64,000 nt of DNA. It comes from Macrostomum hystrix. Lineage: Eukaryota; Animalia; Platyhelminthes. The translations under genes were made by a program, and so were the position numbers. The stretch spans positions 11,842,001 to 11,906,000 of the forward strand of contig CATNEN010000003.1 in the NCBI GenBank assembly GCA_950097015.1, written 5' to 3'. The notes under the pieces are model-generated. The model saw only the letters and a list, made by a program, of their open reading frames with translations. It did not search any database and was not told the origin of the DNA. Below, piece after piece: positions 1-64,000 of the stretch. Within the stretch, counting starts at the first letter, position 1. Every line of letters begins with the position of its first letter.

Positions 1-486
1 CGGCATTGAACCTCGTTCACTACAGACTGGATTCCGGTAGCACCACACGTGAGAGAGTCCAGGAATTTGTGACCAACCTATGTGAAAAGATTGCAGAGAA
101 TCTGGAAGAGAACCATTCGTGCGTCATCGTGCTGGATGGTGCCCGCTTTCACCACGGATTGCAAATCCCGGAGGAGTGGGTTGGTCGAATTGAACTGAAG
201 ATCTTACCACCTTACTCTCCTTTCCTGAACCCAGTTGAACTGGCTCACAGTGCCTTTAAATCAGCAGTCAAGAGGCAGCTGTCCAATCCTGAAGTTCAGA
301 GAGAATTGGCTGTTCCGCCTCCTGACATGACTGCCGTTCAATGGAGACTGATGGTGCTGCAGAGGTGCGGGGAAATCGCGATGGATGACGTGACTCCACT
401 GATCGCGATGGATGAAGTGCGTTCACTGGTATCAGCACACGCTCCGCTTCATCCCACGCTGTCTGGCAAATGAAGACATCGTTTGA
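1..486 (+). mobile_element. IS630/Tc1-mariner (DDE_3) transposase, C-terminal fragment, frameshifted
   Basis: Motifs IVLDGARFH and LPPYSPFLNPVE. After removing the insertion at 402-414 the frame continues KCVHWYQHTLRFIPRCLANEDIV* (stop 484-486). The element may extend to about 845 (GTCTAATTTGAATGCCC at 677 and 777). Confidence 0.85.
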
Positions 487-879
487 ATTCTCTATCAGAT
501 GAGACTCTTGTGAGACTCTTGTTCATTGATGTGCTGAGCACCCTGTTTTGTTTGTTCACACATGCTTACTCTGTTATAACTTGTTCTTATCTTCATAGTT
601 CAGGGTTCACAGAATGGTTGTCTGACAACAGACGCAACACGATCTTGAATTGCCCAGCCAATGCGCCTGAGAACTTGTCTAATTTGAATGCCCCTTGTCT
701 AAATTGAGTGCCCACCAGTGTGATTTTGTCTAGGCCATAGATAGCATTTGCGCCAGCAGTGAGATCTGGTCAAGCGTCTAATTTGAATGCCCGCAGTTCA
801 AACTTGACTGCAAAATGCTATATTTGCACTGCTTTTTTAGGGTAGTTATTAATTATAAGACAGAAACAGACGAGATAAA

Positions 880-2100
880 TGAGAGAGAAAGGTAAGATAA
901 ATAAGGGAGACAGGTGAGATAAATGAGGGCAACAGATAAGATAAATGAGGGAGGCAGGTGAGATAAATGAGGGCAACAGATAAGATAAATGAGGGAGACA
1001 GGTGAGATAAATGATGGAGACAGGTGAGATAAATGAGAGAGACAGGTGAGATAAATGAGGGCAACAGATAAGATAAATGAGTCAGGCAGGTGAGATAAAT
1101 GAGTGAGACAGGTGAGATAAATGAGGGAGACAGGTGAGATAAATAATGAAAACAGGTGAGATAAATGAGGGGACTGGTGAGATAAATGAGGGAGACAGGT
1201 GAGATGAATGATGGAGACAGGTGAGATAAATGATGGGACTGGTGAGATAAATGAGGGAGACAGGTGAGATGAATGAGAGAGACAGGTGAGATAAATGAGG
1301 GCAACAGATAAGATAAATGAGTCAGGCAGGTGAGATAAATGAGTGAGACAGGTGAGATAAATGATGGAGACAGGTGAGATAAATGATGAAAACAGGTGAG
1401 ATAAATGAGGGGACTGGTGAGATAAATGAGGGAAACAGGTGAGATGAATGAGGGGACTGGTGAGATAAATGAGGGAGACAGGTGAGATAAATGATGGAGA
1501 CAGGTGAGATGAATGATGGGACTGGTGAGATAAATGAGGGAGACAGGTGAGATAAATGAGGGGACTGGTGAGATAAATGAGGGAGACAGGTGAGATAAAT
1601 GAGGGAGACAGGTGAGATAAATGATGGAGACAGGTGAGATAAGTGAGGGCAACAGATAAGATAAATGAGGGAGACAGGTGAGATAAATGAGGGAGACAGG
1701 TGAGATGAATGAGGGTGACAGGTGAGATAAATGAGGGGACTGGTGAGATAAATGATGGAGACAGGTGAGATAAATGATGGAGACAGGTGAGATGAATGAG
1801 GGGACTGGTGAGATAAATGATGGAGACAGGTGAGATAAATGAGGGAGACAGGTGAGATAAATGAGGGAGACAGGTGAGATAAATGAGGGCAACAGATAAG
1901 ATAAATGAGGGAGACAGGTGAGATAAATGATGAAAACAAGTGAGATGAATGAGGGTGACAGGTGAGATAAATGAGGGGACAGGTGAGATAAATGATGGAG
2001 ACAGGTGAGATGAATGAGGGGACTGGTGAGATAAATGAGTCAGGCAGGTGAGATAAATGAGGGAGACAAGTGAGATAAATGATGAGATAGATGAGATATA
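880..2100. repeat. Minisatellite, ~22-bp unit GAGGGAGACAGGTGAGATAAAT with 21-bp variants
   Basis: Tandem periodicity read directly. Confidence 0.95.
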
Positions 2101-2578
2101 ATATAACGGCAGGGAATAGAGAAGAGACAAAAGCTTGTCTATGAGATATTCAGTTTATCAATCGAATTCTGTTAAACATAATTAGTTTTGGTTATTTAAT
2201 CTGCACGTATGTGCCTACATTCTATTTATTTGCTTGCTTAATGATTCCTTTTGTAAAAAGCTTTCTAAAGATTTAGTTTTGATGTTGCTTACGAATTCTA
2301 CTTTTTATTTTAAGTCTGTTATTTACGGCAGAGTTGATACGTAACATTGTGCATAGCTGCAATAAGCAGTAGTTTGTGCTGAACTTTCAGCTGTGTTACC
2401 TACTATTAAACTGTTAAACTACTATTTGAAATGGATTGAAGTACCAACAGTCGAAAATATACGGACCCTGAAGAAAGCCTATTTTTGGCCGAAAATTTGG
2501 TCCATCGTACTAAATAGAAAAAATCTGCATTTCTAAACATCTAGACCGTGTGCGTGGATTGCCTCTAAGAGGCTTTCG

Positions 2579-2764
<186 letters not shown>

Positions 2765-3194
2765 CATCAATACAGAAACCGCACGCAAAAATAGTCTAAA
2801 AAGTCAGCAAACCAATGCAACTTCCTGACCGATTCGGCCGTTCGGTCCTGCTTTGAGTCCACGATGACTGCAGTTGAGGGACGTACCGAATAGTCGAGCC
2901 ACGGATTTCATCCGGTCCCGTCTCTTTCTCTCGCAGTTCTTTTCGCATTTTTTTCCTGCCGCATCTCGCTGACCCCGAACAAAAAACCGCAATTTACTGG
3001 TTGGCTTTTGGACCGGTTGGCCCAAGCAAGTGGCCCCAACAGTCGAGCGGATATTGTGAATGAAGCCCAAATGCGCTGCGGGCGTGTTTGACATCTAATT
3101 ATTGTTACTAGGAGGGTAGATTGTCAGTCTGCATCCACGGAAACTTTGTAGTCTTTTTTTCATTGCGATACACTTGAAACATGTTTTTGCACTC

Positions 3195-4812
3195 CCTCTC
3201 ATCCCATCTAATCCTCTCTTATCCCATCCTATCCTATATTTTCCCATCCTATCCTATATTTTCCCATCCCATCCTCTCTTTTCCCATCTAATCCTCTCTT
3301 ATCCCATCCTCTCTTATCTCATCCATCCTCTCTTATCCCATCCATCCTCTCTTATCCCATCCATCCTCTCTTATCCCATCCATCCTCTCTTATCCCATCC
3401 ATCCTCTCTTATCCCATCCCATCCTCTCTTATCCCATCCTCTCTTATCCCATCCTCTCTTATCCCATCCTCTCTTATCCCATCCCATCCTCTCTTATCCC
3501 ATCCTCTCTTATCCCATCCTCTCTTATCCCATCCCATCCTCTCTTATCCCATCCTCTCTTATCCCATCCTCTCTTATCCCATCCTCTCTTATCCCATCCA
3601 TCCTCTCTTATCCCATCCCATCCTCTCTTATCCCATCCTCTCTTATCCCATCCTCTCTTATCCCATCCTCTCTTATCCCATCCATCATCTCTTATCCCAT
3701 CCCATCCTCTCTTATCCCATCCTCTCTTATCCCATCCTCTCTTATCCCATCCTCTCTTATCCCATCCCATCCTCTCTTATCCCATCCTCTCTTATCCCAT
3801 CCTCTCTTATCCCATCCTCTCTTATCCCATCCCATCCTCTCTTATCCCATCCCATCCTCTCTTATCCCATCCTCTCTTATCCCATCCTCTCTTATCCCAT
3901 CCCATCCTCTCTTATCCCATCCTCTCTTATCCCATCCTCTCTTATCCCATCCTCTCTTATCCCATCCCATCCTCTCTTATCCCATCCCATCCTCTCTTAT
4001 CCCATCCTCTCTTATCCCATCCCATCCTCTCTTATCCCATCCTCTCTTATCCCATCCTCTCTTATCCCATCCTCTCTTATCCCATCCCATCCTCTCTTAT
4101 CCCATCCCATCCTCTCTTATCCCATCCTCTCTTATCCCATCCCATCCTCTCTTATCCCATCCTCACTTATCCCATCCTCTCTTATCCCATCCCATCCTCT
4201 CTTATCCCATCCTCACTTATCCCATCCATCCTCTCTTATCCCATCCCATCCTCTCTTATCCCATCCTCTCTTATCCCATCCCATCCTCTCTTATCCCATC
4301 CTCACTTATCCCATCCTCTCTTATCCCATCCTCTCTTATCCCATCCCATCCTCTCTTATCCCATCCCATCCTCTCTTATCCCATCCCATCCTCTCTTATC
4401 CCATCCCATCCTCTCTTATCCCATCCTCTCTTATCCCATCCCATCCTCTCTTATCCCATCCTCACTTATCCCATCCTCTCTTATCCCATCCTCTCTTATC
4501 CCATCCCATCCTCTCTTATCCCATCCTCACTTATCCCATCCTCTCTTATCCCATCCTCTCTTATCCCATCCTCTCTTATCCCATCCTCTCTTATCCCATC
4601 CTCTCTTATCCCATCCCATCCTCTCTTATCCCATCCCATCCTCTCTTATCCCATCCCATCCTCTCTTATCCCATCCCATCCTCTCTTATCCCATCCTCAC
4701 TTATCCCATCCATCCTCTCTTATCCCATCCTCTCTTATCCCATCCTCTCTTATCCCATCCCATCCTCTCTTATCCCATCCTCACTTATCCCATCCATCCT
4801 CTCTTATCCCAT
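3195..4812. repeat. Minisatellite ATCCCATCCTCTCTT (15 bp) with extra ATCCC modules
   Basis: Tandem periodicity. Confidence 0.95.
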
Positions 4813-5490
4813 CAAATCCTGTTTTCCTATTTTATCGTCTATTTTATCATCCCATTCTCGCGGATAGGAACCCATCTCATTGTATTCATTCGCATGAAAT
4901 CCTGTCCTATTTAGTCTACTCGCCTGAAAATCTCTCTGAACACATTGTATCCTTTTTTCTAGTCCTATTGATTTTTTCCTGAATTAAGCGTTCTATTTTT
5001 ATTGCTGTTCTCGCAATTATGCACCACCACATAATGACCTGAAACTCTAAAACCCTATCTTTCGCTAAAGAAACAGCTTTAAAGGCACATTGTTTGTTGT
5101 CGTCACAGGTGTTCTAGTGTTTAGTTCCACTATCTGACTGGCCTTAACACACACCCACACCATATAAGACTAAAGTTCATGGAAGAACTTTTCTGTCGTA
5201 ATTTCCTGTTTCTTCGTACTCAAAAAGCACACAACGGAATCTGCATTCCAAATTAAACGATAATTCTAGTGCTGACTGCATTCAGATTAGCCAAATATGG
5301 TCATTGGTCAGTTCTATTGCATTTAATTACAATAAGTATACAAAAACCTCTGCTCCTTGTATTTTGGGTCGCGAATAACAGGAAATTGTGATTAATTTTC
5401 TAAAAAATATCTTTAGCGAATGTCTAGTCTTGCTGGAAAATCTTCAAGAAAATATAAATATTAAAAGCTTTCAATTAAACGACAGTTTAA

Positions 5491-5559
5491 GGAGTTGTAG
5501 CAAAGTGGTAAGAGCATCGGTCTCACGACTTGACGGTAGGGGGTTCGATTCCCGACTCT
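5491..5559 (+). mobile_element. tRNA-derived SINE head, family A
   Basis: A box TAGCAAAGTGG and B box GGTTCGATTCCC; homologous to 14481 and 51013; poor anticodon stem. Confidence 0.7.
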
Positions 5560-5562
5560 TAC

Positions 5563-6450
5563 TGGAACAATTTGTCCTTTTTCTCCACTTTGCTCCGCTT
5601 TTGGAATCGTCAGTTTTCTCAGAAACTTTGTCGACGACATCCGCTTAACGTGCTGGAGTTTTGTTCAATTGCTCGAACGACTTTAACGAGGCCGCTGGGC
5701 TTTGATGCCGAAAGCCGTTGCTGCTGCTGCTGCTGCTGATGCTGCTTTTGCCGCTGAAATCCTTCAGATTCTTGCAAGTGAAGCTTGCTACGGATTCTTT
5801 GTCGGGCCTGTTCTACGAATCTGTCGTCGCTTCCTTTGGAGCTTCTAGTCAGAGGCGAGATTAGGCACAAGATGAAAAATGAGCACATGAATATGCAATC
5901 CAGGATTAGCACTGTCACAATGAGTAGGTTGCTTAACTCCATGGTATTAACGCAGTAAATCATTTCTGCTAACTTGTAGATTGACTTTATTGGCATTCTA
6001 ACGGTCAATTAGATATCTATGGCTTAAACCGTACTCGTTTTTAAAGTGCAAAGGCTTAAATTTTAGAAAACTTATCGAAAAATATTCGATTGAACTACAA
6101 AACAAGTAAACAAAACGAATTTTTTTAAATTATGTTTTTTGTGTGTTAAATTCTTTTTTTTTAATTCATGTCTCGAACCTTGTTTTTCTCCAACTTTTTC
6201 TGCTCCGGAGACAGAACAGGTTGACACACAGGTTCAGCTTACTTACGAAACTAACAGTTTTGAAAACTGGTTCAATTTAACGGAAGTTGTCCTTGTTTTC
6301 ACCTGTGCAGTGCATCTGCCCCAATGTGCTTTATGGCTGTTTCACACTGGAAAAATTCAGAACAAAGACAGTCAAGCAGTCACGCTTGCACTGACTGGAG
6401 TCTTTGTCATTTCCTGGAAATTCCGGTCTCTGTTTCGTATTCAGTTTTTT
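5563..6450 (-). other. Possible 5' exons of a gene divergent from the LRR gene (exon ~6450-6247; exon 5844-5563 with ATG at 5640)
   Basis: Minus-strand GTAAGT donor at 6246; CTAAT branch site plus TAG acceptor at 5845; GTAAGA donor at 5562 after MSSTKFLRKLTIPKAEQSGEKGQIVP. No downstream exon identified. Confidence 0.3.
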
Positions 6451-6494
6451 TTTGCGTTGGGACGGAATTAGGCCATACATAAAGTTGGATGTAC

Positions 6495-6605
6495 AATGGC
6501 CAATAGCAAACCAGAGGAAATCATGGCTTCAATCGGGGGTCTAAACTCCGCAGTGAATGTACAGTCTCCTCACGCAGCAATGGAATCCTACTAGCCAATA
6601 AGAAC
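6495..6605 (+). promoter_or_regulatory. CCAAT boxes upstream of the LRR gene
   Basis: GGCCAATAG near 6499 and AGCCAATAAG near 6593. Confidence 0.4.
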
Positions 6606-6739
6606 GGAGCTTCATCGATGTTCAAGCCAAGAGGGCTTTTTTAATATATTCTACTTGACAATAAGCATAAACCATGAAGCTAATTTATACTTTTCTCTAC
6701 GTTTTTAAGACCCAAGCAAAAGCAACTAAGAAGAAGACT

Positions 6740-9700
6740 ATGATTGATAGCCTGCTAATAAAATTATTCCTAGTGATAATTATTCAATTATCATTGCTGT
6801 CAAATGCATCTTTGATAGCTAAAGAAGTGAAGCAAAAATGTAGCCTAGAATCGACTACCTTGACTGGGACATTGTATCGACAAAGCCATTCTGGTAGATT
6901 AGAAGTCAGTGCTCAACAATTTGTAGTCAACGTCAACAAAAGTGCTAGCTCAGTCTCCACGTGCGACATCTCAGATTTGAGACGACTGCAAGTGTTTATC
7001 CGTGATAAGCCTGTGGCTGGAGATCAGCTCATGTCTATGGCAAAACTGTTAGAGAAGGCCACAGCAACGAAGTCTCTACTAATAGAAGGTCCAACACGGG
7101 TTCTGAAACGACTGGTCTCATTGCAACTCATGCCAAATATTTCTTTTCTAAGTGTAGCTTGCACTGACAGAGATATTGACAGTTTGTATCCGATCGGAGC
7201 AGATACTAGTCGAGCCAGTCGCCTAGCAACTATTGATTTGTACTCTTGCTTATGGACTAACGACAGGAAATATTCGAGTCCAGCATTGCTGTCTAATCTG
7301 CCGGAACTGGTGTCTGCCAAGTTGGATCGGGTCAAGCTTATTAACCTGCGAGTTGGACATTTCACTGGCTTGCCAATTCTGCGCTACCTATATCTGACTA
7401 GATGCGATCTAATTAGTTTTGATTCTGGTTCACTGGATGAATTGCAGGTATGAACTAACACGAAAGTCTTTGCTTGGTGAATTTAATTTTTAATTTATCC
7501 TATTAGTTTGTATAATTATCCCCCCTCAGACTCAAAAATAAGAGTTCTTGCACCAAGGGGTGAGTGGCAGAGCGATTAACGCTTTTGCACCGAGGTCCCT
7601 GAGCTCGATTCCGCGGCGAGGCCACATTCATTTGGGGCGCAGCCGCGGAGAGAAGGCTTGGGGGCTTGTCGTGCAATTTGATTCCTTAAGGGCCAACCAA
7701 CCTCCAAGGCACAGTGAGAGTGTACACTGCCTGGTGATGAGAAAGTCAGGGCAGATGTTACACACCAGTGTGAGTGTGTGCCTGCGTACGGAATCTGTGT
7801 GCGTGTGTGCTCAGGAGTAACCTTATTATCATTATTAATTATGCTTGCAGAAACTAGTACATAAGGTATATTTGCCGACTTTCTCATCGTCAGACAGTTT
7901 ACAATCTCGCTGACGGCCCCCAAGGACGAAAATTGCATGACAAGTCGCCAAGCCTTCTCTCCGCGGCTGGGCCACAAATGAATTTGGCCTCGCTGCGGAA
8001 TCGAGCTTCAGGGACTTTGGTGCGAGAGGCAAACGCGTTAGACCGCTTAGCTACTCACCCACCATCCCTCAAGATGGGATGTTATCCACTTAGTTTGAAT
8101 ATAATCCCCTCAGTTTCAGATAATCCCTTCAGTTTGAGCATAATCCCCTCAGTTTCAGATAATCCTTCAGTTTCAGATAATCCCCTCAGTTTCAGATAAT
8201 CCCTTCAGTTTGAGCATAATCCCCTCAGTTTCAGATAATCCCCTCAGTTTCTGATAATCCCTTCAGTTTGAGCATAATCCCCTCAGTTTCAGATAATCCC
8301 CTCAGTTTCAGATAATCCCCTCAGTTTCAGATAATCCCTTCAGTTTGAGCATAATCCCCTCAGTTTCAGATAATCCCCTCAGTTTCAGATAATCCCCTCA
8401 GTTTCAGATAATCCCTTCAGTTTGAATATAATCCTATCAAATTTTAATACCGTCTTAATCGGAGCTGTCACGCGGATACGAACCAACGACCCTCGCTGCA
8501 TTTGTAACAATAGTTAGCTCCGTCATTGAATTAAGTATTTATTATTTGACTGCTACATAGTTTTAACGATGAATTCCTAAGAAAACCTTCCCAACCGCAA
8601 ATTTCCCCAGGCTCTGCAACATCTAACAATTAGCGACAATCCGGAGCTGAATCAGTTTCCTAGAAAAATATTTCAAAGCCTAACAAATTTAGAGAAGCTC
8701 AGTCTGACAAACAACGGCCTGCAGGACGTGTCCTCGGTGTTCAAAGGCGGCCAGTTGCAAGGATTGTCGCAGCTAGATTTAAGCGGCAATGATATCCGCT
8801 CCCTAGCAATGGACGCCTTCGAAGGCCTAGAAAATCTGCGCGCTCTCCTTCTTGGAGGCAATCGATTGTTGAAACTGGCACGCTCTGCCGATCTGTCATC
8901 CACACCAAGCTTAGCTCTGTGCTCGCTTCGCAGCCTGAAAGTATTCAAATTTGATGCCATTGAATTAAAAAACAAAACAGACAATGTCATTTGTAACAGA
9001 TTGGCTTTGAATAGCCGGTACGATGTGACCCTCATGCTGATGTCTGCCAGATTTCCGTCTACTTGTTCAGCTGGAAGCGGAGCCGGCTGGTGCCGTCGTC
9101 GACTTGAAGTTGTCAAGGAGCAGCATCCGATGGAGGTCAGGCTGGGGATGAGGTCTAGGAGGGTTTGAGTATTCGTGAGTCCTCAGATGAGTCCTCAGAC
9201 TTATGTTTGTAGTGGGATCTCATTCAATCATCAGAATGGGATCTCCTTAGATCATCAGTATGGGATCTCCTTAGATCATCAGAATGGGATCTCCTTAGAT
9301 CATCAGAATGGGATCTCCTTAGATCATCAGAATGGGATCTCCTTAGATAATCAGTATGGGATCTCCTTAGATAATCAGTATGGGATCTCCTTAGATCATC
9401 AGTATGGGATCTCCTTAGATCATCAGAATGGGATCTCCTTAGATCATCAGAATGGGATCTCCTTAGATAATCAGTATGGGATCTCCTTAGATAATCAGTA
9501 TGGGATCTCCTTAGATCATCAGTATGGGATCTCCTTAGATCATCAGAATGGGATCTCCTTAGATCATCAGAATGGGATCTCCTTAGATCATCAGTATGGG
9601 ATCTCCTTAGATCATCAGTATGGGATCTTCTTAGATCATTAGTATGGGATCTCCTTAGATCATTAGTATGAGATCTCCTTAGATCATCAGTATGGGATCT

Positions 9701-12669
9701 CCTTAAATCATCAGTTTGGGATCTCCTTAGACTCTTCAGTGTGGGATCTCCTTAGACTCTCGAGTTTGGATCTTCTTAGACTCTTGAGTTTGGGATCTCC
9801 TTAGACTCTTGAGTGTGGGATCTCCTTAGACTCTCGAGTTTGGATCTTCTTAGACTCTTGAGTTTGGGATCTCCTTAGACTCTTGAGTGTGGGATCTCCT
9901 TAGACTCTCGAGTTTGGGATCTCCTTAGACTCTTGAGTTTGGGATCTCCTTAGACTCTTGAGTGTGGGATCTCCTTAGACTCTTGAGTTTGGGATCTCCT
10001 TAGACTCTCGAGTGTGGGATCTCCTTAGACTCTCGTGTGTGGGATCTCCTTAGACTCTCGAGTGTGGGATCTCCTTAGACTCTCGAGTGTGGAATCTCGT
10101 TAGACTCTCGAGTGTGGGATCTCGTTAGACTCTCGAGTGTGGGATTTCCTTAGACTCTCGAGTGTGGGATCTCCTTAGACTCTCGAGTGTGGAATCTCGT
10201 TAGACTCTTGAGTTTGGGATCTCGTTAGACTCTCGAGTGTGGGATCTCGTTAGACTCTCGAGTGTGGGATCTCCTTAGACTCTCGAGTGTGGGATCTCCT
10301 TAGACTCTCGAGTGTGGGATCTCCTTAGACTCTTGAGTGTGGAATCTCGTTAGACTCTTGAGTGTGGGATCTCGTTAGACTCTTGAGTGCGGGATCTCCT
10401 TAGACTCTCGAGTGTGGGATCTCCTTAGACTCTTGAGTGTGGGATCTCCTTAGACTCTTGAGTGTGGGATCTCGTTAGACTCTTGAGTGTGGGATCTCCT
10501 TAGACTCTCGAGTGTGGTATTTTATTACACTCTAGGAGACTGGAAAGTCCCGATTTGACAGTATTATAAAAACGGTACATCCCTTTAAATCACTCAGTTA
10601 CCAATCGATGATAAGCTTCTGCCGCAGCAACAGCAGCATCAGCAGCAGCAGCAGCAGCAGAACAGTCCCAATATGGCTTTGCTGCTGATATTTGGCGCAA
10701 TTTGCGTTATCCACCTGATCGTCACCGGGACCCTGGCCTGTGTCTGCTGGCGAATGGTCGTCAGACGTCGAACAGAGCAGAGTCGACCTACTCGACGCCG
10801 ACGACAGGGCCAGCTGACGGTGGCAGCCGGTGGAGCGTCAAAGAAAGCCAACGGCGCCAGAGATTCCGACTGCTACGAGGCTGTGGACGGCTGCAGCGGT
10901 GGAGCTCTGATGGCAGCCGGTAGATCGGAGACTGACGCCGCTGTGGCCGCTCCTGTGCTCATCAGCTTCCGAGCTCGACCCGGCGATGAGCAGACAATGG
11001 GTGACGGTTAGTTGGAAAGAAGGAATTCTGATCCCCATCCTTAAATCTGATTCCCATCCCTGATTCTGATCCCCATCCCTGATTCTGATTCCCATCCCTG
11101 ATTCTGATTCCCATCCCTGATTCTGATTCCCATCCCTGATTCTGATTCCCATCCCTGATTCTGATCCCCATCCCTGATTCTGATTCCCATCCCTGATTCT
11201 GATCCCCATCCCTGATTCTGATTCCCATCCCTGATTCTGATTCCCATCCCTGATTCTGATTCCCATCCCTGATTCTGATTCCCATCCCTGATTCTGATTC
11301 CCATCTCTGATTCTGATCCCCATCCCTGATTCTGATTCCCATCCCTGATTCTGATTCCCATCCCTGATTCTGATTCCCATCCCTGATTCTGATCCCCATC
11401 CCTGATTCTGATTCCCATCCCTGATTCTGATTCCTATCCCTGATTCTGATCCCCATCCCTGATTCTGATTCCTATCCCTGATTCTGATTCCCATCCCTGA
11501 TTCTGATCCATCCGTGATTCTGATCCCCATCCCTGACTCTGATCCCCATCCGTGGTTCTGATCCCCATCCCTGATTCTGATTCCCATCCCTGATTCTGAT
11601 TCCCATCCCTGATTCTGATTCCCATCCCTGATTCTGATTCCCATCCCTGATTCTGATTCCCATCTCTGATTCTGATCCCCATCCCTGATTCTGATTCCCA
11701 TCCCTGATTCTGATTCCCATCCCTGATTCTGATTCCCATCCCTGATTCTGATCCCCATCCCTGATTCTGATTCCCATCCCTGATTCTGATTCCTATCCCT
11801 GATTCTGATTCCCATCCCTGATTCTGATCCATCCGTGATTCTTATCCCCATCCCTGACTCTGATCCCCATCCGTGGTTCTGATCCCCATCCCTGATTCTG
11901 ATCCCCATCCCTGATTCTGATTCCCATCCCTGATTCTGATTCCTATCCCTGATTCTGATTCCTATCCCTGATTCTGATCCCCATCCCTGATTCTGATTCC
12001 TATCCCTGATTCTGATTCCTATCCCTGATTCTGATTCCTATCCCTGATTCTGATTCCTATCCCTGATTCTGATCCCCATCCCTGATTCTGATTCCCATCC
12101 CTGATTCTGATCCATCCGTGATTCTTATCCCCATCCCTGACTCTGATCCCCATCCGTGGTTCTGATCCCCATCCCTGATTCTGATTCCTATCCCTGACTC
12201 TGATCCCCATCCCTGATTCTAATCCCCATCCCTAAATCTGCATGACCCTATCTCAAATTTTAATATCATTCCTAATTCCAATTATAACCCTTAAACCTGA
12301 TCCTCACTTTCAATTCTTATCCCCATCCCTAATTCTGATTAATATCCTCAGTTCGAACCCTGATCCTAATCCTAATTAGATCAGGTTCTAACCCTGATCC
12401 TAATTCTGATCATAATCCTCAATTTGAGTTGATCCTGATCCGTTTTCTTAGCCGCAATCCTGATACCCATCGAAAGTTTTGGTTTCGCCGGTCATAATAA
12501 GTACGATGAATAATTATTATCAAGCCAAGGAGCATTATTGAATAAAGCCAAGCTGCACTACTTGCAGTAGAAATATAAACATTCACACTCATTAATTTTA
12601 GACTTCGTGATTGAAAACGAGTTTCCTACGCGCGAGAAGACCTGCTATGAATTTAATGAGGATGCTTAG
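6740..12669 (+). CDS. Leucine-rich-repeat single-pass transmembrane protein; exons 6740-7447, 8611-9135, 10598-11006, 12602-12669
   Basis: Hydrophobic signal peptide; LRRs (LRYLYLTRCDL, LEKLSLTNNGL, LSQLDLSGNDI, LRALLLGGNRL); TM segment ALLLIFGAICVIHLIVTGTLACVCW followed by RR; all GT-AG junctions phase-compatible; AATAAA at 12831. Confidence 0.8.
7556..7820 (+). mobile_element. tRNA-derived SINE, family B
   Basis: Head GTGGCAGAGCG...GAGCTCGATTCCG; body shared with copies at 7872, 15470, 18500, 18610 and 38725. Confidence 0.8.
7872..8062 (-). mobile_element. SINE family B, inverted copy
   Basis: Reverse complement of 7556-7750. Confidence 0.8.
8090..8435. repeat. ~19-bp minisatellite ATAATCCCCTCAGTTTCAG
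   Basis: Tandem periodicity in LRR intron 1. Confidence 0.9.
9205..10517. repeat. Composite minisatellite: 24-bp GGGATCTCCTTAGATCATCAGAAT changing to 25-bp GGGATCTCCTTAGACTCTCGAGTGT
   Basis: Tandem periodicity in LRR intron 2. Confidence 0.95.
11025..12240. repeat. 19-bp minisatellite CTGATTCCCATCCCTGATT
   Basis: Begins ~20 nt after the donor at 11007. Confidence 0.95.
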
Positions 12670-12944
12670 CTGGATGTCACTGTGAAATAATACTTGAAAA
12701 CTCGATCTAAACAACCAAGTTATGGCTTATTTATATTTTACTGTTACAACATAACTCTCTCTAGCTTGTTACAATTTCTGTACATCTCTATTCTATGCTA
12801 TTCTATACTATACGAATTTTATTATGTACAAATAAACTATTTATTTAACGGGCGAACATATTTAAAACCTAAGTCCGTCCTACTGCACACTAGCTCTCAC
12901 TCGCAACTTTTAGTTTTGCTTTTATCTTAATAAAACATCAAATT

Positions 12945-14440
12945 AGAGAGGAGAGATGAAGTGAGAAAGGAGGTAGAGTGGGTGCGAGAGGAGAGAGAGT
13001 GGGTGAGAGAGGGCAGAGTGGGTTGGAGAGAGGAGAGTGTGTGAGAGAGGAGAGAGAGTGGGTGAGAGAGGGGAGAGTGGGTGAGAGGGGAGAATGGGTG
13101 AGAGAGGGGAGAATGGGTGAGAGAGGGGAGAGTGGGTGAGAGGGGAGAGTGGGTGAGAGAGGGCAGAGTGGGTTGGAGAGGGGAGAGTGGGTGAGAGAGG
13201 GGAGAATGGGTGAGAGAGGGGAGAGTGGGTGAGAGGGGAGAGTGGATGAGAGAGGGCAGAGTGGGTTGGAGAGGGGAGAGTGGGTGAGAGAGAAGAGAGA
13301 GTGGGTGAGAGGGGAGAGTGGATGAGAGAGGAGAGAGAGTGGGTGAGACAGGAGAGAGAGTGGGTGAGAGAGGAGAGAGAGTGGGTGAGAGAGGGGAGAG
13401 AGTGGGTGAGAGAGGGCAGAGTGGGTGAGAGGGGAGAGTGGGTGAGAGGGGAGAGTGGGTGAGAGGGGAGAGTGGGTGAGAGGGGAGAGTGGATGAGAGA
13501 GGAGAGAGTGGGTGAGACAGGAGAGAGAGTGGGTGAGAGAGGAGAGAGTGGGTGAGAGAGGAGAGAGAGTGGGTGCGAGAGGAGAGAGAGTGGGTGCGAG
13601 AGGAGAGAGAGTGGGTGAGAGAGGAGAGAGAGTGGGTGAGAGAGGGCAGAGTGGGTGAGAGGGGAGAGTGGGTGAGAGGGGAGAGTGGGTGAGAGGGGAG
13701 AGTGGGTGAGAGGGGAGAGTGGATGAGAGAGGAGAGAGTGGGTGAGACAGGAGAGAGAGTGGGTGAGAGAGGAGAGAGTGGGTGAGAGAGGAGAGAGAGT
13801 GGGTGAGAGAGGAGAGAGTGGGTGAGAGAGGAGAGAGTGGGTGAGAGGGGAGAATGGGAGAGAGAGGGGAGAGTGGGTCAGAGGGGAGAATGGGTGAGAG
13901 AGGGGAGAGTGGGTGAGAGGGGAGAGTGGGTTGGAGAGGGGAGAGTGGGTGAGAGGGGAGAGTGGGTGAGAGGGGAGAGTGGGCGAGAGGGGAGAGAGAG
14001 TCGGTAAGTGGGAGAGAGTGGGTGAGATAAGAGAGAGTGGGTGAGAGAGGGCAGAGTGGGTGAGAGGGGACAGTGGGTGAGAGGGGAGAGTGGGTGAGAG
14101 AGGAGAGAGAGTGGGTGAGAGAGGGCAGAGTGGGTGAGAGGGGAGAGTGGGTGAGAGGGGAGAGAGAGTGGGTGAGAGAGGGCAGAGTGGGTGAGAGGGG
14201 AGAGTGGGTGAGAGGGGAGAGTGGGCGAGAGGGGAGAGAGAGTCGGTAAGTGGGAGAGAGTGGGTGAGATAAGAGAGAGTGGGTGAGAGGGCAGAGAGAG
14301 TCGGTAAGAGGGAGAGAGTGGGTGAGAGGGCAGAGAGAGTCGGTAAGTGGGAGAGAGTGGGTGAGAGAAGAGAGAGTGGGTGAGAGAAGAGAGAGTGGGT
14401 GAGAGAAGAGAGAAAGGGGGTGAGAGGGAAGAGAGATAAC
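12945..14440. repeat. Purine-rich degenerate minisatellite GAGTGGGTGAGAGGGGA
   Basis: Tandem G/A-rich units. Confidence 0.95.
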
Positions 14441-14480
14441 GGAGCGAGAGCAGTTTAAAGGTAGATTTTATTTATGAGCT

Positions 14481-14740
14481 CGGTTGCAGCCTAGTGGTCA
14501 GAGCGTTGGACTCAGGACTTGGTGGTCGGGGGTTCGATTCCCGACTCCACTCGTAGCAAGACACTGAACTCTGCATTGCTTCAGTTCACCCACCAGTACC
14601 AAGGTTAGATTGGGTAATTGAGGGTGGGTGTGGCGTCCCCCAGTCCGTGGACTGAACAGCCGTACGCAGCCTTCAGATGCGCCGCGCAATTGCTGCGGCT
14701 GTGCTGTCGGCTGCACATGTTTAAACAATTATTAGTATAT
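14481..14740 (+). mobile_element. tRNA-derived SINE family A, longer copy
   Basis: A box CAGCCTAGTGG, B box GGTTCGATTCCC, ~190-nt body, AT-rich tail. Confidence 0.7.
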
Positions 14741-15469
14741 TGTTTATAAAGCTATATTAATAAACAATAAATTTAGGCTTGATACTTAGTCGAATTGTTT
14801 AAATCCAGGTGTCTGCTTGTATAAACAGCATCAAATCTATATAAAGCTCAGGTACATACGAGTCCAGTATTCTATACGGGTTAATTATTGCGACTTATAA
14901 AGGCTTAAGCTGTCTGTAAAATTACGGTATTTTTATCTAGCCAATATTGTGCAGTATCATATAGTAAATATCAGTTATGGTCCTGTGAATGCAGCATAAG
15001 CAGATACGAATCTAGCAGGCCAATGAGACATTGAATCCGAGCTCACACTCGATAACGTGCTCCTATATGTTTGAACGGATGGGATATCTTTTGCACACTC
15101 ATGCCCATTTTGGGGATAAGACACAGTATTAAGAAGGCCAGCTTATCTATGAAAAACTAGCTTATGAGTCAAGCCAAGTTCTCTCATACGGTTGCCTAAA
15201 TACATTTTGACCAAACAACCTAGAGGTCCCTAGGTTGGATTTGCTTGTGCTTACAAAGTTGGATTACTGCTGCATTAAGGTTTAGGTCAGGCAAAAGATT
15301 TGAGGCCAAATATAATTTTCTTGGAAATTCCCACAGATATGACGATTAAAATGCATTGTAAACACGTAGCATTTATCTAGCTTTTAGCTTGATTGTACGT
15401 CAAGCCAGTTTTTAGTGTAATAAATCTACTAGATTGTATTATTTATCATTTTATTGATTATCTTTCGGA

Positions 15470-15685
15470 GGGCTGCGGGCAATGGTACATCATTTGGCGA
15501 CACTAGACTCGCTGACTGCTGAGCACACACGCACACAGATACTGTACGCAGGCACACGCGCTTACACAGGTGTGCCCTGAATTTCTCATCGTCAGGCAGT
15601 GTACGCTCTCGCTGTGCCTCTAATGAATGTGGCTTCGTCACGGAATCGAGCTCAGTGACCTTGGTGCGAGAGGCAAACGCGTTAA
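15470..15685 (-). mobile_element. SINE family B, internally deleted
   Basis: Matches the reverse complement of family B head and tail. Confidence 0.75.
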
Positions 15686-15729
15686 ATTTTTCCAGGATTT
15701 CTGCAGAGGAAATTTTCTAGGGCCCAAAT

Positions 15730-15942
15730 GCCATTGGCTGCTGCTGGGAAGCAGCTTTGACTAATCCGCTTGCACGGTCGCACGCTATTGGCTGAGTGCA
15801 GAAGCAGGCTAAATATCACATTCAAGGGCTGCGTATATCAACATCTCAGGTCGTAAACCAACTGAGCCTGTGGAGCTAAGTGAAATTTTATTCAACACAA
15901 AATTGATACAATTATACCAAGGACATTCACTGACATGTAAGT
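15730..15942 (+). promoter_or_regulatory. Protocadherin promoter and non-coding first exon
   Basis: Two ATTGGCTG (reverse CCAAT) boxes; GTAAGT donor at 15937. Confidence 0.45.
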
Positions 15943-16333
15943 GATTTATTTTCTTTTTTTCTCTAAAATCGTGTGTCGCATCTTAGATGAATTATGCTTT
16001 CTTAATTGTAAACCATTGCTCGCGTGCAAAGCGCTATTTACTTTTTTGATGCAGCAAAGCTTGGTGACGATGAATTCTGGGCTGGGGGCGGGGACAGTTT
16101 GAACGATGCATTAGAAAACTGTTGCCACTCTGAAGACAACATCACGCGATCGTTCGCTTTGCTCAATCGAGAACAAAAACAGTCACTGATTGGGATTTCA
16201 TACTCACTTTGGTCTTTTTGTATAGCTTTTTAATTTAGAAGCCTTGAGTAATGAACAGGAGTCTAAAAAAGAAAATCACTCATCATTTGCCACAAGGACA
16301 GAAAAACGGACGCGAACACCGAAAGACGCTGCA

Positions 16334-19300
16334 ATGCGAATTCTTGTTCTGCTGTGCTCAGCAATGCTGCTTCCGCTGTCCAGTGCCATCCAGCGTCAGA
16401 AAGTATTCATCACTGTGGAAGAACAACCGCCAGGTACTCTGGTTGGTAGCCTCATGGACGATAGCGGCAGTGATAGTGGAGCCACATTCAACGTCATTCC
16501 GAAAAAGGGCGACAGTGGGGACGCGTACTTTAGTGTCGACCCAAACGGACAGGTGCGCGTTAAACAGCGAATCGATCGAGACAGACTGGACCAGTGCAGG
16601 ACTGTTAGGCAGGCAGTTCAGCAGCACCCGACGGAGCAGTGCGTGCTGACTCTTCAAGCATTTCGCATCGGCAGCTCCGGTCAGATGAGACTAGAAGACT
16701 CGCTTGAGATTCGAGTCGCGGTGCTGGATATCAACGACAACGCGCCATCGTGGCACCGGCTCAGCTTGGAGGCGCGCATCAGCGAGGATCACCAGGTGCG
16801 CCACACGTTTCGAGTCGAAGCTGCTCGTGATCCCGACTTCGGCCCGAACGGCACCATCAGCTACGAGCTTATCGACCCTACCGGAACCTTCTCAATAGCC
16901 AACTATCCTACTGACTCGTCTAGCGATTCAATCGCAATCAGCGTTGATAAGCCGCTGGATAGAGAGGCCATTGAGAAGTACAACCTGACTCTCGTTGCCA
17001 GGGACTCGGCCCCGACACCGAGAACGACCAGCGTTAAGCTGTTCGTCCTAGTTGACGATGTGAACGATCATGCGCCAGTGTTCAACCAGTCGCACTACAG
17101 TCTGGCTCTGCGTGAGACGGCGCCCTATCCTCAACCAATTCTCCAGCTTCACGCTACAGATCTCGATAAAGGCAGAAACAGCGAGGTTGAATACACATTC
17201 GCTGACGCCACTCCTGGCAGTGTCCTCGCCCAGTTTCGTCTGGACCGAATGCGCGGCAGTTTGTCGTTGAAGCAGCCGCTGGACTATGACCGAGTCGATA
17301 CCCGACAGTTTGAGTTCGCCGTCGTTGCTCGAGATCGGGCCCAGTCTCCTCGCTCGTCAACTGCCCAGGTGATCATCTCGGTGCTGGATGTGAACGACTC
17401 ACCGCCGCAACTGATCATCTACAGACTGAGCCTAACATCCGGTATGCGAGAGACGAACAAGCTCACGCTGTTAGAGAACTCACCAGTGAGCAGCCTGTTG
17501 GGCATTGGCGTGCTCACGGACGCAGATTCAGACGCTGCTGGGGACGCTAGCTGTGAAATCCAAGCCGACCAGAGCAACAACTTCCGGCTGAATCTATTCA
17601 ACGGGGATAGCAATCAGAAGACCTACCAGATTGTCAGTCGCCAAGTGTTTGACAGAGAACAGCAGGATAACTATCGACTGCGTATTCAATGCCGCGACCG
17701 CGGCTCTCCGCCGCTTTCAAGCACTTTCGACATCGACGTAGACATTGCAGATGTAAACGATGAAGTGCCAGCCTTTGCTCAGAGCCGCTATGAGTTCCCA
17801 ATGCGAGAGAACATGCTGCCAATGTCGCGGGTGGGCAGCATTGAGGCCACGGATCGCGACGCCGGTCAGAACGGTCGAGTGTCTTACACCATAGACCCGT
17901 CGTCTCCGGACGCTCACCTGTTTCGCCTCGGTGCCACTTCCCGGGGCGAAATTCTAACAGCAACGCGACTGGACCGAGAAGGCAAAGCAGAGCTCAGCTT
18001 CACACTGATCGCTACCGACCACGGCTCGCCAGCGTTGAACGCCACGACCAGGGTTGTTGTCCGAGTACTCGACGAGAACGACTCGCGACCGAAGTTCGCC
18101 GCTTCTGAGGTCACTTATGAACTTTTCGAAGGTGAGCCTATTGGCACTGCGGTAGGTAACCTGAGCGCTTTCGACGAGGACGAAGGTTTGAACGCGAACA
18201 TCACCTACGGGATTCATTCACCGGGTTCTATCGCCCTGCCTTTCACAATCATGCCGCTGGACCCAGGAGGTCGTGCCGCACAACTGCGCACAATCTCTGA
18301 GATTGACAGGGAGTCTTTAGCGCTCGGCGCCAACGCTGCTGATGAGAAGTCTTACACGTTCATTGTGCGAGCTGTTGATCGAGGGCATGCACCACTCACC
18401 GGCACGTGTCTCGTCAAGGTTTGTCTCGAAACTTATTATATCTTGTCTACTAATATTATGTCCGGGGAGTACTTGCGCACTGGGAAATAATTTTGTAATT
18501 CTGCTCATCCCGCTAACTCCTGAGCACACAACCCGACTTTGGTATACATACTTTTTCTGACTTTCTCATCGTCAGGCTGTGTACAATCTCACAGTGCCAG
18601 AGGGGTTGGTCAGGGGGTCAGTGGCAGGGCGGTTAACGTGTTTGCCTCTCGCACCAAGGTCCCTGAGCTCGATTCCGCTGCGAGGCCACATTTATTAGGG
18701 GAGCAGCCGCAGAGAAGGCTTGGGGGCTTGTCGTGCAATTTACGCGCAAGGCACAGTAAGAGTCTACACTGCCTGATGATTAGAAAATCAGGGCAGAAGT
18801 ACAAACCTGTGAGAGCATGTGCCTGCATACAGTATCTAGGTGCGTGTGTGCTCAGGAGTCAGCGGAATGGGCAGAACTGCCTCCTCGCTGGCTGCAGGTC
18901 TAGTGTCACCAAATGATGTGCCACTGCCCTCCTGCAATTATATTATCAATAGGGGTTGGCACTCAGGGGCGTAATTTGCCCGACAATCCTCCAAGCCTTC
19001 TCTAGGCGGCTGCGTCCCAAATGAATGCTGCCTTCGATATGAGATGCAAACGAATTATCCCTTCTTTATCTAAAAGCCTTGTCTAGGCGCTGATTAAATC
19101 TGAAATGTTTAATCGTATTTTTAATTACAGGTGATAATACTGGATCGCAACGACAACAGCCCAGACTGGATCGTGCCGTCGTCCCAGTTGGCTTCGATTA
19201 ACGTTTCCAGACACGAACAGATTGGCCGAGTCTTTATCGAACTTCGCGCCAAAGACGCCGACGATGGCATTTTCGGGCAGGTTCTGTACGCCATTGCGGA

Positions 19301-20976
19301 TGGCGACGCGCATGGCTTGTTCGTGCTGGATCCGAAGGAAGGCGGTTTGAGGCTGCGCCGGCAGCCAACTAGCACGGGAACTTACAAACTGACCCTGTCA
19401 GCCAGCGACTGTGCGGGCTGCAACCACAGTCGAAGCTCGCAGGCTCACCTCATTGTTAACGTGGTGGACGCACCGGCCAGGCTGCGGCCCAGACCCGAGG
19501 ATCACGGACGCGGAGGTGGCGATCGCGGCGGTGGAGGCGGAGGCAACGGCATCGGAGGAGCAGGCGGAACAACTGGTAGAGAAGAATTCAACGGCGCTGG
19601 ACTAAATGAGCAACACCTGATCATCGGGCTAATTATCTGCACAGTAGCTGTTGCCGTTTTAGCCGTATTTGCCGTCTTGCTAGCCAGGTGTCTGTTGGCG
19701 AGAATTGCTCGTGAGTTGTTCTTTCTTAATGAATGCAGATTGGAACTGATAAGTAACATGGCTGTAGGGCACCTTGAATAAGGTCAGGTCAGTTCACGAT
19801 GGGTCAGGTCAGTTCACGATGGTTCAGGTCAGTTCACGATGGGTCAGGTCAGTTCACGATGGGTCAGGTCAGTTCACGATGGTTCAGGTCAGTTCACGAT
19901 GGTTCAGGTCAGTTCAGGATGGTTCAGGTCAGTTCACGATGGTTCAGGTCAGTTCACGATGGTTCAGGTCAGTTCAGGATGGGTCAGGTCAGCTCAGGAT
20001 GGGTCAGGTCAGTTCAGGATGGGTCAGGTCAGTTCAGGATGGGTCAGGTCAGTTCAGGATGGGTCAGGTAAGTTCAGGATGGGTCAGGTCAGTTCAGGAT
20101 GGGTCAGGTCAGTACAGGATGGGTCAGGTAAGTTCAGGATGGGTCAGGTAAGTTCAGGATAGGTCAGGTCAGTTCAGGATATGTCAGGTCAGTTCAGGAT
20201 AGGTCAGATCTGTTCAGGATGGGTCAGATCTGTTCAGGATGGGTCAGATCTGTTCACGATGGGTCAGGTCAGTTCACGATGGGTCAGGTCAGTTCACGAT
20301 AGGTCAGGTCAGTTCAGGATGTGATTGGTTTTAGGCAAGAAGTTTAAGATAAGAATTAAAAAAAGTTCTAAATTACTTATTCACAAAAGTTCCACCAGAA
20401 GCTAGAATGTGTATCTGGGATAAATTTAAAGTGACAATAAGCATTTGAAATCCAGTCTGGCATTCTGACAGTTTGTCTGTCTTATGTGGAACAGGCAGAA
20501 GCATTTACAATTGTGTGCGTGGGGTAAAATGAGAGTGTTTATCAACTTGCATTTGCACTGTTCTAGATATATATGTCGAAATTTTTCATAAAATTAGCTC
20601 ATTTATCATTTCCTGTGTATATGTCAGGCTAGTCTGTGAAAAGGCTGTTTCTATCCACTTCCACTTTCTATCTGTCTCTCGTCTTCTTTGTTCTGTAGAA
20701 ACATTTTCACTCGCATTGTGCCCTCCAAAAAATCTCCAATGGACAGAGAGGACTACAGGAAGGAATGCTAGGCAGAGATTTTAGCCTCATAAATCTTAAC
20801 GGGTGCCAATTGCTGCGTTATCGAGGATATTAGAAGAATCGAGTGAAGAGAGAGACAGAGAGACAGAGAGATGGAGTCAGTGGAGGTGCCAGTTGGACTG
20901 TACCGCAAATCTTTCCAGGTTCGGAGGTCTGGAGTTTCTTTTGTCAATTCTGTGATAAATTGTCCCACTGCGCATG

Positions 20977-21054
<78 letters not shown>

Positions 21055-23655
21055 ACCAGCACTGGTAGTAATTTGTGTTTATAATCTGTCGGGCACAATT
21101 TAGTTTCCTGATCTTATTGCCTGGCTTGGAAAGTTTTCTATTGCAGTTTGGCTGAATTTACAATCTCGCCAAGGCAGGAAGTATGGGATCCCATCTGGAT
21201 GTCTCATAGCAGTTGAGCAGTAAAACTAATTCCCACATACAAATGAGCAAGCAAACGCAAGTTAAGAAATTGCGCCCCTGAGAATAGTCTCCGTCCAGAT
21301 GCTAGTCTCACTGCACCGGAGCTGCTGCAAATTGACACCAATCAGAATTCTGAAAGCGGGAGCCGACGGTTGACAGATTTTATAACCTACTCAATCTACT
21401 CATTTGTGCTCACCCAGGACATTGCCATCACAGCCTCCCCTGCCCTCCAACTGTGGCCGAGAAGTTTGGTCTAAAAAAGGAGACACGGAACTGACAAAAC
21501 AATAAAATTAGTGAATTCTGCTTTATAGCAATTGCCGCCATGAATTGCACGCATGAATGACTTGAGAATGCTCTTATTTATTACTAATGAGTTGTGGAAA
21601 CTACTGTACCGGCTTTTGTTTTGTCAGGACAAAAAATGAAACTGACACAGAGACTGACTGAACAATCTATAATTCAAATTGCTGGGTTTAAGTTAAAATT
21701 GGAATCTAGGAATATTATAAGTTTGAAACTCATTTTTAACTATTTAACTATTTTTAATATGGAACACCATACAATAGTTAGAAAAAAATTCTATCCACCA
21801 ATTTATCAATCGATCTATCTATCAAATTATCAATCGATCTATCTATCTATTTATCAATCGGATCTATCTATCTATTTATCAATCGATCTATCTATCTATT
21901 TATCAATCGATCTATCTATCTACGCTCGTATTTATCAATCGATCTATCTACCAATTTATCAATCGATCTATCTATCTATTTATCAATCGATCTATCTATG
22001 TATTTATCAATCGGATCTATCTATCTATTTATCAATCGATCTATCTATCTATTTATCAATCGATCTATCTATCTATTTATCAATCGATCTATCTATCTAT
22101 TTATCAATCGATCTATCTATCTATTTATCTATCGATCTATCTATCTATTTATCAATCGATCTATCTATCTATTTATCTATCGATCTATCTATCTATTTAT
22201 CAATCGATCTATCTGTCGGATAGCTTAGAAAAGTACCATTTGCGCGCCGCTCTATAACAGCTACTTTATTGTCATTTCAATACTCTCTATTTACTATCTG
22301 GCTATAGTTCACGTGCACCCATGTCACCCCACTGTACTGTCTTTAGATTTACAATGCTTACTTTCTCTCACTGATGCAAGGCGCTGTAGCACCCACCCCT
22401 AATCTCCTTCTAACAAATGCTGAGTCAGTCATTGAGTCTACGAGTACAATAAATATAAATATGACTGCGCGGACGCCAATGAATGCGTGCTTGTTTTCTA
22501 CTCCTAACTTACTCGTCTCAGAACCCATAATTTCACACTATCTATCTATTTATCAATCGATCTATCTATCTATTTATCAATCGATCTATCTATCTATTTA
22601 TCAATCGATCTATCTATCTATTTATCTATCGATCTATCTATCTATTTATCAATCGATCTATCTATCTATTTATCAATCGATCTATCTATCTATTTATCAA
22701 TCGATCTATCTATCTATTTATCTATCGGATCTATCTATCTATTTATCAATCGATCTATCTATCTACGCTCGTATTTATCAATCGATCTATCTACCAATTT
22801 ATCAATCGATCTATCTATCTATTTATCAATCGATCTATCTATGTATTTATCAATCGGATCTATCTATCTATTTATCAATCGATCTATCTATCTATTTATC
22901 AATCGATCTATCTATCTATTTATCAATCGATCTATCTATCTATTTATCAATCGATCTATCTATCTATTTATCTATCGATCTATCTATCTATTTATCTATC
23001 GATCTATCTATCTATTTATCAATCGATCTATCTATCTATTTATCAATCGATCTATCTATCTATTTATCTATCGATCTATCTATCTATTTATCTATCGATC
23101 TATCTATCTATTTATCAATCGATCTATCTATCTATTTATCAATCGATCTATCTATCTATTTATCAATCGATATATCTATCTATTTATCTATCGATCTATC
23201 TATCTATTTATCCATCGATCTATCTATTAATTTTTCCATCGATCTATCTACCAATTTATCCATCGATCTATCTACCAATTTATCCATCGATCTATCTATC
23301 AAATTATCAATCTATCTATCTATCAATTTCCGTACCGATCTGTCTATCAATTTTACAAACAATCCATCAACCAATTTTATCAATTCAAAATTTACCTACT
23401 TATCGTTCAATCTATCAGGCAGTTAAAAGATTAATAAATCGATCAAACGCCAATCAATCAATCTATAAATATTTCTTGGTGTGCTTCCATTAGTAAATAA
23501 TCTAACTTCATCAGTCAATCAATGTGTCAATCAAACTGACACATTTACGAATCCAATGCATCGATTCAAATGTTAAAGCTCGGCTATAAAAAAATTTCAG
23601 CATAATTTTTTTCTTTTAAAATCGACTTCAGAGCAGAAAAGATGCAGTGAGGCAT

Positions 23656-23694
<39 letters not shown>

Positions 23695-26600
23695 ATTCAA
23701 TGAAGAAAACTGTGCCTTTATTCTTACCTGTCTTTCCCTCCCATAGATTCTACCTGTAACTCATTTTACCAAAAGTTAAAAAAATGCTTCTTCTAACAGT
23801 AAACCTTGTCTAACAGTCTTCTTCTTCCGCAACAAAGCAGACGACGCTGCATCTTCTAAACGCTTGGCTAATTATTCTCAGAGTAAAGAAATTATATATG
23901 AATAATGGGAGATGTTCTAAGAAACATATGGGTAGGTCAATGAGGAGTGACTGCACCGACTCAGTTCTCAAACTCATTAAAATAGCTCCGTGGGGTTAAT
24001 GGTAGGGTCTGCAACTGAACTCAGCGTATGTGTGTTTGTCTCGAAATGTGTGATTCAAGAGTAGACAGTTTAAAAAAGTAAATTTTTCGTAACATCATTT
24101 GCTTCTTTTAACAGTCTATTAAAACCGTATCAGGGGTGAAGAAAACCTAATGAGTGACAATTCTACAACTGGCAACTTAATATAGAAGAAAAATGGCTTA
24201 ATTATTCATGAAATCATTATACACTGCCTTCCATTCTTTCTTCTGAAAGATTCTTTAACAAAATTCTACTCCATTCCGGATGCAGACTCCGGAGCGGCGA
24301 AACGAGCGATGCAGAAACAACAGGCTGACACAGATTTGGCCCATCAGGAGTCACTGCTGTACGGACAACGGATTGTGGTGAGCTGGGGTTTGGTGTCCAA
24401 CAGGTACACATTGTGTCTAACAGGTACATTGTGTCTAACAGGTACACATTGTGTCTAACAGGTACACATTGTGTCTAACAGGTACACATTGTGTCTAACA
24501 GGTACAGATTGTGTCTAAAAGGTACAGATTGTGTCTAAAAGGTCTAGATTGTGTCTAACAGGTACAGATTGTGTCTAAAAGGTACAGATTGTGTCTAACA
24601 GGTACGCATTGTGTCTAACAGGTACGCATTGTGTCTAACAGGTACACATAGTGTCTAACAGGTACGCATTCTATCTAACATGTACATATTGTGTGTCTAA
24701 CAGGTTTAAACTGTGTGTCTAACAGGTACAGATTGTGTATCTAACAGGTACAGATTGTGTCTAACAGGTACATATTGTGTCTAACAGGTACGCATTGTGT
24801 CTAACAGGTACGCATTGTGTCTAACAGGTACACATAGTGTCTAACAGGTACGCATTGAATCTAACATGTAACATATTGTGTGTCTAACAGGTTCAAATGT
24901 GTCTAACAGGTACAGATTGTGTCTAACAGGTACAAATTGTGTCTAACAGGTACAGATTGTGTCCAACAGGTACAGATTGTGTCTAACAGGTACTCTGTAC
25001 CTTAGGATGCAGTCTCTTTCTAACAGGATGCAGTCTCTGTCTAACAGGATGCAGTCTCTGTCTAACAGGCTGCAGTCTCTGTCTAACAGGATGCAGTCTC
25101 TGTCTAACAGGATGCAGTCTCTGTCTAACAGGATGCAGTCTCTGTCTAACAGGATGCAGTCTCTGTCTAACAGGATGCAGTCTCTGTCTAACAGGATGTA
25201 GTCTCTGTCTAACAGAATGCAGTCTCTGTCTAACAGGATGCAGTCTCTGTCTAACAGGATGCAGTCTCTGTCTAACAGGATGCAGTCTCTGTCTAACAGG
25301 ATGCAGTCTCTGTCTAACAGGATGCAGTCTCTGTCTAACAGGATGCAGTCTCTGTCTAACAGGATGCAGTCTCTGTCTAACAGGATGCAGTCTCTGTCTA
25401 ACAGGATGCAGTCTCTGTCTAACAGGATGCAGTCTCTGTCTAACAGGATGCAGTCTCTGTCTAACAGGATGTAGTCTCTGTCTAACAGAATGCAGTCTCT
25501 GTCTAACAGGATGCAGTCTCTGTCTAACAGGATGCAGTCTCTGTCTAACAGGATGTAGTCTCTGTCTAACAGAATGCAGTCTCTGTCTAACAGGATGCAG
25601 TCTCTGTCTAACAGGATGCAGTCTCTGTCTAACAGGCTGCAGTCTCTGTCTAACAGGATGCAGTCTCTGTCTAACAGGATGCAGTCTCTGTCTAACAGGA
25701 TGCAGTCTCTGTCTAACAGGATGCAGTCTCTGTCTAACAGGATGCAGTCTCTGTCTAACATAAAGGTTTTAATGCCTAACATTCCTTCAGCAAGGGGTCA
25801 TTCGTGATGGGATCCGCCTATTAAAAATGTGAGTCCTTGCCCCTCATTGGGAAAATATCCTAAGCATTGCAGCCAATTAAAGTAGGCTTAATTGTTGAGT
25901 GTTTTAGAAATTCCCCTTTTTCTTTTTTCCCATTCCCCTAGGAGAGTCGGCGAAGCTTGAGAAGTTTTATCTTCAATCTAGAATTTCTGTTGCGTGTTCA
26001 TTCCGTACCCAATTCAATCAATGTGGAAGCTGATGTTGAAACTAACGGCCAAAAAAGTAAAGAAAACTACATAGGGGGGGAAATTGTCAAATAATAAATT
26101 CAGCTTCATTGCGTGTTCTTGACCTAAGAGAATGAGGAACAGAGTGATAGAGAGGGAGGGAGAGAGTGAAATGGGATTGACAAGGGGGGATGGCAGTGGT
26201 TGGCCAGAAATCCCCTAAAAATACTGTCCCTAGAATCTTGTCACGAGAAGAATCTTTGAACTGCAATTGAAAATAATTTAGTAACTTTTATTCGAGATTC
26301 CGGTACTTTTGATTGAAAAATTTCGATGTATAATTTATAGACTGTTTTAAAATAGTTCCCAGTAATTTATGTAGAGATTGTAGAAGGGCTTACGTACAAA
26401 ATACGTGTTAGATGCAAAAGTCACCTGTTAGACATGTGTTAGACACTGAAGTCACCTGTTAGATAGCTGCTAAATACAGAAGTCACCTGTTAGATATGTG
26501 TTAGATACTGAAGTCACCTGTTAGACATCCGTTAGACACTGAAGTCACCTGTTAGATATGTGTTAGATACTGCAGTCACTTGTTAGATATGTGTTAGATA

Positions 26601-28935
26601 CTGCAGTCACTTGTTAGATATGTGTTAGATACTGCAGTCACTTGTTAGATATGTGTTAGATACTGAATGCAGCAGCTGTTAGACACTAAATTCACCTGTT
26701 AGACATCCGTTAGACACTGAAGTCACCTGTTAGATATGTGTTAGATACTGCAGTCACTTGTTAGATATGTGTTAGATACTGAATGCAGCAGCTGTTAGAC
26801 ACTAAATTCACCTGTTAGACATCCGTTAGACACTAAAGTCACCTGTTAGACATCCGTTAGACACTGAAGTCACCTGTTAGATATGTGTTAGATACTGCAG
26901 TCACTTGTTAGATATGTGTTAGATACTGAATGCAGCAGCTGTTAGACACTAAATTCACCTGTTAGACATCCGTTAGACACTGAAGTCACCTGTTAGATAT
27001 GTGTTAGATACTGCAGTCACTTGTTAGATATGTGTTAGATACTGAATGCAGCAGCTGTTAGACACTAAATTCACCTGTTAGACATCCGTTAGACACTAAA
27101 GTCACCTGTTAGACATCCGTTAGACACTGAAGTCACCTGTTAGATATGTGTTAGATACTGCAGTCACTTGTTATATATGTGTTAGATACTGAATGCAGCA
27201 GCTGTTAGACACTAAATTCACCTGTTAGACATCCGTTAGACACTAAAGTCACCTGTTAGACATCCGTTAGACACTGAAGTCACCTGTTAGATATGTGTTA
27301 GATACTGAAGTCACTTGTTAGATATGTGTTAGATACTGAATGCAGCAGCTGTTAGACACTAAATTCACCTGTTAGATTGGTGTTAGACACTGAAGTCACC
27401 TGTTAGATAGGTGTTAGACACTTAAGTCACCAGTATAATGTGTGTTTGATACAAAAGTCACCTGTTAGATATGTGTTAGACACTGAAGTCACCTGTTAGA
27501 TATGTGTTTGATACTGAATGCAGCAGCTGTTAGACACTAAAGTCAACTGTTAGATCATTAAGCCTTATTCTGAATTTTAGCTGTTAGATACGTTTTAGAA
27601 GTCAACATGTTAGACACTGCTCAGAACTACTCATTCCATCATTGACACTGCAGTGCGGGTTTCCCGACTCCGCTGCCAACGCAGCGCCGTTGCCGCTTCG
27701 TGGCCGGGCAGAATTTGGCACGCTCGGCTCGCCAGGACCTGACAGCGGCAAGGGCGGCAGCAGCATCGACGGCGGAGGCTGCGGCTATCAGGGTGAGACC
27801 GGTGACTCAGACGGCATTGGCGCTGCAGCATCTCCGAAATGCGATCCCTGGGCACCGACTGACACATGCACCCGCTGTCTCATCTCTCCCGTGTCTCATC
27901 TCTCCCGTGTCTCATCTCTCCCGTGTCTCATCTCTCCCGTGCCTCATCTCCCCAGTGTCTCATCTCTCCCGTGTCTCATCTCTCCCGTGTCTCATCTCTC
28001 CCGTATCTCATCTCTCCCGTGTCTCATCTCTCCCGTGCCTCATCTCTCCCGTGTCTCATCTCTCCCGTGTCTCATCTCTCCCGTGTCTCATCTCTGCCCT
28101 CTCTCATCTCTCCCCTCTCTTATCTCTCCCGTGTCTCGTCTCTCCCGTGTCTCATCTCTCCCGTGTCTCATCTCTCCCGTGTCTCATCTCTGCCCTCTCT
28201 CATCTCTCCCCTCTCTTATCTCTCCCGTGTCTCATCTCTCCCGTGTCTCATCTCTCCCGTGTCTCATCTCTCCCGTGCCTCATCTCTCCCGTGTCTCATC
28301 TCTCCCGTGTCTCATCTCTCCCGTGTCTCATCTCTGCCCTCTCTCATCTCTCCCCTTTCTTATCTCTCCCGTGTCTCATCTCTCCACTGTCTCATCTCTC
28401 CCCCTGTATAATCATTCTTCCCTGTCTCATCTCTCCCGTATCTCATATCTTACCTGTGTCTCAAAGTTAAGTGCTAAGTACGAGTATTAAGATATAAAAT
28501 GACTGAAATTTTTGTTACAATAATCAATCTTATTTTTCAGTGGCAACGCTGGCCAACTTTGATAAAATATACATCCAGCAGCAACAGCAGCAGCCACAGA
28601 CGCATCAAAACAGGTCCAGGCAACGCTATCAGCAGCAGCAACTGCAGCAGCAGCAGCAGCAGCAGTACACGACTCTATTACCAGCTTCATCCCACCAGCA
28701 ACAGCAGACTCGCAATCTTCCGCAGTACTATGAGATTGTGCATGGCCCTGAGCACGATTCGTTAGCAACTGCTGCGACTGAGAACGAAATGAGCAGTCCT
28801 GTAGGAAGGACTTATTCAGTCCCACAACAACAGCAACCGCAGCAGCAGCAGCAGCAGCAGCAGCAGCACATCAGTGCCACAATGTCTCGCGGTTCCGCAC
28901 CTAGGCCTGTGTTTCAGGCCAGTTCGTTTGTTTGA
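16334..28935 (+). CDS. Delta-type protocadherin (7 cadherin repeats); exons 16334-18418, 19131-19710, 24286-24377, 27654-27792, 28541-28935
   Basis: Signal peptide; DRE and DxND motifs (DINDN, DVNDH, DVNDS, DVNDE, DENDS, DRNDN); Cys pair in EC1; [25 protein letters not shown]; intron phases 0,1,0,1 are consistent; DSGKG motif; ends SSFV*. Confidence 0.88.
18500..19035. mobile_element. Nested SINE family B: plus copy (~18610-18950) inside a minus copy
   Basis: The minus copy is split; AGGGGTTGG occurs at 18601 and 18951. Confidence 0.75.
19780..20320. repeat. 20-bp minisatellite CAGGTCAGTTCA(C/G)GATGGGT
   Basis: Tandem; starts ~70 nt after the donor at 19711. Confidence 0.95.
20977..21053. 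repeat. (TATC)n microsatellite
   Basis: Read directly. Confidence 0.95.
21790..23350. repeat. Two blocks (21790-22215, 22540-23350) of a TATC-derived 24-bp unit TATCAATCGATCTATCTATCTATT
   Basis: Tandem; both blocks share the variant TACGCTCGTATT. Confidence 0.9.
23656..23693. repeat. (CAG)n tract
   Basis: Read directly. Confidence 0.9.
24392..25760 (+). repeat. TCTAACAGG-core arrays: 20-bp GTGTCTAACAGGTACAGATT, then 21-bp GTCTAACAGGATGCAGTCTCT
   Basis: Tandem; starts ~15 nt after the donor at 24378. Confidence 0.95.
26405..27620 (-). repeat. Inverted-orientation array with core GTCACCTGTTAGA and higher-order structure
   Basis: Tandem; ends ~35 nt before the acceptor at 27653. Confidence 0.95.
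27875..28462. repeat. 16-bp minisatellite CATCTCTCCCGTGTCT
   Basis: Same unit as 35195-37175. Confidence 0.95.
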
Positions 28936-29374
28936 AAATGTGCAACAATTTTTTTATTGGACTTTTAAATAGTTGAATCTAATTGTTTTCGTAAATAATG
29001 TGTTTTTGATTTTGTAAATTTGGTTCATATATTTATTTACTTTTGATTTTCCACGAGTTACATTTAAATAACATTCAAACATAAGAAATGTCGACTGCAA
29101 TTTTCTTAGTAAAATGCTTAACTTTTTCATAACGCGTGTTGTTACCATTTTGGCACTAATTTAAATTTTCTGCAAATTACAAAGTACTGCCGAGAAAAAA
29201 AACTGCGAATGAACTAACCATTTGTCTTTTTATTGTTGTCAAGAAAGGAATAATCTTATCAAAATCAGAAGCTATTCTATGTTTATTACTTACATTTAAT
29301 GCATATAAATCTGATTTTAACTTATGTTAAGCACCAAAATCAACAAGGATTTCCATCTTACCCATTTATACCCT

Positions 29375-30418
29375 TAGCAATCAGGATCTCCCATAGATTA
29401 TTTCTTAGCAATCAGGATCTCCCATAGATTATTTCTTAGCAATCAGGATCTCCCATAGATTATTTCTTAGCAATCAGGATCTCCCATAGATTATTTCTTA
29501 GCAATCAGGATCTCCCATAGATTATATATTAGCAATCAGGATCTCCCATAGATTATTTGTCAGCAATCAGGATTTCCCATAGATTATTTGTCAGCATTCA
29601 GGATTTCCCATAGAGTATTTGTCAGCATTCAGGATTTCCCATAGATTATTTGTCAGCAATCAGGATCTCCCATAGATTATTTGTCAGCAATCAAGATCTC
29701 CCATACATTATTTGTCAGCATTCAGGATTTCCCATAGATTATTTGTCAGCAATCAGGATTTCCCATAGATTATTTGTCAGCAATCTGGATTTCCCATAGA
29801 TTATTTGTCAGTATTCAGGATTTCCCATAGATTATTTGTCAGAAATCAGGATTTCCCATAGATTATTTGTCAGCAATCAGGATTTCCCATAGATTATTTG
29901 TCAGCAATCAGGATTTCCCATAGATTGTTTGTCAGAAATCAGGATTTCCCATGGATTATTCGTCAGCAATCAGGATATCCCATAGATTATTTGTCAGCAA
30001 TCAGGATTTCCCATAGATTATTTGTCAGCAATCAGGATTTCCCATAGATTATTTGTCAGCAATCAGGATTTCCCATAGATTATTTGTCAGCAATCTGGAT
30101 TTCCCATAGATTATTTGTCAGTATTCAGGATTTCCCATAGATTATTTGTCAGAAATCAGGATTTCCCATAGATTATTTGTCAGCAATCAGGATTTCCCAT
30201 AGATTATTTGTCAGCAATCAGGATTTCCCATAGATTGTTTGTCAGAAATCAGGATTTCCCATGGATTATTCGTCAGCAATCAGGATATCCCATAGATTAT
30301 TTGTCAGCAATCAGGATTTCCCATAGATTATTTGTCAGCATTCAGGATTTCCCATAGATTATTTGTCAGCAATCAGGATTTCCCATAGATTATTTGTCAG
30401 CAATCAGGATTTCCCATG
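29375..30418. repeat. 31-bp minisatellite AGCAATCAGGATTTCCCATAGATTATTTGTC
   Basis: Tandem; variant pattern repeats at 310-bp spacing (29781 vs 30091). Confidence 0.95.
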
Positions 30419-31142
30419 GTTTATCTAACGATAACGCTGTGTCTAACGAAAAATCTACTTGAGCATTGCTGGAGCCAAATCAACCGGATTGAAGAGAAGC
30501 AATTAGAAATGAAAGCAAAGTTGACTACAACGGAAATGAAAAAAAGCAGTGCTTTCAAGCACTTGACAACACCTGCAACAGGTGCTATTGCTCATTAGTT
30601 AGCAATTATGCGACTCCTAGCAAACGCATACATTTTGCAAGAATTTTTCTTTTCTGTTCCAAAAACTGCGCACGTATTTGGTCTCTTGTTATCGCACAAT
30701 GATTTTTTTCAAAGAACCAGTCAAGTTTTGAGGTTTAGAGTGAGTTTTTTTCTATTTGCAGTCAAGCCTGCTGGCTGTGCCTCCTCTGATCTCTTTAGAT
30801 TGGCGGGAGAAATGGGGAAATAATGGAATGGGATAGAGAATCAATGTTGGCTAGAGCTCACATTGGAAAGGGTTGCTGAGTACAAATAAGCAGCTGGATA
30901 AATGAAACGAAACAAGCAAAGCCTGAGAAGCAGCAATAAAAAAATGCCACTCGGCACGTTTTACTTGACTTTGTTTTATCAGGCGCAAGTTGAGTATGGA
31001 CTCGGTGTGAGCTAGTGGGCGCGTGCTCAGATGAGAACTGTTTGCATTGCTCGATCAACAGTTGGTATAGCGACCTGGGCTCGTTATGGGATAAAGCTAA
31101 TTGACTTACAATTATGTTCAAATAGGACTAGGATACTAGGAT

Positions 31143-31153
31143 ATCTATCTACC

Positions 31154-31204
<51 letters not shown>

Positions 31205-31205
31205 G

Positions 31206-31236
<31 letters not shown>

Positions 31237-31237
31237 G

Positions 31238-31268
<31 letters not shown>

Positions 31269-31269
31269 G

Positions 31270-31315
<46 letters not shown>

Positions 31316-31316
31316 G

Positions 31317-31401
<85 letters not shown>

Positions 31402-31480
31402 CATCTTTCCATCTACCAATCTATCTATTTATCAATCAATCTATCTATCTATCTATCTATCTATCTATGTATGTATTTAT
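31143..31480. repeat. (TATC)n microsatellite
   Basis: Read directly. Confidence 0.95.
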
Positions 31481-31715
31481 CTATTATTTATGCCAGACTC
31501 AAAGACTCAAAGGGCCACATCCAAGCTACACTTCAGAAGCTCTCAATTAAGGGATTTTCACAGCTCTGGTAGTTCAGGCCTACTAGAAGCAGCAAAAACA
31601 CTTGAATCAGCGCTCCCATTGTTAATGTTGCCCATTGTGAAATGTGTGGGTATAAGTTTCACACTGATTGATTGCTTTCCGTGCGGCTTTGGTTGAGTCT
31701 GACTTGCTCAGAGTC

Positions 31716-31752
<37 letters not shown>

Positions 31753-32289
31753 AGGAAGTTGGTAAGAAGTGTTAAGCGCAAGAAAAGATTCTAGCAGCAA
31801 AAAATTCCTCACTCCAAATTACTCACTGGCTGCTTTTGAAATGTCAGAGAAAAAATTAAGTCGAAAAAATCAGGTTTGCTCACTCATTAATCAGACTTGA
31901 CACTAATACGATTGGTAATATGAAAAAACGAAGATAAAAAATGAGTGGACAGATGAATATTATGTACAATGCCTACTTCCTATGCACCTTCTATTGTAGT
32001 GGAACACTTTGAAGTTCAATTAATAGCTTACTTGGAAGGTGTGAAATATACTTTGGTTGGTAGAAGAAAAAATTTCTCCCCCTCTTTGGAAAGAAATTGA
32101 AGACTTGAAAGACGATATTGAACTCACTATTGAGCAGACGGTCTGTGAGTGACACGTGGAAGGTAATCTTGAGAGTTTGAAAATGATTAACACAGCCTCA
32201 GCCGATGAAGACTAAGTGGTAGAGAGACTGACCTGTGTCACCCTGGCATAGGGGCTTGATGTGGGACTAGCATTATTAATTTGACTTTC

Positions 32290-32580
32290 ACTGTCTCTTT
32301 CTCCCTCTCTCCCTCTCTTTACCTCTTTACCTCTCTCCCTCTCTCCCTCTCTCTCCCTCCTTCTCCCCCTCTCTCCCTCCCTCTCCCCCTCTCTCCCTCC
32401 CTCTCCTTCTCTCTCCCTCCCTCTCCTTCTCTCTCCCTCCCTCTCCCCTCTCTCTGTCTCCCTTTCTCTCAATCTTTCTCTCCCCATATTCTCCCCTCTC
32501 CCCTTGTCTCAGTCTCTCTCCACCTTCTCATTCCCCCACCTCCCGTCTCTCTCCCCTTCTCTCTCACACTCCCATTCTCA
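32290..32580. repeat. CT-rich polypyrimidine low-complexity tract
   Basis: Read directly. Confidence 0.85.
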
Positions 32581-32892
32581 ATTCCTGACTCAAGGAAGTA
32601 TTACTTTAGCTTTCAGAGCAAACAGTTCGAGTCAACAAAAAGACGGAGAGGCTTCATTGGATCATATTGGAGAGTAAAAAATGATGAGATATATTCACAG
32701 ACTCATATCATAGTAATATCAAGGAATCTTGAAGCCACTGATATTGCTGCCAATAGAATCATTCAAATTCACAAGCTCATATAGAAAATCTGAATGTAGA
32801 GCAACAATTCCAATTATTGTCCCCCATTGCTTCAGAAAAGGAGTAAAAAAGAAATTCATATACTTTAGCAGCAGCAGCAGCAGAAGCAGAAG

Positions 32893-33918
32893 TTGCTGGC
32901 GCCGAGTCAGCCAGGAACTCGACAGAGATGGCCTGCTCGACAGCCTCCCCAGGGAGGACGCCAATGTGCCTCTCCCACCCTGGGAGCCCAGAGCCGACAT
33001 CACCCTCGACCTCAGCCTTGCGCAACTTTGCAGTCGAAACCAACCACCAAGCCTTCGCAGCGCAGCAGCGACGGAGTACCTGGCAGAACGCGGCTCCTTC
33101 CAGAACTCAGCCTGGACGGACGGCTCGGTCCGGGGCGGAACTGCCAACGGAACCAGTGCGGCCATCGTCACCACGCCGCGCTGGGGCCGGGTGGTCACCG
33201 ACGCGGCAGGAACCATCTGCAGTAGCACGCAGGCCGAACTTCAGGCCATCCTGCTCGCCCTCCGGACCTTTATCGACACGAGCCCCGGACGCGAGCCCTC
33301 GCCTATCGACATCTTCACGGACTCTCAGGCGGCCATCCTCTCCAAAGCGAGGGGCCCCTGCTCTGGAGAACCCACGCTATCGGAAATCTGGACTACCGCC
33401 AGCCAGCTCGGGTCCTGCATCCGGCTGACCTGGGTCCCAGCCAACTGCGGCATCGAGCTCAACGAACGGGCTGACCGGGCCGCTAACCTCTGTACGGCCC
33501 ATCAGCGCGCCCGGGCGATCACCCTGTCGGCCGCCAACGCCCACCTTCGTTGGCTCAGAGCTCAACGAGACCTCGACTTCCGCCGCGGCACTTCGTGGCC
33601 TCGCCTTCCGGCGCTCCCGAGGAAGCACGAGGTCCTCATCAACCAACTGCGCGCGGGTTGCAGCGTCCTCGCAGCAGCCACGCGCCACCGTCTCGGACTG
33701 TCCGAGGACCCCGAGTGCCCGGACTGCGGGAACCCGGACACCGAGCAGCACATCCTCCGCACGTGCCCCAGAGGCGACTCGGCTCGGCCTAGTGATGGAG
33801 CCGACATCCTCACGGACACGGTGGCGGTGCTGCATCTCCTTCGCAGACTGGGGCGTCTCTGACGTCCCCGCCCCTCGCAGTTCGCTGACTTTGGGGCGCG
33901 CGGTGCAGAGAGAGAGAG
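32893..33918 (+). mobile_element. 5'-truncated non-LTR retrotransposon (I group, possibly Ingi-like): RNase H plus CCHC knuckle, (GA)n tail
   Basis: AWTDGS, QAELQA, FTDSQ, WVPANCG and NERAD RNase H motifs; CPDC...H...C knuckle; stop at 33862; AGAAGCAGAAG on both flanks. Confidence 0.88.
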
Positions 33919-33955
33919 AAGCAGAAGCAGCAGCAGCAGCAGCAGCAGAAGCAGA

Positions 33956-33989
<34 letters not shown>

Positions 33990-33998
33990 GCAGAAGCA

Positions 33999-34029
<31 letters not shown>

Positions 34030-34096
34030 AAGCAGCAGCAGCGGCAGCAGCAGCAGCAGCAGCAGAAGCAGCAACATCATCAGCAGCAGCAGCAGA

Positions 34097-34127
<31 letters not shown>

Positions 34128-34200
34128 GCAGAAGTAGCAGCAGAAGCAGCAGCAGCAGCAGCAGCAGAAGTAGCAGCAGAAGCAGCAGCAGCAGCAGCAG
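33919..34200. repeat. (GCA)n/(GAA) interrupted trinucleotide tract
   Basis: Read directly; continues at 32868-32892 on the other side of the LINE. Confidence 0.95.
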
Positions 34201-34214
34201 AGGTAACAACAACA

Positions 34215-34304
34215 GGGGGTTAGGAGACCACGTCCACGACGTGCCCCCGGACCCAGCGGTCATGCCACGACACCGGCCACCGCTGGGAGTGACTAAGAGT
34301 CTCC
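34215..34304 (+). ncRNA. HDV-like self-cleaving ribozyme
   Basis: P1 GGGGGU/GCCCCC; P2 GGAGAC/GUCUCC; P3 ACG/CGU; L3 UCCACGA; P1.1 CC/GG; P4 CCCAGCGGU/ACCGCUGGG; J4/2 ...GACUAA with C34293. Confidence 0.8.
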
Positions 34305-34407
34305 CCTTCCAGCCAGGACACGCAGACCCTGCGTGCCCTGGGGCGCCATTAGGCGCCCGCCCCCAGCTGCAGCAGCAGCGTTGAGGGCGCTGGCAAGAAG
34401 AAGAAGA
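34215..34407 (+). mobile_element. Short non-autonomous retroelement with ribozyme head and (AAG)n tail
   Basis: TSD AGAGGT(A/G)ACAACA at 34199-34211 and 34408-34420; 3' end resembles the end of the neighbouring LINE. Confidence 0.8.
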
Positions 34408-35194
34408 AGAGGTGACAACACGCAAAAATCAGTGTGGCCATTGTGAAACTCCCATGACAGTTCATTATTTCCGATAATTTAATAAATTATCCCATGGCTC
34501 CCACTAGGCTCTATTGCTCTGTATTTTTTATATTGTTGTGCAGCGTAATATTTTTATATTTGAGTGTTGAGTAATTCAAATCATGGACTGAGCTGCGGGA
34601 CAGTTGTTACATGCACATATATATAGGCTGCTATGAAAGCAGATTTCTTGTGTGACATAAAAAACCCGCCTTACCAATGTATGATATAAGAATTATAGGA
34701 CAGAAAATATAGAGAAATAATGAGGGTTAGGAAACAGAAACGCCACTTGTCCGCATATCCTCCCTGTTATTCAATCTATTCTTTAACTTCTGCAATAAGG
34801 CGCTTGTCAGCCTTCTTCCTTCCTTCCTTCCTTCCGTGTTTTGCCAGTTTCCTTATTGGCTTATCCCAAAAGCGACCCTCCCGGAAAGCCTTTCAGCGTG
34901 AACTGAGGATATAAGTATATTGAGTCTTGCAATATTTACGATATTAGTTTTAACATTTTTTACAAGATAATAATAGGCTTTTTGGAGTCAGCTATACTTT
35001 CAGAAATATTGTTTAGCTTGCTCATTTAAGCTTAGCCATATAAAGTTGTATACACTGACTGGCTATCCCATATTAACAATTTGCAGATGGGTCCATTCTC
35101 ATGCACAAAGCTTGTTTGTCAACATATGTGCTTAATCTAGAAAATAATTACGAGAAACTACCTTACTAGTATTATCATTTAGGAGAATACTAGT

Positions 35195-37175
35195 CTCCAG
35201 TGTCCCATCTCTCCCGTGTCTCATCTCTCCCGTGTCCCATCTCTCCCATGTCCCATCTCTCCCATGTCCCATCTCTCCTGTGTCTCATCTCTCCCGTGTC
35301 TCATCTCTCCCGTGTCTCATCTCTCCCGTGTCTCATCTCTCCCGTGTCTCATCTCTCCCGTGTCTCATCTCTCCCGTGTCTCATCTCTCCCGTGTCTCAT
35401 CTCTCCCCTGTCTCATCTCTCCCGTGTCTCATCTCTCCCGTGTCTCATCTCTCCCGTGTCTCATCTCTCCCGTGTCTCATCTCTCCCGTGTCTCATCTCT
35501 CCCGTGTCTCATCTCTCCCGTGTCCCATCTCTCCCGTGTCCCATCTCTCCCGTGTCTCATCTCTCCCGTGTCTCATCTCTCCCGTGTCTCATCTCTCCCG
35601 TGTCTCATCTCTCCCGTGTCTCATCTCTCCCGTGTCTCATCTCTCCCGTGTCTCATCTCTCCCGTGTCTCATCTCTCCCGTGTCTCATCTCTCCCGTGTC
35701 TCATCTCTCCCGTGTCCCATCTCTCCCGTGTCCCATCTCTCCCGTGTCTCATCTCTCCCGTGTCTCATCTCTCCCGTGTCTCATCTCTCCCGTGTCTCAT
35801 CTCTCCCGTGTCTCATCTCTCCCGTGTCTCATCTCTCCCGTGTCTCATCTCTCCCGTGTCTCATCTCTCCCGTGTCTCATCTCTCCCCTGTCTCATCTCT
35901 CCCGTGTCCCATCTCTCCCGTGTCTCATCTCTCCCGTGTCTCATCTCTCCCGTGTTTCATCCCTCCCGTGTCTCATCTCTCCCGTGTCTCATCTCTCCCG
36001 TGTCTCATCTCTCCCGTGACTCATCTCTCCCGTGTCTCATCTCTCCCGTGTCTCATCTCTCCCGTGTCTCATCTCTCCCGTGTCCCATCTCTCCCGTGTC
36101 CCATCTCTCCCGTGTCTCATCTCTCCCGTGTCTCATCTCTCCCGTGTCTCATCTCTCCCGTGTCTCATCTCTCCCGTGTCTCATCTCTCCCGTGTCTCAT
36201 CTCTCCCGTGTCTCATCTCTCCCGTGCCTCATCTCTCCCGTGTCTCATCTCTCCCGTGTCCCATCTCTCCCGTGTCTCATCTCTCCCGTGTCTCATCTCT
36301 CCCGTGTCTCATCTCTCCCGTGTCTCATCTCTCCCGTGTCTCATCTCTCCCGTATCTCATCTCTCCCGTGTCTCATCTCTGCCCTCTCTCATCTCTCCCG
36401 TGTCTCATCTCTCCCGTGTCTCATCTCTCCCGTGTCTCATCTCTCCCGTGTCTCATCTCTCCCGTGTCTCATCTCTCCCGTGTCTCATCTCTGCCCTCTC
36501 TCATCTCTCCCGTGTCTCATCTCTCCCGTGTCTCATCTCTCCCGTGTCTCATCTCTCCCGTGTCTCATCTCTCCCGTGTCTCATCTCGCCCGTGTCTCAT
36601 CTCTCCCGTGTCTCATCTCTCCCGTGTCTCATCTCTCCCGTGTCCCATCTCTCCCGTGTCTCATCTCTCCCGTGTCTCATCTCTCCCGTGTCTCATCTCT
36701 CCTGTGTCTCATCTATCGCGTGTCTCATCTCTCCCGTGTCTCATCTCTCCCGTGTCTCATCTCTCCCGTGTCTCATCTCTCCCGTGTTTCATCTCTCCCG
36801 TGTCTCATCTCTCCCGTGTCTCATCTCTCCCGTGTCTCATCTCTCCCGTGTCTCATCTCTCCCGTATCTCATCTCTCCCGTATCTCATCTCTCCCGTGTC
36901 TCATCTCTCCCGTGTCTCATCTCTCCCGTGTCTCATCTCTCCCGTGTCTCATCTCTCCCGTGTCTCATCTCTCCCGTGTCTCATCTCATCTCTCCCGTGT
37001 CTCATCTCTCCCGTGTCTCATCTCTCCCGTGTCTCATCTCTCCCGTGTCTCATCTCTCCCGTGTCTCATCTCTCCCGTGTCTCATCTCTCCCGTGTCTCA
37101 TCTCTCCCGTGTCTCATCTCTCCCGTGTCTCATCTCTCCCGTGTCTCATCTCTCCCGTGTCTCATCTCCCCAGTG
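35195..37175. repeat. 16-bp minisatellite CATCTCTCCCGTGTCT, ~2 kb
   Basis: Highly homogeneous tandem array. Confidence 0.97.
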
Positions 37176-37894
37176 TGTTTTCTTTCCTGTATTTCACACA
37201 TTTTTTGTCTTATCCAAAAATTGATCCAATATATTATCGCTTTTTAAGGAAAGCTTTTTTCAAAATTAAAGTAAACCAACTGTGTTAAAAAGTTTTTGTT
37301 ACCTGTAATAAGTAATATTATAAACCAGTGCAGGTGCTATATCTATTACATCGGAGGTAAAATCCCAAATCACCAACTGGCCGTCGAACACTCGGCCCCC
37401 TTTTTAGCCTCTTTAATTGGATTCGATCGGAAAATTTCTTGAGCGCAAGTGAAGCGTTGAGAAAATCTAAGAAAAAGAGAGATTTCTTTAACTGAGAGCA
37501 CAGGTATAGTAGTGTGCTCACTCTGACTGAGTTAATTAAGTTTTACGCTCAACTCTCAGCACACCTGAAAATAATTCTCCACTATTTCTCTCTCCTCATC
37601 TCCTCTCAGCCTGACAGTGTCACATGAGTTCACTCTATAGGTAAAGTACTCAATCTTGTTTTTGCTTTTCAAGGAATTCTTGTAATAGATCTTAGCAGAA
37701 TTCACTGTCAGAAAACTCTTAAACAGGCATCGTATATCTTCTTGACAGGTGATTCCAAGCTACGTTAATGTGTTTGGAAAAATTCTATATAGAAACTATC
37801 CATTCATTGACACCTGTCTTTTGCTTTTTAAAGGATTAATTGATTTTTAGGAAACTCTAATATTTACTAAAGTACTCGCAAATTGAGAATATCA

Positions 37895-38140
37895 GCTCTC
37901 TACTTCCCCAGGTAGATTAGGAGAGGTAAGGCTATCCGCCCTCTACTTTTCCTCCGAGTAGATTGGTATAGGTAGACTTCCGCCCTCTACTCTTCCTTCG
38001 GGTAGATTAAGAAAGGTAGGCAATGCGCCCTCTACTCTTCCTCCAGGTAGGTTAAGAAATGTGACTTCCACCCTCTACTCTCCCTGCTGGTAGATGGAGA
38101 GGTAGATTTTACTCCCTCAATCGCCCCTCTGAAGTAGATA
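37895..38140. repeat. Degenerate ~44-bp repeat with TCTAC...GTAGA hairpins
   Basis: About 5 units of CCCTCTACT-N-GTAGAT. Confidence 0.7.
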
Positions 38141-38724
38141 AAATAAGCTTCAAAATTTTTATGCAACTGGAAAATGTTTCATGTCAAGGTAAATCATATA
38201 AATCTTGTGACAGTATAAATATACTCTTAGTATTTAATACAATATTTTGAGCCGCGAAATATCTGATAAAAAATATCTATCGGAGCAGATCGCATAGTTC
38301 CGCATCGATTGATTAGCGATTAGCGATTTTAGATGATTTAGTCTGAAAAAATTCTATTTTTAGACATCATCAAAGAGAAAAAGCGAAAGTAAAGTAAAGG
38401 GGGTGGCTCACGATTCTCTCTGCTGCTATAGTTGGGCTGTAAAATATAATTTCCCATGCTTGGCTGATGGGGATTCAATACGATTGATATCGACTGATGA
38501 GTATGAGTCACAATAGGGATTTATGATCTGGCAAAAAAGTCTTTCGGTTATTTTTTACAAACAGAAAATGGAAGATGGTGTGTGAAATAGAATTTCGTGT
38601 AATATATAGCAAGGATAAAAAATAATAAAGTTGTTAAATTAAATATACTTTCTATGAGTTTATACTTTCTCGACTTCTCACACAACTATATAAAATAATA
38701 TTTGCTGGAGGGCCACTTAATTTG

Positions 38725-38955
38725 GTGCCGATATTCGCCACCATTCCGCAGATTCCTGAGCACACACACACAACACTGGTGTGTACACCTGTCCTGACTA
38801 TAAAATCTGATCAACTGTACATACTTGGAGGCTGGAAGTTAAGGGTGCGCCCTAAATGAATGTGGCCTCACCGAGGAATCGAGCTCAGGGACCTTAGTGT
38901 GATAGACAAACGCATGAAACCGCCCTGCCACTCACACACACACCCCTGACCAACT
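38725..38955 (-). mobile_element. SINE family B, degraded
   Basis: GGAATCGAGCTCAGGGACCTT and CCGCCCTGCCACTCAC match the family head. Confidence 0.7.
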
Positions 38956-41711
38956 CACAATACTCGTACATCTACAGTACAAGATAATGAAAGCTCAGAT
39001 TGGCACTCGAACCAACGGCCATTTTCTGCGCCGGGACGAGATGTGTCAACACTACTCACAGCACTGCAGTCTTGAGTATGCAGTGAAGACTTGTGCTGCA
39101 AAGTGTTTGATTGCCACTGGGAGAAGCAATTCCACTCGCGAGAGCTTCGAATTTCACTCGTGATAGAGTTACTCGACTCTGGACTACTCAAACACTTTCC
39201 TCTTGGTAATGTGTCATTATATATATAATCTGTATTTTTCAGAAACATTAATTGAATTCGAGACCGCATTTTTGATAGTGCATATATATTAGTAGCCAGC
39301 AGACAAACCTAATTATTGAATTTAAAGTCGTTCTCTCACAATCAGTTACACAATTTCGAAAAATACTCTCTCTCGAAAATTTCAAAACGCTGCAGTATAT
39401 AAACAAGAATTTCCGTAGCAACAAAGTTTATTGGCATTCTCCAGCTGTAGTACGTGTTGTATATAGCTAACTACTTTTCGTATAATTAAAATAGTTTAAT
39501 CAGAGAGCAAGACGATGGCCTTATTTTTCAAATCGATACTTAGTACTTCCTGTATTAACAAAAAGAAATATTTATTAGCTTAATCTGTCTTTTTATTCGC
39601 CGCAGTTAAATTTCGCGATTTTTCACCGCCGCCTCAGATGTAACTACTACATGCAGTATACGAGTAGATATATAGCAATATTGTTGCAATTAGCCTCAAC
39701 TGTATAGCAGCTGTACGTGTGTGGAAATTCAGGCACGATTTCTTCACGCTATATACCTGCTGTCAAAATGAAAAATTTTCAAAGCAACAGATGCCTCGAA
39801 TGGGTACACCCCCTGTACAACAGGATTTTTAACAATCTAACTTTGTTGTTAATATACAAGTATTAAAACCAGCATGTATTAATAGCCAATGTATTATAAT
39901 CCCAAAAATCAGTTATGTACAGCGCTGCTCAGTCCGTGGACTGAGAAACTGCCATGCCAAACCACTTGCACCATTGGCAATTCATCATTTCAGACCGCCA
40001 ATTGTAAGATATGGGCAACAATTTACACTGCCGACATATGAGCTAGGATCAATCTTATCTTACGAAAGCTTTTAAAGTATAATTCAACCCAAGAAATATA
40101 TTCACAAGCTTTTCGTTGCAAAAAATGTAAATTTTGCTTATTAGGAAATAGGGAAAAGCATAACTCGAGGCGCGTCTTTAAAACAAACTATAAAAGACCA
40201 GAAAAAGTATTTAACTTACTGGCTATGATTTATATACGTTGTAAATAAAAAAATTAAAGTAAGAAAAATAATACCAAAATAAAAAAAATAAAAAAACTAA
40301 GTACACTTTGTTTTACCATGTTTAGCTTAAATTGCATGCAAATTCCTTTGCCCCGACGCTCCCCACCAATTCAATTTTAAAACACTGATATAACGGCAAA
40401 GTAGCAAAGTGTATAAAGTGTATAAAGTGTATGTTCTAAGTAAACATGAATTTGATATAGTAACTTAATTTGTTCAGCGTAATTCAAAACACGGAGTAGC
40501 AAACGCCAAATGTTTACAGTGCAACAGTTGCTGCTTAAAGCGAGTGTTTATAGCGGCTGTAATATATGTCTTTAAATTGCTATAGAAACATCCGATTCTA
40601 CAGGCACAAATTGCGGCGGATGATGTAAGTATAAGTGTAGTTAATTATTATCTAATGCTACATTTTGTTTCATCAAGTATATGTAACAAGCAATAAGTAT
40701 TTTTGGAGTGGTCTTTATGATTTTTATGTTTAATTGGTAGGTATTTTAGTATTTCTAGACATACACGGCATTACACAGCTCTTCAGGCACATTGCCTGAT
40801 ATTTGACTTGATTTCGGCCTATCCAGCACGCATCATCTGTTGCTGATCAACTAATCATTTGAGTTAAAACCAAAACTTTTGACTTTTAACAAATTTTTTA
40901 ATTGTAAGCAGTCTAAAATTCACAATTTATGTCAAGCTTTGCTGCATTTAGACAAAAAATAAAGGAAGTGCTTATTCCCATGGTCCTGTGTCAATAATTT
41001 CAATTTTATATAAACAGATCCATGCCAATAATTTTCTGCTTATCCACACAGCAGCTTGTATGAATAGGTCTACTTTCAAGTCCCTTACCTATTTTTCTCT
41101 GACATAAGGCTTTTGCTTCAGAATGTAGTGTATTGTGTACACTGTCAATGCATAGGCCCCTAGTGTAAAATAAGAACAATGATATATAATATGTGTGACA
41201 AGTTTGGTGCTGACTAGAATTCTGCTGGTTGATTTGTATGATTTTCTTTGATAGACTTCTTACTTTTTAAGTCAATACAATTCAAATAAAAACATATAAT
41301 GAAGACAATAATTATTACAATAATTAAAAGAATGACATTAATATCGGTTAATGAATGTGTAGGTTGAAATGTAGAACACTGTCATAATGTGCACTGACAA
41401 CTTTCCATAGTCCAGATCATGCTAGACTTTGCTGGAAGAAAAATCCAAAATTTTTTGGCACTTACGCCAACCAAAAAAAGGTCCCTCACAATTCTTGTTA
41501 ATCCATGTCTCTTTATCGGCCTCCTTGCTTGCTGCCCTTGACTATTACATGGATGTCTCTCTCACTCTAACCAGCACATGCACACAATTAGTTTTTCAAG
41601 TCATTTGGCAAGCCCCTTCTCATTGGTCACGTCCATCCGGCTCTAGCAGAATGATGGTTGCCGATGAAGGGGCAGCAGCAGGATGTCTTAAACCTCCGCT
41701 TGTCATCCACT

Positions 41712-42350
41712 TTACTGACAATGCATTTCATTGCCCAACAATCCGTAAAAAGTGGAGCCCGGTACGCGGATGCCCTGCTGGCTATCCCCAGCGTGGTACA
41801 GCTGGGCAGCTTCGTTAAGAAGTCGCTCGCATGATTCACTACTGACGGGTGGCAGCATCCAACAAAGCTTCGTCCGGTGCTCAAGGGTCATGTTGCACTG
41901 GCCACCCTGCTGCTGTTGCGACTGCATGGTTGAATAGAATGACTCGACTATTGCCTCTGGAATTGAAAAAATGGGAGCTGTTTTATAGGCTTTTGTGTAA
42001 ATTATTACAGTGTTTAAGAGTTTTGAGATCTAGTTACTATTTTGAAACCTTAATATATTATTCTAAATGAAAGCGCTTCCTACCAGTGCCACTGGGATGA
42101 AGTGCAAAGTCGAGCAGCGCACAGGTCAACTGACCAGCAAGACCAAAGACGAGTGGGTCCAAATAGAATGACTGATAGATCGCCGCCTCATTGATAGTAG
42201 CTGTATACTCCTGCCCAGTACTCGTCGTTCCAGACAGGCGTAGGGTGAGGTCTGCCAGGGAACCTGGTGGGGCGCAAGAGGTGCATAATGGGGCCGTCTA
42301 TGTCCAGCTCCAGCCAGCCTTGGCGGCCATCGCCCGTCAGAATGACCTGG
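41712..42350 (-). pseudogene. Spliced coding remnant, possibly a hAT-like transposase C-terminus (exons ~42350-42084 and 41956-41712)
   Basis: Phase-1 splice gives ...ALHPSGT/EAIVESFYSTMQ...TLEHRTKLCW, reminiscent of the hAT dimerisation motif; in-frame stops upstream. Confidence 0.35.
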
Positions 42351-43309
42351 CAAAGATTATTGTTGACTTGTATTACAAAGGAAAACATTATGAAAAGTTA
42401 CTCCTTTCACTTGATTAGTAACAGTGCAGTAAATGCCAAATATGTAAAGACTAAAGTAAAGACTGAAAAAGTGAAAAGACTATGATAATGTCACTATCGC
42501 CATGTCAGTAATTTCTGTGATTTCTCTGATTACACTGATTGAAGAAGCTAGGAATGGTATTTGTGCTTTAGCAAATAGACAATAGCAAGTAAAAAGTTGC
42601 AAAGAAAATGATAAGATGTTAGATGCCAAAGGCAAAGGACTAGAACTTAAAAAAGCTAGAGTTAGATGAATTGAAACAATAGACTAATAGAATAGATAAT
42701 TCACAATTAATCAGTGATTAATTAAATTCAGAAGTTGCAACTGTTTATAAATCTCGCAAGTTGCAAATTCTGAATCAAGAATCAAAGTAAGCATCTTAAA
42801 GCTAAGAAAACTTTTGCTATCCTACAATAGATATTCTGCTATCTCATTTATACAAACTGCAATATTTTAATGAACTTTGTTTTAATGCTGCTCTTTAACA
42901 TCATAATTAATGCTAATGTGTAATGTTCTATAGTGATACATTTGATTTTGAATGATCTCATTTGTGCCAACATTTATGCCACTTGATTTATGCCATGTAC
43001 TTCCACCAAGCACTTATGCCAAGGTACATTTTGGCCTATACTTATGCCAAGCACTTACGCCAGCCTCCGATCCCAAACCAGATTTATGCTGGAAATCTCC
43101 GGCATAAACGACATGATCCGGACTATGGACAACTTTGTCAATCTATTGGCTTGAAGGTTCAACAAAATGTTTAAACCTGAAAGGGCCTCATTTCAAAGAA
43201 CAGAACCATGTGGATAAAATTGAAATTAATAGCATGGCATATTTATATAAAGAGTTGTAGACCTATTCATACAAGCTGCCGTGTAGATAAGCAGAAAAAT
43301 AAGCACCAA

Positions 43310-44662
43310 GAGACGCTGCTGAAGTAGATTTCAACCGCAAACTTCATCAAACCCGAGTAAAGATTGAGTGTGCAATTGGAATGCTCAAGTCACGTCTTAG
43401 ATGTTTAAACCGTCACTCGGGGTGCCTACGGTTCGAGCCTGCGAAATGTTGCAGAATCATCAGCGCATGCTTCGTGCTTCATAACATTGCTATGCTGCGT
43501 GGCATGCCTCTAGAGACACCTCTTGCGCCACCCAATAAGGGAATGGATGATACAATCGTTGACGACAACATTGGTGCTGGGAGAGCAGAAAGAGTACAAA
43601 TAATGAGATCACTATAAAGAATAATCAGTGTTTGACGATGATGCAGCCCTTCTCAAACACAATCGTTACTGTTAATCCTAGCTTTGCATTACACTTTGTG
43701 TATCACTTACGTGTTTTGGGTTTGCGCCCTGATCTGCCTGGGCTTGTCAACGCGGTTTGCACAAACTAACTGCCCGCATTTCTCAGTTTATTTTCACGAC
43801 AATGCATTTCATGAGTTAAGCAACGAGTAACATAATGTTTGGTGTATAACAAAAAAGGTAGCAACACATACTCGTACTTCTATATTGTACGCATGTTAAC
43901 GTTGCAGTCCATCAATGCAGCTTCGTGAGCCCTAACATCTCCCGTTCTATCGCCAGTCGTTCGCGTTCAACTGTCAGTCTTTCCTTCTCCACCTCCAGAC
44001 GTGCCTATTCTGTTGCGTGTCTCTGCTCCTCAATCGCGTAAAAGTTATCCATGTCATCCATCTTCCACTTGGTTCTCTTAGGAGTCGCTTGCGGAGTGCC
44101 AACTTCACCTCATCCAGCTTCTTGGTTAGCCGCCTCGTCACACCTGGGCAGAGTGGCCGCCACGGTTGGTCCAAAATTGGCCATCGTGTCATCGTTCAAA
44201 CTGCCCTTTGGAGCGGTTGACGGCGCACTCATAGAATCACACCCACCGGGTACTCCGTTGACACTCTCGGGTGCAATCAGAGCCAATGCTTCTTGATCTT
44301 GAGGACTCAAGTCGGGTGCAGTAGGTGGTCCACCTCCGGTCGCGCAGTAGTCCTTCTTTTGAGTCGCAAACTTCATCTTCGCGTCAGACTTTACATCACA
44401 CCACTTCTTTCTGCAGTCGTCGCCAGATCGTTTGCTTCCTCCAACGACGTTCACTTTCAATGCAATGTTGTCCCAACAGGCCTTCTTTTGCTTCTGCATC
44501 TCGTTAATCCTTTGAATTTATTACGCTAAGATATCGCTTGACGCATTCCATTAACTCTTCCTTCTCAGAGCAGGCTTGCGAGCCTTTCCAGCAAGCCATA
44601 AGTATGCCTTCCCCAACTTACGTCTATGTCCAAGCCTAAGTGACTTTCGAGAAACGCCCCCC
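43310..44662. mobile_element. PIF/Harbinger transposon remnant: DDE transposase 3' end (+, 43310-43617) convergent with a Myb/SANT gene (-, ~43910-44500)
   Basis: FNRKLHQTRVKIECAIGMLKSR...ACFVLHN (HARBI1-like); WDNIA...CRKKWCDVK...TGGG (Myb_DNA-bind_5-like) with stops; TIR-like CTTTCGAGAAACGCCCCCC ending at 44662. Confidence 0.85.
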
Positions 44663-45486
44663 TGTGCAACTTAGTTTTGACCCTATAAATGTTGCAAGTA
44701 TGCAAGATCCAAGCATACAAACAAAGATAAAACCAAAAGAAAAGCAGAATAAAAATAATAGAAAAATAACTAGTTATAAAAAATAGCAAGTCAATTAGGT
44801 AAAAAAGAGAATAAAAACAGAAGGAAAAAATGTCAAAATTAAAAAAAGAGAAAGTCTTAGACTATAAGAAAATGAAGACAAAAGTAGGTATAGAAGAAAA
44901 AAATTTAGAGAGTATAAAAAATATAAAAAACGAAAATAATGTCTGTATAGAGTAGATACAAAAGAAAAAATACCTAATCAAAGAAATGTCCTAAATTAGA
45001 AGTTGTCATTATACCTAAAAAGCAATAGTAAGTTTTAGAGAAAACTTTATCATAGTTTGATTTGTCTTAGATCTTAAATGATTCTTAATTCTGGTAACTT
45101 GAAGTTTCTCTTATCCATGACTTTGCACTGACATTGCATTAGTAAAAAACTGCTATTTATGAAGCCTTTAGCCATTTTTGTACATAACATAATGTTGTGT
45201 AAATGCTTGTGTGTTATTTTTACATAAGTTTATTTGCCATCAAATGTTGCATGTTTGCCAAATTATTTTTGTTTTAAGATTAGCAAATGGCTATATAGCC
45301 ATAGTCTGATATCATTGGAATAAAAATATAATAAAATAAATTGATAATAAAAGAAAATAATAATATAATAAAAAATCACAGTAAGGTCACAAGAAATATT
45401 TTTCATTTATCTGCATCTTACTTTCTGTGCTTAAAAATCTGTCCATCTTATTTGCCACTCACTCACTCCAATTTCAAATTTTGCAG

Positions 45487-48463
45487 TTCTAAGAAGACAC
45501 TTTTGATACTACTCTGCTTATCTGTTATACCACTGTATCTGGTCTACAATGGAAATTTATTTTCTGACAAAGAAATAATTATAAAAACCAGTAAGTGTTC
45601 ATAGCCCAACTCCAAATAACTTGCAGTTACTATAATAAAAAAAATAAAAAAATAATTACGGTGTGCATTTGTAACTGTTTTAGAACGGCTTGACGACTGT
45701 GTAAACAGTGTTTCCAAGAGTGTGCTACCATTGATTGAGAGCTATGATGCACTCTCGTATTACGTGAGCGATCGAGAGCACAATGCCGAATTCTTTCCAT
45801 ACATTGGCAACGGTTATTTTGGCACATCGCCTATCGGAAATCAGCGTCTATACATCCGGGACAAGTTGTCGCTGCAAGTGCCTGTACCGTTTGATGTTCT
45901 GTTCGACTTCAGTTTAACTGGGTTCTCTTCTCTGGGTAAATTATTGATTTTTATGGCATGACATTGCTCTTAAAATTTAAGCTCCGACGTTTTTTTAACT
46001 TAAAATCCCGTTTTTTAGAGCGAGTTCTTCTTGATCTTTCTAATGGAGTGTATCATAAATTTGGCTGCTATAAGCAGGTAATGCTAATTAATTTGACTAA
46101 TGAAATCGAGTTAAAAGTGTTGTACTGCTTTGATAGTTAAAAGTCAGACTTTTCATAAGCATCTTTCATTTATTGCTTTTCTAGTTTGTAAAATCTGATT
46201 TCGAAAATAGCAAATATTTTAAGGTAAAATTATTGTAAAGGAGTTTTCTTTTAATTCAGAGTTCCTTTTTTAATTCAACACCGTGTAAACTTTTCTTATT
46301 AAGGTGTAGTTGAATGGTTAAACTACAGCGTTTATGGTTATTTGATCAGTTTCATTTTAAAAGTCTTGGCCTGTGCTTATCATGTCTATGCATCTCGCTT
46401 CTAAAAAAGTATGTACTTATTGTGTACGAAAAGGCTCTAAAAAACAGCTCAATTAACTTTTTTCTAGCTTGCCTGAACTTAAAATTTCTCATACCTCCTC
46501 TTTGGACAAAGTTTTTTTACTTTAAATGATTATGTATCTTTTTCAGGTGTTCTTTTTGGAAAAATGTCTGGCTAGTATTAAATACGATGTATATTAAGTT
46601 TCTAGTAAATTGATGCAAAACTTATTCACTTTCTAACTAAATAAGTAAACTAAACGCTTTTTTCAGCATTCAATGTGCGTCTCAATTCACTATAGCGCTT
46701 TCGCTCATCGCTCTATACCATATCTACTGGTTCAAGAGATTAAAGCCTCTAATCCGACGGTAAGTAGTAATCGACTGTATATTATCTAGAATAATGACTT
46801 AAAATCCGAAATATTTAAACGAAATATTTTAACACCGTCCATGTCCACAACTGCAGACTAATCCTGTCAACGTGCAGCTATCAAAGAAGTCCATGCCAAA
46901 TCTCCCTGCTGGTTCAGTGCAAGGCAAAGCTAGCCTCCGCCTGTCTGATGGCACTGTGATTGATTATAGTTTATCAACTGTAGCAGCCGCTCTAGCTAAT
47001 AATCGCATTGTTATGGTAACAATAGCGGAACCATCTACGCCGGAGTATCTGCAGGTTCGCTCCGGTGCTAGCGTTACTTTAACCCTGCGCACCGTTATTC
47101 GTTATAGTGATCCTCTGAGTAAAGCACCGGATGAGCAACTATTGCGAGCATTCCATGTCAGATCTAGGCTAAATCTGCAGACTCTGCTAATCAGTCTAGG
47201 CACCGGAGCCGATGCTGCAAATCTACGATCTGGACATCAGGTAGCTTGGCGCAGTCTTTGGCAGCGCGGCTTCTCTATCACCAAATCCTTAGCGCCTGGC
47301 GCATTAAATGGCGATTCAGCGAATTGCACTCTATATTATCTAATGAGTAATCGGCCTGTTACGCCACCTATTGAATTGGCAATCAATTGGACCGGACTAG
47401 CCATACCGGCAGACAGCCTGCATCAGTACGACAGATGCTACGGTGGCAATGATTTATTGCAGGTACTGATTCATTATGATTATTGGCAATGATAGCAGAC
47501 ATATTCTGAATTTCCTTTGTTACTCTTAGCTGCCCATCTAGGTACTAAACTAATGTCGTTTAATCTACTCACTGAATAAACCATGTTTAGTCAGCTAGTT
47601 TTTAAGCTGGGATTTAAGGTCATGCTTAAGATAACAAATTATTTTCTTTGGCCGGAGTTTCGAACTACTTACCTCTTGGCGAGAAATCTAGTTACTTGTC
47701 GACAACCATTTTCAAAGCATTTCAGTGAAAAAACCCTTACTTCATTATTTCAATATTTTTTAACCTGTAGGTGGCCCAGCTGTGGCGCCGGCCTCAATCA
47801 ATCAGCGACCTAAACAGCTTAGTCGACCAATGGCTTGTGACGCTTGTAAAATTCGGTTGCTCCCATCTAGTCGAAGCTGGCTCCGTCGGCCTGTCACAAG
47901 CCGTGATTTTGGCAATCGGCGAATTTCGCTTCTCCGGTCGTCACCTAGAATTTAATTTGCACCCGTCACAGCTAGTTCGCGATATGACTTTCAGAAATAT
48001 TGCATACGGTCCTCTAGCAAATGTGAACGTCACCGTGGAAGTTGACGACTCCAACAAGGCCCTGTTGTTTGTAAGCGTCCTTGGCAACAAGAAGCCTTTC
48101 TACGCTTGCAGCGCTACGTGCGACGAGAGTTCGCCGCTTCAGTTGGGCTCTCAGCGTCTGCAATTGCCGCTCCGGATTACAAAGCCAAGAACTCCCCTGC
48201 TGTACATCAGTCCGGATATTGATCATATTCGCCAGCTCAAGCGAGCTATTCACGTCCAGGAGGTTTGGGATGCGCCCGCTCACGAGCATCACGTGATCGC
48301 CCTGCACAAGCACGGTCATCCCTACGGCGGCTTACCAATCATATTTTGGGTCGGATTAGTCCTTCTGTTGCTAGTGTTTCACATGTTTCTGTTCAAATTG
48401 GTCTATTCTGAGCTATGCCGCGGAGAGCCAGTTATTCAGCCTTATCAGAAATACTATACTTGA
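45487..48463 (+). CDS. KIAA2013: KIAA2013/DUF2152 homolog; exons 45487-45590, 45684-45935, 46019-46077, 46667-46759, 46857-47462, 47771-48463; start exon not found
   Basis: PYIGNGYFG, AHRSIPYLLVQEI, LNGDSANCTLYY and PAHEHHVIALHKHGH-GGLP-TM-FHMFLFKL motifs; consistent splice phases. Confidence 0.8.
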
Positions 48464-49316
48464 GTACCAGAGCTGCTCTACTTTTCATTCCTGTGCCTAG
48501 ATTTGAATATTCTGATTTCCATTTTTTCTCATTGTTACAACTGGGCTGTGTTCCTCTATCATCTATGCTTACTTAAGCGTAGAATGTGTATAATTATTCA
48601 TACATAACTTTAAGCCACCTGTGACTGCCTACTGTAAGAACGAATATTAGCTTGCAAAAAATTCTATGTACTGCATAGTTTTAACCTATGTGTTTATTGA
48701 AACAATCATAACTGCCAAATCTACTGCACCCACTGTTAGTGGAGTCTGTGAATGATCGCTGTCTGAGAATATGCTTTAAGCTACTTAATAGTATGAAGCG
48801 ATAGAAAGTTTTTTGTTTGTGCCTGCAGCTCTCGCTTTACTCGTTGCGAAAATAAAGGTTACACCGTAAACGGTATGGTTTGAGTTTTTATAAGAAATGT
48901 TACCCTTTCATTCATCATTATTTTTGCAACTGAAACCAATATGTTCCCAGTCTTATAATCAGCATTTAACACATTATTTTAGTGTTCTTTCTCCCCTGTC
49001 TTCCATTTCTCTAAGCATCACTTTACCTAATAAACCTATTCCCATAAGCTAGTTTCCCTAATCATCCCCGTCGCCCAGTATTCCCATTCCCTTAATATCA
49101 CGTTCCCAAATTTTCCCATCGATTCCCCAATCTCCCCATTCTCTAAACATCATTTTCCTGACTCTTTACTCTTCCCATTCCCCAAACTGCATATTTCCCT
49201 CTATCCTCACTCTTCCCATTGTCTAGTGTTTCTAAAGAATGTTCAGTTGCTAATGAGTGACCATCGCAAATCACTATTTCAGCTGTGCTAGGGGCCCGGA
49301 GGACAGAACTGAGAAA

Positions 49317-50687
49317 ATGTCGCACCGAAAGTTCAGCGCGCCGCGCCACGGCTCCCTCGGCTTCCTCCCCAAGAAGCGGTCGCGTCGTCATCGCGGCAAA
49401 TGCAAGTCCTTCCCCAAGGACGACAAGAAAAAGCCCATTCACCTGACGGCCTTCCTTGGCTACAAGGCCGGCATGACCCACATTGTCCGCGAGTTGGACC
49501 GGCCTGGCTCCAAGGCCAACAAGAAGGAAATTGTTGAGCCAGTGACCATCATTGAGACACCGCCGATGATCATTGTTGGCATCGTTGGCTACATTGAAAC
49601 CGCCAAGGGTCTGCGCGCCTTCAAGACCGTCTTCGCTGAGCACCTGAGCGAGGAGTGCAGACGCCGCTTTTACAAGAACTGGTAAGTTTGAAGGGCTTTC
49701 GTCAGCTACTACTCTACCTCTGCATCGTTTTATCTCATTCTTGACAGAATTTTTTGCAAAATGACAACGCATTATACACTACTAATAGTGCTAGGTCACA
49801 GTAAAGTCCTACAAATTCAAATCACAAGGCTTTTACCATGACCTCCACCTCCGTACAGGTACAAGAGCAAGAAGAAGGCTTTCACCAAGTACGCCAAGAA
49901 GTGGACTGAGCCAGCTGGCCAGAAGGAGATCGAGACCGACTTGGCCAAGATGAAGAAGTACTGCACCGTGATCAGAGTGCTGGCTCATACCCAGATGAAA
50001 CTGCTCAAGCGCCGTCAGAAGAAGGCCCACCTGATGGAGATCCAGGTGAACGGCGGCAGCATCGCGGAGAAGGTCGACTGGGCCAAGTCTCACCTAGAGA
50101 AGCAGGTGCCAGTTGGCCAGGTGTTCTCCATGGACGAAGTGATCGACATTGTCGGCGTCACCAAAGGCCACGGCTACAAGGGCGTCACCAGCCGTTGGCA
50201 CACCACCAAACTGCCGCGCAAGACTCACAAGGGTCTGCGCAAAGTTGCCTGCATCGGCGCCTGGCATCCGGCTCGGGTGGCCTTCTCAGTGGCCAGGGCT
50301 GGCCAGAAGGGCTACTTTCATCGCACCGAGATCAACAAGAAGATCTACCGCATGGGTCAGGCTGTTTACCAGGCCGAGGGCAAAATTGTGCACAACGCCT
50401 CGACCGAATTCGACCTGACAGACAAAAGCATCACTCCACTGGGTGGCTTCCCGCACTACGGCGAGGTCAACCAGGACTTTGTCATGATCAAGGGCTGCTG
50501 CATCGGACCCAAGAAGCGCGTCCTGACCCTGCGCAAGTCTCTGATGAGCCACACCAAGAAGCAGGCCATCGAGCAGGTCGCTCTGAAGTTCATCGACACC
50601 AGCTCGAAGTTCGGCCACGGCCGCTTCCAGACCATCGCCGAGAAGAAGACATTCATGGGCCCGCTGAAGAAAGACGCCAAGGAATGA
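49317..50687 (+). CDS. RPL3: 60S ribosomal protein L3 (uL3); exons 49317-49681 and 49859-50687
   Basis: [21 protein letters not shown]...[16 protein letters not shown]; AATAAA near 50816. Confidence 0.98.
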
Positions 50688-51012
50688 GCGGCTTGATGGG
50701 CAAGGAGGATGACTCAAGACTTGAATTGGGCTTCATTTTCTAGCCTTGCTGTTTGGCTGCGGCTGTCTGAATGAAAGGCTGACTGGCCCAGATGGATTGG
50801 CACTGAGAAATATTCAATAAAATAAAAACTGTCAGCGCTAAAGCAGTAATGACGGAGATGCTTTAGTGAATTACCTGTGGATTGAAAAAATATCGTCTGT
50901 CTTTGGTCTTGAATTTATTTGTGCATAGTTGAACTTATCTGCCTTCTTTTTTATTTACACCTTTTAGTTACTCATATCCTGAAATTGTCAATGACCCGGT
51001 TTTTCTGATAAT

Positions 51013-51082
51013 GGGTTGTAGCCTAGTGATTAGAGCGTCGGACTCACGATTTGAAAAGTTCGGGGGTTCGATTCTCGAGCCC
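51013..51082 (+). mobile_element. tRNA-derived SINE head, family A
   Basis: TAGCCTAGTGATTAGAGCG...GGTTCGATTCTC. Confidence 0.65.
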
Positions 51083-51273
51083 CTTGCCCCCCTGACCGAT
51101 GTTACTCCGCCTTAACAATTTATATTGAAACTTAACTTACCAGGGTTAGCAGAGGTCTTTTTATTAAATTACTATTAATTATTATAATAACCTGAACTCA
51201 CGACCCTCACCTTCCAGCCACTGAGCTGCGCTCCCTGTTTAGCAATCGTCTCTAGACTCACAGCTAGTCAAGC

Positions 51274-52341
51274 ATGTTTAACCGGTTCGTGTTTGGCGGC
51301 CCCCAAATGCAGTCTTCCACCTTTGAGACCACTTATCGCTGCTACTCAGCCAGCATGTTCTCTGGCCAGGACAAGGTGCGTAGGGAGGCGGAGACTGGCG
51401 GCAAGATCATCATGCCACAGTCGGCGCTGGAAACTCTGGTCCAGCTGCAAATCCAGTACCCGATGATATTTCGGCTGGCTAATCCGAAGACTAAGAAATT
51501 CTCGCACGCTGGCGTGATTGAATTCACAGCCGAGGAAGGTCGGGTCTATGTGCCCTACTGGATCATGCAGAATCTGCTGCTTAGCGAAGGCGACATGCTG
51601 ACTGTGTTGAATGTCTCATTGCCCAAGGCCACCTACGCTAAATTCCAGCCTCAGAATGTAAATTTCTTGGACATCTCAAATCCCAAGGCTGTGCTGGAGA
51701 ATGAGCTGAGAAAGTTTGCCTGTCTGAGCACTGGTGACATCATTGTGCTGCACTATAACAACAAGGAGTACGAGCTGCTGGTACAGGAGCTCAAGCCGGA
51801 GAACAGTGTCACCATCATAGAGTGCGACGTAAATGTTGAGTTCGACAAACCGGTTGGCTACGAGGAGAGCACGGTGCCTAAGTCTGCTTCTCAGGCTAGC
51901 CTACCAGCTGGTCTCAGTGGCTCCGTGGACGGTCCGACCTGCTCTGCTGACCTGAGCGATTTGAGTCACCAGCCGGTGATTCCTGAGCAGAGCGCGGCTA
52001 ACGCCTTTCCCGGAGCAGGACAGCGCCTTGACGGCAAGGCCAAATCCGCCCAGAAGGCTGCCGCGTTCTCCACTGATGGACCAGCAGCTGGCAGTTCGTC
52101 AGCTGGCTTGACCTCGGTAGACTCGTCCTCCTCCTTGAGCAGCTATGCTCAGCAGCAGCAGCAGCAGCGTGGAGTTCCAAATTACGACTATCGACCTGGC
52201 GAGCTACACTTTATTCGCCAATTCAACCGAAGCAACAACGCAGCATCGGCTGCTGACGGTGGCGACAATGGCGGCTCATTCAAAGCGTTTGATGGCGCCG
52301 GCGTGCGTTTGAAGACTGCTCGCACAGCCAAGGCGCGATAG
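51274..52341 (+). CDS. UFD1: Ubiquitin fusion degradation protein 1, intronless CDS
   Basis: GGKIIMPQSAL, YPMIF, HAGVIEFTAEEG, FLDISNPKAVLE, RGVPNYDY, and SHP boxes FPGAGQRL and FDGAGVRL. Confidence 0.97.
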   Translation: MFNRFVFGGPQMQSSTFETTYRCYSASMFSGQDKVRREAETGGKIIMPQSALETLVQLQIQYPMIFRLANPKTKKFSHAGVIEFTAEEGRVYVPYWIMQNLLLSEGDMLTVLNVSLPKATYAKFQPQNVNFLDISNPKAVLENELRKFACLSTGDIIVLHYNNKEYELLVQELKPENSVTIIECDVNVEFDKPVGYEESTVPKSASQASLPAGLSGSVDGPTCSADLSDLSHQPVIPEQSAANAFPGAGQRLDGKAKSAQKAAAFSTDGPAAGSSSAGLTSVDSSSSLSSYAQQQQQQRGVPNYDYRPGELHFIRQFNRSNNAASAADGGDNGGSFKAFDGAGVRLKTARTAKAR

Positions 52342-53433
52342 ATAAATTGCGAACTGTCTGAACTAACTACAATTTGTAACCATGCGCTTATGTTTAAGTC
52401 TGTCCTAAATAAATCTATTGATGTATACGTATTTAGCTGCTGTGTTCCGCTTTGCTTTTTGTGATCATTTTTCTGCTCTAATTCACTGGTCTGCAAAGTT
52501 CACTGAATAGTAATACTTCTGTGAGTAGTTTAGGGAGCTCATCAGTAGCCTATTGAAAACTGCAAATAAGAATAGTTTCTATTTCTACTTAATCTGCAGA
52601 AAAATCCGTGTCACACACAGAACACTGTGTCCGTGCTTCACATGCTTTACTGTACATATTGTGTCTATATCCAGAGAGCCCGTCTCAGTGTCCCATTTTC
52701 TTTCGTATCTTAATTTCTATCTTTCTATCTTTCTATCTATCTAAAGATCTTTCGTAGCTACACCTTTCACCCGCGACTGCAAGACTGCAGCGTTTGTAGG
52801 CAATAATTCGTCTAGCAGACGAACGGTAAATGTCTAATAAAATCTGCAAATTATGCCAGAAATTGGTTATTCAAAGCGGTGTGGGGCTTTCAACCAGCTC
52901 TGCTTGTTTACCTATAACATGATTATTTAAACTATTCTTTATTGCTTTTCTGCTTTGCTAATTTTACTGATTTCTGCCGACTGAAACACACTTATTCCTG
53001 CATTCAGCCATTGACCTGCAGAATTTATGCTTTAGAAGATCTACTCAATGTCAGTAGACTTATTCGCTACATGAAGTACAAAAAGTGCTTTGTAAGGAGT
53101 GCAGAGCCGAGAGACCGATAAATTGTGTAGACGAAATAGCCCAAAGCGAATCGCTCGCAGCTCAACGCACACTACGATATAACTCAGGGCCTACACTTAG
53201 AGTTAGATCTCACAGACTTCCACACTTAAAGCTAGATCTCATACTCTTCCACACTCCCGCATCCTCAAGTAGGTCAGCAGCTCCGGGATCCTTGAAGTGG
53301 TCAGCAGCTCTCGCCGCTGTTGTTTTGCATCCTCTTTTTAGGATCCATAATATAAAGTATAAATAAAAATATAAAACAGAAACCAGCGGACGACCTGATT
53401 TGATGGACTCCCCGACAGCCCTGAGCAGCTACT

Positions 53434-53506
53434 CCGGCAGGCGGGCCGGCAGGCGGGCCGGCAGGCGGGCCGGCAGGCGGGCCGGCAGGCGGGCCGGCAG
53501 GCGGGA
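53434..53506. repeat. 12-bp GC-rich repeat GGCAGGCGGGCC, ~6 copies
   Basis: Read directly. Confidence 0.9.
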
Positions 53507-54070
53507 CGTCTCTGATAGCCCCCCGCCATTTCGAATTTTTCTCGACCGGGCCGCCCTCTAAAAACGAAGAGCAAGAAGATGAAAAACGAGGTGCGGATCC
53601 TTGGAGGCACTTACGACAGCCGGATTTCCTTCGATGAACACGACCTCCGAGACCGAACGATCTAGGAAGTCTCCAAGGCGGGCAGCCCGCGACTCGGAGC
53701 CGACAATGAGACACTCCCGAAAGTCGATTTCGGCTCCATCCTTTATTGACTCTCCTCCCTTCATTCTATTTCTCCTTCCCCGTTACCTCTTTATCCTCCT
53801 CTCTCCTCTCCGTCATCGTATATATATTTTTCTCATGTCTTCTCGATTGCTCATCTCCTGTCTCTCTTCCGTCTTCTCTCCTCATTCCCCTCTCAAGTTT
53901 CTCCTGTTTCCTCTCTCTACTCTCTAGCAGCCAATGAGACTCCAGCAGCAAAGAAGGCTTCTGGTTGGCTGCAGCGGACAACAAAAGCAAAGTCTGAAGC
54001 CAAAGGCTGAGCTGATGACCTACTCGAGCTCATCTGCCACTTTCCCAACCCAGAAGCAGACACCTGCAAA

Positions 54071-56873
54071 ATGTTGCCCTTGCTGAGAATACTCACGGCT
54101 TTCCTGGTGTACCTGATGAACTCAGTTCATTCCTCACAGCAGCGAGAAGACGCAGAAGAACTCACCGACGAGGAGCTGCTGGCAGCCATCAGAGATGACC
54201 GAGTGGAGCGATTGAGCGAACGGTTGAGCGATTCATTGTCAGCGGTGGGAGCCTGGATGCCTTCATCGCCTTTGCATACTCATTTTATACTCCAGCAATG
54301 CTCGCTTGCCGATTCGGAAGACATGAAATTCTGGTGAGACTCATCCGAGCCAATGCGGTTGTAGATAAGCAGAACTGGAGAGGGGCGACAGCATTGTTGA
54401 TTGCATCAGCATATGGGCACCTCCGACTGGTGGCATGGACTCACTCATCAAAGCACGAGCCGACGTCAGTCTTCAAACAAAAACTGGCGAGTCACCTCTC
54501 TACATTGCGTCACAGAACGGCCACCGCAGTGTTGTCGAGTCACTCATGAAGGTCGTTCATAGCCCTGACTTGCTAGAAGCTGCTTTGCGCATCGCCACGG
54601 AAGTCGGCCATGACCGAGTGGTTGACCTGCTGAGCCGTGGATCCTCCGCGCCTTTGCCTGAGAAGCAGAACAGGTAGGAGCTCCTGTTTCTTGTCAAGGT
54701 GACATGAGCAATCAGTGTTCTTAGATAATTTGAGACTTCGGATTCTCTGAGTAATTAGACTCGAAATCTGAGAGCTGAAGTTCGAAGCTGATAAGAACCA
54801 CTAGGAGAAAAATGTGTTTAGCAATTGACACATTGAACAATTGGACAATATGAATTCCATTTGGGATTCGATATTGGAGGTTTGGAAAAAAATCTAATTG
54901 TCAATAGCTCACACTTTTTTTACTTTCTCTTTTTCAGTCTTAAAGTCTTAAAGATCTAAAAAGTCTTTCAGTCTATTTCAGTCTTCTTTGCCGCCTCCTC
55001 TCACCCTTCAGAGCCTCCCAGCCTCACTGAAACTCAGCACTGCCGCCTCCTCTCACCCTTCAGAGCCGCACCCAGCGACGCAGAGCTGAGCCAGCAGCTG
55101 CACTCCAAGCTCTCTCAGTCAGGATTCGTGGACTTCAGAGCCGCCTTGCAGATCGCTGTGGCTGACGTCTTGCAGGATGTTCTCAGGAAGAGAATAAACG
55201 ATGACGACTGGTTCGCTGTGGGCAGCTTCTCTGAGGCCTGGGGCAACAGCGTGGTCTCTCTGGATGGCGGAACTGACATCGACTCTGACATCGATGTTAT
55301 TCAGCTGATTCCAGGAAGGCCGATTCACCCGAGAGATGTGTGCGAGTGCGACCGAGTGGAGGCTGCTCAGACAGTGGAGCTCAGCAATGGCCACATCCTG
55401 AGCTCCGGATTCGGTGAGAATTTCCTGCCAGAGACTGTCGGGATGGCTGGGACAAGAATTGAGCATGTGTTTGGCTTGCTGATCTTCTTTGGCTTTCTAA
55501 AGCAAACAACGATCAAGGAAAACAAACAAATGTTCAGTCCAGGTTTGAAATGCCGAGCCAGAACACGAAAATTCCAAGTAGAAATGGAAAGTTAGTTTTT
55601 GTTTCCGATTTCGCTTCTTCGGCGAACCAAACAGATGTTTTGTGTTCTGCACATAGTGAACCATGATGCCATATTGGATATTAGTTGAACGGTATGATAG
55701 TACTATTCTATAATATTATACACTAAAATTACTCATTCACAGGAAATATAGTTTTTAGTAAACTGTGATGCTATATTATGATATAAATGAATATAATATC
55801 GAAACGTAAAAAATGTAAATTATGTAATTTTTCAGCGGCGTTAAAAGTGTTACGTGTTAGTAGTTTTTTATCGATTTAGGATTATCGCTGCTTGCTACTT
55901 AAACATTTTGGTAAAAAATAATCATATTCAGAAAAATAATAGAATTGAGGAATCGCATAGTTTCTATTGATTCGTTAAAGCGGATGGCATTTCCACTTTT
56001 CTCGCATTTCCCATTTCTCCAGCCTCCCACCCAGCCAGGTCTCAAAATGGCTCCGCCCTGAGACCGGCTGTGGACCGAGTCACCGGCCGCCGTCTCTGCC
56101 GCTACCCTCCCATCGCGCCGCTGCAGCCACGAAGAGTCTCCAAGTCCAACATCCCCCAGTCCGTGCTGCAGTCGCTCCAGCGAGACCTCACCTCTGCCTC
56201 ATCGCCCTGTCACGTGGTGCACGCAGCTCCTCCCGGAATGGGGGGCCAGCAGCTCCGAGTGAGCAGCAGCTTCCTGGAGAGGCGACTGCTGCGGAGTCTC
56301 AGCACTCTGCAAGGCCAGCTGTTCGTCACACTCAAGTGGCTGCTGAAGAAGAAGATCTCAAACGTCGGCTTCAAGTCCTATCACGCAAAGACCGTCACGT
56401 TCCGAATGCTGGAGGAGACACCGGCTGAGCAGTGGAAGCCGGAGAATCTCGTGAGTCTCACGAGACACTCGCTGCAGATGCTGCTTGACGGTGTGGAGAG
56501 CGGCTGCAGATCAGACACACCTGACGGTCGGATCCTGGAGCACTTCTTCCTGAGGGATGCCGCTGTGTACCTGAAAGGCTGGAAGTCGCCCACATCAGCT
56601 GAGAGAGTGAGCGAAGCGTTGAATCGGGCAGCCGGTGCATTGAGAGACGCCATGGCTGAGCTGCCTCAGCTGCTGCTGCAGTTCGAGGACAGACTGCGAC
56701 CCGTCACCGACTCGGGCCGATTCCACTTCCACCCGTTCCTCATCCTGCCGACTCTAATTGACAGACCCGTGTCAGAAGCCAAGACATGCGAGTCCAGTGA
56801 CCATCGAACTTCAGTCCAGAGTCCATCGAACTTCAGGCCCACGGCCATCGAACTTCAGGCCAGTGACCATTGA
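54071..56873 (+). pseudogene. Ankyrin repeat + Mab-21/cGAS-like nucleotidyltransferase; exons ~54071-54673 (two frameshifts), 55064-55413, 56023-~56787/56873
   Basis: ANK: GATALLIASAYGH, GESPLYIASQNGH. NTase: VGSFSE...SDIDV and AVDRV. Mab-21 C-lobe: [28 protein letters not shown]. Confidence 0.75.
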
Positions 56874-56885
56874 ACTTCAGGTCAC
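56793..56885. repeat. 22-bp repeat CCATCGAACTTCAGGCCAGTGA, ~4 copies
   Basis: Read directly; follows a possible GCGAGT donor. Confidence 0.8.
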
Positions 56886-58451
56886 TGGAGTTCAAAACTT
56901 CAAACTTGAAAACACTATCCAAATCCTAACTTAAAACACTAAAATCCAACCTAAAATCTAAAACCCAGGCTAAATTTATGAGAACAATTTTCTCGGCAGT
57001 CCTACTGTGCTCTCGATGGTCTGAGCAGCTTTTGTTTAAGCACAATTAAATGGTTGGGCTGTTAAAATAATGGTAATTAAACTTGATTCTAACAATGAGC
57101 TGTTTTCAATTTGACTGTGCTCATATTTTGGCCAGTCTCAAATGAATAGATTGCTTGCTGTTTTCTAAAGCAAAGTTTGAGAACGCAGTGAGACTGTCTC
57201 GTTCTCAGATCTATCTCTAACATAGAATGAGGGCTCCAGGTCATTGTGATGGAGCTGTAACTCACTGCCGCAGGCACCAGTTTCTAGAGATATACATTCG
57301 AGTTATATTAATTATTTGGCTTGAGACTGCTTAACTGCAATGGTAGCAACTGAGTTGAAAAGACCCCTTAGCAACCAGACCCATTCGATTCCACAAATGA
57401 AGCAGCCATGATAAAGCCATGCCTAGCAGAGGTATAAATTAAGAGAAAAGAGAAAAGATGACTTAAGAGAAAAACATCAAAACAAAACCCACTTTGTGCA
57501 TCTTCTTAGCCTACTATTAGTAGAAGTAGAAGAAATTTTACTTAATAAAATGCGTCAGTGATTAATCTTTTTTTCATAAGGATGTGAAAAAATTAAAGCA
57601 TAAAATTGCGAACTTTTGAATTAAGTCTATGTGCTAGAGTATGGGATCTTTCCCCACTTGAATAGAGCGGCTTCCGTTGCGGGAGAACGTCGGGACCTTG
57701 TTGGTGAGCCCCCAAAAGGTTTCGACGGTTTCGACCGGCGCGATGACCGCGAGAGCCCTCTCAATTTTGGCTTGAACCTGGGGAGACCAGTGGGCCAGTC
57801 ACCAAGTCATAGCCCACCTTCAGGAGTGAGTCTGGCGAGGCAGCGAGCACCTGACCTCCGTCGGTGTGTTCCGTGGCGGTCGGATTGGCTGGCTCGTTGT
57901 TGAAGAAAGCAGAGAGCATGACCTCGAGCGTAGACGTTTCTTCGTCCTGCGACGAATTTCTGGCCGAGCTCACGATTCAGGAGTTCAGCCTCATAGGCTT
58001 CTCTGTCCCCCAATGGCCCTGTCAGTTTGAGGGCGCGCGAACCCCCCATATAAAACTAATGATCAACTAATGATTGATCATTGATCAACTAATGATCAAA
58101 CAGACAGACGAACGAGAGAGAGAAGACACTGGGGACACCGGTCATTCCTCTGCTATCCAGATCATCCTCTTAATCTTTTGTTCTGCACCACCTGTCCTAA
58201 TACAGGGGTTGGCAATGCAACTTTAAAGATCTGCCTAAAATTAGTAAATCATTTATTGTTGAAGCCGAGAGAATCAAAGTTCCTTGATTTAGAAACTTCA
58301 TTTGTCCCAAGTGTAGCTCTAGGTACAGTTTAGCTCTAGGCTATGCCATAGACATTTGAGAACTAGATCCGCACTTAAATTATTTTACGAGCGAAATTGC
58401 CTCAAGCCTTGGCTTAATTGTCATTGGAACTTGCATGATCTTGTCTGACAG

Positions 58452-59242
58452 CTTGTCTTTAAAATCAACATGGATTTTAAGAGGATTGCGCAGCATCAGC
58501 AGCAGCCGGCGCAGACGATGATAGCGGGTCGAGCTACTCGTCTTCCAAATCTACAAGAGGTTGGTGACATGGTGTTCAAAAGAACTTCGCAGCATCCGTA
58601 TCAGCAGCAGCAGCAGCAGCAGCAGCAGGCTCAGCGGGTTGTAAATCATGCTCCAGTTGAATACTCAGGCAAAGAGCACTATGCTTCGGTCTCAGATGTG
58701 GAAAGCGGATCGAGCTGCACAGACACCGCTCCGCAAGCATCCATGCAGGTAGGCGCTAACTCATATTTGTAAAGTTTTAACCAGAACGAAAACGAAATAA
58801 ATTTAGAAGATTATATTTTCAAAAGCACTTCTGTAAATCCTAACCTCGGAAAAATGCCTTCCCAGTCCTGGCGCACACAGTGGCAAACGGGCATGCATGC
58901 TAATTGTCGAGTTAGTCGTCTTCAAAAGCAACAGGACGTCGGTGCCTTTGAGTTTCAGAGTCCCGACATGACAGGAGACAACAATCGACCGCGCTGGAAG
59001 CAGCAGGAGCTGAGGCAGCCAGCGCAGAGGATGATGCCGGGCCGAGCCAGTCATCTTCAAAGTCAACAAGAGCTCGGTGACACGGAGTTCCAGAGTCCCG
59101 AAAGCACAGAAAACAACGGACGACTACGCCGACAGCAACAGCAGCAGAAGCAGCAGCAGCCGGCACAGACGATGATGGCGCGCCGAGGGACTCGTTTTCA
59201 AAACCAAAAAGAGGTCGATGACATGGAGTTCAAAAGGATGGC

Positions 59243-59295
<53 letters not shown>

Positions 59296-61103
59296 CTCAG
59301 CGGGTTGTAAATCATGCTCCAGTTGAATGCTCAGGCAAAGAGCGGTATGCTTCGGCCTCAGATGTGGACAGCGGATCGAGCTGCACAGACACCGCTCCGC
59401 AAGCATCCATGAAGGTGGGCGCTACTCATATTTGGGAAGAAAATATATTTGGCAGCTGCGTGCTGCCCTTCTAAATACATTTTGAAGTGTTGTACCGGTC
59501 GTCCTGCTAACAATGCGGGATCCGGCGAACTCCAATATGAAGTCCAAGATTTCTAGGTAGTGTAGTAGTAGCGCTGCCACCAGGGCGTCAGGACTTCTGC
59601 CTTCGGTAAGGTGAAGGATCCTTGGCCCGAAAAAGAAGAAGTCACGAAGTCTCGAGAAGCACACAGTGCAGAGTTTCAGTTGCAATTACAGGCTGTCAGT
59701 GTCCTGCGTAGCTCGGATGGTGGGGTGGAAGGCTAAGTTAGTTTCGGGACTTAGCCAGAACTGAGCTTACGAGCAGTCACATGCAGAGACTGAAGTAGGA
59801 AACTTAGACACTCGATGGCACTGACAAGAGAGACTGAAATAAGTCAGAGAAAACGTTAATGACAGGAAGTGGAAAGGTTGAGCCGGGAGAAAGGGATGAG
59901 GACCAGAGGAGCGGGGAGCTTTCTTTTATAGGCAGGGGCCTCCCATAGGGTCAGTGCAGAGTTAGAAAACACGTGATGGAATCACGTGGTTTCTAAAAAT
60001 AGCAACTGACGTCAGTGGCGCCAGAAACGTCACTCCTACGTAGGTTCCTGTCCCATAATCAAAGCCCCAAGTGCAGTAAACATGTTTACTTGCACTTTAA
60101 AAGACAAAGAGAGAGGCCAGTCGCATGAGGAGAATCACGCGCTGACTGAGTGCAGACAACCACACACAAAGAAAAGGACAAGGGACAACAAAGCCAGCGC
60201 GGGACAAAGAGGTGATGACTCATCCCTGGGAGGAAGAGACAGCACACTCAAAGTACAGGCGCGGCCGGGAAGGGAGGGACAGAGAGGGACAGACCAGACA
60301 ACGCCAGAGAGGGCGGGCCGGGCAGCCACTCAATGCTAGCAAAAAGGGGGCACCTAAGCTACCTTGCAGGTGGGGCTACTGACAGCTAGTGAGACACCAA
60401 TAGGCCCCTAAGCAGTGGCTCACTACAGAAGATTTTAGTTTCTTTAACTTATATATAAGGAGTCTTTATAGTTACAATGTCATTTGCAAACACAAACCTC
60501 CGAAAAATTCATTCAAAGCCTTGGCGCACGCAGCGACAAGTAATGCACGCCAGCAGCCGAACTTGTCGCCTTCAAAAGCAACCAGACGTCGGTGCCATCA
60601 AGTTTCGGAGTCCCGACATGACAGGAGACAACGGTCGACCGCGTCGGCAGCAACAGCAGCAGCAGGCCGCGAAGACGATAATGTCAGGCCGAGCCAGTCT
60701 TCCTCGAAATCAACAAGAAGTCGGTGCCACGGAGTTCCAGAGTCCCGACATGACAGCAAAGACTGGTCGACCAGGCAGGAAGCAGCAGCCGCAGCAGCAG
60801 CAGCAGAAAGCGCAGACGTTGATGGCGGGCGAACAGCAGATACAACAGCAGCCGCAGCAGCACTACAGCAGTTGCAGCAATGATTGCCAACTGGTGGTTG
60901 TCAACCGGTTAAATCTAGTTCTTGAACTGGTCGGCTGCGGCAAGTGTGAGTACTGCGAATCTAACTCGTCCTGCTGCCTAACCGCCGGACTGTCTGCGAG
61001 GCAAGCTGATCAACAACTGCCTGAGCAGCCGCAGGTCATTCGCGCTGTCTTGCCTTGTGGAGCCAGCTCGCAACAGATGGGCCAGTCTAACCGTCGAGTT
61101 TGA
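58452..61103 (+). CDS. Unknown Q-rich repetitive protein; candidate exons 58452-58748, 58866-59414, 60519-61103
   Basis: Homologous phase-0 exons with repeated VG.EFQSPD modules and shared SGSSCTDTAPQASM ends; AATAAA near 61300. Confidence 0.5.
59488..60427 (-). mobile_element. Solo LTR (940 bp)
   Basis: TGT...ACA termini; 4-bp TSD GAAG (59484-59487 and 60428-60431); minus-strand TATAAAAG near 59925; empty site visible in the paralogous intron near 58800. Confidence 0.8.
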
Positions 61104-61771
61104 GTAGAGGATCAACACCAGCAGAGACTGTGCTCGAGGGTATTTTTGATGATCCACCCACCCCACTCCGATAACAGAGGCATCACGATAAACATGTGTT
61201 TTGCCGCACCTCATTCTCGTAGTATAGATAGATGGAGCTTTGAGTGCACTGAATTTTGAGTCCATATATCAACGGTTGGTTAGTCTGAGTCTTGTGGTCA
61301 ATAAATAGCTTTGTATTCAGTAATCAGTTTTTTTCTGTTGTATCGAAAAAAGCCATTCTTTCTTTTGTCTGCTGGTAACTTTTTTATGCACAAAACATCC
61401 CCGGTTGACAACTTATACCACACTTTGTCAAACGGGCAGAAGCCTTTTAAAGCTTTTATTGATTTTTTAATACCGAACCGTACTAAATAAGGCGCAAAAA
61501 ACGCAGACCAGAAAAAAATATATTTCAGCGACGAAGTTCTCTTTTTTAATTATTTTTTTGTCTAATATTTGCAGCGAAAAAAGTTATTTTGGTCTGTGGT
61601 GGTCTCTCCCCGGGGGAAAATAGTGCTGTGTTTCTACGATTTACGGAAGGTCACTTTCAAACAAAACCACAGTTTTACAAATGAAGATAATGAACTTCAC
61701 CGCAAAAGAAATTAAACCTGCCAAGTTGATTAAATTAATTGTTCCTTCATTAAAAACTTCTCGGACAAATT

Positions 61772-64000
61772 TCAACGCATTGTTAGCCAAATGACGATGA
61801 CAGCCGCTGACAACACCTGCAAGGTCCAGCAGCTTGTCAGTGGACTGGCTGATTTTTTATACCAGTCTTCGCCAGGGCAGTCGGCGTCCCAGCCGACGCG
61901 GGCGCCATTCTCCTTGTTTTTGGCAGCGATGAAAGTTTGCAGTGGGGCGAAATAGTCGAGAAGCGGCTGCGCGCTGATCTCTCGGGTGCCGCTGATCTGG
62001 TAGAGTGCCTCCTCCCAATGGACTGAACTGCCCAGCTCAAGCATGGCCCTGTTTGCAATGATTGGAGCTTGGCGCTTGCACATATCTAACAGGTGATGTT
62101 CCTGTCTAACAGATTATTGTTCTTGTCTAACAGGTGATGTTCCTGTCTAACAGATTATTGTTCTTCTCTAACAGGTAATGTTTCTGTCTAACAGATTATT
62201 GTTCTTGTCTAACAGGTGATGTTCCTGTCTAACAGATTATTGTTCTTGTCTAACAGGTGATGTTTCTGTCTAACAGATTATTGTTCTTGTCTAAGAGGTG
62301 ATGTTTCTGTCTAACAGGTTATGGTTCTGTCTAACTGAAGATGTTTCTGTCTAACAGGTGATGTTTCTGTCTAACAGGTGATGTTCCTGTCTAACAGATT
62401 ATTGTTCTTGTCTAACAGGTGATGTTTGTGTCTAACAGATTATTGTTCTTGTCTAACAGGTGATGTTTCTGTCTAACAGATTATTGTTCTTGTCTAACAG
62501 GTGATGTTTCTGTCTAACACGTGATGTTTCTGTCTAATAGGTTATGGTTCTGTCTAACAGGTGATGTTTCTGTCTAACAGGTTATGGTTCTGTCTAACTG
62601 AAGATGTTTCTGTCTAACAGGTGATTTTTCTGTCTAACAGGTGATGTTCCTGTCTAACAGGTGATGTTTCTGTCTAACTGGTGAGGTTCCTATTTTCAGG
62701 TTTCTGATTCATCATCAAATCCTCAAAATAGGTTACAGAGCGGAATAGGATAATGTTTTGTACTCATTGTAAACATTGCGTACAAAAAATTAATTAAAGA
62801 AGTTCTACTAAAAGTAGTCAAAAAGGTTCTGCAAGTTAACAAAGTTAAAAAAGGCAGCAAAGCGAGCTCACTTTAGCTTGGCGCCAGCGGCCGGGTTGCC
62901 ATAGATACTACACTTGTGCAGATTCTCCGTGACTCCAGCGGCATTGCACAGGGACTTGTGAAATTGAAACTGCAGCAGCAGGCTGATAAAGTATCTGCGA
63001 AAATAAAAAGCAAAGATAAGAACTTTTCTCGTAGCTAAAGATTTTGCTCCCGTTATCTGAGTCAAAAGCAATTAGAAATTTTAATTTTAATTTTATTATC
63101 ACAAAATTTTCAGTCTGAATGCGGCGTGGTAAAGTCGGCAGGTAACTATGGAGATAAGAAACACAAACAAATTTAGGTTGCGAGATTTTGCACGTGATTT
63201 TTTAAAACTTAATAATTAAGTAACTCTTTAAATGGATTTTAAACTCAAAATAGTGATGCGCGAATATTTTAACGAATAAAAATCCCAAACACTGGTGTAT
63301 CAGCTTAAAAAATCCCAACTCACGTAAACCCAAATCACAGAATACAACTCGAAATTCTCAGCTGGAGTTTCAATGCTCATGAATTCGAACTGGGGAATCC
63401 CAATTTGGGAATAAAATTAGGGAATCCTAACTCGAGAATCCCGGCTTTACGAAACCTCAACTCGCAGATTACCAAACTAATATCTCAGCTGGAGGATCCA
63501 AGCCGAGGAATCCCGAATTAGTAATCCCAATTCGAGAAACTAAACCGGGAAATCCTAACTCGGGGACTCCTAAATGAGGAATCTCTGCATTAGAATCCCA
63601 ACTCAAGAATTACAAATGAGGAATCCCAACTGGGGAATCTCAACTGGGGAATCTCAACTCGGGAATTCCAACTGGGGAAACCCAACAGGGGAATCCCAAC
63701 TGGGGAATCCTAACTGGGGAATCCCAACTGGGGAATCCCAACTGGGGAATCCTAACTGGGGAATCCCAACTAGGGAATCCTAACTCAATGCGGCCCAGCT
63801 GCCGCAGCCTCACCTCATGTACTCCACATTCGCCACAACATGATAAATTGCTCCGGCGTCGAAGTCCTTCTCGGAGCGGAGCACGGGACTCGACACGCCC
63901 ATCAGCTGGCAGCGCTGATTGACCCACTCGGAGTTCCACTTGTCCTTTGGCACCTGGCCTTTGAGCAGTTTGTATCGATAATGATCAATCAGGTAACCGA
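61772..64000 (-). CDS. ACE: Angiotensin-converting enzyme (peptidase M2), last three exons: >64000-63814, 62994-62872, 62048-61772
   Basis: [34 protein letters not shown]...LHKCSIY...[14 protein letters not shown]...PLLDYFAPL...VGW; hydrophobic C-terminus. Confidence 0.93.
62083..62690. repeat. 20/21-bp array with TCTAACAG core (TCTAACAGGTGATGTTTCTG)
   Basis: Tandem; ~35 nt from the ACE acceptor. Confidence 0.95.
63380..63787. repeat. ~15-bp array GGGGAATCCCAACT(G), degenerating away from the donor
   Basis: Tandem; starts ~25 nt into the ACE intron. Confidence 0.85.

Follow-up and report, generated by a model that had tools for sequence, protein, structure and literature searches.

Anatomy of the element

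The DNA analysed here, a 64-kb stretch of the Macrostomum hystrix genome that we refer to as the window, contains a GC-rich retroelement of 195 bp at positions 34215–34409, as read from the sequence. The element sits at one end of a CAG tract whose other end is occupied by a 5'-truncated LINE (starting at 32893), and this LINE is flanked on both sides by CAG/AAG repeats. The features of the locus are as follows.

32893–33910, + strand: 5'-truncated related LINE, from RNase H to a CCHC C-terminus, with its stop at about 33860 (tblastn, Pfam RNase_H)
33920–34198, + strand: (CAG)n microsatellite of about 94 units (TRF, sequence)
34199–34211, + strand: left target-site duplication (TSD), 13 nt, matching 34408–34420 at 12/13 positions
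34212–34214, + strand: ACA, three additional bases that separate the TSD from the first base common to all other copies (5' junction)
34215–34304, + strand: HDV-like ribozyme fold (descriptor match, MFE for the nested part, covariation in relatives)
34305–34326, + strand: LINE 5'UTR remnant, where the other copies have 92 more nt
near 34326/34327, + strand: internal deletion junction (comparison with other copies)
34329–34352, + strand: 3'-terminal 7 codons of the parent ORF (L R A L G R H), followed by the stop (compared with the C-termini of LINE-B, LINE-A and the window LINE)
34350–34352, + strand: relic stop TAG; the C-termini of relatives end in ...LGRL-stop
34341–34358, + strand: 7-bp hairpin around the stop codon (fold; counterpart hairpins in related LINEs)
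34353–34394, + strand: 3'UTR, matching the 3' end of LINE-B (L010)
34395–34409, + strand: (AAG)5 tail, read directly; an AAG tail is also present on the other copies and on LINE-B
34408–34420, + strand: right TSD, overlapping the last AG of the AAG tail

The GC content of the element is 0.60–0.69 as against 0.35 in the surrounding host DNA, and a single mismatch (A/G at position 7) separates the two TSDs. A preliminary description of this DNA had reported a GC-rich element of about 195 bp with a near-perfect 13-bp TSD, three extra nucleotides on the left and an (AAG)n end, all of which can be read directly. A perfect 7-bp hairpin (CACGCAG/CUGCGUG, 34319–34335), with one arm from the 5' leader and the other from the ORF end, spans the deletion junction that is private to the window copy, and hints at a microhomology or template-switch origin of this deletion.

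An HDV-like fold at the first base

At 34215–34304 a nested double pseudoknot is complete in the order P1-P2-P3-L3-P3'-P1'-P1.1-P4-J4/2-P2', with the following parts.

34215–34220 with 34243–34248, + strand: P1, 6 bp (5 G-C plus U.G)
34223–34228 with 34299–34304, + strand: P2, 6 Watson-Crick pairs
34230–34232 with 34240–34242, + strand: P3 (sequence)
34233–34239, + strand: L3, UCCACGA (sequence)
C34234–34235 with G34249–34250, + strand: P1.1 (sequence)
34252–34260 with 34279–34287, + strand: P4, 9 bp (sequence)
34288–34298, + strand: J4/2, carrying C34293 followed by UAA

The core nucleotides of such a ribozyme are in place, namely G34215 at +1, UCCACGA in L3, GG at 34249–34250 and C34293-UAA; the HDV counterpart of the J4/2 motif is C75-G-A-A. 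The predicted cut lies 5' of G34215, which is the first base of the element. At this position the window copy has a G34215-C34248 pair and so lacks a G.U wobble closing P1, the cleavage-site pair being G.U in the other, approximately 290-bp copies described below and in LINE families A, C and D, and G-C in families E and F. Nested MFE folding recovers P1, P3 and P4 (z = -2.75), P2 being a pseudoknot and thus outside its reach. Every pairing listed in the preliminary description, from P1 through the 9-bp P4 to J4/2 with C34293, exists in the sequence, including its six-pair P1, and the cleavage point predicted there does fall on the element start, the base homologous to G34215 being also where all other full copies begin.

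That description had also proposed an HDV descriptor search. The descriptor used here demands G at +1, a P1 of 6–7 bp, a P2 of 5–8 bp, a P3 of 3 bp, a CC in L3 that pairs to the GG following P1, and a C in J4/2, and its match at 34215 is the only one on the + strand of the window. Counting both strands, the null rate is 0.04 matches per 64 kb in window-like Markov sequence and 0.5 per 64 kb in GC-rich LINE-like sequence, or about 4e-6 per position in the worst case, and because these rates are low a match on the exact boundary base is far beyond chance. No Rfam model matched the window copy at the gathering score or at E<=10. Two sub-threshold Rfam hits fall exactly on predicted LINE heads, CPEB3_ribozyme (22 bits) at L049:1238-1271 and drz-agam-1 (21.6 bits) at L037:1470-1542.

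A second descriptor match in the window, on the minus strand at 58935–59025 with a 7-bp P1 and a 5-bp P2, sits in a locally duplicated segment that has a tandem paralogue at about 60495–60830. This match has no LINE context, lacks the C(G/U)AA motif, and lacks the G that is conserved in L3 of HDV-like ribozymes (PMC3774820); we judge it probably to be a chance match and rejected it as a ribozyme.

Copies elsewhere in the genome

In the genome from which the window comes (220 Mb, 42 contigs), the short-element family was found at five other loci, as two fragments and three full copies of about 290 bp:

C33:1826564-1826839: full copy of about 290 bp (genome search)
C1:16677620-895: full copy of about 290 bp (genome search)
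C8:2325482-760: full copy of about 290 bp (genome search)

All of the full copies start at the base homologous to G34215 and have unrelated upstream flanks, and thus the other copies with a shared 5' boundary, for which the preliminary description had proposed to look, do exist. The 290-bp copies are 97–99% identical to one another and have one common internal junction, which argues that the deleted form itself multiplied. Both the window copy and L003 have TSDs, CAGCAGCAGT being duplicated at either end of the L003 copy; the tails are (AAG)n and the insertion sites are CAG repeats.

The window copy is 93–96% identical to the 290-bp copies and has 92 nt fewer, the missing segment lying between 34326 and 34327. 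The genome search found no second copy with this junction, so that the 195-bp variant is single-copy. At three sites, the last base of L3, J4/2 (GACUAA in the window copy as against AACCAA) and the 3'UTR, the window copy sides with two LINE relatives, LINE-B and LINE-A, against the 290-bp copies, and because of this agreement it does not appear to be their recent descendant. Judging from these comparisons, the window copy is either an older lineage or an independent deletion derivative, and it is probably a fossil.

Derivation from an APE-RT-RNase H LINE

Both ends of the short element have counterparts in LINEs of the same genome. Its first 37 nt share 92% identity with the head of LINE-A (e.g. 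L013:780), an autonomous LINE of which we find six copies with heads, five of them starting at the same G. The intact ORFs of LINE-A (1412–1499 aa) have Exo_endo_phos (APE), RVT_1 and RNase_H domains and a C-terminus of the CCHC type. At the 3' end, 131 nt of the short element align at 82% identity with the end of LINE-B (L010), from the final ORF codons and the stop through the 3'UTR into the (AAG)n tail, and for the window copy the identity to the LINE-B 3' end reaches 100% over 51 nt. Intact LINE-A copies are more distant from the short element, with 3'UTRs about 70–77% similar. LINE-B is the closest parent and was seen solely as a 5'-truncated copy; a full-length parent with a P4-bearing head was not found in the assembly, which makes present-day mobility doubtful. 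The truncated LINE in the window (32893–33910) is 45% identical to the C-terminal part of LINE-A (tblastn).

From its homologies the short element is an internally deleted derivative, of the SIDE/NARTc type, of an APE-RT-RNase H LINE, from which it has kept the ribozyme, a leader of approximately 20–70 nt, the last codons, the stop-codon hairpin, the 3'UTR and the tail. It retains the fold although it has no ORF to translate. Hairpins that have the stop codon in their loop or 3' arm, with other stem sequences, are present in LINE-A (L013, at about 693–716 and 5122–5145) and in the window LINE (at about 33851–33872). The hairpin, whose conservation was traced in two LINE-A copies, in the window LINE and in the short elements, is a likely candidate for the element that the reverse transcriptase recognises.

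Several other properties of these LINEs were observed. The LINE-B copy at L010 has no stop-codon hairpin, and its last 46–52 nt, comprising the end of the 3'UTR and the AAG tail, are in tandem duplicate on the minus strand (approximately 1501–1600; G000:C8:2799278-2799360). At L013:600-835 two LINEs lie head to tail, such that the GAAA/GAA-rich tail of one adjoins the first ribozyme G of the next, an arrangement that would set the downstream RNA free through read-through and self-cleavage. Already at the first ribozyme bases the LINE reading frames are open (L013:782-1180 and the heads at L049, L028, L053 and L063), with no AUG ahead of the endonuclease domain in family A, and 36–78 codons into these frames there is a motif resembling the ubiquitin C-terminus, V-L/M-R-L/I-R-G-G (at about nt 890–907 in L013), which in family D takes the form LHLVLRLRGG. 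A literature text search returned no paper pairing LRLRGG with a retrotransposon.

HDV-like heads of related LINE families

Apart from the short element, five LINE families have an HDV-like head that begins at their first base, as found with the descriptor or by a manual parse confirmed with a relaxed descriptor. Copies with different flanks provide an independent 5' boundary for families A, D and F, and the boundary of families C and E is that of one locus each.

Family A, L013:780-833: 54 nt, without P4
Family C, L028:1486-1539: 54 nt, without P4
Family D: 7-bp P4
Family E: 7-bp P1, and 5-bp P4 with a GCAA loop
Family F: 42-nt insert in J1/2

In the P4-less heads of families A and C there are 12 nt from P1.1 to P2', with a conserved CUAACG just before P2'; the short element has a 36-nt P4 hairpin where these heads have none, so that one genome holds a natural pair with P4 present and absent. 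Across the heads, L3 (U[C/U]CACGN) and J4/2 (C[G/U]AA) are conserved while the helix sequences differ: there are five P2 sequences and four P3 variants, pair 5 of P1 is G-C, G.U or A-U, and P1.1 is CC/GG or UC/GA. The table of pairs across families was derived with the descriptor and is therefore paired by construction, and circular, and it is the gap-free alignments that provide independent evidence. Alignment of whole ribozymes with MAFFT misaligned the variable P4, J1/2 and P2', so that pairs were counted in gap-free subsets alone. When the 36-nt 5' halves of five variants are aligned without gaps, pairing in P1, P3 and P1.1 reaches 100% and includes 4 compensatory pairs, a result equalled in 1/500 shuffles, and slid controls are 25–55% paired with none compensatory. 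Between families A and C, compared over 54 nt, P2 stays paired with 4/6 pairs changed on both sides. Covariation, another check proposed in the preliminary description, is thus seen in the related LINE heads, and the compensatory changes, consistent across alignments of few sequences, suggest that the fold is under selection.

With the relaxed descriptor, no credible HDV head was found at twenty more distant LINE loci (L071–L090, approximately 30–35% APE identity). In a further family, G (L063:1208-1325; L062, minus strand), about 50 nt precede a series of L3, P3, P1.1, P4, J4/2 and P2 in HDV order; a convincing 5' strand of P1 was not found at the first bases of L063 or L062.

Target sites

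Among 19 independent insertions (loci L002–L063 and the window), 12 have at least 3 sense CAG/CAA units within 40 nt upstream, as against a background of 1.3%, and the antisense repeat is found at none (0/19). This preference for CAG/CAA in a fixed orientation points to a microsatellite-targeting group of AP-endonuclease LINEs.

Interpretation

Because of the features described above, we propose, with a probability of roughly 0.8, that 34215–34409 is a non-autonomous element that arose by internal deletion from an APE-RT-RNase H LINE with (CAG)n targets and kept both of the RNA ends it needs. In the mechanism that we infer, the element would be transcribed as part of a longer RNA, in which the folded ribozyme head would cleave on the 5' side of G34215, thereby producing a 5'-OH and setting the first base of the element. 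The protein of the parent LINE would then bind in trans to the 3' stop-codon hairpin, 3'UTR and (AAG)n tail, a CAG-repeat target would be nicked, and target-primed reverse transcription would run to the terminal G. The expected outcome would be insertions that start at G1, with few extra bases and with TSDs of 10–13 bp. Read-through transcription, self-cleavage and trans-mobilisation are the steps of this scheme that we deduce rather than read from the DNA.

A different origin of the shared 5' end is that it marks the start of transcription, self-cleavage being weak or absent. The two functions can coincide, as the first 77 nt of L1Tc are promoter and ribozyme at once (PMC3383444), and it fits this explanation that the LINE ORFs are already open at the start of the head and that family A has no AUG before its endonuclease domain. 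We nevertheless consider it unlikely, since a DNA promoter does not require covarying helices that include the P2 and P1.1 pseudoknots, since the catalytic-core motifs of L3 and J4/2 are conserved, and since the short element keeps the fold with no ORF to translate. Far less credit is due to a fortuitous likeness to HDV in GC-rich DNA, notwithstanding that about 0.5 descriptor matches per 64 kb occur in such sequence and that the unsupported match at 59025 on the minus strand is probably of this kind: the match coincides with the boundary base itself both in the short family and in three LINE families (A, D and F) whose 5' end is fixed by copies, compensatory changes are present, and the copy and covariation data effectively refute chance. 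It is also highly improbable that the element is a true SINE, transcribed by Pol III from a head derived from a small RNA, as its short length and simple-repeat tail might suggest. Both ends are derived from a LINE, down to ORF codons and a stop codon; in the short element ARAGORN found no tRNA and Rfam no similarity to 5S, 7SL, tRNA or snRNA, and because there is no tRNA-, 5S- or 7SL-like head the element does not, strictly speaking, qualify as a SINE. A composite or Pol III SINE identity was dropped on these grounds. The preliminary description had spoken of a SINE-like family without a Pol III promoter, of which the family and the missing small-RNA head hold up and the SINE affiliation gives way to the LINE-derived ends.

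A separate question concerns the window copy alone, and either answer is compatible with the derivation of the family from a LINE. This copy could be an inert fossil with a dead ribozyme, a normal 290-bp copy that suffered a deletion after insertion and was never mobile at 195 bp. Such an account has some force, although we would not bet on it: the copy is single, it has a G-C cleavage-site pair and an extra deletion, it is 93–96% identical to the other copies, and its retained segments are subsets of the two segments of the 290-bp element. Against it stands the agreement of the window copy with LINE-B and LINE-A at the last L3 base, at GACUAA in J4/2 and in the 3'UTR. More tentatively, the window copy may have arisen from the same parent by a second deletion, independent of the first, which we regard as possible and rather doubtful. 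If so, a head of about 110 nt (ribozyme and short leader) and a 3' end of about 70 nt (stop-codon hairpin, 3'UTR and AAG tail) would be sufficient cis-elements for mobilisation by an AP-endonuclease LINE specific to CAG repeats.

Comparison with known systems

The architecture has precedents, and those named in the preliminary description (R2, RTE, Ingi/L1Tc and the short trypanosome derivatives) are borne out by the same architecture in PMC3414825, PMC3185411, PMC4035085 and PMC3774820. In the SIDEs (short internally deleted elements) of Drosophila R2, an internal deletion has brought a 5' HDV-like ribozyme next to the LINE 3' end (PMC3414825). The short element resembles these in being non-autonomous, in combining a ribozyme, here predicted, with a 3' end that the RT is likely to recognise, in using the target site of its parent and in having variable 5' junctions. 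It differs in that its parent has an AP endonuclease and RNase H whereas R2 has a restriction-like endonuclease, and in that it resides in (CAG)n microsatellites of a flatworm rather than in 28S rDNA.

Within the L1Tc/ingi clade, the ribozymes of NARTc, RIME and NARTco cleave in vitro, just upstream of the first base (PMC3185411, PMC4035085). Together with the SIDERs, these are non-coding, truncated versions of single-ORF APE-RT-RNase H LINEs that keep a 5' HDV-like ribozyme (PMC3185411, PMC3383444, PMC4035085), as the short element appears to be. Unlike NARTc, RIME and the SIDERs, it has no sequence similarity to Pr77, and it has an animal host, CAG-repeat targets and an (AAG)n tail. For the clade of the LINEs described here both Ingi and LOA-like are candidates.

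HDV-like ribozymes have further been reported to begin R4, Dong, Baggins, RTE and L1Tc elements (PMC3774820), with which the present heads share the nested double pseudoknot and cleavage, here predicted, at the first base; Dong is likewise microsatellite-specific. The heads described here belong to other LINE families, most have a P1 of 6 bp, and sister families differ in P4. Peripheral domains in J1/2 have been noted in HDV-like ribozymes (10.1101/2023.06.13.544163; PMC4908430). Minimal HDV-like ribozymes without P4, and theta ribozymes, are covered in 10.1101/2023.06.13.544163, citing Riccitelli 2014. The 54-nt heads of families A and C are like the minimal drz in having no P4. The minimal and theta ribozymes of that source come from metagenomes or phages and have roles that are unknown or tRNA-linked; the window element has a 9-bp P4.

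What is new is thus the host lineage, the LINE family and the preference for CAG repeats; the architecture itself is already known, and the element leaves the known mechanism unchanged. To the ribozyme-processed LINE derivatives with internal deletions of Drosophila R2 and trypanosomatid L1Tc/ingi it adds one from a free-living flatworm lineage, and an element this small delimits the cis-sequences that such a LINE needs. The heads of this one genome, which are P4-less, P4-bearing or provided with a long J1/2, form a ready covariation and structure-function set for HDV-like ribozymes. If sister ribozymes of one genome have indeed gained or lost P4 naturally, as heads of 54 nt and 90 nt would indicate, minimal HDV-like ribozymes would have their first assigned role in an animal retrotransposon.

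Other features of the window

Upstream of the LINE fragment, at 31140–31480 and 32280–32560, there are a long (TATC)n microsatellite and a low-complexity tract rich in CT. Positions 35194–37176 are occupied by a 16-bp minisatellite (about 124 copies, 96% matches), which is open in all three forward frames. The window also contains a UFD1 gene (51274–52341), whose product places the host among the macrostomid flatworms: it is 77% identical to the Macrostomum lignano protein, with the next best matches at about 47%.
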